DNA from: Mobula hypostoma
Lineage: Eukaryota
NCBI RefSeq assembly: GCF_963921235.1
Contig: NC_086097.1
Span: 21,888,001 to 21,952,000 of the forward strand
Direction: 5' to 3'
DNA length: 64,000 nt
Position 1 is the first letter of the stretch, and every line of letters begins with the position of its first letter. Shown in pieces: positions 1 through 64,000 of the stretch. The notes beneath the pieces are model-generated. The model had not been told where the DNA came from and did not search any database. It was given only the letters and a program-made list of their open reading frames with translations. The translations under genes and the position numbers were made by a program.

Positions 1-260
1 ACACCCTTATATTGGTCCTCTCAAACTAAATGCTGACATTGGTTTTGCCTTCCTTACCACCACCTTAACCTGCAAGTTAACCCTTAGGAAACCCTCCATG
101 AGGACTTCCAAATCCCATTGTACCTCTGATTTCTAAATTTGCTCCCTGTTTAGAAAAGAGTCTGCACCTTTATTCCTTCTACCAAAATGCATCACCAACA
201 CTTCCTTATGTTGTATTCCATCTACCACTTCTGTGCCTTTTCTCCTGATCTAAGTACCCA
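1..260 (-). mobile_element. CR1 LINE fragment
   Basis: Similar to 3650-3843 and 43050-43230. Confidence 0.7.
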
Positions 261-683
261 GCAAGCCAGGTAGCTGCAGAAATTCAGAGAGAAGGTGACT
301 GACTCCCACTTTCTCAGATGATTGAGAACATAGGGAGATCTATCACTCACACATACAATCAAAAAAGAGCCAGAGCCCCTGCTGTTGAAGACTCGGTCCC
401 AAGTTAATTGGACTGGGGTGAGGATGACCTGATCTACAGGCATCCAAAGTTCAAAGTAAATGTATTATCAGATTACATATATATCACCATATACAACCAT
501 GGGATTCATTTTCTTTTGGGCATGTTCAAGAAATCTATAGAAAAATAATCATAAAAGAATCAATGAAAGACCGCCCAACTTGGGCATTCAGCCATAGTGC
601 AGAAGACAACAAACTGTGCAAATAGAAAAAGAAATAAATAATAATAATAAATAAATAAGCAGTAAACATTGAGAACATAAGAT

Positions 684-1364
684 TAGATTAGATTAGATTA
701 TGCGGACACTCAGCCCTGTTTTATTGTCATTTAGTAATGCATGCATTAAGAAATGATACAATTTGTTCCTCCAGAATGATATCACAGAAACACAAGACAA
801 ACCAAGACTAAAAAAACTGACAAAAACCACATAATTATAAGATATAGTTACAACAGTGCAAGCAATACCATAATTTGATAGAAGAACAGACGATGGGCAT
901 GGTAAAAAAAAATCTCAAAGTCTCTCGGAAGTCCCATCATCTCATGCAGACGGTTAAAGGAAGAAAACTCTTCCTGCCATGAGCTTCCAGTGCCGCAAAC
1001 TTGCCGATGCTGCATCCTGGAAGCACCCGACGACAGTCCGACTCCGAGTCGTCTGAGAACTTCGAGCCTCTGACCAGCTCTCCGACACCGAGCACCATCT
1101 CTGCCGAGTGCTTCGACCCCAGCCCTGGCAACAGGCAATAGGCAAAGCTGAGGATTTGGGGCCTTTCCCTCCGGAGATTCTCGATCTCACAGTAGCAGTG
1201 GCAGTGAAGCGGGCATTTCAGAAGTTTCTCCAGATGTTCCTCCATGCTTCTCACGGCTGTCTCCATCAAATCAGGATTGTTCACGGCATCCTACTTCACA
1301 AATATGATATCAATTTGGAGCGGCCGCGTGCGTTGCGTCGCGCCGCCATCTTCTCCTCCCTCCC
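684..1364 (-). mobile_element. Non-autonomous LINE-derived retroposon with AAGATGGCGG head and (tctaa)n tail
   Basis: Related to 51604-52228; CpG-rich; possible aagat TSD (679-683, 1369-1373); splits a Rex1-like 3' UTR. Confidence 0.75.
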
Positions 1365-3151
1365 TTTCAAGATACAGAGTTCTTGAAATTGAGTCCATTG
1401 GGAACGTTTCAATATTGGGCAAGTGAAGTTGAGTGAAGTTATCCCCCTTGGTTCAGGAGCCTGATGGAAAGGGAGGGACAATGTCGAACCCAGCAGACCT
1501 CACTCCCCAATGTTTGCCAAAGGGTTAACTTCTTTTATTTTAACAAACATCATCTTCGCGAGCCCCCAGCAATCTGCTCCAGAGATGCGTTGAAAGAATT
1601 AAAAATACATTATCCTTTTGTGTGATTGCTTCTTCATTTTAATATTAATTCAAATTCAATAATTTATGTGCCAGTGGCTCTGCTAAAATATCCCTTTTTA
1701 CAAAGATTGATGTTTCAATTTGCTCTGTGTGATACTGGTCTAACATCAACAAGTAGGAATGTCTGTGTGCTGAGCATGCAGTAATGTTTGGCATGATCAT
1801 GTGAAATGGAGCAGGGAATTTTTGGGTTGAATTGACACTTCTAGAATAAGATTTTCAGAGTCTCTGAAACACCGTGGCCTCTGAGCATTGTGTAGAGGAA
1901 TCATATTCAAATCAGGTTCAGATTTATCTATCACGTGTACACTGGAACATACAGTGAAACGTATTGTTTGCATTAACAACCAACACACCCAAGGATGCAC
2001 TGGGGGCAGCCCGCAAGTATTGACACAGATTCTGGTGCCAGCCTGGAAATGCCCACAGTGTTCAGCAGAACAACACAGAACAGAAGACACAAAACAACAA
2101 AATGGCCACATTCCTCCCTGTTCCTTTCTGCAGTTCATGTTCTGTGTATTATTTGATTACATTTATATTATTTGCTTGATTTGCTCTTTTTTTTGCACAT
2201 TGGATGTTTGCCATTCTTTGCTGTGTATGATTATTTTTGTAGTTTCTATTGTGTTTCTTTGGTGTGTATCTGCAAGAAGATGAATCACAAGGTTGTATAT
2301 GATATGCTGTACGTACATTGATAATAAATGTACTTTGTACTTTGAACTTTATAACCCACCCACCACATACACACAGTCCCCCAACCACAGGACAGGCTGC
2401 ATCAGGGCATATCAAGGATCTACTGCTATGAAATTCCGTTGCACACGTGTCACGCGATGATATGCAAAGGGATTATTCTTGGGACACTGACCCGCTCAAT
2501 GAGTAGCACGGTGATGCAGCTAACAGAACTAAGGTCTCAGAGCGCCAGGGGCGTGGGTTCAATCCTGACCCTTGGCACTATGTGGAGATTATATGTGGAT
2601 TCAAAAGAAAAGGCTACTTATTGGACTCAGTACATATGGTAATTATTTCATTGATCGGGTAGAACCTTAGTTCACTCGACAGTAGCCCAGACTGGCAGTA
2701 GTACATTTAAACATGGACTCTGAGAGCGTGGGCAGTTGTCTGCATAGTCGGATTACCCCTTTGTTGCTCCTCCACCAAGACTGGTCCTCAGCAGCTACCC
2801 CCCAAACTGTGACCTGGGATGAAAAGTTAATGGATAATGGATAATTCCTTGCTGGCTTCTGACACAGGGAACAGTGCAGGGAGCCAAGCTGTCACACTGA
2901 GAATCCAGTCTGGCACCATATCAGATTGATAATGCAGTTTCAGACAACCCCAACTTACACTTACGTGGTGACTATAATGTAAATAGTTTCAAGTAGTTTT
3001 GCAGGAGTCATAGAGCAGTACAGTACAGAAACAGCTCCTTCAGTCCATCTAGTCCATGCTGAACTGTTATTCTGCCTGGCCCCATTGACCTGAACCCAGA
3101 CCATAGCCCTCCATATCTCTTACATCCATGTACCAATCCAAAGTTCTCTTA

Positions 3152-3843
3152 AAGACCATAAAACATAGGAATAGAATTAAGCCATTCAGCCCTTTGTGTC
3201 TGCTCCACCATTTGATCATGGCTGAATTATTATCACTCTCATCCCCATTCTCCTGCCTTCTTCCTGTAACCATTGTCTGTGGCAATAAATCCACCGATTC
3301 ACCACCCTCCGGCTAAAGAAATTCCTCCTCATATCTGTTCTAAAGGAACATCCTTCTAATCCGATGCTGTGCCCTCTAGTCCTAGTCTCCCAATATTGAA
3401 AGCATCCTCTGCATGTCCACTCTTGCTAGGACTTTAATCTTCAGCAGGTTTCACTGAGGCTTCCTCTGTTCTTCCAAACTCCAGGGAGTACAGGCCCAGA
3501 GCCATCAAATGCTCCTCATACATTAACTGTTTCATTCCTAGGATCGATTTTGTAAACCTCTGGAACCCCTCCGTTGCCAGCACACCCTTTCTTAGATAAG
3601 GGGCACAAAACTTGTGACAATACTCCAAATGTGGTCAGACTGATACCTTATGAAGACTCAACAATATATCCTTGCTTTTATATTCTTGTCCTCTCAAAAT
3701 TCATGCTAACAATGCATTTGCCTTTCTTTTATTGACTCAACCTAACTTATAGGCAATCCTGCAAGTCCCTTTGCACTTCCATTCTCTGAATTCGCTCCCT
3801 GTTTGGAAAATAGTGTATGCCGTTATTCCTTTTACCAAAGTGC
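3152..3843 (-). mobile_element. CR1 LINE 3' fragment (decayed)
   Basis: ALGLYSLEF motif; similar to other copies in the window. Confidence 0.8.
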
Positions 3844-3844
3844 A

Positions 3845-4107
3845 CGGTGTGGTAGCGTGGTGGTTAGCACAACGCTTTACAGTACTGGTGACTTGGGTTC
3901 AATTCCCACCACTGCCTGTAAGGAGTTCATACATTCTCCCCATGACTGTGTGGGTTTCCTCCAGGTGCTGCACTTTGCTCCCACAGTTCAAAGATGTCCT
4001 GGTTGGTAGGTTAACTGGTCATTGTAAATTGTCCTGTGATTAGGCTAGGGTTAAATTAGAGGATTGCTGTGTGGTGTAGCTTGAAGGGCCAGAAGGACCT
4101 ATTCCAC
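3845..4107 (+). mobile_element. V-SINE (HE1-like), CR1-type tail
   Basis: A box tagcgtggtgg, B box ggttcaattcc, V core gggtttcctccaggtgct..ctcccacag, tail gaagggccagaagg. Confidence 0.8.
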
Positions 4108-4575
4108 GTTAGGTTCACAAGGATGATTCCATGAATGAAAGGGTTATCATACAAGGAACGTTTGATGGCTCTTGGTCTGTATTTGCTGGAATTCAGAAGG
4201 ACGGGGGGGTTGCTCATTGAAACCTTTTGAATGTTGAAAGGCCTAGACAGAGTAGATGTGGAAAGGATGTTACCCATGGTGGGAGAGTCTAGGACAAGAG
4301 GGCACAGCCTCAGGATAGAGGGGCGCCCTTTCAAAACAGAGCATGGTGAATTTGTGGAATTTGTTGCCACATGCAGCTGTGGAGGCCAGGTTGTCAGGTG
4401 TACTTAAGACAGAGATTGACAGGTTCTTGATTGGACATGGCATCAAAGGTTACGGGGAGAAGGCTAGGAACTGTGGTTGAGGAGGAGATTAAAAAAAAGT
4501 ATCAGCCATGATTGAATGGTGGAGCAGACTCGATGGGCCAGATGGCCTAATTCTGCTCCTATGTCTTATGGTATT
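4108..4575 (+). mobile_element. CR1 LINE 3' fragment
   Basis: Same 3' end (gatggcctaattctgctcctatgtcttatgg) as other copies. Confidence 0.8.
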
Positions 4576-5419
4576 GCAATAAATAAATAAATAATAATTC
4601 TGCATTTTCCAACACTGTATTCCAATTGCTTCTTCTTTGCCTATTTTTCTAATCTGGCCACTCTTCTGCAAACTCCCTGCTTTCTCATCACTACCTGTCC
4701 TTCCACCTATTAAACATTACAATTGAACCTGCATCTACCACTTATCAAAGAGAGATTGGCACTGAACCTTATAAGGATTTATGAGGGCACATTAGCAGAA
4801 GCTTGCTCAAAGTGATTGGCTCGAAGGAATGTATTAAAAGGTGGAGAAGTTTGGGGAAGGAATTCAAAGACTTAGGGCCTTGGGTGCTTGAAGACATGGC
4901 CATCATTACTAGAGTGATTCGGTTTAGAGTGGATTGAGAAGCCAGAATTAGAAGCATTATAAAACAACTGGAGGAATTTACAGAGCAAAGGAGTGGGAGA
5001 TAAGGCCACAGGGAATGATTTGTAAATGATTGAGAATATTAAAAGTGAGGGAGACAGAGATAATGGTGAACTGGGAAAACGGAGAAAGGTGGTAACCAAT
5101 GAACTGCTCTCCCACTGCAGTAGCTGAGAACGGGAGCAAAGTGGAGTATAACTGTGCTGAAAAGCATAGTTTGGGAAGCACTGGATCCAGAGTTGATTAA
5201 ATCAAATTGTAAACCCAGAGAGTGACAAATAGCTAAAAACAGAAAATGCTGGAATTACTCAGCAGACCAGGCAGCCACTGAGGTAGGAGAAACAGAGTTA
5301 ACTTCTTATGTCTGAGACCCTTTTCCAGAATTCAGTAGTAAGGCATATTAATGATCAACAGTAGGCATCAAACAAGCGAGAAAGCAAAATGGGATCAAAG
5401 TCAGTTCTGACTTTCCTTC

Positions 5420-5897
5420 CAGAAGTGAAAGGGTTAACATACAAGGAGTGTTCGATGACCTTGGGTCTGTACTTGCTAAAGTTTAGAAGAATGAGATGAG
5501 GAATCTCATTGAGCCTTATCAATTGAAGGGCCTAGATAGAGTGGATGTGCAGAGGATGGTTCCTGTAGTGGGGGAGTCTAAGACGAGAGGATGTCCATTT
5601 AGGACAGAGACGAGGAGGAATTATCTGTGGCAATCGTGCTCTGAGAATCGTGTGAGGATGTGCCAGAGGGTGATGAATCTGTGTAATTCATTGTCTCAAA
5701 TGGCCGTGGAGGCCAAGTCATTGCGTACTGTATATTTAAAGCAGATGTTGATATGTTCTTTATTAGTGAGGGCATCAAAGGTTATAGGGAGAAGGCAAGA
5801 GACTGGGGTTGAGAGGAATAATAAATCAACCATGATGAATGGCAGAGCAGACATGATGGGCTGAATGGCCTAATGCTGGTTCTGTGTCTTATGGACT
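5420..5897 (+). mobile_element. CR1 LINE 3' fragment
   Basis: KGLDRVDVQRM; shared 3' end. Confidence 0.8.
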
Positions 5898-6921
5898 TGG
5901 ATCTAAAAGATTAACTCTTTCCACAGATGCTGCCTGGCTTGCTGAGTATTTCCAGCATTTAATTTATATTTCAGATGTCCAGCAGCTGCAAATATTTTCA
6001 ATATGATATCTACTCTTGCAAGGAATACTGAACTGTTGTATAATTCCTAAGGATTAAAGGTGCAAAACGGGTAACAGCTCCATCCTGATGAAGGCTCTTT
6101 CTTGGCACGGAGCTGAAAATGAGTAAAGGGCTTCACTATAGGAAGGACTGCAACACCCCATTGGATAACAGGCTGTCACTCATTCTGATGGATTAGTCAT
6201 GCACCTCCCTGCTCCTGATGAATACTGATAAGAGAAACTGACAGTTTTAATTACTGCCTTCCCCCGTTCCTGATCCTGCAGTTTGCCTGCTGTGTGCTAG
6301 GCTGCTGCACGTGTGTAAGAAAACTTCCCTGGTGTGTGATTGTTGACACGTCCTCACGCGAGTCTCAGAGCACAATTGCGACAGATAATTAAGATAAGAT
6401 TAGCATTACTCATCACATGTACATCGAAACGGGCAGTGAAATGTCTCTGCCCAAAATGTCGACTTTATTCCTCTCCATAGATGCTGTCTGACCTGCTGAG
6501 TGCCTCCAACATTTTGCATGTGTTAATCTGGATTCCCAGCATTTGCAGAATCTCCTGTGTTCATATGGTGAAATGCATTGTTTTCTGTGAGGATTGCGCT
6601 GGGGTAGCCTGCAGGTGTTGCCACACTACCAGCACGAGCAAAGCGTAACTTTACTTGGTATTGCTGGATGTGTTTTGTTAATTCTTCTCCTAGTCTGCTC
6701 TTCTACTCTTCAGGCATTGATTCATTGAGTGGAGTTTTTGCTCTATGCCAGTGGAATAGCACAGAGTGCCGTTGTCAGTCTTAATTTGACCATTTCTACC
6801 TTTGAGCATGTGATGTAGAAAATTGTTAAAATGTAAAACCTGCACTGAAGCTCAACATTCACTTCCAAGGACAGGTCTGGCAAGCTGATGTTATTGGTTT
6901 ATTATGATCATATATAGTGAG

Positions 6922-9293
6922 ATAGAACAGAGGATAGTACAGCACAGTACAGGCCCTTCAGCCCACAATGTTGTGCCGACCCTTAAACCCTGCCTCCCAT
7001 ATAACCTCCCACCTTAAATTCCTCCATATACCTGTCTAGTAGTCTCTTAAATTTCACTAGTGTATCTGCCTCCACCACTGACTCAGGCAGTGCATTCCAC
7101 GCACCAACCACTCTCTGAGTAAAAACCTTCCTCTAATATCCCCCTTGAACTTCCCACCCCTTACCTTAAAGCCATGTCCTCCTGTATTGAGCAGTGGTGC
7201 CCTGGGGAAGAGGCGCTGGCTGTCCACTCTATCTATTCCTCTTATTATCTTGTATAGCTCTATCATGTCTCCTCTCATCCTCCTTCTCTCCAAAGAGTAA
7301 AGCCCTAGCTCCCTTAATCTCTGATCATAATGCATACTCTCTAAACCAGGCAGCATCCTGGTAAATCTCCTCTGTACCCTTTCCAATGCTTCCACATCCT
7401 TCCTATAGTGAGGCGACCAGAACTGGACATAGTACTCCAAGTGTGGCCTAACCAGAGTTTTATAGAACTGCATCATTACCTCACGACTCTTAAACTCTTA
7501 CCCTCGACTTATGAAAGCTAATACCCCATAAACTTTCTTAACTACCCTATCTACCTGTGAGGCAACTTTCAGGGATCTGTGGACATGTATCCCCAGATCC
7601 TTCTGCTCCTCCACACTACCAAGTATCCTGCCATTTACTTTGTACTCTGCCTTGGAGTCTGTCCTTCCAAAGTGTACCACCTCACACTTCTCTGGGTTGA
7701 ACTCCATCTGTCACTTCTCAGCCCACTTCTGTATCCTATCAATGTCTCTCTACAATCTTTGACAATCCTCTACACTATCTACAACACCACCAACCTTTGT
7801 GTCGTCTGCAAACTTGCCAACCCACCCTTCTACCCCCACATCCAGGTCGTTAATAAAAATCACAAAAAGTAGAGGTCCCAGAACCGATCCTTGTGGGACA
7901 CCACTAGTCACAATCCTCCAATCCAAATGTACTCCCTCCACCACCACCCTCTGCCTTCTGCAGGCAAGCCAATTCTGAATCCACCTGGCCAAACTTGCCT
8001 GGATCCCATGCCTTCTAACTTTCTGAATAAGCCTACCATGTGGAACCTTGTCAAATGCCTTACTAAAATCCATGTAGATCACATCCACTGCACTACCCTC
8101 ATCTATGTGCCTGGTTACCTCCTCAAAGAACTCTATCAGTCTTGTTAAACATGATCTGCCCTTCACAAAGCCATGCTGACTGTCCCTGATCAGACCATGA
8201 TTCTCTAAATGCCCATAGATCCTACCTGTAAGAATCTTTTCCAACAGCTTTCCCACCACAGACATAAGGCTCACTGGTCTATAATTGCCCGGAGTATCCC
8301 TAAAACCTTTTTGAACAAGGGAAAAACATTCGCCTCCCTCCAATCCTCCGGTACCATTCTCGTGGACAACGAGGACATAAAGATCCTAGCCAGAGGTTCA
8401 GCTATCTCTTCCCTCACCTCGTGGAGCAGCCTGAGGAATATTCCGTCAGACCTCGGGGACTTATCCATCCTAATACATTTTAACAATTCCTACACGTCCT
8501 CTCCCTTAATATCAACATGCTCCAGAACATCAAGCTCGCTCATATTGTCCTCACCGTCATCAAGTTCCCTCTCATTAGTGAATACCGAAGAGAAGTATTC
8601 ATTGAGGACCTCCCTCACTTCCACAGCCTCCAGGCACATCTTCCCACCTTTATCTCTAATCAGTCCTACCTTCACTCCTGTCACCCTTTTTTTCTTCACA
8701 TAATTGAAGAATGCCTTAGGGTTTTCCTTTACCCTTCTCGCCAAGGCCTTCTCATGCCCCCTTCTTGCTCTTCTCAGCCCGTTTTTAAGCTCCTTTCTTG
8801 CTACCCTATATTCCTCAATAGACCCATCTGATCCTTGCTTCCTAAACCTCTTGTATGCTGCCTTCTTCCACCTGACTAGATTTTCCACCTCACTTGTCAC
8901 CCATGGTTCCTTCACCCTACCATTCTTTATCTTCCTCACCGGGACAAATTTATCCCTAACATCCTGCAAGAGATTCCTAAACATTGACCACATGTCGATA
9001 GTACATTTCCCTGCAAAAACATCATTCCAATTCACACCCGCAAGTTCTAGCCTTATAGCCTCATAATTTGCCCGTCCCCAATTAAAATTTTTCCTGTCCT
9101 CTCTGATTCTATCCTTTTCCTTGATAATGCTAAAGGCCAGGGAGCGGTGGTCACTGTCCCCCAGATGCTCAGCCACTGAGAGATCTGTGACCTGACCCAG
9201 TTCGTTACCTAATACTAAATCTAGTGTGGCATTCCCCCTAGTCGGCCTGTCAACATACTGTGACAGGAATCCGTCCTGGACACACTTAACAAA
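6922..9293 (-). mobile_element. CR1 (HER1-like) LINE, 5'-truncated, frameshifted ORF2
   Basis: HLGDSDH (APE C-terminus), [43 protein letters not shown] split over several frames. Confidence 0.93.
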
Positions 9294-10781
9294 CCATTGG
9301 AACTAATTGGAACTAACCCTGAGCCAATAGGCTGGTCCTGGACTTATTTCCTGGCATAATTTACATATTACTATTTAACTATTTATGGTTTTATTACTAT
9401 TTAACTATTTTTGGTGCAACTGTAACGAAAACCAATTTCCCCGGGGATCAATAAAGTATGACTATGACTATGACTATTAGAGCATAGAACATTTATTTCC
9501 CTCCATTTTCTTTTCATCTATGTGTCTGTCAAAAGTCTCTTAAATGGCCCTATTATATCTAACTCTGCTACCACTTCCGACAGTGCGTTCCATGCACCCA
9601 CCATTTTCTGTGTAGAAACCTACCTCTACTATCTCCCCTATACTTTTCTCCAATCCCTTAAAGTTGTGTTTCTTGTATTAGCCGTTTTTGCCCCGGAAAA
9701 GGTGCTGGCTGTCCGCTCTATCACAAAAATAGGCCCTTCTTGTCCAGTAAGCACCAGTGCCCAAACACGTACACAATATGACTAATTAACCCTCCAACCC
9801 GTGCATCTTCGGAAAATGTGAGAAAACTGGAAGCACCCGGAGCACGCAGTCAAGATGGAAAACGTACAAACTCCTGACAGACAATGGTGGGAATTGAACC
9901 TAGGTCACTGGCACTGTAATAGCATTGCACTAACTGCCATTTTTATAAAGCTTAATTGGACCTGAGATGTGGATAATCTTAATCATCACTTTCAATTGGA
10001 AGAGCAAGGTTGCTCATGGTTCTTTTACTAATTAAAGTTTAGTGAGATTTTTGGAACATTTTCATGAGAAGGTGCAAACCTTTTCCAATTGCGAGGCCTC
10101 ATGAGGAGTTTACGTCTTCTGATTAGAGACCAGGATTCCATCAGTGACTTGAACCGTGACAGAAGGCGTGTGGAGGACACAGAGGGCAAGATCCCATTAC
10201 CTCTCCTTTGATATTACTCCAGGATGGAATCCGAGCCAATGGACTGGATCACCAGGACTGTTCCTCCCCCAGAAGCTGCACTCTGTGGGGGCAGTGATTA
10301 ATCTGCTTCACACAGGGAAGTTAACATCATTAGTCAAGCCTGAAAGCCACTATTTAGAGTTGTCATTTTGTGACTTTCATTTGTTGGGTAATAATGAAAG
10401 AATAATAATAAAGTTAGCTCTGAGCCAGGAATGAATTGTTCTCCTATTGTTAGTCCACATTCCAGCCAGATTTAACTACCAGTGGCAGATGATCCTATTT
10501 TCTAGTTTTTGTCCTCCCTTTCTGTATTATTACTTCCCACCAAGGCTCAGCTCCTTCCCCATCACTATTTAACTTCAAGATCAAGATTCTTGGTATTAAA
10601 CAATACACATGTATACTGCCAGATGAAACAATGTACCTCTGGACCAAGGTGAACAAGATCGTACATATAACTCACACACATAATACAAAAAGTAATATTA
10701 TCACAAATAAATTAATAAGTAATAAGGTGCAGTTACAATACAAGCTAAAAAATGGACAGCATAATACTAATGGTGTTTAAT

Positions 10782-11294
10782 AGGATTACATCTGCAGCTT
10801 GCTACCACCTTGCAGCTTGGACCCCCTACAATTCCCTTACTCACATAACCAATCGACAGATGATGCAATAGCCACCACTCTACATACCGTCTTTACACAT
10901 CTGGAGAAGAATGGTCATGTGAAAATGCTGTTCTTGGACTACAGTTCAGCATTCAACACCATAATTCCATCCAGGCTCGACAGGAAGCTCAGAGACCTCG
11001 GCCTTGACCCTCCCTTGTGCAGCTGGATCCTGGACTTCCTGTCAGATCACCGGCAGTTGATAAGAGTGGGCTCCTTCAGCTCCACCCCGCTGACTCTCAG
11101 CACAGGAGCCCCTCAGGGTCCCCTCCTTTACTCCCTATATACCCATGACTGTGTCGCCACCCACAGCTCCAATCTGCTAATTAAATTTGCCAACGACACT
11201 ACATTGATTGGCCTTATCTAAAACAATAACGAGGTGGCCTGCAGGGAAGAAATTGTCCCTCTGACACAATGGTGTCAAGAAAGCAACCTCTCCC
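10782..11294 (+). mobile_element. Rex1/Babar-like LINE RT fragment
   Basis: [42 protein letters not shown]. Confidence 0.85.
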
Positions 11295-12115
11295 TGTCAT
11301 AAGGGGGGCGCTGGGAGCGGACCCAAATGCAAGACACAGACAATGAAGTAGTAGGAACAGGACTAGGTGTGTAAAGAAAGCAAGGGAAGTGGGGAAAAAA
11401 TGACGCTGGAAAAGACACAGGCCCTGGATGAGGCTAGGATACAGGGCCTGGGCTAGGACTAGACTAGGAAAGCAGGACCTGGATGAGGAACAAGGAACTT
11501 GGAACCTGGACAAGGACTCCGAGCCAGAGACTGGACAGGGAACCGGAACCTGGGTCTTGACTCGGGCTCGGACTCCAGATCTAGGCGAGGACAAGATGTG
11601 GCAAGGCAACAGAACTGGACATGGCGGCAGGACGCAGGACTCCTAGGCAGGACGCGGGACCAGAACTGGATGAGGACACGAAGCTAAGACTTGGACTTGT
11701 GAGACTGGAACACAGAGCCTTGGTAACCTTGGGAGACAGGAACGTGGAACACAGAGCTGGGACCCTCCTTGGGAACAGGCTGTAGGGCCGGGACTCATAC
11801 ACAGAATGCTGAACACGACGAGATGGTTCCCAACACAAGGTAGCGGCAAACAGCCGGACCTACCTATCAAAGGCGTGGACACAGAGATGGTTCCCAACAC
11901 TAGGTAGCGGCAAACAGCCGGACCTACCTAGCAAAGGCGTGGACACAGAGACGGTTCGAAACAACGAAAGACAGTTCCTTATCTAGACACAGCAAGGCTC
12001 CCCCTCTGGTCTTGCTCTAGCGGTAGAACTTGATGGCGAGAACGCAGGCAAGGCTTCAGGCGAAAGGTAGCAGGCGAGGCTACAGCCAAGGGCTACAGAG
12101 GGAAGGGAAGGGAAT
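11295..12115 (-). mobile_element. Probable truncated LTR of a second family
   Basis: Starts abruptly with TGTCA inside a LINE RT; purine-rich, CpG-containing, internally repetitive; no matching CA end or TSD found. Confidence 0.55.
11821..11957. repeat. Tandem repeat, 64-bp unit x ~2.1
   Basis: agatggttcccaacac(a/t)aggtagcggcaaacagccggacctaccta(t/g)caaaggcgtggacacag starts at 11821 and 11885, partial copy at 11949. Confidence 0.9.
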
Positions 12116-12690
12116 CGATAGAATAGTAACTGTAACAAGGTCAATGAAAGATCAACCAGAAGACAACAAACTGTGCAAATGCAAATATAAATAAATAGCA
12201 ATAAATAACGAGAACATGAGATAAAGTGAGACCACTGGTAGTGGGAACATCTCAATGGATGGGCAAGTGAGTGTAGTTATCCCCTTTTGTTTACGAGCCT
12301 AATGGTTGAGGGGTAGTAACTGTTCTTGAACCTGGTGGTGTGAGTCCTGAGGCTGTTGTGCCTTCTACCTGATGGTAGAAACGAAAAGAGAGCATGGCCT
12401 GGGTGGTGAGGATCTCTGATGATGGATGCTGCTCTGCAACAGCATTTCATGTAGATGTGCTCAGGAGATGGAAGGGCTTTATCTGTGATGTGCTGGGCCA
12501 AATCCACTACCTTTTGTAGGATTTTCTGTTCAAAAACATTGGTGTTTCCTTACCAGGCCGTGACGCAGCCAGTCAATATTCTCCGCTACACATCTATAGA
12601 AGTCTGTCAATGTTGTAGATGTCTTGCTGAATCTCTGCAGACTCCAAAGTTGAGGCACTCTATGCTTTCTTCACAATTGCCCTTACATGC
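12116..12690 (-). mobile_element. Rex1/Babar-like LINE 3' fragment
   Basis: RAASIIRDPHHPGHALFSFLPSGRR; reverse complement resembles 44100-44620. Confidence 0.8.
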
Positions 12691-12888
12691 TGTGCCCCTG
12701 ATGTCAACATTGATCTCAATCCTGACATTGCCTTTCTTAGGTCTTAACATAGAATGAACCTAAAACCTGGGCTGCCTGTGAACACGTGGTTTTCCTCCGG
12801 CTGCCAGTTAGTCAGTTAATTGGCCACATGGGTGTAATTGTTTGGCTCGAGCTCGTTGGGCCAGAAGGGCCTGCTACCATGCTATATC

Positions 12889-13493
12889 CGGACATCCCAC
12901 CTCTCCCGGAAGTTCCGGTAGTTTCCTGCATATTGTTAGCAACTCCCTGATGCCCAGAAATTACATACAATATCCCAGAAATCGATCTTTTTGAGAGGGA
13001 GAGCAAGAGCGAGTATCCTGATTGGTCTCTCTTCGTGCTAAGGAGACCTATCAGTTTTCTCTATGGGCGGGCTTTACAGTCAACCTCAAAAATAATGACA
13101 GTGTTGCTCGCTGTGCTGTTTGCGACAGTGATTTTCCTATTGCCCATGGTGGGTTAAAATGTAAAAGACATGTTGAGGTGAACTTAACAGGTGTCATTCA
13201 TTCATTAGCTTAGCTAATGCTATTTAAACACACTGGCTAGCTGCTAAAGGAGCTACTCTATTGATGTCCTACAATGAGGTCAAACTCCCGGTAGACTTGC
13301 TTAAAGTTGTAATAGAATAAACATGATAATATAATATAAGTACATATTTTAATGTCACATTTTCTGCATATACTCAACTTGGTTTACAGATTAGACAAAA
13401 TCACAAAACAAAGTATTACATACACCCTTGGAGGTTGACTGGGGGTGGGGTTGCTACCTCCCTGAAATGAGTTTTTGCAGGGTGGGATGTCTG
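12889..13493 (+). mobile_element. hAT non-autonomous element with BED-like zinc-finger remnant
   Basis: TIRs c(g)gacatcccacc / ggtgggatgtctg; degenerate 8-bp TSD gctatatc / tctatctc; ARCAVCDSDFPIAHGGLKCKRHVE. Confidence 0.78.
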
Positions 13494-14384
13494 TCTATCT
13501 CTAAATTTTAAAAAAATGTCCTTGTACACTCCAACCAGTTGGTTGGCACAGGATTTACTGTGCTGGGACCTCTAAATAATAACAAAAAATAAATTAGTTA
13601 ATGAGGCCTAGACCTTGGCACTTACTGAGGTTTGGACCCTGACACGGAACGAGGCCTGGATTGCAGCAGTGGCTGAGGCTCGATCCTGTCACTGACAGGC
13701 TGAATACCTGGCATTGACTACGAACCTTTGGAATGAGGTAACCTCTGACAATTTGTCCTTCAGAAACGGTTACACCGAAGCAAGTAGTTTTGGCTGCCAG
13801 TGCAAGCAAAATTAAAATCCTGTTCGCTGTTTAAAAAAAGATCCTAGATGTAAGCTAATCCCCAGAAGGACATGATGGGTTAACAGCTGAATTGTCCTAT
13901 TTAACTCAGGTGTCTCTTTTCAGGGGCCTGGAGAGATGTTGATTAAACTCACACCTGACGTCGCCACTACTCCTGTATTGAGGTTCCTTCGGGCAGCCGT
14001 GGAGCTGCTGTTACAGGCAGGAACGAGGCCTCTTTTTGTTCCTGCTTCTCCCTTGTCAGAGAGATATTTTGCATGAGCTAATTTTATTGGAACAGATTAA
14101 TTTTTTTCTGTTGTTTGGACAAATGCTTGTTGCAGCCTGAGGGGCTATTCTGCGCGTTGCTATTGTCAAGGGCAACCGGCACGCGGCATCATCTACAGTA
14201 GCACAGCACCATCAGGCACACAGTAAGCAGCCTTTGCATTCCACCGCGTCTTACATTAGGATTTATTTTCCACCCAAAATCTTCACCCCCAGAAGGAAGT
14301 TCGAAATAACACATCCTTTTCCAGGGGAGCAGAGAGCCACGCCAAAGGAAGCACTTCGAGGTTGCTTCAGACACAGATGAGCAA

Positions 14385-16110
14385 ATCAGAATCAGAATCA
14401 GGTTTCATATCATTGGCACGTCACGAAATTTGTTGTTTTGTTGCAGCCACACAGTGAAATACGCAACAATAAAAGCTGTAAGTTACAATAATCAGTATAC
14501 AGCATATATAAAAATTATAAATTGTCGTGCAAAAAGCGAGGAAAAAATAGTGAAGTAGTGTACATGGGTTCAATGCCCATTCAGAAATCTGACGGTAGAG
14601 GGGGAAAACGCTGTTCCTGAAACGCTGAGTGTGTGTCTTCATGCCCCTGTGCCTCCTCCCTGATGGTAGCAATGAGAAGAGGGCAGGTCCTGGGTGATGG
14701 GGGTCCTTAATGACAAGTGCCACCGTTTTGAGGCATCACCTTTCGAAGGTGTCTTCGGTGCTGCGGAGGCCAGTGCCCATGATAGAGCTGGCTGAGCTTT
14801 CAGCTTTCTGCAGCTTTTCCCAGTCCTGTGCACTGGCCCCTCCATACCCGACGGTGATGCTACCAGTTAGACTGCATTCCACGGTTCATCTGTAGAATCT
14901 TGTGAGAGTCTTTGGAGACATACCAGTTCTCCTCAAATTCCTCATGAAATATAGCTGCTGTCTTGCCTTCTTTGTAACTGCATCAAGGTTGTTGCTGCGA
15001 CACTAGTCAACCAGTCGAGCTATCTCGCTCCTGTACGCCTCCTTGTCACCATCTGAAAATTTTGCCAACAATAATTGTGCTGTCGGCAAATTTATCAATG
15101 ACGTTTGAGCTGTACTGAGCCACACAATCGTGAGTGTAGAGAGAGTGAAGTGGGCTAAGTATGTATCCTTGAGGTGTGCCAGTGTTGATTGTCATCAAGG
15201 AGGAGATGTTATTTCTGATCTGCACGGACTGTGGTCTCCTGGTGAGGAAGTCAAGGATCCAGTGGCAGAGGAAGTTACAAAGTCCCAGGTTTTGGAAGTT
15301 GCTGATTACAACTGAGGGTATGATTGCGTTTAACGCTGAACTGTAATCAATAAATAGCAGCCTGACATGGGTATTACTACTGTCCAGGTGGTCCGAGGCC
15401 CAGTGGAGAACTAGTGAGATTGCATCCACTGTAGACTTACTGTGGTGAAAGTCAAATTGTAACGGGTCCAGTTCCTTGCTTAGGCAGCAGTTGATTCTGG
15501 TCATGACCAACCTCTCAAAGCACTTCATCACAGTAGATGTGAGTGCCACTGGGAAATAGTGAGTGAAGCAGTTCACCCTGCTCTTCTTGGGCACTGGTCT
15601 ATGTCACCCTTTTCAAGCAGGTGGGAAAATCCGATCACTGCAGTGAGAGATGAAAGTCAACACAGTTTTTCGGAGTCCTACCAGGGCAGCAGCAGAGGCT
15701 GATGCCTTGTGAGGTTCGCCTTCTTGAAAGATATTCTGACATTGTCCTCCAACACAGAGATCATAAAGTCACTGGATGCAGCATGGATTCACACAGGTGT
15801 CGTTTTATTCTCCCTTTCAAAGTGTGCATAAAAAGCAGTGAGCTCAACTGGGAGTGGAGCATCACAGTCATTCACAATGTTAGGTTTTGCTTTGTAGGAA
15901 GTAATGGCCTGTAAACCCTGCCAGAGCTGATGTGTATTCGATTGCTTCTCTAGCCTCAACTGGAATCGTTTCTCTCTTAAAATAGCCTTCTGTAGGTCAT
16001 TCCTGGACCTCTTATTTAAATTCTGGATCACAGGTCTTGAGGGCCACAGATCCAGCCCTCAGCAGACTACTATCTCCTGGTTCATCCACAACTATTAGTT
16101 TGGATATGTG
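14385..16110 (-). mobile_element. Rex1/Babar-like LINE, truncated with internal deletion
   Basis: PVALTSTVMKCFERLV..LFIDYSSA..GTPQG..KFADST; (ctgatt)n tail at ~14385-14403. Confidence 0.87.
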
Positions 16111-16861
16111 CGGCATGTTCTCAAAATACATTGCACAGTTCCTTAAAGGATCTGCACCTAAAATGTAGACCTCATCTTTTATCTTCACTTATAGAACGTA
16201 GAACATTACAACACAGTACTCACGATGTTTGTGCTGACCTTTTAACCTATTTTAAGATCAATCTGAACCTTCCCCCCAACATAGTTCTCTGTTTTTCTAT
16301 TATCTTATCCATAGCCTATCTTAAAGGCCCCAAATGTATATGCTTCTAACACTACCCTTGGCAGTGCATTCCAACACTCACCACTCTCTGATATCCACCC
16401 CCCCGCCAAACACTTTTTCCCAATCACTTTAAAATTATGCTCCCTTGTCTCTGGCTGTCCACTCAATCTATGCCTCTTATCATCTTGATAATGCCAGATT
16501 TCCAGCAGTTTGTATTTTATATGATCCAGTGTGACTCTTAACTTCTGGAACTTCGTTTCAAGCTTATGGAAGGAAGAATCTCTGTCCCTTACTCTTTCTC
16601 TCAGTTTGGCTCAGTTACCCTTGGATGGTGTGGGTCTTGCTGTTGTAAACAAGGTGAAGGTGCTCTGTACAGTGCAGTGCAGAAATCCAGGTAACCCACT
16701 GCTAAACAAAGGAGCGACAACATGTCTCCATATTGTTGTGACTTGGACAGCAACTTTCTATAACCTTTGTATAATCTGCTCTGCAGATACTCTTTGCTTC
16801 TCATAGAGTCATCGAGTTTTACAGCACAAAAATGGGTCCTCGGGCTCCGTAGCAAAGGAAA

Positions 16862-17160
16862 TAAGATTAAGATTAGCTTTATTTGTACAATGAAAGATGG
16901 AAACATGCAGAGAAATGCATTGTTTGTGTCACATCACATCAGTGCAGATTTTGCTGAGGGCAGACTGCAGGTGCTGCCATGCTTCCAGCATAGACATAGC
17001 ATGCTTGCGAAACCTAAATGTATGTCCTTGGAATGGGGGAGGGAACTGAAGCATCCAGAGGAAACCAGCACAGTGAAGAGGAGAAGGTACAAATTCCTTA
17101 CAGGTAGCAGTGGGAACTGAACCCCGATCACCGCTGTAAAGCATTGTGCTAACCATTATG
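16862..17160 (-). mobile_element. V-SINE with Rex1-like tail
   Basis: aagattagctttatttg tail, V core, tRNA-like head. Confidence 0.75.
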
Positions 17161-17164
17161 CTAG

Positions 17165-17680
17165 CATGCCGCCTGAGGAAAGATGTACTGATTCTGGAAT
17201 GGATCCAGAGGAGGTTCAGAGATATGACCGCAGGAACAAAAGGCTTAACATGTGAGGTGAATTTGGCATCTCTATACCTGTACTCAGTATTCAGAAGGAT
17301 CGGGGGGTGGGGGGGAGCGCAAGATATCTCATTGAAACCTACCAGATACTAAAAGGCCTAAATAGAATGGACATGGAGAGTCTAGGATCTGAGGGCATAG
17401 CCTCAGAATAAAGGGACTCTTTGATGTAATGAGGGTGAATTTCTTCAGCCAAAGGGTGGTGAATGAAGGGAATTTGTTTCCACAGAAGGCTGTGGAAGTA
17501 AGTCGTGGGGTATATTTAAGACAGAGATTGATAGGTTCTTTCTTGGTAAATGGGATAAGGGTTACGAAGAGAACGTAGGACAATATGGTTTTTAAAAAAA
17601 ACAGCCACAATTGAATGACAGAGCAGATTCGATGAGCTGAATAGCCTAATTCTGCTTCTGTATTTTATGGTCTTATGGCC
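17165..17680 (+). mobile_element. CR1 LINE 3' fragment
   Basis: LRKDVLILEWIQRRF; shared 3' end. Confidence 0.75.
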
Positions 17681-18397
17681 TGCTACATCTGTACCAACTC
17701 TTCTGCTCATCTCCATCAATCCCATTTGTCTGCAGTAAGACTATATCCTTCTGTGCCTTACCTATTTCTGCGCAGTCTTTCCCAGACGCTGCAGATTTTG
17801 CAATTCATTGTGTGCAATACTTCTCAATAATATCTCCCGTCTATCGAGTCCCTTGCTGTGTGATGCCTGTCAATGAATTCCAACCCAGTATAATCCCTAA
17901 CAGGTATCGCCCTCCTGGTTACATCTTCTCTTTTAGAATACTCCTCTGTGATCCATCCCAGGTATTTCCCGTTCATGTTAGGTGTGTGCATTGTTCTCTG
18001 GTACACGGGCTGGTTGCTTCTGTGCTGTGCTACACAGCCTTGCCTGAAATGTCCTCAGCCCTTCGGGTGAACGCAACAAAACAAACCCACAGAACTGTTT
18101 AACTTGGAAAACAGAAGCTGGCTGAGACATTTTCATCAGAGGAGAGCAAAACAATAGCTCAGCTTCCCTTCGAGCTACATTCCGATCAGAGGCCTGCATG
18201 CTAATTCTGCCTTTGATTCTCTGCGATAGCAATGGGTTCACTGTGTTTATCCGGGGATTCAGCTTCAGATCAGATCACCAGGCAATTGTTTTGTGTTAAC
18301 TTCTAGATAAGTGCCTGAGCCTTTGTCTTTGCAAGATGATTTTTGCTTTCTTATATATGTGTGCTCACATGGTACTGTATGCATGTGTCCTTATGCA

Positions 18398-19064
18398 CAT
18401 AAGACCATAAGGTATAGGTGCAGAATTAGGCCATTTGGTCCATCGAGTCTGCTACGCCATTTCATCATGCCTGGTCCATTTTCCCTCTCAGCGGTATCTC
18501 CTGCCTTCTCCCTGTATCCCTTCATGCCCTGACTAATCAAGATTCTATCAACCTCTGCCTTAAGTATACCCAATGATTTGACCTCCACAGTCACCTGTGG
18601 CAACGAATTCCACAGATTCACCATTCTCTGGCGAAAGAAATTCCCCTTCATCTCTGTTCTAAAAGGACACCCCTCTATTCCGAGGCTGTGTCTTCTGGTC
18701 TTAGACACCCCCCACCACAGGAAACATCCTCTCCACGTCCACTTTATCTAGGCCTTTCAACTTTTGATAGGTTTCAACAAGGTCACCCCTCATTCTTCTG
18801 AATTCCAGTGAGTAGAGGCCCAGAGCCATCAAACGCTCCTCATATAACAATGTGCCTTTCAATCCTGGAATCGTTTTTGTAAACCTCATTTGAACCCTCT
18901 CCAATGTTGGCACATACTTTCTAAGATAAGGGGCACAAAATTGCCCACATTACCCCAAGTGAGGCCTCACCAGTGCTTTATAGAACCTCAAAATTACATC
19001 CTTCCTTTTATATTCTAGTCTTTTCAAAATGAATGCTAGCATTGCATTTGCCTTCCTCACCACC
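18398..19064 (-). mobile_element. CR1 LINE 3' fragment
   Basis: KALVRPHL, ERVQMRFTK, LGLYSLEFRRMRGDL. Confidence 0.85.
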
Positions 19065-19185
19065 ATGCCTACGTACATATTCACAGATAAACAACAGTCC
19101 TGATGAAGTTTCTCGGTCTGAAACACCAATGGTTTACTCCCTTCCACAGATGCTGCCCGTCCTTGCAGGCATTTGATGTGTGTTC

Positions 19186-19440
19186 TCTACATACTGTACA
19201 TATGTGCACATTTGTGAGTACATACTTGCATGTAGTGTATGTACATACATGTTGGACCTGTACATATATGTACATCTGAGTGCGCTGTGTGTACGTAACT
19301 AGTGTATTTATTTGTATGCATAGGATTTTTTTTTGTGTTTGGGAATGCGTGAGTGCATGTATATATGTGCACATGTTTCTGCACTTTTGGTGAGATTCAT
19401 GTGGGTGTGTGTTTGTGCGAAAGAGTTTTTGTGTGACTTT
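19186..19440. repeat. Degenerate alternating purine-pyrimidine (TG/CA/TA) low-complexity tract
   Basis: tacatatgtgcacatttgtgagtacatac... throughout. Confidence 0.75.
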
Positions 19441-20344
19441 GCTGTACAAAGCAGTGGGTGAGCAGCAACTCCCCCTTCGAGCAGGGTACATCAGCTGAAG
19501 CACTCACTGAACTGAAACGAGAAACCATCTGACAACAGATGGCTCTGGATTTTTTTTTGAAGCAGGCAGTCTGTCATCACAGAGCTCAATTCAAAGTCCA
19601 AGAGGATAAAGGGATGTGCAGACTGCCATTAAAACGAGTCTGAATCAGCAATTTACTTCACAGGTCAGTTTCTATGCTGCGTTAGTGAAGTCCAAGAATA
19701 ACAATAACAGTCACAGCTACAATTTATGTATGTATCACCTTCAATGCCGCAAAAATATTCCTAGGCATTTCACAGGGAGGTTACCAAATAAATTATTGGT
19801 GCTGAGCCAAAGAACAGTATAGCACAGTACAGAATTGAATTGAATTAACTTTATTTCTTACATCCTTCACATCATGAGTAAAAATATTTACATTACATCT
19901 CTGTCTAAATGTGCAATGTGCAATTTATAGTAATTTGTAAATAGGCCTTTTGGTCTGCAATGTCATGCTGACCTCTTAACCTTTTCCAAGATCTATCTAT
20001 CCCTTCCCTCCCAAGTAGACCTCCATTTTTCCCTCTTTTAGGTGCCTATGTAAGAGTCTTTTGGTATCTAATGTAACATACACAAAATGCTGCAGGAACT
20101 CCTCAGATGAGGCAAGATCCAGGGAAATGAAGAAACAGTCAATGTTTCAGGCTGAGACCCTTCTTTAGATACCTAATGTATCTGCCTCTACCACCTTCCC
20201 TGGCACACACCTGCCACTCTCTATGAAAAAAATCTCAAAATGACAGAGTGCCCTGTTGTATTTGCCATTTCTGACACTGGCTGTCAAATTAGGAGAAATG
20301 AGGAGAAATCAGAAGGTCAAATAGGTAGGCTTTATGGAATAAAG

Positions 20345-21095
20345 ATTGGTCCAGAAGGGGTGGAACTCAGCCACGGACGGTCCCAAGCCCGGCTGCGAAA
20401 GGAGGAGGGTTGGGCATGGGGTTGCCAACTGTCTATATTAGCTGGGACATCCCATATATTGGGGTAAATTGGTTTGTCCCATACGGGACCGCCCTTGTCC
20501 CGTATTCCCCCCACTAAGGTAGAGCGTTCCTATGAAACCGTTCGTAAGCCGAAATGGCGTAAAGCGAAGAAGCAATATGGGAAAAATTTTTGAGTGTTCC
20601 CAGACCCAGAAAATAACCTACCAAATCATACCAAATAACACATAAAACCTAAAATAAAACTAACGTACAGTAAAAGCAGAATCGGGAAGGTTAAGCCAAA
20701 ACCGATTTGTAGAAAAAAAATCGGCAAGTACACGCATGCGCACGTCACGCATACACACACAGGTGCCCGCGCACGGCTTCATGGTCATGGTAGTCTTTCT
20801 CGGGGTAAACACAAGTGTCCCATATTTGACTGCTACTTTTGTCCCTTATTTGGAAGTGAGGAAATTGGCAACCCTAGTTGGGCATGGGGCTAGCAACCTC
20901 ATCCCAGAGGTACAGAAATGCCAAGGGAAGCTCCAAAGACTTCCTGGGAGAGGAAGGGCCTTCACTGAGAAGACATCTGAAATCATGTGGTGAAAGCAGA
21001 AGCCACAGAGCTGATCACCTTTTGGCTCAGGACAGAGTACTGGTGAGCTGCTACCAGCGGCCTAGTAGGGGTGATGGGCTTAAGAAGAGGAAGAA
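20345..21095 (+). mobile_element. Bipartite RTE-derived non-autonomous element, interrupted by the hAT MITE
   Basis: RTE-like 5' block gagggttgggcatggggctagcaacc; 3' block AQDRVL...gggcttaagaag. Confidence 0.6.
20417..20876. mobile_element. hAT (Tip100-like) MITE
   Basis: TIRs tggggttgccaa / ttggcaacccta; perfect 8-bp TSD gttgggca at 20409-20416 and 20877-20884; repeated subterminal tgtccc motifs. Confidence 0.88.
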
Positions 21096-21207
21096 AGGGA
21101 GGGTTAGTGATGGAATTTCAGAGCTTAGTCACTTGGCACTCAGCAGCTGAGGGTTTGGAAGGAGTAAGAAGCCTGGATTCATGGAGTGCAGAGATCCCTC
21201 CAAATAT

Positions 21208-21622
21208 TTTGATGGCTCTGGGCCTGTACTCACTGGAATTTAGAAGAATGAGTGGATGATCATTGAAATCATCAAATATTGAAAGGCCTACATAGAGTGG
21301 ATATAGAGAGGATGTTTCCTATAGTGATGGAATGTAGGACCAGAGGGCAAAGCCTCAGAATAAAAAGCTGTCCCTTTAAAACAGAGATAAGGAGAAGTTT
21401 CTTTAGCCAGAGTGTGGTGACTCTGCGAAATTCATTGCCACAGATATCATTGGGTATATTTAAAGCAGAGATTGATAGGATCTTGATTAGACAGGGCCTC
21501 AAAGGGAGAAATCAGGAGAATGGGGTTGAGAGATATAATCAATCAGCCATGATGGAATGGTGGAGCAGATTCAATGGGCTGAATGGCCTAATTCTGCTCC
21601 TTGTCTGTCTGGCCTCATGGTC
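21208..21622 (+). mobile_element. CR1 LINE 3' fragment
   Basis: MALGLYSLEFRRM, KGLHRVDIERMF. Confidence 0.8.
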
Positions 21623-21898
21623 TATTTTGGGGGGAGGGCAGAGACAGGACAAGTTACATGGGGATGAGAACTCCAACATTAAGGCATTGCAGCACCAGGC
21701 AATAGTGTGGATTTGTGAGCAATAGGGTGATATGTACACAAAACTCAGTCTGAGTCAGGACAAGGGCATCAGGGTTTTCAATGAGCTCAGTCTTGTGGGG
21801 AGCATATGAGGGAGGCTGCTCAGAGGGATGTGGTAATCGTCAGGATGAGGTGGGGAAGACCCATGGAGTTAATTTTGGCAGCAGATGAGAACAGAAGG

Positions 21899-22902
21899 CT
21901 GGTGACTAGAGGTGTGCCTCAGGGATCTGGGTCCAATGTTGTTTGTCATATATATTAATGCTCTGGATGATGGAGTAGTAAATTGGTTGAGTAAGTATGC
22001 AGATGATACTAAGATAGGCGGAGTTGTGGATAATGAAGTAGGTTTTCAAAGCTTGCAGGGAGATTTAGGCCAGTTAGAAGAGTGGGCTGAAAGATGGCAG
22101 ATGGAGTTTAATGCTGAAAAATGTGAGGTGCTACATTTTGGTAGGACTAATCAAAATAGGACATACATGGTAAATGGTAGGGCATTAAAGAATGCAGTAG
22201 AACAGAGTGATCTAGGAATAGTGTTGCATAGTTCCCTGAAGGTGGAATCTCATGTGGATAGGGTGGTGAAGAAAGCTTTTGGTATACTGGCCTTTATAAA
22301 TCAGAGCATTGATATAGGAGTTGGGATGTAATGTTGAAATTGTACAAGGTGTTGGTGAGGCCAAATTTGGAGTATTGTATACAGTTCTGGTCACCAAATT
22401 ATAGGAAAGATGTCAATAAAATTGAGAGAGTACAGAGGAGATTTACTAAAATGTTGCCTGGGTTTCATCACCTAAGTTACAGAGAAAGGTTGAACAAGTT
22501 GGGTCTTTATTCTTTGGAGCGTAGAAGGTTGAGGGGGGACTTGATAGAGGTATTTAAAGTTATGAGGGGGATAGGTAGAGTTGACGTGCATAGCCTTTTT
22601 CCATTGAGAGTGGGGGAGATTCAAACAAGAGGACATGAGTTGAGAGTTAAAGGGCAAAAGTTTAGGGGTAACATGAGGGGGAATTTCTTTATTCAGAGAG
22701 TGGTAGCTGTGTGGAACGAGCTTCCAGCAGAAGTGGTTGAGGCAGGTTCGATGTTGTCATTTGAAGTTAAATTGGACAGCTATATGGACAGGAAAAGAAT
22801 AGAGGGTTATGGGCTGAGTGCAGGTCAGTGGGACTAGGTGAGAGTAAGTGTTTGGCATGGACTAGAAGGGCCAAGATGGCCTGTTTCCGTGCTGTATGGT
22901 TA
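21899..22902 (+). mobile_element. CR1 LINE 3' fragment
   Basis: KYADDTK, LVRPNLEYCIQFWSP, ERVQRRFTK in ORFs 21912-22837; CR1-type 3' end. Confidence 0.92.
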
Positions 22903-23121
22903 AGTGGGTGAAGTTGGTGGGGGGTGGGGGAGGTGGAAATACAGTAGGCATGGTTATGAGGTTCAAAGTTTAAATCAAGATACATTAAAATTGTGACTAG
23001 TGTGTAATAAAATTGAAATGCATAGAATTTGCAGGAGGGAAACATCATTCCAGTTCATGCCATCCAGTGACTGCCCCCACCTCCGACTACTCTATTCATC
23101 TCACCTACCATCTAATCTTCT

Positions 23122-24000
23122 GCAACACACACAAAATGCTGGAGGAACTCAGCACATCAGGCAGCTTCTGTGGAAGTGAATAAACATTTGATGTCTTGGG
23201 CTGAGACCCTTCTTCATGACTGGGAAAGGAGGGGAAAGACACCGGAATAAAATTGTGGGAGGTGGGGAAGAAGGATCGCTAGCAGGTGACAGGTGAATTG
23301 GAAAGATAAAGGGAAGGAGGGGGGGACCCAGGGCAGGTGAGAAGAGTTAAGAGGCTGGAGAGGGGAATAGAAGAAAAGGTGAGGGGGAGGGAAAACTTGT
23401 AACCAGAAGGAAAAATCAATATTCAAGCCAGTAGGTTGGAAGCTACTCAGACAGAATACAAGCTATTGCTCCTCCACCCTGAGGGAAACCTCCTCTTGGT
23501 ACAAGAGGAGGCCTTAGACTCAGCTGTTGGAATGGGAATGGGAATTGCAATTAAAATGTTTAGCAACTGGGAAATTCTGCTTTTGGCTGACAGAGTGGAG
23601 GTGCTCAATGAAGCAGTCCCCCAGTTTATGTGGGATCTCACCAATGTACAGGAGGCCGCATTGGGAGCACCAGACACAATAGACGACCCCTGCAGATTCA
23701 CAGGTGAAGTGTTGCCTCACGTGGACAGACTGTTTGGGGCCCTGAATGGAGGTGAGTGGGCAGGTGTTGGCCGTTTTCAGGGAAGGAGATTAGAGGGGAC
23801 GGACGAAAAGACATGACAATCACAGATCCCTGCAGAAAGTGGAGGAGAGAGAGGTAAAGATATATTTAGTGGTAGCATCCCTTTGGAGATGGCAGAAGTT
23901 GCAGAGGATAGTGTGTTGGATGCAGACGCTCATGGGGTGGCAGCTAAGGACAAGGGGAACTCTATCACTGTTAAGGCAGCAGGAAGATCGGGTGAACAGA
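23122..24000 (-). mobile_element. Penelope-like element 3' fragment with GIY-YIG endonuclease
   Basis: FTCESAGVVYCVWCSQCGLLYIGE...EHLHSV...PVAKHFN (23520-23720), followed by the conserved PLE end. Confidence 0.88.
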
Positions 24001-25439
24001 GATGATGTTCTGTGCTCTTCTCTGCTGTCTCACCTCAACCGCCTCTTGTGGAACCAAGTTTCACCTTCGAACCTCTTAAGTGAATTTTTCTGAATTTCCC
24101 TATCAGATTTTCTCAACCAGATGCCCAGCATCGTGCAGCATGGAATGAATCATGAAATATTGCCGAAGAAATGCTAAAGTGCTGATAGCAGAAAAGGTTG
24201 AATTAAGAGTTGTGACATACAAACTGAAGGAAGTGATGAGGCTGCATTAGGAATCATGGAAATGGGAGTAAGTTATTGGTATGGATTGGGAGTTTCTTAG
24301 CAGAGAGAAAAAAATGGTAAGAATGGATGAATTCAAAGATTCAAAGGACATTTATTATCAATGTACGTATGTGGTACACAATCCTGAGATTTGTCTTTCC
24401 CACAGCCACCCACGACACAAAGTAAACCTTGGAGCCCTTTCAAAGTAAAACATCAACCTCCCCCTACACGCAAAACAAAAATCACTCAAATAGCAACAAA
24501 AAGAAAGCAGAAAACGCAGAATATAAAATGCAAAATCAGAAGAATCCAGGCATTTTCAGTTTGGGTCAGTATTCGATATCCGTAGGCCGCCCCGATTCAA
24601 GATTTTTATGTGTTGACTAAATGTGATTAGCAAGTGTACAGCAGAGATCTCACAGTCGATGGTCTGCACACCCATGGCCTGTTTCTGTGCTGTTGGAATT
24701 TATGAGAGGATGCAGTAAAACTTTTCCAAGTTTGTTGATGGCAGGAAACCAAGTAGAAATGTGACTAATGATGAGGATGCAAAAACAAAGGATTCAAGAG
24801 GATATAAAAAAGCTAATTGAGTGAGCAATAACAACAGATGGAGTTCAGTGTGGTAAGATGCGATCCACTTTGATAGAAAAAATAGAAATGCTGAGTATGT
24901 TTTAAGTGGGAAGAGATCAGCAAATGATAATGTTAAGAGGATCTGGATTTTTTTTACATAAATCACTAAAAGCTAATGTGCAGGTCCATTTAGGAAGCTG
25001 AATGGAAAGGTATGCTGGACTTTCTTCTGAGAGTGTTGGAAGACAAGGCTAAAGATGAGACATACCTAGAGTTTTGTCCTGATGAAGGGTCTCAGCCTGA
25101 AATGCTGTCTGTTTATTCCTCTCCATAGATGCTGACTGATCTGCTAAGTTCTTCCAGCATTTTATTGACAATTTTGGTCTCTTCTACTAAGGAGGTCTTA
25201 ACCTATCACAGGAGCAATACAGTAGAGTTTAGCTAGACTGTTTCAAAGGATGACAGGACTACTGTCACTCTAAGGCAGGCTTCGATTCTCTAGAGTTTAG
25301 AAGAATAGAGGAGATTTACAGGGATGTCAGGGTTCAAGGATTTGAGTTATGGAGAGAGTTTGAGCAGGTTGGGCCTTTTTTCACTGGAGCATAGGAGAAT
25401 GAGTAGTGATCTTAGAAGTGTATTAATTTATGAGAGGCA

Positions 25440-26180
25440 AAGACCATTAGATATAGGAGCAGAATACACCATTCGACCCATCGAGTCTGCTCTGCCATTT
25501 CATCGTGGCTGACCCATTTCCCTCTCAGCCCCAATCTTCTGCCTTCTCCCCGTATCCCCTCATACCCTGACTAATCAAGAATCTATCAGCCTCTGCCTGT
25601 AATAGACCCAGTGACTTGACCTCCACAGCTGCTTGCGACAGCAAATTTCACAGATTTACCGCTCTCTGGCTAAAGAAATCCCTCCTCATCTCTGTTCAAA
25701 TGGACATTGCTCTACTCTGAGGCTGTGTTCTCTGGTCTTAGGCTCCCTCACTGTAGGAAACATCCTCGCCACATCCACTCTATCTAGGTCTTTCAACGTT
25801 CAAAAGGTTTCAATGAGATCCCCCCCTCATTCTTCTGAATTCCAGTGAGTAGAGGCCCAGAGCCATCAAATACTCTTCATATGACAAGCCTTTCAATCCT
25901 AGAATCATTTTCACGAACCTCCTTGGAACCCTCTCCAGTTTCAGCACATCCTTCCTTAGATCAGGAGCCCAAAACTGCTCATAATACTCCAAATGAGGCT
26001 TTACCAGTGCCTTATAAAGACACAAAATTACATCCTTGCTTTTACATTCTAGTCTTCTCGAAATGAATTTGCATTTGCCTTCCTCAACCTGCAAATTTAC
26101 CTTTAAGGAATCCTGCACGAGGACTCCCAAGTCGCTTTGCACCTCTGAATTTTGAATTTTCTCTCTATATAGAAAATAAT
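25440..26180 (-). mobile_element. CR1 LINE 3' fragment nested in a plus-strand CR1 (~25305-25438 and ~26220-26492)
   Basis: LVKPHLEYYEQFWAP; flanking plus-strand CR1 pieces are collinear. Confidence 0.8.
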
Positions 26181-27697
26181 TTATGTAATAATCTAGATGG
26201 GGTAATTTTTATAGTATTTGATACCCTGGGGTTGTGGAATTAAGAACTAAGGGGGCAAAGATTTAGTAGGAACCTGAATGGCAACTTCCTCAGCCAGAGT
26301 GGTCGGTATATAGAATGAGCTGCCAGAGGGAGAGGTTGAGTCAGGGGCATTAATGACATTTAAAAAAGTACTTGGACAGGTAATATGGATCAAAGCAAGC
26401 AAATAGAACTAACTTAGAAGGGTATCTGAGTTGGTATGGACCAGTTGAACCGAACAGTTTACTTCAGGGTTGGATGATTCTCTGACTTTATGACCTCATG
26501 GAAACAAAGAAATTTTTTTTGATGGTTCGACTGATTAGTTACAGCTATCATCTGGGGATTCTAGAAGTAAAGGTCATATCTCAAAATAAGCATCTTTGGA
26601 CTGAGATTAGGGGATATTTCTTCCTTCGGAGGATGGTGAAGCTTTGAAATTCTCTACCCTGGAGAGCTAAGGAGGCATAAGCAATCTGCCGGAGGAACTC
26701 AGCAGGTCGACCAGTGGCAGGAAAGAATTGTCGAGGTTTTGGGTTAAAACCCTGCGTCAGCTCTCTGATGCCTCCGACATCAGATGCACTCACTGCTGGA
26801 TATCGAGTGCATATGGATAAGGAAAATGGTGTTAAGGTAGAACAGCTTTGAATGCCAGAAGAGTCTCCAAGGACTAATGCTATACTCTGGTTTATGCTTG
26901 TTGTGTTCTCACACTCCTAAGATTTTGAGTGTACTCCTCAGGACTAGTGGAGGAGTGGTGATATATTCCAAGTCACGATGGTGTGTGACTTGGAGGGGAT
27001 CCTGTAGCTGATGTGCTGTGCACCAGAAGTGCCAAGCAGATGAAGTAAGAGCTTTAGGATGACAGAAGAGGCAATCTTTGCAGGATACCCAAGTTCACAA
27101 ACTACCTCTCACCTTACTGTCTACCTACTGCTCTTTCTCTGTAGCTGCTGGACTTTATTCCGCATTATGGTATTGTTTTCCTTTGTACTACCTCAACACA
27201 CAGCAAAATGAATGGATCTGTATGAACAGTGTGCAAGACAAGCTTTTCACTGCATCTGTACTGTACATGTGACAATAATAAACCAATTCCAATTCTTTTG
27301 TCATTCCAGCATTAATGTCACTGATCCTATTGGGCTTCTAATCATTGAATGTGCAGGGTAGTTGGACAGAGTCAATCTTGCTTAAGATCAACATTATCTG
27401 CCAGTTATGTGGCATGAATTATTAACCCACGCGTGAATGTTATTTAGATGTTGATCAGTTCATAAGATAATGGGACTGTAAGTTATAGGAGCAGAATTAA
27501 GCCATCCGGTCTAGCAAGTTTGCTCCACCAATCCATCATGGCTGATATATTATCCCTCTCAACTCCATTCTCCGGCATTTCCCCATAATCTATAACACAC
27601 TCACTATTCAAGAATCTATTGACCTCTGCTTTAAATATACCTAATAACTTGGTCTCCACAGACATCTTTGGCAATGAATTTCACAGATTCACCACCC

Positions 27698-28484
27698 AGC
27701 AACAACCTTGCACTCAATGTCAGTAAGACCAAAAATCTGATTGTGGACTTCAGAAAGGGTAAGACAAGGGAACACACACCAGTCCTCACAGAGGGATTAG
27801 AGGTGGAAAGTGTGAGCAATTTCAAGTTCCAGGGTGTCAATATCTCTGAGGATCTACCTGGACACAACATATCGATGCAGCTACAAAGAAGGCACAACAG
27901 CAGCTGTATTTCATTAGGAATTTGAGGGGAGTTGGTTTGTCACCAAAGACACGCACAGATTTCTACAGACGTACCATGGAGACTAATCTAATTGGCTGCA
28001 TCATCGTCTAGTATGGGGGTGGGGTCTACTGCACAGGATCGAAATAAGCTGCAGAGAGTTGTAAGCTTAGCTCCATCATGGGCACTAGCCTCCATAGTAT
28101 GCAGAACATCTTCAAGGAGCGATGCCTCAAACAGGTGGCATCCATCATTAAGGACCCCCATCACCCAGGACATGCTTTGTTTTCATTGCTACCATCAGGA
28201 AGGAGGTATGGAAGCCTGAAGGCACACACACAATGATTCAGGAACAGCTTCTTCCCCTCTGCCATCTATTTTCTGAATGGACATTGAGTCCATAAACATT
28301 ACCTCACTACTTTTTTATTTCTATATTACTGCTTATTTAATTTAACTATTTAATATACATATTCTTACTGTAATTCACAGTTTTTTTCTAATATTATGTA
28401 TTAGATTGTACTGCTGCCTCAAAGCCAGATTTCATGACATATGCCAGTGATATTAAACCTGATTCTGATTCTGATTCTGATTCT
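27698..28484 (+). mobile_element. Rex1/Babar-like LINE 3' fragment
   Basis: NNLALNVSKTKNLIVDFRK..FKFQGV; taaacctgatt(ctgatt)n tail. Confidence 0.85.
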
Positions 28485-28832
28485 TGGACTAAAGCTAAGT
28501 GCAGCATATGGCAACTTCATTATTGGATCAGTCATATTGAAATGAACATCAGGTATTCATCAGAAAATCATTTTCAGTCCAGGTGAAGAGTCTTGGTTCA
28601 AAACAACAACAAACCTTTTTCCTCTTTAGATGCTGCCGGATCCACTGGGTACCTCAAGTCACTTGTTTTTTTCTGTTTCCGAGAATCAAGCAGTCTAACT
28701 ACACTGCATTGGATGACCTGTGTGTTTGTGTGGCTAAAGTGGGTCTTGAACTCACAACCTAATGACTCAAAGGTATGTGAGCCTTCTACTGGGTCACAGC
28801 ACAGGAAGGAGCAGTGGTGGGATTAAATACTA

Positions 28833-29110
28833 AAGACTAGTTTTATTTGTCACATGTACCTCGAAACATACAGTGAAATGCATCGTTTGCATCAACATCC
28901 AACACAGCCTGATGATGTGCTAGAGGCAGCCTGCAAGTGTCTCCTTGTGTCCAGCACCAACATAGCACGCCCACAACTTACTAACCCGTGTGTTTTTGGA
29001 ATGTGGGAGGAACCAGGTGGGCCTGAAGGAAACACACGTGGTTACGGGGAGGACATATAAACTCCTGATAGGCAGCGGTGGGAACTGGCATTGTAAAGCG
29101 TTGCACCAGC
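28833..29110 (-). mobile_element. V-SINE with Rex1-like tail
   Basis: Same layout as 16862-17160. Confidence 0.72.
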
Positions 29111-29111
29111 G

Positions 29112-31392
29112 AGGTAGTAAATTGGATTAGACATTGACTTCACGGGAGCAGCTGGAGAGTGGTGGTAGGTGGTTGCCTCTCTGACCGGAGGCCTGTGACT
29201 AGTGGAGTGCTGCAGGGATCAGCACTGGGTCTTTTGTTGTTCGTTATCTGGATCAGCGATCTGGTTGATAATGCGGTTAACTGGATCAGCAAACTTGCGG
29301 ATGACACCACGGTTGGGGGCGTAGTGGACAGCAAGGAAGACTATCAGAGCTTGCAGTGGGATCTGGACCAGTGGAAAAATGGGCTGAAAAATGGCAGATG
29401 GAATTAATGCAGACAAGTACGAGGCATTGCAGTTTCGGCAAACCAGGGTAGGACTTACACAATGAGCAGTAGGGCACTGCAGAGTGCGGTAGAACAGAGG
29501 GATCTGGGAATACAGATCCATAACGCTTTCAAAGTGGTGTCACAGGTAGATAGGGTCATAACCAAATATAACCATATAACCGTATAACAATTACAGCATG
29601 GAAACAGGCCATCTCGACCCTTCTAGTTTGTGCCAAACTCTTACTCTCATCTAGTCCCACCGACCTGCACTCAGCCCATAACCCTCCATTCCTTTCCTGT
29701 CCATGTAGCTATCCAATTTAACTTTAAATGACAACATCGAACCTACCTCAACCACTTCTGCTGGAAGCTTGTTCCACACAGCTACTACTGTCTGACTAAA
29801 GAAGTTCCCCCTCATGTTACCCCTAAACTTTTGCCCTTTAACTCTCAATTCATGTCCTCTTGTTTGAATCTCCCCCATTCTCAATGGAAAAAGCCTATCC
29901 ACGTCAACTCTATCTATCCCCCTCATAATTGTAAATACCTCTATCAAGTCCCCCTTCAACCTGCTATGCTCCAAAGAATAAAGACCCAACTTGTTGAACC
30001 TTTCTCTGTAACTTAGGAGATGAAACCGAATCTATTTTACTACTTCAGTATTAATACCTAACAATTGAACCTTCCTAACTAACCTTCCATGTAGAACCTT
30101 GTCAAAGGCCTTTCTGAAGTCCATATGGACAACATCCACCGCTTTACCCTCGTCAACTTTCCTAGTAACCGCTTCAAAAAATTCAATAAGGTTTGTCAAA
30201 CATGACTTTCCATGCACATATCCATGTTGACTGTTCCTAATCAGACCCTGTCTATCCAGATAATTATATATACCATCTCTAAGAATACTTTCCATCAATT
30301 TACCCACCACTGATGTCAAACTCACAGGCCGATAATTGCTAGGTTTACTCTTAGGACCCTTTTTAAACAATGGAACATGATGTGCAATACGCCAATCCTC
30401 CGGCACCATCCCCATTTCTAATGACGTTTGAAATATTTCTGTCAGAGCCCCTGCTATTTCCACACTAACTTCCTTCAAGGTCCTACGGAATATCCTGTCA
30501 GGACCTGGCGACTTAACCACTTTTATATTCCTTAAAAGCACCAGTACTTCCTCTTCTTTAATCATCATAGTTTCCATAACTACCCTACTTGTTTCCCTTA
30601 CCTTACACAATTCAATATCCTTCTCCCTAGTGAATACGGAAGGAAAGAAATTGTTCAAAATCTCCCCCATCTCTTTTGGCTCCGCACATAGCCATCCACT
30701 CTGATTCTCTAAGGGACCAATTTTATCCCTCACTATCCTTTTGCTATTAATATAACTGTAGAAACCCTTTGGATTTATAAAGAGAGCTTTTGGCACATCG
30801 ACCTACGTAAGTTAAAATACTGAGCACAGGAGTTGGGATGTATGTCGAAGTTGCATGAGAAATTGGCAAGGCCTAATTTGGAGTATAGTCACCTACTTAC
30901 AGGAAAGATGTAAATAATATTGAAAGAGTACAGAGAAAATTTACAAGAATGTTGCTGAGATCTGAAGGCCTTAGTTATAAGGAAAGATTGAATAATTTAG
31001 GACTTTATTCTCAAGAACATAAGAGAGTGAGGGGAGATTTGATAGAGGTGTACAAAATTATGAGGGGTGTCGAGAGGATAGTTGCAAGCAGACTTTTATC
31101 CCTACTGAGGTTGGGTGGGAAAACAACTGGAGCCCATGGGTTAAGGGTGAAAGGTGAAATATTTAAACGGAACATGAGGGGAATCTTTTTCACTCAGAAG
31201 GTGGTGAGCGTGTGGTACGAGCTGCCAGAGAAGTGGTGGATGTGGCGTCGATTTCAACATTTAAGGGAAATTTGGATAGGTACATGGATGGGAGGGGTGT
31301 GGTGGTCTCTGGTCAGGGTGCAGGTCAATGGGACTAGGCAGATTATTAGTCTGGCATGGACTAGATGGGCCAAAGGGCCTGCTTCTGTGCTG
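29112..31392 (+). mobile_element. CR1 LINE fragment split by an opposite-strand CR1 insertion
   Basis: SGVLQGS..KLADDT at 29159-29407; sequence resumes at ~30777 (gatagggtcataa | agagagcttttggc). Confidence 0.85.
29562..30776 (-). mobile_element. Nested CR1 LINE with internal deletion of the RT core
   Basis: ORF 30032-30796 (NYRPVSL..DFRKAFDKV) joins directly to the C-terminal ORF 29651-29989; (ataaccat)n-like tail; possible ataa TSD. Confidence 0.85.
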
Positions 31393-32030
31393 AGGTACCC
31401 TGCGGCGAGCCACTCTGCGACTGTGCTGTCAGGAAGCTCTAGATTTAAAGTATTCCGGAAGATGAAGACCAGGGAAATGGAGGAATAGTGGTGGGCACAG
31501 GGAAGTGGAGATACACAGAATGTAAAAGCAATGAAAGTGGTGAAGTGGGGGCATTTTTAAGCCTGGGCGAGTTATAGAGAAGAAAAACTGACAATGTGAG
31601 CATTCTTCAGTTGCTTGATCTTGGCTGATAGAACTCCCCACAAGACGTTGGTTGGTTTTCTGACTGTAAGTGTGTAAAAAGAAGAGTATGACAAGGACCT
31701 TCGTTGTTTGTCATCAGTATACACGTGGGGAGAAGATAGGAAGTCTGATTAATAAGTTTCATGAGTATTTGTTTGTGTGTAGCTTTAAATTGATTCTATT
31801 GTATTTCTTTGTTCTACTACAAATGCCTGCAAGGAAATGAATTTCATGGTGTATATGGTGACATATGTATATGTACTTTGAGGATAAATTTACCTTGAAC
31901 TTTGATGGCTCACAGATTAGTGGAGTCATACACAGCAGTGAATATTAGTGAATTGGTTTATTGTTGCCGTGCTACAGTGTCAAACTTTTCTTTGCACATC
32001 ACCCGTTCCGATTGCATAGTAGCATAGCGT

Positions 32031-32362
32031 GAGACGGCACGTTAGCGTAGCTTTGCGCAATCGCTTTGCGGCACCAGCAATCACCGACTGGGGTTCGATT
32101 CCTGCTGCTGTCCGTCGGGAGTTTATACATTTTCTCCCTGACCGCATGGCTTTCCTCCGGGTGCTCTGGCTTTCTCCCACATTCCAACGACGCACGGTGA
32201 GGGTTAGTAAGTTGTGGGCACGCTATGCTGGCGCTGGAAACATGGTGACACTTGCAGACTGCCCCAGCACAATTTTCACTGATTTGATTTGACGCAAAAT
32301 AATGTATTTCACTTTATGTTTCAATGTATATGGTGGCAATAAAGCTAATCTTATCTCTCTTT
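32031..32362 (+). mobile_element. V-SINE with Rex1-like tail
   Basis: B box ggttcgattcc, V core, ends aataaagctaatctt; CpG-rich. Confidence 0.8.
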
Positions 32363-32559
32363 CATTTCATAGCAACAGTATATTAAGGTAGTACAAAGGA
32401 AAACAATAACAGAATACAGAATAAAGTGTAACAGAGAAAATTCAGTGCTGGTACACAGTAAGGTGCAAGGCCCTAATGAGGTCAAGAGCCCACTAGGAAA
32501 ACCGATCAATAGTCTTATAACGCAGGATGGAAGCTGTCCTTGAGCCTGGTGGTACGTGC

Positions 32560-33463
32560 TGTGACGAGAATACACATAGATTAAGATGTTAGCTGTCCTG
32601 TGCTGGCACCAGTGGGATCAGCTGTTGGTCTGCCACCTGTCTTCAGGAGAAAGAGAGATAAGGGAAACAATGGAGCAGCATTTGGAGATGTTAATGAAGG
32701 GACGGGAGAATTTAACGGAAGGAGAGCTGTCAAGATCGGCTCCCCCTTTGAACCCTGAACTGTTTGAAGTGATGGACAGGCGATACCCCAGCAGGGGGAT
32801 AAAAAGGGACAGGTTCGCTAAGGCAAGACATACACGACACCCCGAGGTAACGAGACCCTGGAAGCGGTGCGTCTCCCACAAGTCGGTGGGAAGTTTTGGA
32901 CGGCTGGTCGCGGGATCAAGCCATAGACGCACAGGGTGGAAAGGCACGATCGGCGGGAACCTGGTGTGTGTCCACCCTTGCCTGGGTGCCAGGTTCACCG
33001 CAGAGAAACGACCGTATCTGGAAACGGAGGGATCACGGTCCGTGACCTCAGATGACATCACAAAGGGCTCGCACGAAAGCTGACTGCGAAGAATATCAAA
33101 GGTCTGTGTGTGGAAGCCGTTTGAATATTCATTCGTTTTGCTCTCTCTCTCCTTCACCCCACTGTCCATCTCCCACGGCAGCGATTACTGCGAACTGAAC
33201 TGAACTAAATTGAACTGAACTTTGCGTCACTTTGAAACTGGTCATTTATCCCTAGACAACAATAGAGCTTGATTGATCCTGTTATCTTAATTCTGTGTAC
33301 ATGTGTGTTTATCATTGCTGAACTGTTGCATTTATTATCCTTTTGATTTAGAGTACTGTGTTGCTTGTTTCTTTAATAAAACTTTCTTAGTTCTAGTAAT
33401 CCAGACTCCAACTGAGTGATCCATTTCTGCTGGTTTGGCAACCCAGTTACGGGGTACGTAACA
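32560..33463 (+). mobile_element. Solo LTR related to the LTRs of the 58833-63736 element
   Basis: TGTGACGAGAATACACAT...GGGGTACGTAACA, same termini as the full element; TSD gtgc at 32556-32559 and 33464-33467; AATAAA at 33375-33380. Confidence 0.93.
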
Positions 33464-34855
33464 GTGCTTTCAGACTTTTGTATCTTCTGCTGGATAGGAG
33501 AGGCCGCTTTACTGAGGCAGTGGAAAATATAGACAGGGTCCATGGAGGGGAGCTTGTTTCATGTGATGTGCTGAGCCGTGACCACAACTTGCAGTTTCTT
33601 ATGGTCACGTGCTGAGCAGTTGCCATATCAGGCAGTGGTGGATTATGGGATGGGGGAGGTGTAAGAGGGATACAGGCCTAGTGTAGGCAAATGGGAATTC
33701 GCATAGAAAGGCATCACAGTTGGCATGGATGAGTTGAGCTGAAGAGCCTATTCCTGTGTTTTACCACTTAATGAATCTCAGCCATTCCCAGTAACATGGA
33801 CACCAAGTTTGTTGGTGGAATTACTCACGTTCTGTCTTGGAATACTATACGCAGCTTTATAATTAGATTTTCTGTGAAGGAAACTTGAACTGCAGCCACT
33901 GGCAAATGACAGTAGGCCTGAGGGAAGATGTTTTTGATGTTTTCCATGTATATCAGGACACTTTGACTTTGTCTGTCTGTGTGCTTGGTGAGTGATCGCT
34001 GATTGGCTACAACCACATTGTTACCCGAGATACCAAGGACCCCTGTGGCAGAGCTAAATGCCCCTACCCAAGGTTAACACTCTGCCACCTTCACAAGGTG
34101 TGTGTTCCCGTCCAAAGATTTGAGCACACAATTCATGGGTGGCATTGCAGTGCGGTACTGAGGGTGTATTATACTGTTAATGTTGATGTTCTTGGAATTA
34201 AAAATACAACAGAGGCCCTGATGGCCCTTTCAGGTGAGGATAAAAGATACCTTGGTGCAATTTGAAAATCTAATCCTCAGCTAACATTCCTAATGCTCTG
34301 GTTTCCTCCCACATTCCAAGACGTATGGATGAGGGTTAGTGAATTGTGGGCATGCTTGGTCAGCAACACTCAGGGTCACACTTAAGGCTGCCCGTCTCAA
34401 TCCTCGATAATTTGATTTGACACGAGTGATGCATTTCACTGTATGTTTCAATGTACATGTGACAAATACAGTAAAGCTAATCTTTCTTTCTATCACTCTT
34501 ATAGAGTCATGGAACACTACAGCACAGACACAAGCTCTTTGGCCCATCTAGTCCATGCCAGCCTGGTTTTCCGCTTAGTCCCATCTAGCTACACTTGGAC
34601 CATAGCCCTCATTTCAGCTCATAACTCTTATCCATGTCCCTAACCAAACTTTTCTTCAATGGTGCAAATGAACCTGCCTCTACCACTTCCCCTGTTAACC
34701 TGGTTGTTTTCACATTGCTGTTTTGCGGGATCTTTCTGTGCTTACGTTGGCTCCTGTGTGCTCCATGCTATAAAGATCACGATACCTAGAACATAGAGCA
34801 TAGAATAGTACAGCACAGTACCTCATTGCCTGTAACCTGCTTTATGATAGCTTGA

Positions 34856-35222
34856 GTACGGTCGAAACTTCGACTGTACCTCTTCCTAAAGATGCTGCCT
34901 GACCTGCTGCGTTCACCAGCAACTTTGATGTGTGTTGCTTGAATTTCCAGCATCTGCAGAATTCCTCGTGTTTGTGTTTTTAAATTCACTACTGCGAAGC
35001 CTCTTCCGTGAGCCTACACTGAAGAAGTTTAAATCTTCTCTTCGACAGGAGTTCAATGAAACCATCTCTCACTGCTCCCCATCTGTAATTTCTTCAAATC
35101 TCTTACTAGCTCTTCCTTCAGTTAGTCCTGATGAAGGGTTTCGGCCCAAAATGTCGACTGTACCTCTTCCTAGAGATGCTGCCTGGCCTGCTGCGTTCAC
35201 CAGCAACTTTGATGTGTGTCGC
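34856..35222 (+). mobile_element. Mini Penelope-like element with direct terminal repeats (pseudo-LTRs) and a 14-bp TSD
   Basis: cgactgtacctcttccta...gatgtgtgt repeated at 34871 and 35155; flanks ttatgatagcttga (34842-34855) and ttatgacagcttga (35223-35236). Confidence 0.8.
35123..35160 (+). ncRNA. Minimal type I hammerhead ribozyme-like motif (CpG-decayed)
   Basis: agtc-CTGATGA-a-ggg-tttcgg-ccc-aAAA-tGTC-gact. Confidence 0.65.
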
Positions 35223-35896
35223 TTATGACAGCTTGATAGGGATGAGTCAGGCACTACGGAAACGCAAGCTTTTCTTTCTTGGCAGACCATTTGCATCATG
35301 CCTTCGATTCTGGGTGCAACTGATATGTTTGATGACCCTGGTGTTAACCCATCAAGTTGTGACTAAGAAAGTCCATGGAGTCTAATATTCCATCATTTTT
35401 CAGAATGTGTCACAGCAAGGGACGGTTTGTTTACAGCACATCATATGGCTAATGCAACAATACCTTTTACTGATATGTCTGGGCTCCCAAAAGAGCTGAC
35501 ATATTTTCTGCTTCCCGGTGACATTGTTTTGGCACTTGCCAGGTTCCAGCAGAGATGCGATAGACTGAGGTGCACATAAGAGGCCAAGTAAATGTCTCCC
35601 TGAAATGTTTTATTCTCCAACTCTTACAGAGTAATGAGTCACACTGCTTTCACTTGGCGAAGGCAGGTCCTTGGCATACCTATCCTCATCAGGACCGGTG
35701 ATGTGGGCTCTCTGAAAGATACCCACCTTCTTGTCTGGGTGAAGGTGATGTTGGGAGTATATTAACTGTAAAATAAAAGAGGCCGTTATTGAGTTCAGGA
35801 AGGGGGCGGCACACACATCTCTGTATAAATCAACAGTGTTGAGATCAAGAGTGTTGAGAGACCATAAGATATAGGAGCAAAATTAGGCCATTTGGC

Positions 35897-36224
35897 TCAT
35901 AGTCATAGTCATAGTCATACTTTATTGATCCCGAGGGAAATTGGGTTTCGTTACAGTTGCACCAACCAAGAATAGAGTATAGATATAGCAATATAAAACC
36001 ATAAATAATTAAATAATAATATATAAATTATGCCAGGAAATAAGTCCAGGACCAGCCTATTGGCTCAGGGTGTCTGACCCTCCAAGGGAGGAGTTGTAAA
36101 GTTTGATGGCCACGGGCAGGAATGACTTCCTATGACGCTCAGTGCTGCATCTCAGTGGAATGAGTCTCTGGCTGAATGTACTCCTGTGCCCACTCAGTCC
36201 TTTATGTAGTGGATGGGAGACATT
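35897..36224 (-). mobile_element. Rex1/Babar-like LINE 3' end with (atgact)n tail; a plus-strand copy lies at ~9317-9477
   Basis: HPLH..RHRKSFLPVAIKLYN; gggatcaataaagtatgactatgact end shared with 9444-9477. Confidence 0.8.
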
Positions 36225-36421
36225 GATGCCATGACGAAGAAAGCTCACCAATGCTTCTACTTCCTCAGGAGGTTGAAGAAATTTGGAGTGTCCCCATCAA
36301 GTTGTTACCAGGAAACTACACAGCTGTCTCGCAATCAAGCTGAACTAGGGGATAACAGAAACACATACAAAATGCTGGAGGAGCTCAGCAGGCCAGGCAG
36401 CATCTATGGATGTATGGATCA

Positions 36422-36461
36422 GGTGTCCTGCTGAAGGGTCTCGGCCCGAAACGTCGACTCC
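36422..36461 (+). ncRNA. Minimal type I hammerhead ribozyme-like motif (A6C variant) in a PLE end
   Basis: gtc-CTGCTGA-a-ggg-tctcgg-ccc-GAAA-CGTC-gac: stem I gtc/gac, stem II ggg/ccc, palindromic ACGT in place of stem III. Confidence 0.7.
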
Positions 36462-37623
36462 ACTCTTTTCCATAGATGCTGCCTGGCCTGCTGAGTTCCT
36501 CCAGCATTTCGTGTGTGTGGCTCAGATTTCCAGCATCTGCAGATTTTCTCTTGTTTGTAGGTGATACTAGAGTTCCCTCAGGGCTAGCAAGAGAGGTCAG
36601 GAGTGACCAGGGTTGACTGGAACAGCGGAGGCAGCTGCTTCACTAACTGTACAATTGTACTGCTTTGGTAGAATCATTCTGTACCTCAAGACAAAGAAGT
36701 AGGAAGAAGAAAAATCATTGCAGACCCTGAAATCTTTCTTTTCCAAAAACTCCTCCTAGTAGCCTTAATGGCATTAACTTCATGCCAGTTTAAAAGTTTC
36801 TTCTCCCAGGATGTTAATCTAATTAATCAATTTAGTTACCCCTATCCCACCCCTCTAACTATTACCTCAGTCACTGCACTGTAAACATTTTAAACCACTT
36901 TTTATGAAGCTGCTAACATTGTAAACACATGCTGGTACTTATGTATTTCTGTACATTTTACTCCATATCCATACTTTAACCTCTAACTTACCTTTATATA
37001 ACTCTTTAGAATTGTTGAATTGTGTTGTTTCTTTTTGGTGTCACACACCACAGCAAATTCCAAGTACATGTAAATGTATCTGGCAAGTAAAAGTTAATTC
37101 TTGATCTTTGACCTAACCAAGGTCCCTCAGCCTCCCTGTTGCTAAAATAAATAACCCTAATATATCGAATCACTCTACATGAACAGTTTTCTCATCTTGG
37201 CAATATCCTCATGAATCTCCCATGCTGCCTCTCAGATATCATTTCATCTCTTATATGTGGCAGTGACCAGAGCTGTCTGTGTACAGTACAAGGACTATGA
37301 TTGAACTATGATATGAATTCTGATGAAGGGTCTCAGCCTGAAACATCAACTGTTCATTTCCCTCTGCAGATGCTGCCTGACCTGTTGAGTTCCTCCAGCA
37401 TTCCGTGTGTGTTGCTCAAAACCTCCAGCATTTACAGAATATCTTGTCTCTATGATTTAACTAGGGTTGCATGGAGTTCAGGCCTAGACTGATCTTAATT
37501 CCTATGTGTTAGCAAACAAAAGGAAGCATATAAATTGCTTTGTGAACTATTCTATCAGCCTGTCTGGGTATCGTTAAGGATCTTAGACATACTTTCCAAG
37601 GTTCCACTCTGACTGGTTGCATC

Positions 37624-37911
37624 TTTTTATTCATTTATTGAGATACAGCACAGAATAGACCCTTCTGGCCCTTTGAACCACACTGCCCAGCAATCTCCCA
37701 ATTTAATCTGAGCCTAATCATAGGACAAGTTACAATGACTAATTAACCTACTTACCAGTACGTCTTTGGACTGTGGGAGGAAACCAGAGCACCCGGAGAA
37801 ACCCACACAGTCACGGGGAGAACATACAAACTCCTTACAGGCAGCAATGGAAATTAAACTTGGGTCACCTGTACTGTAAAGCGTTGTGCTAACCACTACA
37901 CTACTGTGCCA
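37624..37911 (-). mobile_element. V-SINE (HE1-like), CR1-type tail
   Basis: Reverse complement closely resembles 3845-4107. Confidence 0.8.
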
Positions 37912-38399
37912 TTGGCATCACAGTCTTGGTACGTAGTCTCCAATGCACAGGATCAAAAAAGACTATAAAGGGATGAAGACTTAGCCTGTTTATTCAAGGG
38001 CACAACCTCCATCAAGGACATCTTCATTATGTAGTTCCTCAAGGCAGCGGCATCCATCATTAAGTGCATCATCATCCAGGACATGCCCTCTTAGCATTAT
38101 TACTCTCGGGAGGAGGTACGGGGGTCTGAAGACTCACACTCAGTGTTTTAAGAACAACTTCAACCCCACTGCCATCAGATTTCTGAATGGCCCGTGAGCA
38201 GCAGCTTGTTATTTGCCATTGCACTACTTACTTATTTTTGTAGTTTATGTGAATTTTTATGTATTGCACTCTACTGCTGCCACAAAAACGTTTACAACAA
38301 GTGTCGGTAATAATAAATCTGATACTTATTCAATTCCTTCGCACCTCGCAATGTCCTGCCCTTTGATGTCTATCCAAGGTCCAACGCCAAGCGGACTCA

Positions 38400-39075
38400 C
38401 TGGAATAAAGGAGGACCAGGACCTGGAAGAGTCAAGGCCAGAGTCCTGGAAGAAATGCGAAACATCCATGAGTATCAGGAAGATGGCCCCTAAGGATGAC
38501 CTGCTAGGAGAAATCTCAGACAACGGGCAAGGGAAATGGAAATGGAAGTGGGTGAAGCAGAGCCAGAGGACCAGAGGCCATGGCAGGACAAGCCACTGTG
38601 TGGTATGTACCATTGCCAGGTATCAGAGGTGGCTGACATAAGAAAGTCATACCAATGACTGGAAGTGGCAGGACTGAGGGACAGCACAGAGGCACTGCTC
38701 ATGGCTGCACAAGGACAGGTGCTGAGCACAAGATCAATAGAAGCAGGGGTCTGTCACACCAGACAAGACCCAAGATGCAGACTGTGCAAGGAATCCACTG
38801 AAACCACCCAGCACATAGTAGCAGGCTGCAAGATGCAGGCAGGGACAGCATACCCTGAACAGCACAACCAAGCTGCAGGAACTGTGTACAGGAACATCTG
38901 TGCTGAGTATGGATTGGACGCTCCCAAGTCCAAATGGGAAACACCCGAGCAGATAGTGGAGAATGACAGAGCTAAGATCCGGTGGGACTTCCAAATACAG
39001 ACTGACAAGAAGGTACTAGCCAACCAACCAAACACAGTAATACTGGACAAGGAACAGAAGAAAGCAAAAGTAATG
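38400..39075 (+). mobile_element. R4/Dong (Rex6-like) non-LTR retrotransposon fragment with restriction-like endonuclease
   Basis: ETEALIMAAQEQ-like STEALLMAAQGQ; CRLC..ETTQHIVAGC knuckle; QHNQ (RHN motif); WDFQIQTDK..ANQPN (PD motif). Confidence 0.85.
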
Positions 39076-39094
39076 ATGTGTCATATTAAAGGGA

Positions 39095-39304
39095 TGACTA
39101 CTCATGCAATCAATTATTTTGTGTTTTATATTTGTAATTAATTTAGATCACTTCGTAGAGATCTGTTTTCACTTTGGCACAAAAGAGTCTTTTTCTGTTG
39201 ATCAGTGTTAAAAAAAGCCAAATTAAATCCACTGTGATTCAATGTTGTAAAATAATGAAACATGAAAGTTTCCAAGGGGGTGAATACTTTTTATTGGCAT
39301 TGTA
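39095..39304 (+). mobile_element. Tc1-like transposon right terminal inverted repeat
   Basis: Ends ggggtgaatacttttta..ggcattg followed by TA, as Tc1-type termini do. Confidence 0.65.
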
Positions 39305-39315
39305 TATTGTATACT

Positions 39316-39505
39316 GGTGGACTTCGGAGTAAAGGCTTCCGAGGTCGAATCCAGCCGGCTCCCTGGCACGCTTTCCATCCATGCTGGGTTGAGCGTCAAG
39401 CTAGCAACTCGACCTCGTAAAAATAGGAAAGCCTGCTAAACAAACACCGTCATGACGGCGTCCCGATGACTCGACTTGGAGTTAAGGACTTTCTTCTTCT
39501 TCTTC
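39316..39505 (+). mobile_element. tRNA-derived SINE with (ttc)n tail
   Basis: B-box-like aggtcgaatcc at 39342-39352; gctagcaactcgacctcgtaaaaa block; CpG-rich. Confidence 0.6.
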
Positions 39506-40082
39506 ATATAAAAGTATATCAAAGTTTTAGATGACATGCGGAATTTGCGCAAGCTGCTAACAAAGTTGAGGTGCTATCTTGTCTTATTTATATCTTTGAA
39601 CATTGAACAGAACAGTTCAGTATGGGCATGATGTTGTTCCGGCCCTTTAACCTCCTCTACAATCAATCTAACCCTTCCCTCCCACATAACTCCCCATTCT
39701 TCCTTTATCCACGTGCCCATCAAAGAGCCTGCCAGGGGTGGTGGTAGAGGTAGATATTATCATCATAATATGCTGTGTCGTATAACATGTGCAAACATGG
39801 TCTTTTTCTATCCATGACCATAATTGTTCTTGGCAAATCTTTCTATAGAAGTGTCTTCAGTTTGCCATTGCCTTCTTCTTGACAGAGGTATGGGACATTT
39901 AAGACACTCTTAAATAGGCATGTGGATGAAAGAAAAATGCAAGGCTATGTAGGCGGGTAGGGTTAAATTAATCTTGGAGTAGGTTATAAAGTTACCATAA
40001 TTTTGTGGGCTGAATGGCCTGTATTGTGCTGTGGAGTTTTGTGTTCTATGTTCTAAGATAGATTATATCACATAGTAGGATC

Positions 40083-40392
40083 ACAATTAGATCGCTTAGG
40101 ATGACTAATACCATTATTATTTCTCCAGCCTCCTTTTCTAGCAGTCCTATATTCACTCTCATCTCTCTTTTATTTTTTATGTACTTGAAAAAGCTTTTTA
40201 TATCCACCTTGATATTATTTGCTAGCTTGTTTTCATATTTCATCTCTTCCCTCCTGTTGATTCTTTTAGTTGCTCTTTGTAGGTTTTTAAAAACTTCCCA
40301 ATCCTCTATCTTCCCGCTAATTTTTGCTTTGTTGTATGCCTTCTCTTTTGCTTTTGCATTAGCTTTGACTTCCCTTGTCAGCAACGGCTGTA
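40083..40392 (-). mobile_element. CR1 ORF2 internal fragment
   Basis: KAKEKAYNKAKISG..KSFFKYIKNKR. Confidence 0.8.
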
Positions 40393-42102
40393 TGATTTTG
40401 GAATGTATTCAAGGCAATGCCAGATGAACCCATGAGGGAGAATGAAATGGAAATGTAGTTGATGGTTTGGTTGGGCAGGGGCCCGTGTGGAACAGTAAAA
40501 TAGTGGACAGACAGCTGCCATTAATTTTTCTGTGCTCTAGCTCACTGATCTTCCCGATCTCTCTTGCCAATGTATTGATGCACTGACATCGGATTAATTC
40601 AAGCCTTCAGAACTACAGGATGTGAACAGAACAACGCCCGAAAGAGAAATACAAACACACAGAGAGCTGAGGTACCGATTGCCTGGGCATGTAGGTCAAG
40701 ATGTTTGAGAGGCCACAGTGCAGATGGATGAGAATAGAGTACTTATCCCCCTCCCACCAGCATGACCAAAGCTCCCAGATTGTTTTAAATCAGGCCTTAT
40801 GCCGCTAAATCTCACGTGTTCCTTTGTCTCTGGAAATATTTCAATTCAATGTCATTTCCAGAAGACCATAAAGAGCTTAACTTAAATAAAGAAGATTAAA
40901 TTTGTGCAGAACAGTAAGGTTTTAAGTGATTTTTTAAAATTTTATGATTTAAAAAGTCAGGACGAGAAGCTGGTTTACCATGCAGCCTCCCAGCAGGTTT
41001 GTGTTCTTATTGTTTGGCCTGATGATTGGAGAGGGCTTTCTTTTGAAGTGAGTGCACAAACTGGGGGGAGAAAAAATAAATTTCTTTTTCATAAATGTTT
41101 TGCCTCGGGAGGTTTGGCGAGGTTGATAATTATTTTCCAATTGTGAGCGCAGCTGTGTACGATCTGGGGCTGAGCCTGTTTCAAAATGAGGATGTGCAGG
41201 AAGTGTTAACCCTGAACCTCTCCCACAACCTGTCCATGAAACATAGCTGTCCCATTTATTATAAGGCCATTCAGTGCATCAGGTACTTCCCAGCCCAACA
41301 ATTCCATCCGTTCTGTTTCCTACTTCCTCCCCATTTCCTTCACTTTCTCTCATATGCCCATCCACTCCTTCCCGGTTGCTTCGACTGGGCGGCATGATAG
41401 CATAGAGGTTGCTGCAACCATCAGGCTCCTGAGCTAGTGTGGTTAACCTCATACACCTCAATACCAGAAGACCACGAGATATAGGAGCAGAATTAGGCCA
41501 TTTGGCCCATCGAGTCTTCTCCATCGTTTCGTCATGGCTGATCCAATTTTCCTCTCAGCCCCAATCTCCTGCTGTCTCCCTGTATCCCTTTACGCCCTGT
41601 ACAATCGAGAATCTATCAACCTCTGCCTTTAAGTATACATCAGGGCTTGGCCTCCACAGCTGCCTGTGGCAAAGAATTTCACAGATTCACCACTCTCTGG
41701 CTGAACTGACTCCCTTTTGAGAACTCTAGAGTCATAGAAAAGCACAGCGCAGAAACAGGCCCTCAGGCCATCTAGTCTGTGCCGAACCATTTAAACGGCT
41801 GACTCCCATCGACCTGCACCAGGACCATAGCCCTCCATACCCCTACCATCCATGTACCATGCATTTGGGTTTACTGTACAGGCACTCTACAACTTATGTT
41901 CTCGGTATTATTTTATCATTTGCACCATTTGTTTTTATGTGCACATTGATTGTTTGTCAGCCTTTGTTTTTCAAAGATTTTCATAAATCTGTTTATTACC
42001 GTGGGCATCGCGGTTAGCTTGATGCTATTACAAATGGAGGTGACAGAGTTTGGAGTTCAATTCTGGTCCTGTCTGTACATGCCCCCCCCCCAATGTTCAA
42101 TA

Positions 42103-43037
42103 GGTTTCAATAAGTACATTTAATGTCAGAGATATGTATAATGTACATCCTGAAAATCTTTGCTAACATCCACAAAAACAGAGGGGTGCCCCGAAGAATG
42201 AATGACAGTTAAAATGTTAGAACCCCAAAGCCCCCCTCCCCAGCTTACCCCTCCCATGCACAAGCAGTAGCAGGGCAACGACCCTCCCCACCCCCACCAG
42301 CAAAAAACCATCAGCGCCCTCCACCGAGCACTCAAGCATAGAGCAAAGCATCGATAAAGACACAGACTTGCAGTACCCCGAAGATTACTGGTTCACCCGA
42401 TAATTCAAGATACCACAGGCTCTTTCTCTCTCTCTCCCTAATAAAGAAAAAGGGGGTGTCCTCATTTCACAGCGAGAGGGGAGACATAACAAACAACTCA
42501 CAACAAGAGAAAGTCTGTAGATGCTGGAAATCCAAGCAACACACCCAAAATGCTGGAGGAACTCAGCAGACCAGGCAGCATCTATAGAAAAAAGTACAGT
42601 TGACGTTTCGGGCTGAACCTCTTTGGTAGGACCTCTCTTTTCTCGCTGATTTACGATGTTAAAAGTCTGTTGCATCACTTTTTCTGAGCTCCGCACCCAG
42701 AGAGCCTGCCCCAGAAAGGCGCAGCTCTCTGGACACACATCCCCTGGCAGCTAACCCACTGCTCCTGAAGTTCTGTGTTCTCCTGCGATGCTTCAGTGAG
42801 GAACACCAGCTTAGAATCAGCACGTCTCCAGAGCCAGGAAAATCTGGATCCCTGAAGGCCTGCTTCCCTTCCAGGCCGCATCCTAGGGATATCAAAAAGC
42901 GGCCGATTGTGAGGCCCTGAGAGCGGTTCCCATTCCCACAAAGAATCAAAGTCAGGAAAGAAAGAGATATCAAAGATAGAAATAGAGCTGTTTCTGAAGA
43001 TGTAAGCAAAAGAGTCACCATTTAGCACCTTCTTGAC
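42103..43037 (-). mobile_element. Non-autonomous LINE-like retroposon with a PLE end inserted at ~42500-42633
   Basis: Decayed gtcaaga(t)gg(c)gc-type head and Rex1-like 3' end; no coding capacity. Confidence 0.55.
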
Positions 43038-43227
43038 TTGTTCCACCCCTGCGAATGGTTAACTTTTGGGCTGTTCTGAACAAGTACTCCAAAGTCCCTT
43101 TGCATCTCAGATTTTTGGATTCCCTCCCCATTTAAACAATAGTCTACACAGTTATTTCTTCTACCAAAGTGCATGACTATGCATTTTCCAACATTGTGTT
43201 TCATTTGCCAATTTCTTGCCCATTCTC

Positions 43228-44710
43228 CTAACCTGTACTGAATAACTGCCTGGTGTGTTCATGGATATCTTCAACCTCTCGCTCTGGCAGTGTGTGGTAC
43301 CTAGCTGCTTCAAACAGACTTCAATCGTACTGGTGCCCAAGGAGAGTGTGGTAACCTGCACAGTGATTAAGTGTTTTCAGAGGCTTGTGTTAAAACATAT
43401 CAGATCTTGTCTGAGTGGCTATTTGGATCCATTTCAATTTGCCTATCAAAGCAATAATTCCACAGCTGATGTTATCTCATTGGCTCTTCACACAACCCTG
43501 GAACATCTCGACAGCAAAGATGCATACATCAAGATGCTCTTTATCGATTACAGCTCAGTATTTAATACCATCATCCCCTCAGAACTAATCAGTAGACTCC
43601 ATGAACTGGGCCTCAATATCCCCTTGTGTAATTGGATCCTGGATTTCCTTACTTGCAGACCCCAGTCAGTTCGGATTGGCAAAAGCATCTTCTCCACAAT
43701 CTCCATCAGCACACTTGCACCATAGGGCTGTGTGCTTAGCCCCCTGCTCTACTCACTTGACACCTATGACTGTGTGGATAAGTACAGCTCCAACACCACA
43801 TATAAGTTCGCTGATGACAGCACTGTTGTGGGCTGTACCAAAGGTGGAGATGAAACAGCATACAGGAGGGAGATTGAAAATTTGGCAGAATGGTGTAATA
43901 ACAACAACCTCTCACTCAGTGTGAATAAGACCAAGGAACTGATTGTAGACTTCAGGAGAGGGAAACCAGAGGTCCATGAGCCAGTACTCATCAGAGGATC
44001 AGAGGTGAAGAGGGCCAGTAACTTTAAATTCCTGTGTGTCACTAACTAAGAGGACCGGTCCTGGACCTATCATATAAATATTATTGCGAAGAAAGTAAAA
44101 TGGCACCTCTACTTCCTCAGGAATCTACGGAGGTTCGGCATAAAAACCTTGGCAAATTTCAATAGATGTGTGGTGGAAAGTGTGTTGACTGACTGCATTA
44201 TGGCCTGATATGGGAACACCAATGCCTTTTGAGTGGAAAATCCTACAAAAGGTGTGGATTTGGCCCAGTACATCATGAGCACATCTACATGAAACGTTGC
44301 TGTGGAAAAACGGCAAACTTTATCAAAAATCCTCACCACCAAGGCCATGCCCTTTTCTCCCTGCTGCCATCAGGAAGAAGATACAAGTGCTTCAGGACTT
44401 GCACCACCAAGGAAAGTTGCTACCCCTCAACTATCAGGCTCTTGAACAAAAGGAGATAACTACACTCATTCTATTTCTGGTGTCTCACAACCAATGGTCT
44501 CACTTTAAAGACTCTTTTTCTTGTTATTTCATATTCTAGTTATTTATTGCTATTTATTTACATTTGTATTTGCATAGTTTGTTGTTCATTGATCCTGTTT
44601 ACAGTTACTGTTCTATAGATTTGCTGAGTATGCCCGCAGGAAAATGAATCTCAGGGTTGTATGTGGTGACATGTATGTACTCTGATAATAAATTTACTTT
44701 GTACTTTGTG
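43228..44710 (+). mobile_element. Rex1/Babar-like LINE RT and 3' end
   Basis: [38 protein letters not shown]; aataaatttactttgtactttg tail. Confidence 0.9.
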
Positions 44711-44814
44711 TTCTTATTTGTACTAACTATGTACTCTCCTAATCCATTCTGGGACATTTTATACTATTAAAAGTTCTGTTTGAGTTCAACATCTTGTGGA
44801 AATGTCAGAAATGA

Positions 44815-45480
44815 GAGCTGCATAGTGACGTGGCAGTTAGCATAGTGCTTTACGACACAAGCAGTCAGAATATCTGAGTTCAATTCCTTCTGCTGTCTTG
44901 AAGGAGGTTATACATTCTCCCCGTGACCTAGTGGGTTTCCTCTGGGTGTTCCAGTTTCCTCCCACATTCCAAAGAAGTACAGGTTAGTAAGCTGTAGGCA
45001 TGCTATTTTGGTAGAAGGATTCTTCATTGCTGTCTCCATAACAATTTTGCTCTACCAGTCAGGGTTGAGTCCCTGAACCTGGAGAACCAGAGGACCACCA
45101 TTATCTGGTGTCTACCCTTTGACCTGTTTGACATGGGTGACCATACCGAGAGCCAAAGCATGAAGCCCTGACTCCAGTCAGTAAAGCTCTCTGAGTCATT
45201 GAGGCATGCCAGTCTCCAGACACTACCACAGGGTTGTGGATCTCTAACATGGTGGAGGAAGCCCTGAACACCACCAGAGATGGAGGTCCATCATTGCTGC
45301 CCTAAATGCCAGTGGTGTAATGGGCAGTAACTATGCCTTGTTGACACCGGAAGCATGGCAACACTTGCGTGCTGCCCCTTTGCATATCCTTGGACTGCGT
45401 TGGTCAGTGATGCAAGCAACACATTTCACGGTATGTCTCAATTTTTCAATATATATGTGACAAATAAAGCTGATCTTTAA
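44815..45480 (+). mobile_element. V-SINE split by an RTE-derived insertion
   Basis: Head and V core at 44815-45008; tail at 45331-45480. Confidence 0.7.
45010..45330. mobile_element. RTE-derived short element with inverted 5' part, inserted in a V-SINE
   Basis: Minus strand ggtcacccatgtcaaacaggtc (RTE 5'-like); plus strand gagatggagg..ttgctgccctaaatgcc..gggcagtaa (RTE 3'-like). Confidence 0.55.
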
Positions 45481-45949
45481 TAGCAGAGGCAGACTGCAGC
45501 ATTGAATGTGTCTGAGCAACTGTATTGTTCTTTTAGATAAAAATCCAAAGATGTTGACAGATTTAATTTGGAAAAATCTTTATTGGGTTGCAGTCTGGAA
45601 GCAAACACATGTATTAGTGATGAGTGAGTGCATACCTTATGCTCTATGATATTTATAAGCCCACAATTTCATTGTGCATTAATCAATCTTATTGCCAATG
45701 CAAACCATTCTGCTAAAGTTGCATAATTCATCTTCACCTCCAATCCAACTAAACTTTTTACGGAGAGAATATTTTTATTTATTGAGATACATCGAGGAAT
45801 AGGCCCTTCCAGCCTTTTGAGCCATGCCACCCAATAACCGTGCCCCCCCCCATTTAATCCTCCGTTACTTGTTTCTTAATTCAAATTCAAGAGTAATTTA
45901 TTAATACAAGAGGTTCTGCAGATACTGGAAATTTAGAGTAACAAGTTCC

Positions 45950-46222
45950 CAATGTTTTGTTTTTCATTTTTTTAGTTAGTAGGGTTTTTTCTCTTAGTTA
46001 GTAGGAGTTCTTTTTTTTCCTTTCTTTTTTTCTTTCAAAAAATATTCTCAACACTTTATTTTTTCTTATCATTATTGATATATTGCTTAGTTTTGTCAAT
46101 CAGTTATTTGCTAATTTAATTCTTCATTGTACATATTGACATATTGACTTGATTACCTTAATGTATTTTTGTTGATCTTTAATAATAATTAATAAGAAAG
46201 ATTTTAAAAATGAAATGAAACT
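45950..46222 (+). repeat. T-rich tract ending in aataagaaagatt..(tgaaa)n; possible L1/Tx1-like 3' UTR
   Basis: Strong T bias and a short terminal repeat; no coding evidence. Confidence 0.35.
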
Positions 46223-46839
46223 TTTTTTTAAAGCATGGAGTAGTTTTAGCAATATTGTAGTATCCAACAACTATCAACTATTAATCTTGTTCTTGCACCC
46301 TTCAACACAACGCAAGGTGCTGAAAATGGCCCAACAGGGGAAAACTGGGTATTGGAGTATTTTCTGAACTGGAAAATTAGCAGAGTACCTCTTTATCCAA
46401 TCAATTTGAGAAAGAGAATATCATTGCACAGAAGGCAGAATTAGAATTAGAATTAGATTTATTATCACTGACATATGTTGTGAAATTTGTTCTGCAGTAG
46501 TAGTAAAGTGCAAAACATAAAATATACAATATGTTACAATATTAAATATTTATATCTATATACAATATATCTATCTATCTATATATGTATATAAAATAAT
46601 AACTACTGGCTCATGGACCATTCAGAAATCTGATGGTGGAGGGACAGAATCTGTTCCTAAAATGTCAAATGTGCCTCTTAAGGTTCCTGTATCCTGTACA
46701 TCCTCCCTAATGGTAGTAATGAGAAGAGGGAATGTTCTGGATGGTTTCAGGCCGAGACCATTCTTCGGCCCTCAAATTAACAACCTACAGCCTCAGAGGG
46801 AGCCCCGTTCTTCCCTTCCACTCACCCACGCACAAACAT

Positions 46840-46876
46840 GGTCCTGAAGAAGGATCTTGGCCCGAAACATTGACTG
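46840..46876 (+). ncRNA. Minimal type I hammerhead ribozyme-like motif in a PLE end
   Basis: gtc-CTGAAGA-aggatcttggccc-GAAA-CATT-gac. Confidence 0.6.
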
Positions 46877-47584
46877 TTTATTCATTTCCACAGATGCTGC
46901 CTGGCCTGCTGAGTTCCTCCAGCATTTTGTTTGTGTTGCTCTGGATTTCCAGCATCTGCAGGATCTCTCGTGTTCACATCTATAGTTCTCTTTTATCCAC
47001 CTTGCTTGCCACATCCTCAAAGACCTCAAACTGTGGATCTAGCAAGGATTAAATTTATGAGAGGTGTTGAGAATAGCGAGGGAGAATCTGTTTCTCTGCT
47101 GACAGGAAGATTTAAAACCAGGGGGCAAATCAATCAAAATGCACTGCATGTAGAAATTGCTTTGATTTGGAAGGTTCTGACTAAAAGCATAGTGGAAGTA
47201 GATACAGACTCAAATTCAGATTCATTTATCGCATGTTCATTGAAACATGCAGTGAAATGCATTGTTCGCATTAACCAACAACAGTCTCAGAGGGAGCTCC
47301 AGACCTCCCCCCACCCCACTCACCCATGCACATAGTCCTCCAAGCCCAGGACAGGCCATCTCTGGCCTCCGGCCTTCAGCATCTAGTGGACTCACAGGTT
47401 CACAGACAACGGGCTTCAACTTCCTCAGTGGATGTCACTAACCGGGGTACCATAGAGATTTACAAGAGCATTAACAGTACTGGAATACTTGAGTCTGCAG
47501 GAGAGGCTGACAGTCTGGGACTATTTTCCCTGCAGCACAGGAGGCTGAGAGGAGACCTTATCAAGGTTTATAAAATCATAATGG

Positions 47585-48813
47585 CATAAGAAATAGGAGC
47601 AGGAGTAGGCCATCTGGCCTGCTCTGCCATTCAATAAGATCATGGCTGATTTGGCCATGGACTCAGCTCCATCCACCTGCCTTTTCTCCATAACCCTTAA
47701 TTCCCCTACTATGCAAAAATCTATCCAACCTTGTCTTAAATATATTTACTGAAGTAGCCTCCACTGCTTCATTGGGCAGAATTCCACAGATTCACCGCTC
47801 TCTGGGAAACGCAGTTCCACCTCATCTCCATCCTAAATCTACTCCTCTGAATCTTGAGGCTATGTCACCTAGTTCTAGTCTCATCTACCAGTGGAAACAA
47901 CTTTCCTGCCTCTATCTATCCCTTCCATAATTTTATATGTTTCTATAAGATCTCCCCTCATTCTTCTGAATTCCAGTGAGTACATTCCCAGGTGACACAA
48001 TCTCTTCTCATAGTCTAACCCCCTCATCTCTGGAATCAACCTGGTGAACCTCCTCTGCACTGCCTCCAAAGCCAGTATATCCTTCCTCAAGTATGGAGAC
48101 CAGAACTGCACACAGTACTCCAGGTGTGGATTCACCAGTACCCTGCAGCAGGACCTCCCTGCTTTTAAATTCAATCCCTCTAGCAATGAAGGCCTACGTT
48201 CCTTTTGCCTTCTTGATAGACTGCTACACCTGCAAACCAACCTTTTGTGATTCATCCACAAGCACTCCCAATTCCCTCTGCACAGCTGCTTGCTGCAATT
48301 TTTACCATTTAAATAAAAACCTGCTCTTTCATTTTTCTTTCCAATGTGGATGACCTCGCACTTACCAACATTGTACCCCATGTGCCAGACCCTTGCCCAC
48401 TCACATAACCTATCTATATCCCTCTGCAGACTCTCCATATCTTCTGCACAATTTGCTTATCCACTCAATTTAGTTTCATCAGCAAACTCAGATACACTAC
48501 AGTCGGTCCCCTCTTCCAGATCGATAATGTATATCGTGAACAGTGTGGGCCCAGCACTGACCCCTGCAGCACACCGCTCTCCACCAATTACCAACCAGAG
48601 TAACACCCGTGTATCCCAACTCTCTGCTTTCTATTAGTTAACCAATTTTCTATCCATGTTAATACATTACCGCACCCCCCCCCCAGCATGCTTCCTTATT
48701 TGATGGATAAGTCTTTTATGCAGAAGCTTATCGAACACCTTCTGGAAATCTAAGTAAATAATGTCCATCTGTTCCCCTCTATCCACTGCGCTCATCATAT
48801 CCTCAAAGAACTC
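47585..48813 (-). mobile_element. CR1 LINE fragment nested in a plus-strand CR1 fragment (~47515-47584 and ~48814-49235)
   Basis: PHLEYCVQFWSPYLRKD, EAVQRRFTRLIP; plus-strand CR1 sequence continues on both sides. Confidence 0.85.
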
Positions 48814-49041
48814 ATGGACAGGGTGACTAACCAAAGTCTTTTCCTGGGGTTAGGGGAGTCTATCACTCGAGGGCACCAGTCAAAAGTGAGAGGAGAAAGA
48901 TTTAAAAGGGATCATGGAGGTACAGAGGGAGCTGCTAGAGAAAGTAGTGGAGGAAGATGCAGTTACAACACCTAAGTCACGTTGGACAGTTACGATACTT
49001 AAATCACATTGGACAGTTACGTGGATAGGAAGTGTTTAGAG

Positions 49042-49121
49042 CAGGGATTCCCAATCTGTTTTGTGCCATGAGCCAATGCCATTATGCAAGGAGTCTGTGG
49101 ACCCCAGATTAAGAACACCTG
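49042..49121. mobile_element. ~80-bp hAT-Charlie-type MITE
   Basis: cagggattcccaa...taagaacacctg; near-TSD gtttagag / gttagag; reverse-complement copy at ~55918-55996. Confidence 0.7.
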
Positions 49122-49311
49122 GTTAGAGGAACATGGGCCAAATGCATGCAAATGGGAATCATTTCAGTTGCACAACTTGGCTGGGATGGCCAAGATGGGC
49201 TGAAGGGCTGGTTTCTGCGCTTTTATGGCTCTCTAATACTATATTAGTCACTGCCCCTCTGATGGACATGATGGAAATATGCAGCCCTGCTGCTCTAAAA
49301 GATAGAGCATA

Positions 49312-49625
49312 AAAGATTAGCTTTATTTGTCACATATACATTGAAACATCAAAACATACAGCGGTGTCAATTCAAATCAGCAGGATTGTATTGGGAGCAC
49401 CCCACAAACGTGGCCACACTTCTAGCGCCAACAGAGCATGCTGACACTCACAAACCTAACCATATGTCTTTCGAATCTGGGAGAAAACTGGAGCAGCCAA
49501 AGGAAACTTATGCGGTCACAGGGAGAGCGTACCAACTCCTTACATACAGCGAAGGGAGTTGAACCCCGACCTTACAGCTGGCTGCTGTGAAGCGTTGCGA
49601 TACCAGCTAAGCTACTGTGCTGCCC
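49312..49625 (-). mobile_element. V-SINE with Rex1-like tail
   Basis: Same layout as 16862-17160. Confidence 0.72.
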
Positions 49626-50327
49626 CCTACCCTCATGATCTCCATTTCTGGAGACTCTTAGAAACCCTCGGCATTATCATATGCATAAATTGTGTTCAGC
49701 TGTTGAGTTGAGTGGTTTTCTTGTGTCGATTAAACTTTAAACAGCCATTTGGTTATGCTGTCAGAGACAGAGCTTAAACCTGATGTGCTGGGACCGAGCT
49801 GCCATGGTGTACTGGAGATGTCATCCCAAGACCGTGACTAATCATCCTAAAAAGGTGAATTCAAATCCCTCTGTGGCAATTTGACAGCTTGAATTTAGTC
49901 TAAAATGGTCTGTACTGTAGGGAAGAAAACTCGTCATCCTCGGTCAGTCCTGCCATAGACTAACTCTTCAGTTACAAAGCTGCATGAGCTAGCATGTCAC
50001 ATTTACAGAGAGCGCTGCCACAAGAAAGCAGCATCCATCATCAAAGACCCCCTCACCATCCAGGTCGTGCCAATGAGCAGGAGGTAGAGAAGTCTTAGGT
50101 CTCACACCATCAGGTTCAGCAACCGTTATGACCCTTCAACAATCGGGCACCTGAACTGGCACAGATAACCCCATTCATCATGGTTCTACAATCTGCCGCG
50201 ACACTTCCAAGGACTCTTTGTGACTCATGTTCTCAGTATTATTTTTGTTTGCACAGCTCGTCTTCTTTTCCACATTGGTGTTTATCTGTTTATGTATAGG
50301 TTTTCGTAAAATTCAAAGAGGTACAGA

Positions 50328-51136
50328 CATTAGGTTTATTTGTCACAGGTACAATACATCGAAACACATGGTGAAGTGCGCCATATGCCTCAAATCCAAT
50401 CAGTGAGGATTGTGCTGGGCAGCCCACAAGTGTCTGCATGCTTCCTGTGCGATTATTACATGCCCACAACTTTACTAACCCTAACCAGTCAGTCAGTCAG
50501 TGGGTGCCGTCCCAGATCGGGGGTTGGTGGCTATGCACCTCCATCTTCTTCGATCTTGTGACAGCACCAACTACAGCCTCTCCTCCAGTTTGTTCTCGCT
50601 GGCCGCCTTGGCGCCTCCCGCCACTGCCCCTGCCGAACTCGAGCCCGAGGCCGTGTCGGCCTCCAGCCGCGGCCACTTCTTCAAGCTCGGCCCTTCCTTA
50701 GGCGGAGGCCCTGGGCAGGTCCAGGCACACGGTGCAGCGCCCAAGTTCATCATGTCTCTTCTAACTAAGTGCGTAGCATACGATTCGTAGATACGTGGTG
50801 AGGCTTTAATCTCTTCCACAGAAGATGGCCGTTGGCTCACAAGGAGCTCATCCGCCCTTTGTCAGGTCTTGTTTTTTTTAAGTCCTACTGGGTGTCCTCA
50901 CACCCTCCTCACCAGACTAAGTCCGGTGGGGGAGCCGGCCCAAGTCGCCGACCACTCGACCACGGCCCCCTAACCAGTACGTTTTTGGAATGTGGGAGGA
51001 AACCAGAGCATCCGGAGGGAATTCACATAGTCACAGGGAAAATGTCCAAACTCCCTACATGCAGCAGCAAGAATCAAACTGCAACTGGTCATCACTGGCT
51101 CTGTAAAGCAATATGCTTACCACTCCGCTACCATTC
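50328..51136 (-). mobile_element. V-SINE split by the 50490-50967 insertion
   Basis: Removing the insertion restores actaaccctaaccagtacgtttttggaatgtgggagg. Confidence 0.8.
50490..50967 (-). mobile_element. Young GC-rich RTE-tailed short retroposon inserted in a V-SINE
   Basis: 11-bp TSD ccctaaccagt (50479-50489, 50968-50978); (ctga)n tail; minus-strand QDRRRWRCIATNP resembles an RTE ORF C-terminus. Confidence 0.85.
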
Positions 51137-51217
51137 CTACCAAAATTATTTTGTGTTTCTTTCATTTCCTGTCAGTGAATCTCGAGGCAGAATACAACAT
51201 TAGTACTTTGATAGAAA

Positions 51218-52803
51218 AGCACACAAAAATGCTGGAGGAACTCAGCAGGCCTGGCAGCATCAATGCGACAAAGTAAACAGGCCAAGACCCTTCTTCAGGA
51301 CTGGCAAAAAGAGATGAGAAGTCAGTGTAGAAAGGTGGGGGGTGGGGAGAAGAAATACAAGGTTATAGGAGAAACCGGGAGGGGGGGAGCGGTGAAGTAA
51401 AGTGCTGGGAAGTCAATTGGTGAAAGAGATGAAGGGCTGGAGAAGAGAGAATCTGATAGGAGAGGACAAAAGGCCATGGAAGAAAGGGAAAGGAGCACCA
51501 GACGGAGGTGATGGGCAGGTAAGGAGATAGGTGAGAGAGGGAAATGGGAATGGGGAATGTCGAAGGAGATGGGGGGGGGCCATTACTGGAATTTCGAGAA
51601 ATTTTAGATTATGAAGACACGTAGTCCCCTTTTATTGTCATTTAGTAATGCATGCATTAAGAAATGATACATTACTTCCTCCGGTGTGATATCACAAAAA
51701 CACAGGATAAACCAAGACTGAAAAAACTGACAAAACCACATAATCATACATATAGTTACAAACAGTGTAACAATACCATAACTTGATAAAGAAAGTCCAT
51801 GAGCACAGTAAAGTTCAAAGTTTCTCAAATGTCCCACATCTCACGCAGACAGGAGAGGGAAGAAAAACTCTCCCTGCCATGCCGACCACAGTCCGACTCT
51901 GAGTCGTCCGAAAACTTCGAGCTCTGATCAGCTCTCCGACACCGAGTACTGAGCGCCATCTCTGTCCGAGCAATTCGACCTCTTTCTCGGTCGCCAAAAG
52001 CAGGCAAGGCCGGGGATTTTGAGGCCTACCATCCGAAAGGTTCCCGACCACACAGTAACAACAGCAGCGAATGGGCGTTTCAGAAATTTCTCCAGACATT
52101 CCTCTGTGCTTTCACGTCTATCTCCATCAAATGAGAAATTGTCCACAGCCCCTATTTAACAGATACGACATCATTTTTCACTGGACAGCTGCGCATGCGC
52201 GGTGTGCTGCCATCTTCTCCTCCCTCCAACATGATGTCATGCCATCAGGTTGGAGGCTACCCAGACACAATATGAGGTGTTGCTCCTCCAACCTGAGTGT
52301 ACTCTCATCGTGGCAGTAGAGGAGGCCATGGACTGACATGTCGGAATGGAATTGGGAAGTGGAATTAAAATGAGTGGCCACTGAGAGATCCTGCTTTTTC
52401 TGGCGGAAGGAGTGTAGGTGCTTGGCAAAGCAGTCTCCCAATCTATGTCGGGCCTCACCAATATACAGGAGGCCACACCAGGATCACTGGATATAGTATC
52501 ACAAGTGAAATGTTGCCTCACCTGGAAGGACTGTTTGGGCCCTGAATGGTAGTGAGGTAGGAGCTGTAGGGGCAGTGTGGCACTTGTTCCGCTTGCAAGG
52601 GTAAATGCCAGGAGGGAGATCAGTGGGGAGGGACAAGTGCACAAAGGAGGCACATAGGGAATGATCCCTGTGGAAAGTGGAAAGTTGGGGGAGGGAAAGA
52701 TGTGCTTGATGGGATCTCATTGAAGATGGCGGAAGTTAAGGAGAACATATGCTGGACGCAGAGGCTAGTGGGGTGGTAGGTGAGGACAAGAGGAACCCTA
52801 CCT
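51218..52803 (-). mobile_element. Penelope-like element 3' fragment, interrupted at 51604-52228
   Basis: VPLVLTYHP, QSFQVRQHFTC, VATHFNS..LRLEEQHLILCLGSLQPDGM. Confidence 0.87.
51604..52228 (-). mobile_element. Second, diverged copy of the AAGATGGC-headed retroposon
   Basis: Shares both ends and internal blocks with 684-1364; inserted in a Penelope element. Confidence 0.78.
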
Positions 52804-52807
52804 GATA

Positions 52808-53280
52808 TCAGAATCAGGTTTATTATCACCGGCATGTGATGTGAAATTTGTTAACTTAGCAGCATTTCAATGCAATACATAATCTAGCAGAGAAAAAAAA
52901 TAAAATTAAAAAAAAATAAATAAGTAAATCAATTATGGTATGCGAATATTGAATAGATTTTTTTTAAATGTGCAAAAACGGAAGTACTGTATATTAAAAA
53001 AAAGTGAGGTAGTGTACAAAGATTCAATGTCCATTTAGGAATCGGATGGCAAAGGGGAAGAAGCTGTTCCTGAATTGCTGAGTGTGTGCCATCAGGCTTC
53101 TGTACCTCCTACCTGATGGTAACAGTGAGAAACGGGCATGCCCTGGGTGCTGGAGGTCCTTGATAATGAAACTGCTATTCTGAGGCACTGCTCCCTGAAG
53201 ATGGCCTGGGTACTTTGTAGGCTAGTACTCAAGATGGAGCTGACTAGATTTACAACCTCCTGCAGCTTCTTTCAGTCCTA
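52808..53280 (-). mobile_element. Rex1/Babar-like LINE 3' fragment
   Basis: atcagaatcaggtttattatcac tail; similar to 14385-14830. Confidence 0.8.
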
Positions 53281-54101
53281 AGTCTGACATCTCAGTAGTT
53301 CTGGAATGAAAAGCTAGAACTACTGTGCTTGTGTGTGTTATTCTGGATTTCCAGCATCTGCAGTTTCTCTCCTGTTTGTGATACCTAATAAAGTTGCCAC
53401 TCTAGGTTTCATTAGCTGTAAAATAATGTAGAATGGACTGAAGTCTGGAAATGTGTGATAAAAATCTAAGCATTTCATCCCAGTGCAGTGTAAAGTAACT
53501 GGTTGAAGTATACAAAGAAAGATTGGGAATAATCACAACAATTTTTTCTCTTGGAATCATATCTTGGATTTTAAAAGATGTTGCTCTAGCTTCCGTCGAG
53601 GCCTTCACACGTTCAGCAGAAGGACTTTGGCTGAGCATTTATGAAAAGTAGTGTTGATCAGATCCTGGAAAAGGAATATTTTACCTTAACTTTTAGAGAA
53701 CCACCATTGCTTTGTTCATTTCACTTCCCGTGCATAACAAATTAAATAACTGTCCTCATAGAAGTAAGCTTTGGCCTCGGTTTTAGTGAGCCTGCTGAAA
53801 CTTCACAGTTTGGGAATTCCTGGTGTCTATGGGTGCATAGAAAGGGCTGATTTTCTTTCCCGTGGCGACACTTGGATTAACACAGTGATTTGGCTTTGAG
53901 GCATATAGAAGAGTGTGAAAATGGAGAGCCTACAAAAATAGTCGGACCTATGCATTTCAATGTGGCTGAAGAAACTGCAAAGAGCTGTGGACACAGATCA
54001 GTCCATCACAGGAAGCAGCCTCCCCTCCATGGACTCCTGTCTACATCTCAAAGTACAAAATTCAAAGCAGATTTGTTCTCAAAGCATGTATATGTCACCA
54101 T

Positions 54102-54682
54102 ATAAACACCAGAGTTTCTGCAGATGCTGGAAGTCCAGAGCAACGTACACAAAATGCTAGAAGAACTCAGCAATTCAGGGAGCATCTATGGAAATGAGTA
54201 AACAGCCAACGTTTCAGGCTGAGACCCTTCATCAAGAAAGGAAAGAAAGTAGGAAGGTGGAGAGAGGGGAAGGAGCACGAGCTACGAGGTAATAGGTGAA
54301 GCCAGGTGGAGGGGGAAGCCAGGAAGGATGAAGTACGAAACTGGGAGGTTATAAGTGAAAAAGATAAAGGGCTGGAGAAGAAGGAATCAGATAGGAGAGA
54401 AGAGTCAACCATGGGAGAAAGGGAAGGAGGAGCGGCATTGGGGGAGATGATAGGCAGATGAGAAGAGAAGAGGTAAGAGGGGAGCCAGAATGGGAAATTG
54501 AAGAAGAAGGAATGGGGACAAGAAAGTTACTTGGAAGTTAGATAAATCAATGCACATGCCATCAGGTTGGAGGCTACCCAGACAGAATATGAGGTATTGC
54601 TCATCCAACCTGAGAGTGGCTTCATAGAGGCAGTTGAGGAGGCCGTGGAATGGGAATAGGGTTTGGAATTAAAATGATTGTC
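54102..54682 (-). mobile_element. Penelope-like element 3' fragment
   Basis: DEQYLIFCLGSLQPDGMCID plus the PLE end with a hammerhead-like motif. Confidence 0.85.
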
Positions 54683-55917
54683 CAGACTCGGGGCTAGGGC
54701 CATTGGGCCTCGATTTATGGACTCAGATTAAGCTTTTGGTTTCTCTCTGGACTTCCGATTGACCCAGGACTTATCGATGATAATGAATGAGGACCCGAAA
54801 TCCAGATGTTGAAATCCAGACTCGCCAATGGTGGGATCGTGAACACTAGGGCTCGAAACCCGGTCTCACAATTCGGGTACAATAATACAATGATTCGGAT
54901 TTAGTCATTCCAATCTCTGATCAGTAAGGATTACCAAACATTTGTTAATTCCTCACACAGCAACTCTTTGACACTTTCCCATGCAGTGGTCTGTAATGTG
55001 ATTCTTTAAAGGTGCAATGCCTCCCAAGACAATGTATGCAGATGTTTCTGAAAGCTACGATATGATTGGTCCCCATTAGTTACACGTCTTTAGCAAAGGC
55101 TGGAGAGTGTCATAGGAATTCACAGCCAAACCTATTAGACAGTACTACCTTATAAAATCATTCTACACATCTCTTGAGAACGTGCAAATCTTATTCCACT
55201 TCAAGTATGCTGGCAGTAGCCAAATCGTGAATAAATAATGACGTCTTAATTTGTTGGAAGAATAGGTGGTGAGAACTGAACTGTTCAGTTCAATTCAAGT
55301 TTAATTGTCATTCAACCATACATGAATACCCATGAATACAGCTAAATGAGACAGCAAAACACAGTACAGAGTCACACAGCACGGAGCACACAAAGCACGT
55401 ACAAAATAGCAAGAACATAAAGGTTCAGTAAGATACAGCCACACAATAAAAAAGCCTAAACTCAAGCCACATTCTGCCAAATGAACGCTAGGGGGCAGTA
55501 CCAACTCCAGCCAGGACGCCACGCCCACTGCCTCTGGCAGCTGTAAACAGGCGACACCGTGGCTTGAGACCTAGACCTTGTACATACAAGGTAGCAAGCA
55601 CATATCAGTTAAATACACACCACACAGAATATATATATATAATCCATATTATTTCGATGGAGCTCACTGGCTCCGATGCCTCCCTCCTGGTGGCTGTATG
55701 CAGATGAAACTTCAGCTGTTTAAGTTTCTCTCAGTTTTTGTGGTCCCACCTGCTTTCTCAGGTGAGCAGCACCGATCCCAGTGCACACCTTCAAAGAAGA
55801 AGAGAGAAGTTGTTCAAGATTCAAGATTCAGATTTATTTATTACACATACATCGAAGCATACAGTGAAGTGCGTCATTTGAGCTACCTGGATCAGGGGTT
55901 GCATTAACACCCTAGTT

Positions 55918-55996
55918 CAAGTGTTCTCAACCTGGGGTCCATGGACCCTTTGCTTAATGGTTTTAGTCCATAGCATAAAAAAGATTGGGAACCCCT
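55918..55996. mobile_element. ~80-bp hAT-Charlie-type MITE
   Basis: caagtgttctcaa...ttgggaacccctg; flanks ccctagtt / ccctagag. Confidence 0.7.
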
Positions 55997-56307
55997 GCCC
56001 TAGAGTGTACTGGGAGCAGCCCGCAAGTGTTGCCTCACCTTTCAGTGCCAACAGTGACTCTGCACAGGAACACAACGCAACAAAACAGAATGCAACAAGC
56101 AACAAAACAACAACATCAAAACAAGCCCCTGCTCCTCCCTCCCACCCATAGAGTTGTCCCTGATACCTTGACAATATTTATCCCCAATCCACATCAGCAG
56201 AACAATTTTTATGATCTTAATCATAGTTCATCTTGTGTGATCTTTGAGTGTGTCAAGATTGGGTGTGATGTTTCGCACATTACAACAGCAATCCCTGTAC
56301 AAAACTA

Positions 56308-56752
56308 ATGTATGAGCTGTGTTTGATGGCTTTGGGCCTGTACTTGTTGGAATGTAAAATAATGAAGGAGGATCTCATTGAAAACTATCAAATATTGAAA
56401 GGCCTTGATAGAATGGGCATGGAGAGGATGTTTCCCATAGTGGGGGAGTCTAGAACCAGGGTGAACAGCCTCAGAGGAGGAAGATGTCCATTTACAACAG
56501 AGATAAGAATTAATTTCTTTCGCTAGAGGGTGGTGAATTTGTGGAATTCATTACTACAGACAGCTGTGGAGGCCAAGTCATTGGGTATATTAAAAATGGA
56601 GGTTGATAGGTTCTTGATTAGTAAGGGCATCAAAGGTTACAGGGAGAAGGCAGGAGAACGGGGTTAAGATCAATAGTAAATCAGCCATGATGGAATGGCA
56701 GAGCTGACGATGGTCCGAGAGGCCTAATTCTGCTCCTATATCTTATGCTCTC
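56308..56752 (+). mobile_element. CR1 LINE 3' fragment
   Basis: MALGLYLLE..KGLDRM; shared 3' end. Confidence 0.8.
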
Positions 56753-58832
56753 AAATTACTTCCTTGGAGCAAAGCTCTTTTTAATCTCCAGTAACTAAAG
56801 ACCATAAGATCATAAGATATAGGAGTAGAATTTGGCCCATCGAATTTGACTCATGAAGTTGTAGGTGATGCTGAGGCAGGCAGTGCCACTGAACACATGA
56901 GGGGTAGCAGATTGATGTAGTTAGTGGAGCTGCTGTCTCACAGCTCCAGAATTCCAGATCAACCCTGAACTCCACTACTGCCTCCATAACACTTGTACAT
57001 ATTTCCTGTCCCAGTTCCTCAGTACTGTACCGATGCAGTCTCAACCCAAATCCTCCATCAGTTGCTGCTCGAACTGTTGTGCACCTCCAGTAGATTATTT
57101 GTCGCTCTAGATTCCAGCATCTGCTATCTCTTCTGTCTCCACTGCAGGGGCTTCATCTGGGTGTTCCAGATTACTCCCAGATCTTCTGCACCAGTAACAC
57201 CTGAACTTCAATTCCCCTATTTTTTAAATAATCTTCCTCCATTTGATAAACAAACAATGAAAGGGTATGGGCAGTGTAGGAGGGAAGGGTTGGATTGATC
57301 ATGGAATATATTAAAAGGTTGGTACAACATAGTGGGCTGAAGGGCCTGTACTGTGCTGTAATGTCCTATGTTCTATGTTCTATGAAAACTGATGTGAAGT
57401 ACTCATTTTAATGCTCTACAATTTCTATATATTCCATCATTAATTTCACAATTCACCTTTCATGGGTCCCATGCTTATTTCTTATGCAACCATGGAATTT
57501 CTGCAGAATATATACTTGATCCTCACCCCCACCTCACAAACACACAGACACACTTTCCTTCGCCATCACAGAGACCACCAACCTACGTAGTTTGGAGGGT
57601 GTGTCAGCAATGCTGTTTCATTTGGCTATGTTTATGTATAGTTGGATGGTAATTAAACTTGAACTTGAATTTGAATTTGAGAGCCCTAAGTGGTGGAGGA
57701 TTCACTCAAGCTCTCTGCAGAACGAAGGATAGGGTAACTGGGACAATCCAGGCTGGAGAGGCTACATTCGTGGTCTGATGGATCACAGATGAAGACATCT
57801 AGGACTCAGCATGTAGCTTACAATCAGTGTCAACCTTTCAAGTCCGTTGAAGTACCTGCTAGATTCCTGGCTTGCGCCATCAGAATGGAAGTGGGAATCT
57901 GGAATTGATTCAAGGATATATTGCTCAGTCCTCTGAATACTGGAGGAGAGGCAGTCTGCAGCTGGCAGGTCTCAGTGGGATCTCAAAATACTGCCAGTTT
58001 GCTTCCAGAGTCCTGATTTCGAAAGTTAACAGGGAGTTCGAGACCCTCCCATTCCCCACCTGTCTGGATAGGGAACGCCATGTTGAAACACAGACCCTGA
58101 GCCTGGGAGTACAGGTGTATGTACAAACTGACTACTTGGTATTGGTAATTAGTTTATTATTGGCATGTCTTCCAATATGCAATGTAGAGCTTTTGTCTGC
58201 ACGCCATCCACGAACATCAAGCCATACATGAAGTTGCATAAGACATTACTGAGAACAAATTTGGAGTATTGTGTGCAGATCTGGTCACTTACCTACAGGG
58301 AAGCCCTCCCCACCATTGAGCACATCTGCACAAAACATTGTCACAGGAAAGCTGCATCCATCATCAGGGACCCCCCTCATCCAGGACATGCTCTCTTCTC
58401 ATGGCTGATATCAAGAAGAAAGTACAGGAGCCTCAGGACTCACACCACCAGGAATTGGAACAGTTATTACCCCTCAAACATCAGGCTCTTGAACCAAAGT
58501 GGATAACTTCACTCAACTTCACTTGCCTCATCATTGAAATATTCCCACAACCTGTGGGCTCAGTGTCAAGGACTCTCCATCTCATGTTACAACATAGAAC
58601 ATAGAACATAGAATAGTACAGCTCAGTACAGGCCCTTCGGCCCACAATGTTTTGCCGACCCTCAAACCCTGCCTCCCATATAAGCCCCCACCTGAGATTC
58701 CTCCATATACCTGTCTAGTAGTCTCTTAAACTTCACTGGAGTATCTGCCTCCACCACTGACTCAGGCAGTGCATTCCACGCACCAACCACTCTCTGAGTA
58801 ACATCCCCCTTGAACTTCCCACCCCTTACCTT

Positions 58833-59696
58833 TGTTACGTACCCCGTAACTGGGTTGCCAAACCAGCAGAAATGGATCACTCGGTTGGAGTCTGGAGTAC
58901 TAGAACTAAGAAAGTTTTTTTTAAGAAACAAGCAACACAGTAATCGAAAGGATAATAAATGCAACAGTTCAGCGATGATAAACACACATGTGCACAGAAT
59001 TAAGATAACAGCATCAATCAAGCTCTATCGTTGTCTAGGGGTAAATGACCAAATTTCAAAGTGACTCAAAGTTCAGTCCAGTTTAGTAGTTCAGTTCGCA
59101 GTAATCGTTGCCATGGCGATGGACAACGTGGGGGGAGAGAGAGAGAGAACAGGAACAACTGATCATTCAGACACTGCTTCACTCACAGACCAGCGAGATG
59201 GCTCACAAGCAGCTTTTGGGCAGGTCCTTGGTGATGTCACCTGAGGTCACCGACTGTGACCCCTCCTCCAGATGCGGTCGATCCTCTGCAGTGAACCCGG
59301 CACCCAGGCAAGGGCGGACACACACCGGGTTCCCGCTGATCGTACCTTTCCACCCTGTGCGTTGTCCGGTACTTCTCACCAACTCATGAGAGGTGTACCG
59401 CTTCCAGGGTCTCGTTACCTCGGGTGGCGTGTGTGTGCTTGTCTTAGCGAACCTGTCCCTTTTTATCCCCCTGCTGGGGTATCGCCTGTCCATCACTTCA
59501 AACAGTTCAAGGTTCAAAGGGGGGAGCCGCTCCAGACAGCTCTCTCTCCCACGTCCCTTCATTACACATCTCCAGACGCTGCTCCATTGTTCCTTATCTC
59601 TCCTTCCCCTGAGGGCAGGTGGCAGACCACTTGCTGATGTCACTGATGCTAACCCAGGCCAGCAAACATCTTAATTTTATGTGTATTCTCGTCACA
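58833..59696 (-). repeat. 3' LTR of the Gypsy element
   Basis: About 12 substitutions and no indels versus the 5' LTR by manual comparison; preceded on the minus strand by a polypurine tract. Confidence 0.95.
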
Positions 59697-59708
59697 CTTC
59701 CCCCCTTT
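59697..59708 (-). promoter_or_regulatory. Polypurine tract
   Basis: Minus strand AAAGGGGGGAAG directly before the TG of the 3' LTR. Confidence 0.9.
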
Positions 59709-59825
59709 AAGGATTTTTACCGGGAGGTAAAAATTACAAACATGAATACATTATTTGATACATACACAAATATACATCTTTATCAGCTATTTGGCTAACA
59801 CAGCGAGTTTGAAGCTGTCAACACC

Positions 59826-60761
59826 TTGACAGACAGTCATCACATTTTCTATTCCTTTTACACGTGTTATTAATAATCCCTTAGACCAGGCTCCAACTCA
59901 GCAAACTTCATAGTGGCCAAAAACACTGACGAATTGCGACCAATGTAACCTCTCATTTGGTTTTTTCCCGGACCACAATAACAAGGGTCGTCCCATTCCG
60001 ACTTAGTTTTCTCTCGCAAGGGCTTAGTAGGAGGGGGACGGGTATTGACCGCAGAGTTATTGCAAAACTTCCTGCAGTACCCCACCATCTCCAAGAGCCT
60101 TCTGAGGGCCCTCTTGTCTGTCGGGGTTGGGAGGTCAGCGATAGCTTGCACTGTAGCTTGCATCACTGCCAGCTGCCCCTGTGTCACCACAATTCCCAGG
60201 TAAGTGACCCTCGTGTGGCCGAATTCATTTTTTTCAAGGTTCACTATCAAGCTGGCTTCAGACAGCCGTATTAAATTGCCAATACACACCTCTGTGTTCA
60301 TCAGCCCTTTAGTCACTGAATTACTCATTATATATGCGTGTTCTTTACTGGGCTGCCCTATTGTAACAGACATCACCCAACGTCCCAGTTCTTTGCATTT
60401 CCTCGGGACAATCAAACACACGGGTGCGAGTCGTTTAATTACTTCTTCTAAAGATTCGCTTTGTTCGGGGATTAAGGGAGAGACCTTATCAGTAGACCTG
60501 GCCAAAACAATAGCCTTCTCCCATCTGATCGATCCCATACTAATCTTTTCAAAATGGTTTTTTTCTCTTATCAGGGGGCCCCTAGCTTCATTGATTTCCA
60601 CGCTAACACCGACTAGGTTTGTTAGCATACCAAAAGCCGGTGACCGTCTCAGTTCGCGTCGGTCATGATCAATAACATTTTTCCCCCTGGGCAGCTGGTA
60701 AATCTCTTTCATGATTCCACCAACTGTTTCCTTCAGCACCGCAAAATGTCCACCGGGGGGG
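59826..60761 (-). pseudogene. Degenerate pol remnant (RT thumb-like region and RNaseH C-terminal tail; no YxDD, no DDE core recognised)
   Basis: Open frame with RLSEASLIVNLEKNEFGHTRVTYLG and IADLPTPTDKRALRRLLEMVGYCRKF; the YIDD position reads VCIGN; a frameshifted KGIENV..DCLSR tail lies at ~59826-59865. Confidence 0.8.
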
Positions 60762-62774
60762 TACCTCGTGGGCCATGTTAAAAACCTCATCCCCATAACT
60801 CTTTTGCACCAGCCCCCACTCCTCATCTGCGGATACTGTACTTGATTTCCCTTTTAGCACTTCCTCCTCCGCACAATAGCCTACTAGTTCCCTTGTCAAG
60901 GCTGTGTCAGAGAGAGCGGTCTCTGCCAAAACTATCAGACCCTCGTCTCGCTCCTGCGTCTGCACAAATTCTTTCCTGGCTACTGCTACGTCCGTCCCAG
61001 CTCCCTCACTACCTCTTGTCTCACTACACCCCGTCTCATACAAGGTTGGCAGAAATGTTTCAGCTAAATTCACTATCGCGGGCCCGTGATGAACCTGTGA
61101 GTCCATGGGCGGGGCCTCAATGCTGGCAGGCTGACCTGTCAATCTCACGACTGGGAACACGATTCCCCCGGCGAGGTCATTACCGAGCAAGACTTCCACG
61201 TCTTTCATCGGTAATTCGGACCTCACCCCGATCGTGACTAGTCCAGAGACCAGGTTGCTCTGTAAGTGTATCTGGTGCAAAGAGACTGACTCTGTCCCTT
61301 CCCCAACACCTTTGACCTCTACCTCCCCAGTCTGGGTCTCTGAGCTAAACTCTAATACACTCTTCAGTATTAGTGACTGACACGCTCCCGTGTCTCTCCA
61401 GATCCGCACTGGAACTGGTTTTAACCCCTCCTTCACTGACACCAGTCCGGCCGAGATAAACCTCTCGCGCCCTTCCTGGACTTTTTCAGACCTGTCCTTC
61501 CCTAGCGGTTCGCTTAACAGCTCGATACAGCCATTCAAAATCTCCGCTTTTCCTTTCCCCGTCTCCTTCCTTGGGGCAAAGCACCTGGACGCAAAGTGTC
61601 CGACTTTCCCACAATTATAACAGACGACCCCAGGAGACTTCCTACCAGACTGCTCCCGGTCTACCTTATCCTTTTCACTAATCCCCGGCTTACTTTCTGA
61701 CTTTTCCGGCGGACTCTCCCCGCCGTCCTGACTACCCTTCTGGTAGCCTTTACTCGGGGCAAACTTCATTTTATGCGTCAACGCATACTCATCCGCTAAC
61801 TTAGCAGTTGCGGCTAACGTGGCTGCCTCTTTCTCATCGAGGTAGGGTCTCATACCCTCAGGGACACAACCTTTAAACTGCTCAATCAAGATCAGTTGTA
61901 GCAGTCTGTCATAATCCCCCTCTACCCCTTTCGAGGCGCACCAACGCTCACAATATGTTTGCATTTCACGAGCAAACTCCAAATACGTGCGGTCCCACTG
62001 CTTCCTCGCATTCTGGAACCTCTGCCGGTATGCCTCCGGGACCAACTCATAAATTCTGAGGATGGCCTCTTTCACCACCTCATACCTCTGGGCATCTTCC
62101 GCGAACAAAGCTGAGTAAGCTTGTTGGGCTTTCCCTTTCAGTACACTCTGAAGTAAAACAACCCACTTATCCCTCGGCCAGTCCTGACTTATAGCCACTT
62201 TTTCGAAGTGGAGGAAGTACCGATCCACGTCGGTATTGTCAAATGGGGGAACCAGCCTAACCTCCTGGGTCGCCCGGAACCCTCCACCTTGGTTCGGCAC
62301 GAGCCCCTGCTCGGCCCTTATCTTTAACTTCTCCAGCTCAAATTCCCTTTCCCTCTGTTTCCCTCTCTCTTCTCGCTCCCATTGCCTCTCTTTCTCCTCT
62401 CTCTCTAACTGTCTCTCTCTCTCTTTCTCTTCTCTCTCCAACTGTCTTTCTCTCTCTTGCCTTTCTAACTCTCTCTCCTTCTCTTCGTGTTCTAACTGCC
62501 GTACCCGGAACTCGTGCTCGAGTCTCAGTTTTTCAAGCTGTACCTGTACCGCGTCTCCAGCAGGTTTTTCAATATACACCACCCCCAGCTCACCTTGGGG
62601 AAACACACCTTTAGATACATAGTGCTCTACAATAGCTCTGTGTATCTCCTCTCTCCTCATTGTCGACTTCACCTTAGCAAGATTCAACTGTTTGGCCACA
62701 GCTATCAATTCCGATTTCCTGGCATCCTCTAATGCCTCCAAGGTCAGCGCCTTTATAAATTCCTCAGCCTCCAT
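60669..62774 (-). CDS. Gag-protease polyprotein (E/R-rich coiled coil, SCAN-like capsid domain, CCHC knuckle, aspartic protease, start of integrase Zn-binding region)
   Basis: 701-aa ORF; LVPEAYRQRF...LILIEQFKGCVP (SCAN-like); CYNCGKVGHFASRC (61581-61622); WRDTGA (DTG at 61386-61394); VLLGNDLAGG; ends near MAHEVPP. Confidence 0.9.
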   Translation of the reverse strand: MEAEEFIKALTLEALEDARKSELIAVAKQLNLAKVKSTMRREEIHRAIVEHYVSKGVFPQGELGVVYIEKPAGDAVQVQLEKLRLEHEFRVRQLEHEEKERELERQERERQLEREEKERERQLEREEKERQWEREERGKQREREFELEKLKIRAEQGLVPNQGGGFRATQEVRLVPPFDNTDVDRYFLHFEKVAISQDWPRDKWVVLLQSVLKGKAQQAYSALFAEDAQRYEVVKEAILRIYELVPEAYRQRFQNARKQWDRTYLEFAREMQTYCERWCASKGVEGDYDRLLQLILIEQFKGCVPEGMRPYLDEKEAATLAATAKLADEYALTHKMKFAPSKGYQKGSQDGGESPPEKSESKPGISEKDKVDREQSGRKSPGVVCYNCGKVGHFASRCFAPRKETGKGKAEILNGCIELLSEPLGKDRSEKVQEGRERFISAGLVSVKEGLKPVPVRIWRDTGACQSLILKSVLEFSSETQTGEVEVKGVGEGTESVSLHQIHLQSNLVSGLVTIGVRSELPMKDVEVLLGNDLAGGIVFPVVRLTGQPASIEAPPMDSQVHHGPAIVNLAETFLPTLYETGCSETRGSEGAGTDVAVARKEFVQTQERDEGLIVLAETALSDTALTRELVGYCAEEEVLKGKSSTVSADEEWGLVQKSYGDEVFNMAHEVPPRWTFCGAEGNSWWNHERDLPAAQGEKCY

Positions 62775-62850
62775 TTCTGCTGTTTGTCTTTTCTTTCTTT
62801 CAGGAATTTTAACCCAATCAATTTACTCCGTCCCAAATTTAGCATTCAAA

Positions 62851-62868
62851 ATCCCGGACGAGCCCCCA
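62851..62868 (-). promoter_or_regulatory. Primer-binding site complementary to the tRNA-Pro 3' end
   Basis: Minus strand TGGGGGCTCGTCCGGGAT, the 18-nt tRNA-Pro PBS known from MLV-type retroviruses. Confidence 0.92.
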
Positions 62869-62872
62869 CTTA

Positions 62873-63736
62873 TGTTACGTACCCCGTAACTGGGTTGCCA
62901 AACAAGCAGAAATTGATCACTCGGTTGGACTCTGGAGTACTAGAACTAAGAAAGTTTTATTTAAGAAACAAGCAACACAGTAATCGAAAGGATAATAAAT
63001 GCAACAGTTCAGCGATGATAAACACACATGTGCACAGAATTAAGATAACAGCATCAATCAAGCTCTATCGTTGTCTAGGGGTAAATGACCAAATTTCAAA
63101 GTGACTCAAAGTTCAGTCCAGTTTAGTAGTTCAGTTCGCAGTAATCATTGCCATGGCGATGGACAACGTGGGGGGAGAGAGAGAGAGAACAGGAACAACT
63201 AATCATTCAGACACTGCTTCACTCACAGACCGGCGAGATGGCTCACAAGCAGCTTTTGGGCAGGTCCTTGGTGATGTCACCTGAGGTCACCGACTGTGAC
63301 CCCTCCTCCAGATGCGGTCGATCCTCTGCAGTGAACCCGGCACCCAGGCAAGGGCGGACACACACCGGGTTCCCGCTGATCGTACCTTTCCACCCTGTGC
63401 GTTGTCCGATACTTCTCACCAACTCGTGAGAGGCGTACCGCTTCCAGGGTCTCGTTACCTCGGGTGGCGTGTGTGTGCTTGCCTTAGCGAACCGGTCCCT
63501 TTTTATCCCCCTGCTGGGGTATCGCCTGTCCATCACTTCAAACAGTTCAAGGTTCAAAGGGGGGAGCCGCTCCAGACAGCTCTCTCTCCCACGTCCCTTC
63601 ATTACACATCTCCAGACGCTGCTCCATTGTTCCTTATCTCTCCTTCCCCTGAGGGCAGGTGGCAGACCACTTGCTGATGTCACTGATGCTAACCCAGGCC
63701 AGCAAACATCTTAATTTTATGTGTATTCTCGTCACA
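62873..63736 (-). repeat. 5' LTR of the Gypsy element
   Basis: Minus strand TGTGACGAG...CGTAACA; followed after 4 nt by the PBS; AATAAA intact (tttatt 62956-62961). Confidence 0.95.
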
Positions 63737-64000
63737 CCTTAAAGCCATGTCCTCTTCTATTGAGCAGTGGTGCCCTGGGGAAGAGGCACTGGCTATCCAC
63801 TCTATCTATTCCTCTTATTATCTTGTACACCTCTATCATGTCTCCTCTCATCCTCCTTCTCTCCAAAGAGTAAAGCCCTAGCTCCCTTAATCTCTGATCA
63901 TAATGCATACTTTTTAAACCAGGCAGCATCCTGGTAAATCTCCTCTGTACCCTTTCTAATGCTTCCACATCCTACCTATAGTGAGGTGACCAGAACTGGA

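What the first reader, a model, noticed from the sequence alone, without database searches (positions are those of the whole stretch)
58833..63736. Young non-autonomous Gmr1-type LTR element with intact Gag-protease and an enzymatically gutted but open pol
Seen: all cis signals are intact (864-bp LTRs with ~12 substitutions, 4-bp TSD, PBS, PPT) and Gag(SCAN-like, CCHC)-protease is uninterrupted. Integrase begins right after the protease (AHEVPPGGHF), the Gmr1-type order. The DDE core, RT palm (YIDD position reads VCIGN) and most of RNaseH are absent, yet ~300 codons of the collapsed remnant stay stop-free. Inference: the pol is far more diverged than the LTRs, so the lineage kept transposing after losing its enzymes. 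It may build its own capsid, borrow Pol from a helper, and keep the pseudo-Pol tail under selection.
Basis: partly seen in the sequence, partly recalled or inferred. Interest (0 to 1): 0.75.

Follow-up and report, generated by a model that had tools for sequence, protein, structure and literature searches.

The report
Enzyme-less ray retrotransposon keeps dead frame
This is one recent copy of a jumping-gene family of manta and devil rays that still maintains its capsid and protease genes but lost its copying enzymes long ago, and that keeps the wrecked enzyme gene readable to its end although the protein sequence no longer seems to matter, probably to keep its RNA from being destroyed.

Summary
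LTRs (864 bp, 12 differences), 4-bp TSD, tRNA-Pro PBS, PPT, the SCAN/CCHC Gag-protease ORF and the gutted, stop-free Pol remnant are real. The element belongs to a multi-locus family of mobulid rays: 20 of 25 RefSeq models examined cross that border in one frame, 11 end at the same stop, and the same Pol deletions occur in two Mobula species. Gag and protease are under purifying selection along the transposing lineage (shared DNA variants in Gag: 7 synonymous, 0 replacement). The tail is not constrained as protein (5:13, the neutral ratio; RT thumb relative rate 14:1), yet its deletions are in frame and frameshifts are depleted. Best reading: a semi-autonomous Gmr1-like element that borrows RT and integrase and keeps its dead Pol as a translated spacer, probably against nonsense-mediated decay (inferred, untested). 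No intact helper was found. Gag-protease-only design is known from plants (Sabrina_SA, TR-GAG); mouse IAP 1Δ1 is the closest animal case. The scan noted Pol-less elements elsewhere, but not this family.

The parts
58829..58832 (.). target-site duplication, left copy (CCTT)
58833..59696 (-). 3' LTR, 864 bp, TG..CA; candidate poly(A) signal altered by the LTR difference at 58919
59697..59708 (-). polypurine tract abutting the 3' LTR
59818..59904 (-). old RNase H C-terminus, now out of frame and carrying a stop
59870..59980 (-). end of tail: RNase H scrap (59980-59906), 11 out-of-frame codons and the family-wide stop (59872-59870)
59981..60268 (-). tail: RT thumb/connection block, the only part still matching RT proteins
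60269..60331 (-). tail: RT palm scrap with VCIGN at the YIDD position, followed by an 18-aa deletion
60332..60661 (-). tail: integrase C-terminal/linker remnant, ending at the RT N-terminal deletion
60662..60754 (-). tail: integrase N-terminal remnant, ending at the deletion of CxxC and the DDE core
60755..60765 (-). frame break of this copy in a homopolymer run (private mutation or assembly error)
60669..62780 (-). Gag-protease ORF, 703 aa: coiled region 62537-62325, capsid/SCAN 62261-61773, CCHC 61622-61581, protease 61460-61176 with RDTGA at 61397-61383, linker to about 60780
62851..62868 (-). primer-binding site, tRNA-Pro type, 4 nt from the 5' LTR
62873..63736 (-). 5' LTR, 864 bp, AATAAA candidate at 62961-62956
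63737..63740 (.). target-site duplication, right copy (CCTT)
32560..33463 (+). solo LTR of an older related subfamily, 83% identical, same 16 terminal bases at both ends, TSD GTGC

Best explanation
A recent, already damaged copy of a long-lived semi-autonomous Gmr1-like (Ty3/gypsy) LTR family of mobulid rays. The ancestor had one Gag-PR-IN-RT-RH ORF. Successive in-frame deletions removed the integrase core, RT fingers, RNase H core and later 18 aa next to YxDD (shown). The family went on transposing across many chromosomes and two species (shown). It keeps its own capsid and protease under purifying selection (shown), so it probably packages its own RNA and takes RT and integrase from a Pol-complete relative (inferred; helper not found). 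The 290-codon Pol remnant drifts at about the neutral amino-acid rate but stays in frame to within about 50 nt of the old Pol stop (shown, with caveats). Most likely mechanism: ribosomes must run to the normal end of the RNA, because a stop just after the protease would lengthen the 3' UTR from about 0.95 to about 1.75 kb and expose the genomic RNA to nonsense-mediated decay; the tail is a translated spacer, probably cut off by the protease (inferred). Step confidences: family and non-autonomy 0.95; Gag-PR selected 0.9; open frame selected 0.75; NMD/RNA stability as the reason 0.5.
For: Recurrence: 8 of 13 hits of the tail are named Mobula proteins; 20 of 25 family models cross the Gag-PR/tail border in one frame and 11 of 25 end at the same stop; they lie on contigs of many different lengths; M. 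birostris and M. hypostoma rows interleave on a ladder-like tail tree; the two assemblies' species split about 20 Mya (bioRxiv 10.64898/2026.10.27.761883, passages). A contig of another coded organism (X18) bridges three of the deletion junctions without a gap (table 8 records 10, 11; junction places). Selection on Gag-PR: shared DNA variants Gag 7 synonymous:0 replacement against tail 5:13, Fisher p 0.0016, while variants private to this copy in Gag are 2:4; shared amino-acid changes 13/477 sites in Gag+PR against 23/295 in the tail, p 0.002, singletons alike, p 0.30. Relative rates against pol-bearing relatives: capsid 11:13, protease 6:7 and 9:8, RT thumb 14:1 (p 0.001). Frame kept: three large deletions against Pristis P0011 and five smaller indels against P0125 all leave the frame; non-triplet indel rows 6 in 265 non-coding nt against 1 in 882 tail nt, p 0.0009, worst case 0.013; about 7-10 stops expected on the P0125-to-family path, none seen. 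The one lineage-wide frameshift is in the last 30 codons, and the part left out of frame has gained a stop. Four stingray models with a different, duplicate-derived tail of about 300 aa also share one end at 65-76% tail identity. Premature stops trigger NMD of unspliced RSV RNA (PMC5294993, passages).
Against: Only 40 of 258 substitution sites and 12 of 15 indel rows were shown, chosen by the tool, so a shared stop could be hidden; 11 of the 20 tail sites lie under one X18 contig. RefSeq models are biased towards open frames. 9 of the 20 border-crossing models end before the family stop, and two pairs (P0148/P0152, P0151/P0127) share the same early end; these may be transposed frameshifted copies or homopolymer errors. 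Within the 18-aa-deleted family alone only 2.5-3.5 stops are expected (P0 0.03-0.08). AT-rich non-coding DNA is more indel-prone, which inflates the indel contrast. The RT thumb is better conserved than the rest of the tail against P0125 (49/69 vs 101/192, p 0.010; p 0.08-0.12 against P0121-P0123), which a pure spacer does not predict. No intact helper: none of the 120 long proteins listed is from Mobula; P0126 lacks the first RT aspartate and P0162 breaks inside integrase. Plant Gag-Pro families do without such a tail (PMC9744471, passages). NMD was not tested.
Confidence: 0.55

Rival explanations
1. The tail is a working protein part: like the IAP 1Δ1 Gag-Pol fusion it acts in cis, for example by letting Gag-PR-tail co-assemble with the helper's Pol through the retained RT thumb/connection.
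For: Thumb block more conserved than the rest of the tail (p 0.010) and spared by every deletion; precedent of a cis-acting in-frame Gag-Pol fusion (PMC6466679 and PMC7411935, passages).
Against: Neutral synonymous share in the tail; 14:1 excess of changes in the thumb itself; within-family thumb versus rest not significant (p 0.25, one search set B). Better thumb identity could come from template switching with the helper, since it is the longest block still alignable (inference).
Confidence: 0.17
2. The open frame is a by-product: few master copies, slow ray mutation rate and annotation bias; nothing selects on the tail, which is simply being eroded.
For: Modest P0 (0.03-0.08) within the younger family; 9 of 20 models end early, with shared early ends; protein databases favour long ORFs; variant table incomplete.
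Against: Eight indels in frame, depletion of non-triplet indels in unannotated read data, 7-10 stops expected on the deeper path, parallel open tail in stingrays.
Confidence: 0.2
3. The frame is kept for a translation-coupled reason other than NMD, such as polyprotein size for particle assembly and protease activation, or ribosome transit needed for RNA folding and packaging.
For: Gmr elements make Gag and Pol as one ORF (PMC11117352, passages); unrelated tails of similar length in two ray lineages.
Against: The tail keeps shrinking by in-frame deletions (18, 7 and 6 aa), so exact size is not held.
Confidence: 0.08
4. One-off decayed copy of an autonomous element, or a domesticated host gene.
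For: This copy is broken at the border and has four private replacement changes in Gag.
Against: Same deletions at many loci in two species; intact LTR pair and TSD inside a LINE.
Confidence: 0.02

Closest known systems
Gmr1-like Ty3/gypsy retrotransposons (bioRxiv 10.1101/2025.03.03.638093 and PMC11117352; passages)
   Same: SCAN-type capsid, PR-IN-RT-RH order, single Gag-Pol ORF; collinear with Pristis polyproteins P0011 and P0144.
   Different: All catalytic cores of IN, RT and RNase H are deleted; the element cannot be autonomous.
Wheat RLG_Sabrina_SA / RLG_Quinta and plant TR-GAG, Gag(-Pro)-only families (PMC9744471, PMC11302176, bioRxiv 10.64898/2026.03.01.708851; passages)
   Same: Long-lived, multi-copy, keeps Gag-protease, lacks RT and integrase, depends on a partner.
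   Different: Vertebrate host and Gmr1 lineage; a Pol-derived tail stays fused in frame. Non-autonomous RLC_Angela, in contrast, has a CDS with numerous frameshifts and stops. The sugar beet survey lists families with decayed POL remnants; in the passages seen it does not test their frame.
Mouse IAP 1Δ1 (PMC6466679, PMC7411935; passages)
   Same: In-frame internal deletion gives a Gag-Pol fusion ORF; non-autonomous yet successful.
   Different: 1Δ1 loses part of Gag and needs Gag in trans, has one deletion, and its fusion protein was shown to act in cis; here Gag-PR is whole, deletions are multiple and the tail drifts neutrally.
Zebrafish BHIKHARI (PMC12067270; passages)
   Same: Fish LTR family, non-autonomous, single Gag ORF.
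   Different: Lokiretrovirus-related, no pol at all, no protease reported in the passages seen.

Membership tests
Gmr1-like Ty3/gypsy | SCAN-type capsid domain in Gag | tested here: met
   Pfam PF02023 E 1.3e-12
Gmr1-like Ty3/gypsy | domain order PR-IN-RT-RH | tested here: met
   remnants lie in this order, collinear with P0011
Gmr1-like Ty3/gypsy | Gag and Pol in one ORF | tested here: met
   20 of 25 family models cross the border in one frame; this copy is broken there
Gmr1-like Ty3/gypsy | placement in the Gmr clade by an RT tree | not tested
   RT core is deleted; only pairwise identity of the thumb to P0126 (50/69) and P0144 (44/69) was measured
Autonomous LTR retrotransposon | intact RT, RNase H and integrase catalytic residues | tested here: not met
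Semi-autonomous Gag-Pro LTR elements (Sabrina_SA / TR-GAG type) | Gag-protease ORF maintained | tested here: met
Semi-autonomous Gag-Pro LTR elements (Sabrina_SA / TR-GAG type) | amplified as a family without RT and integrase | tested here: met
Semi-autonomous Gag-Pro LTR elements (Sabrina_SA / TR-GAG type) | autonomous partner sharing PBS and LTR termini, active at the same time | not testable with these tools
   no genome held; only broken pol-bearing Mobula proteins seen, without DNA
IAP 1Δ1-type | fusion protein acts in cis on retrotransposition | not testable with these tools
   needs cell assays; sequence evolution argues against a protein role
IAP 1Δ1-type | Gag partly deleted and needed in trans | tested here: not met
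   Gag is full length and collinear with autonomous relatives
Domesticated Gag/SCAN gene | single fixed locus without LTRs | tested here: not met

The most novel reading that the evidence does not exclude
Ray LTR parasites have repeatedly turned the Pol slot into an obligatory translated tail, and in this lineage the deletions have trimmed it around an RT thumb/connection block that serves as a cis-acting hook by which the parasite's Gag-protease captures a helper's Pol: an enzyme reduced to an adaptor for theft.
Probability: 0.15. Interest if true: 0.72.

Novelty: new variant of a known kind. Interest (0 to 1): 0.42.

Why it matters
It separates two things usually read together: an ORF can be held open for a long time while its amino acids drift neutrally. 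If confirmed genome-wide, the family is a natural, many-copy test of whether RNA surveillance shapes defective retroelements, with early-stop copies as built-in controls. It extends the plant 'semi-autonomous' Gag-protease strategy to a vertebrate Gmr1 lineage that has lasted across a species split of about 20 My. It also explains a set of uncharacterised or misnamed Mobula gene models (for example P0149, labelled as a MACC1 isoform). The basic design is not new.

Tried and rejected
No whole genome is held, so copies could not be collected as DNA. Pfam found no family in the tail (0 families at E up to 1). Metagenome scan: 95 pattern matches, none confirmed. Search of 1.84 billion representatives: of the 150 listed, only P0125 and P0151 match the tail's integrase-side part; the rest match the RT palm/thumb region only, so no relative of this tail was seen outside Mobula. 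AlphaFold of the tail on an 8-row alignment gave pLDDT 28 throughout and says nothing either way; no fold search was run on it. No RNA holder is on record; X7 is only guessed to be RNA, so expression is not shown. Summed contig depth is not a copy number and was not used as one. Whether the frame break is real could not be decided: the indel row at 60755 has 2698 of 2848 depth in X7 but 920 of 6612 in X1; M. hypostoma was assembled from Nanopore reads, and the window's source is not established. One search had a region-boundary bug in set A (double-counted Gag); one search replaces those numbers, and its last comparison (integrase N-terminus) failed and was not repeated. Ten paper searches showed no description of this family or of a neutral-but-open Pol tail in their listings; the library lacks most subscription papers and Repbase/Dfam were not available. 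Supplements were not read; the repeat tables of the Mobula preprint (closed) could bear on novelty. Earlier-findings look-ups by sequence returned nothing.

Full report
Observation. The element lies on the minus strand. Its LTRs (62873-63736 and 58833-59696) are 864 bp with 12 substitutions, K2P 0.014, and CCTT flanks both ends. It splits one LINE reading frame that resumes across the duplication, so this is a clean insertion. The PBS (62868-62851) is the 18-mer printed as the MLV proline PBS in PMC4587795 (passages); a purine tract abuts the 3' LTR. The ORF 62780-60669 encodes 703 aa with SCAN (E 1e-12) and CCHC (E 4e-6) and a weak retroviral protease match (E 0.18) with an RDTGA site. A second frame is open from 60853 to 59873 and has no Pfam match. 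A linker of about 135 aa separates protease and integrase, and one LTR difference hits the candidate poly(A) signal of the 3' LTR. 'Young' holds in sequence terms; no rate was measured, and rays evolve slowly (my own knowledge), so the age in years is open.

What the tail is. Against the complete Pristis polyprotein P0011, the older relative P0125 lacks residues 609-897 (integrase CxxC and DDE core) and 1014-1141 (RT fingers and first aspartate); the window's tail shares these junctions, lacks a further 18 aa after the YxDD position, and lacks 1276-1362 (RNase H core). The pieces lie in the order IN, RT, RH, after a SCAN-type Gag and protease, which is the Gmr1-like layout (bioRxiv 10.1101/2025.03.03.638093, passages); Gmr elements carry Gag and Pol in one ORF (PMC11117352, passages).

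It is a family. No genome was held, so copies came from protein databases and sequencing runs. Of 13 hits of the tail among 1985 candidates, 8 are named Mobula proteins. The Gag-protease search listed 120 of 738 hits; the best 13 are Mobula, at 79-94% identity, and cluster members added more. I took 25 family models (23 M. hypostoma, 2 M. birostris), leaving out P0158, P0160, P0266, P0272, P0276 and P0278-P0283, which do not reach the border, and the more distant P0125, P0126 and P0162. Of the 25, 20 cross the Gag-PR/tail border in one frame and 11 end at the same stop as the window's tail; 9 of the 20 end earlier. They sit on contigs of many lengths. On a tree of 17 tails the two species interleave and the family forms a ladder from P0125 to a young M. 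hypostoma clade; the two species split about 20 Mya according to bioRxiv 10.64898/2026.10.27.761883 (passages). In 4 of 4 runs laid, from three coded organisms, all 30 bins have depth, 19,197 contigs of X1 lie on 3.2 kb, and X18 contigs bridge three deletion junctions. A solo LTR of an older subfamily lies in the same window (32560-33463, 83%, TSD GTGC).

Selection. One search showed 40 of 258 variant sites. Splitting them into private to this copy and shared among copies gives Gag 7 synonymous:0 replacement shared and 2:4 private; linker 3:2 shared; tail 5:13 shared (Fisher p 0.0016 against Gag). The neutral synonymous share is about 0.28-0.30, which is what the tail shows. None of the protease sites was among those shown. 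In 9 database copies plus the window's two frames, shared amino-acid changes are 13 per 477 sites in Gag+PR and 23 per 295 in the tail (p 0.002), with singletons alike (p 0.30). With Pristis P0144 as outgroup, capsid (11:13) and protease (6:7, 9:8) show no acceleration against integrase-bearing ray relatives, but the RT thumb shows 14:1 and thumb plus connection 24:1. So Gag-PR is maintained by the transposing lineage and the tail is released as a protein.

The frame, however, is kept. Three large deletions and five smaller indels against P0125 leave the frame. Among the 12 of 15 indel rows shown, non-triplet rows are 6 in 265 non-coding nt and 1 in 882 tail nt, apart from the break itself (p 0.0009; 0.013 if all hidden rows were tail frameshifts); three more lie in Gag and come mainly from one X7 contig. 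Tree lengths predict 7-10 stops between P0125 and the family base and 2.5-3.5 along the family backbone; none is fixed. The only lineage-wide frameshift is in the last 30 codons, puts the stop about 50 nt before the old Pol stop, and the segment left out of frame has since gained a stop. Against this: annotation favours open frames, 218 sites are unseen, non-coding DNA is AT-rich, and two pairs of models share early ends at homopolymer runs, which may be real transposed frameshifts or Nanopore errors.

Mechanism. Shown: loss of all three catalytic cores, continued amplification, selection on Gag-PR, neutral drift of the tail, and with the caveats above selection on its frame. Inferred: the element builds its own particles and borrows RT and integrase. 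No helper was found; none of the 120 listed long polyproteins is from Mobula, P0126 lacks the first RT aspartate and P0162 breaks in integrase, though they show that a Pol-bearing sister lineage existed (SCAN 87%, protease 73% identical). Inferred, 0.5: a stop right after the protease would still give Gag-PR, so the cost of a stop must lie elsewhere, most simply in the RNA. The distance from stop to the AATAAA candidate is 949 nt for the family stop and 1748 nt for the upstream stop in this copy. Long 3' UTRs and premature stops trigger NMD, as in unspliced RSV RNA (PMC5294993, passages). Tolerance of frameshifts only near the old stop, and continued shrinkage by in-frame steps, fit this. A parallel hint: four stingray models carry Gag-PR plus about 300 aa of a different tail, weakly similar to a second copy of SCAN-to-protease (E 1e-4 to 1e-9 for five of nine tested), and end at the same place at 65-76% tail identity; their DNA was not seen. 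The main rival is a cis-acting protein role as in IAP 1Δ1 (PMC6466679, PMC7411935; passages): the thumb block is better conserved than the rest of the tail against P0125 (49/69 vs 101/192, p 0.010), but it is also 14:1 accelerated, and exchange with the helper could explain the excess.

Comparison and verdict. It works like wheat Sabrina_SA and Quinta and the plant TR-GAG families, which keep Gag or Gag-Pro and depend on a partner (PMC9744471, PMC11302176, bioRxiv 10.64898/2026.03.01.708851; passages); two of three membership features were met and the partner could not be tested. It derives from Gmr1-like elements by three tested features; an RT tree was not made. Zebrafish BHIKHARI is a vertebrate Gag-only precedent (PMC12067270, passages). 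All papers were seen as search listings and keyword passages only, none in full. The ten searches listed no account of this family or of a neutral-but-open Pol tail. Earlier scan notes report Pol-less Gag-protease elements in other genomes and Pol-replaced families in this one (unchecked), but no look-alike of this family.

Noticed in passing
window 32560-33463 (+): Solo LTR of a related older subfamily, 904 bp, 83% identical, same 16 terminal bases, TSD GTGC.
   Followed up: partly
window 58560-58832 and 63737-64000 (-): The element sits inside the 3' end of a LINE ORF whose frame resumes across the TSD; the label CR1/L2-type is from my own knowledge.
   Followed up: partly
proteins P0166, P0167, P0172, P0184, P0284 (Hypanus, Hemitrygon) and P0164 (unnamed): A second ray lineage with Gag-protease followed by an open tail of 220-320 aa that looks like a decayed duplicate of SCAN-to-protease; four share the same C-terminal end. 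DNA context unseen.
   Followed up: partly
proteins P0149, P0277, P0156, P0272, P0126: RefSeq models named after host genes (MACC1, PPM1L, phosphatidylserine decarboxylase, UBE2G2, HSPB1-associated protein 1) consist of this element's or its relative's ORF, suggesting insertions in those genes annotated as isoforms.
   Followed up: no
window 62325-62537 (-): The Gag coiled region is a short E/R-rich repeat whose length varies between copies (models of 939-1004 aa; joints).
   Followed up: no
P0125 against P0011: The RT N-terminal deletion joins two places that both read RM in the parent, a short homology typical of template-switch deletions (inference).
   Followed up: no
window 62851-62868 (-): PBS identical to the MLV proline PBS, 4 nt away from the LTR end.
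   Followed up: yes
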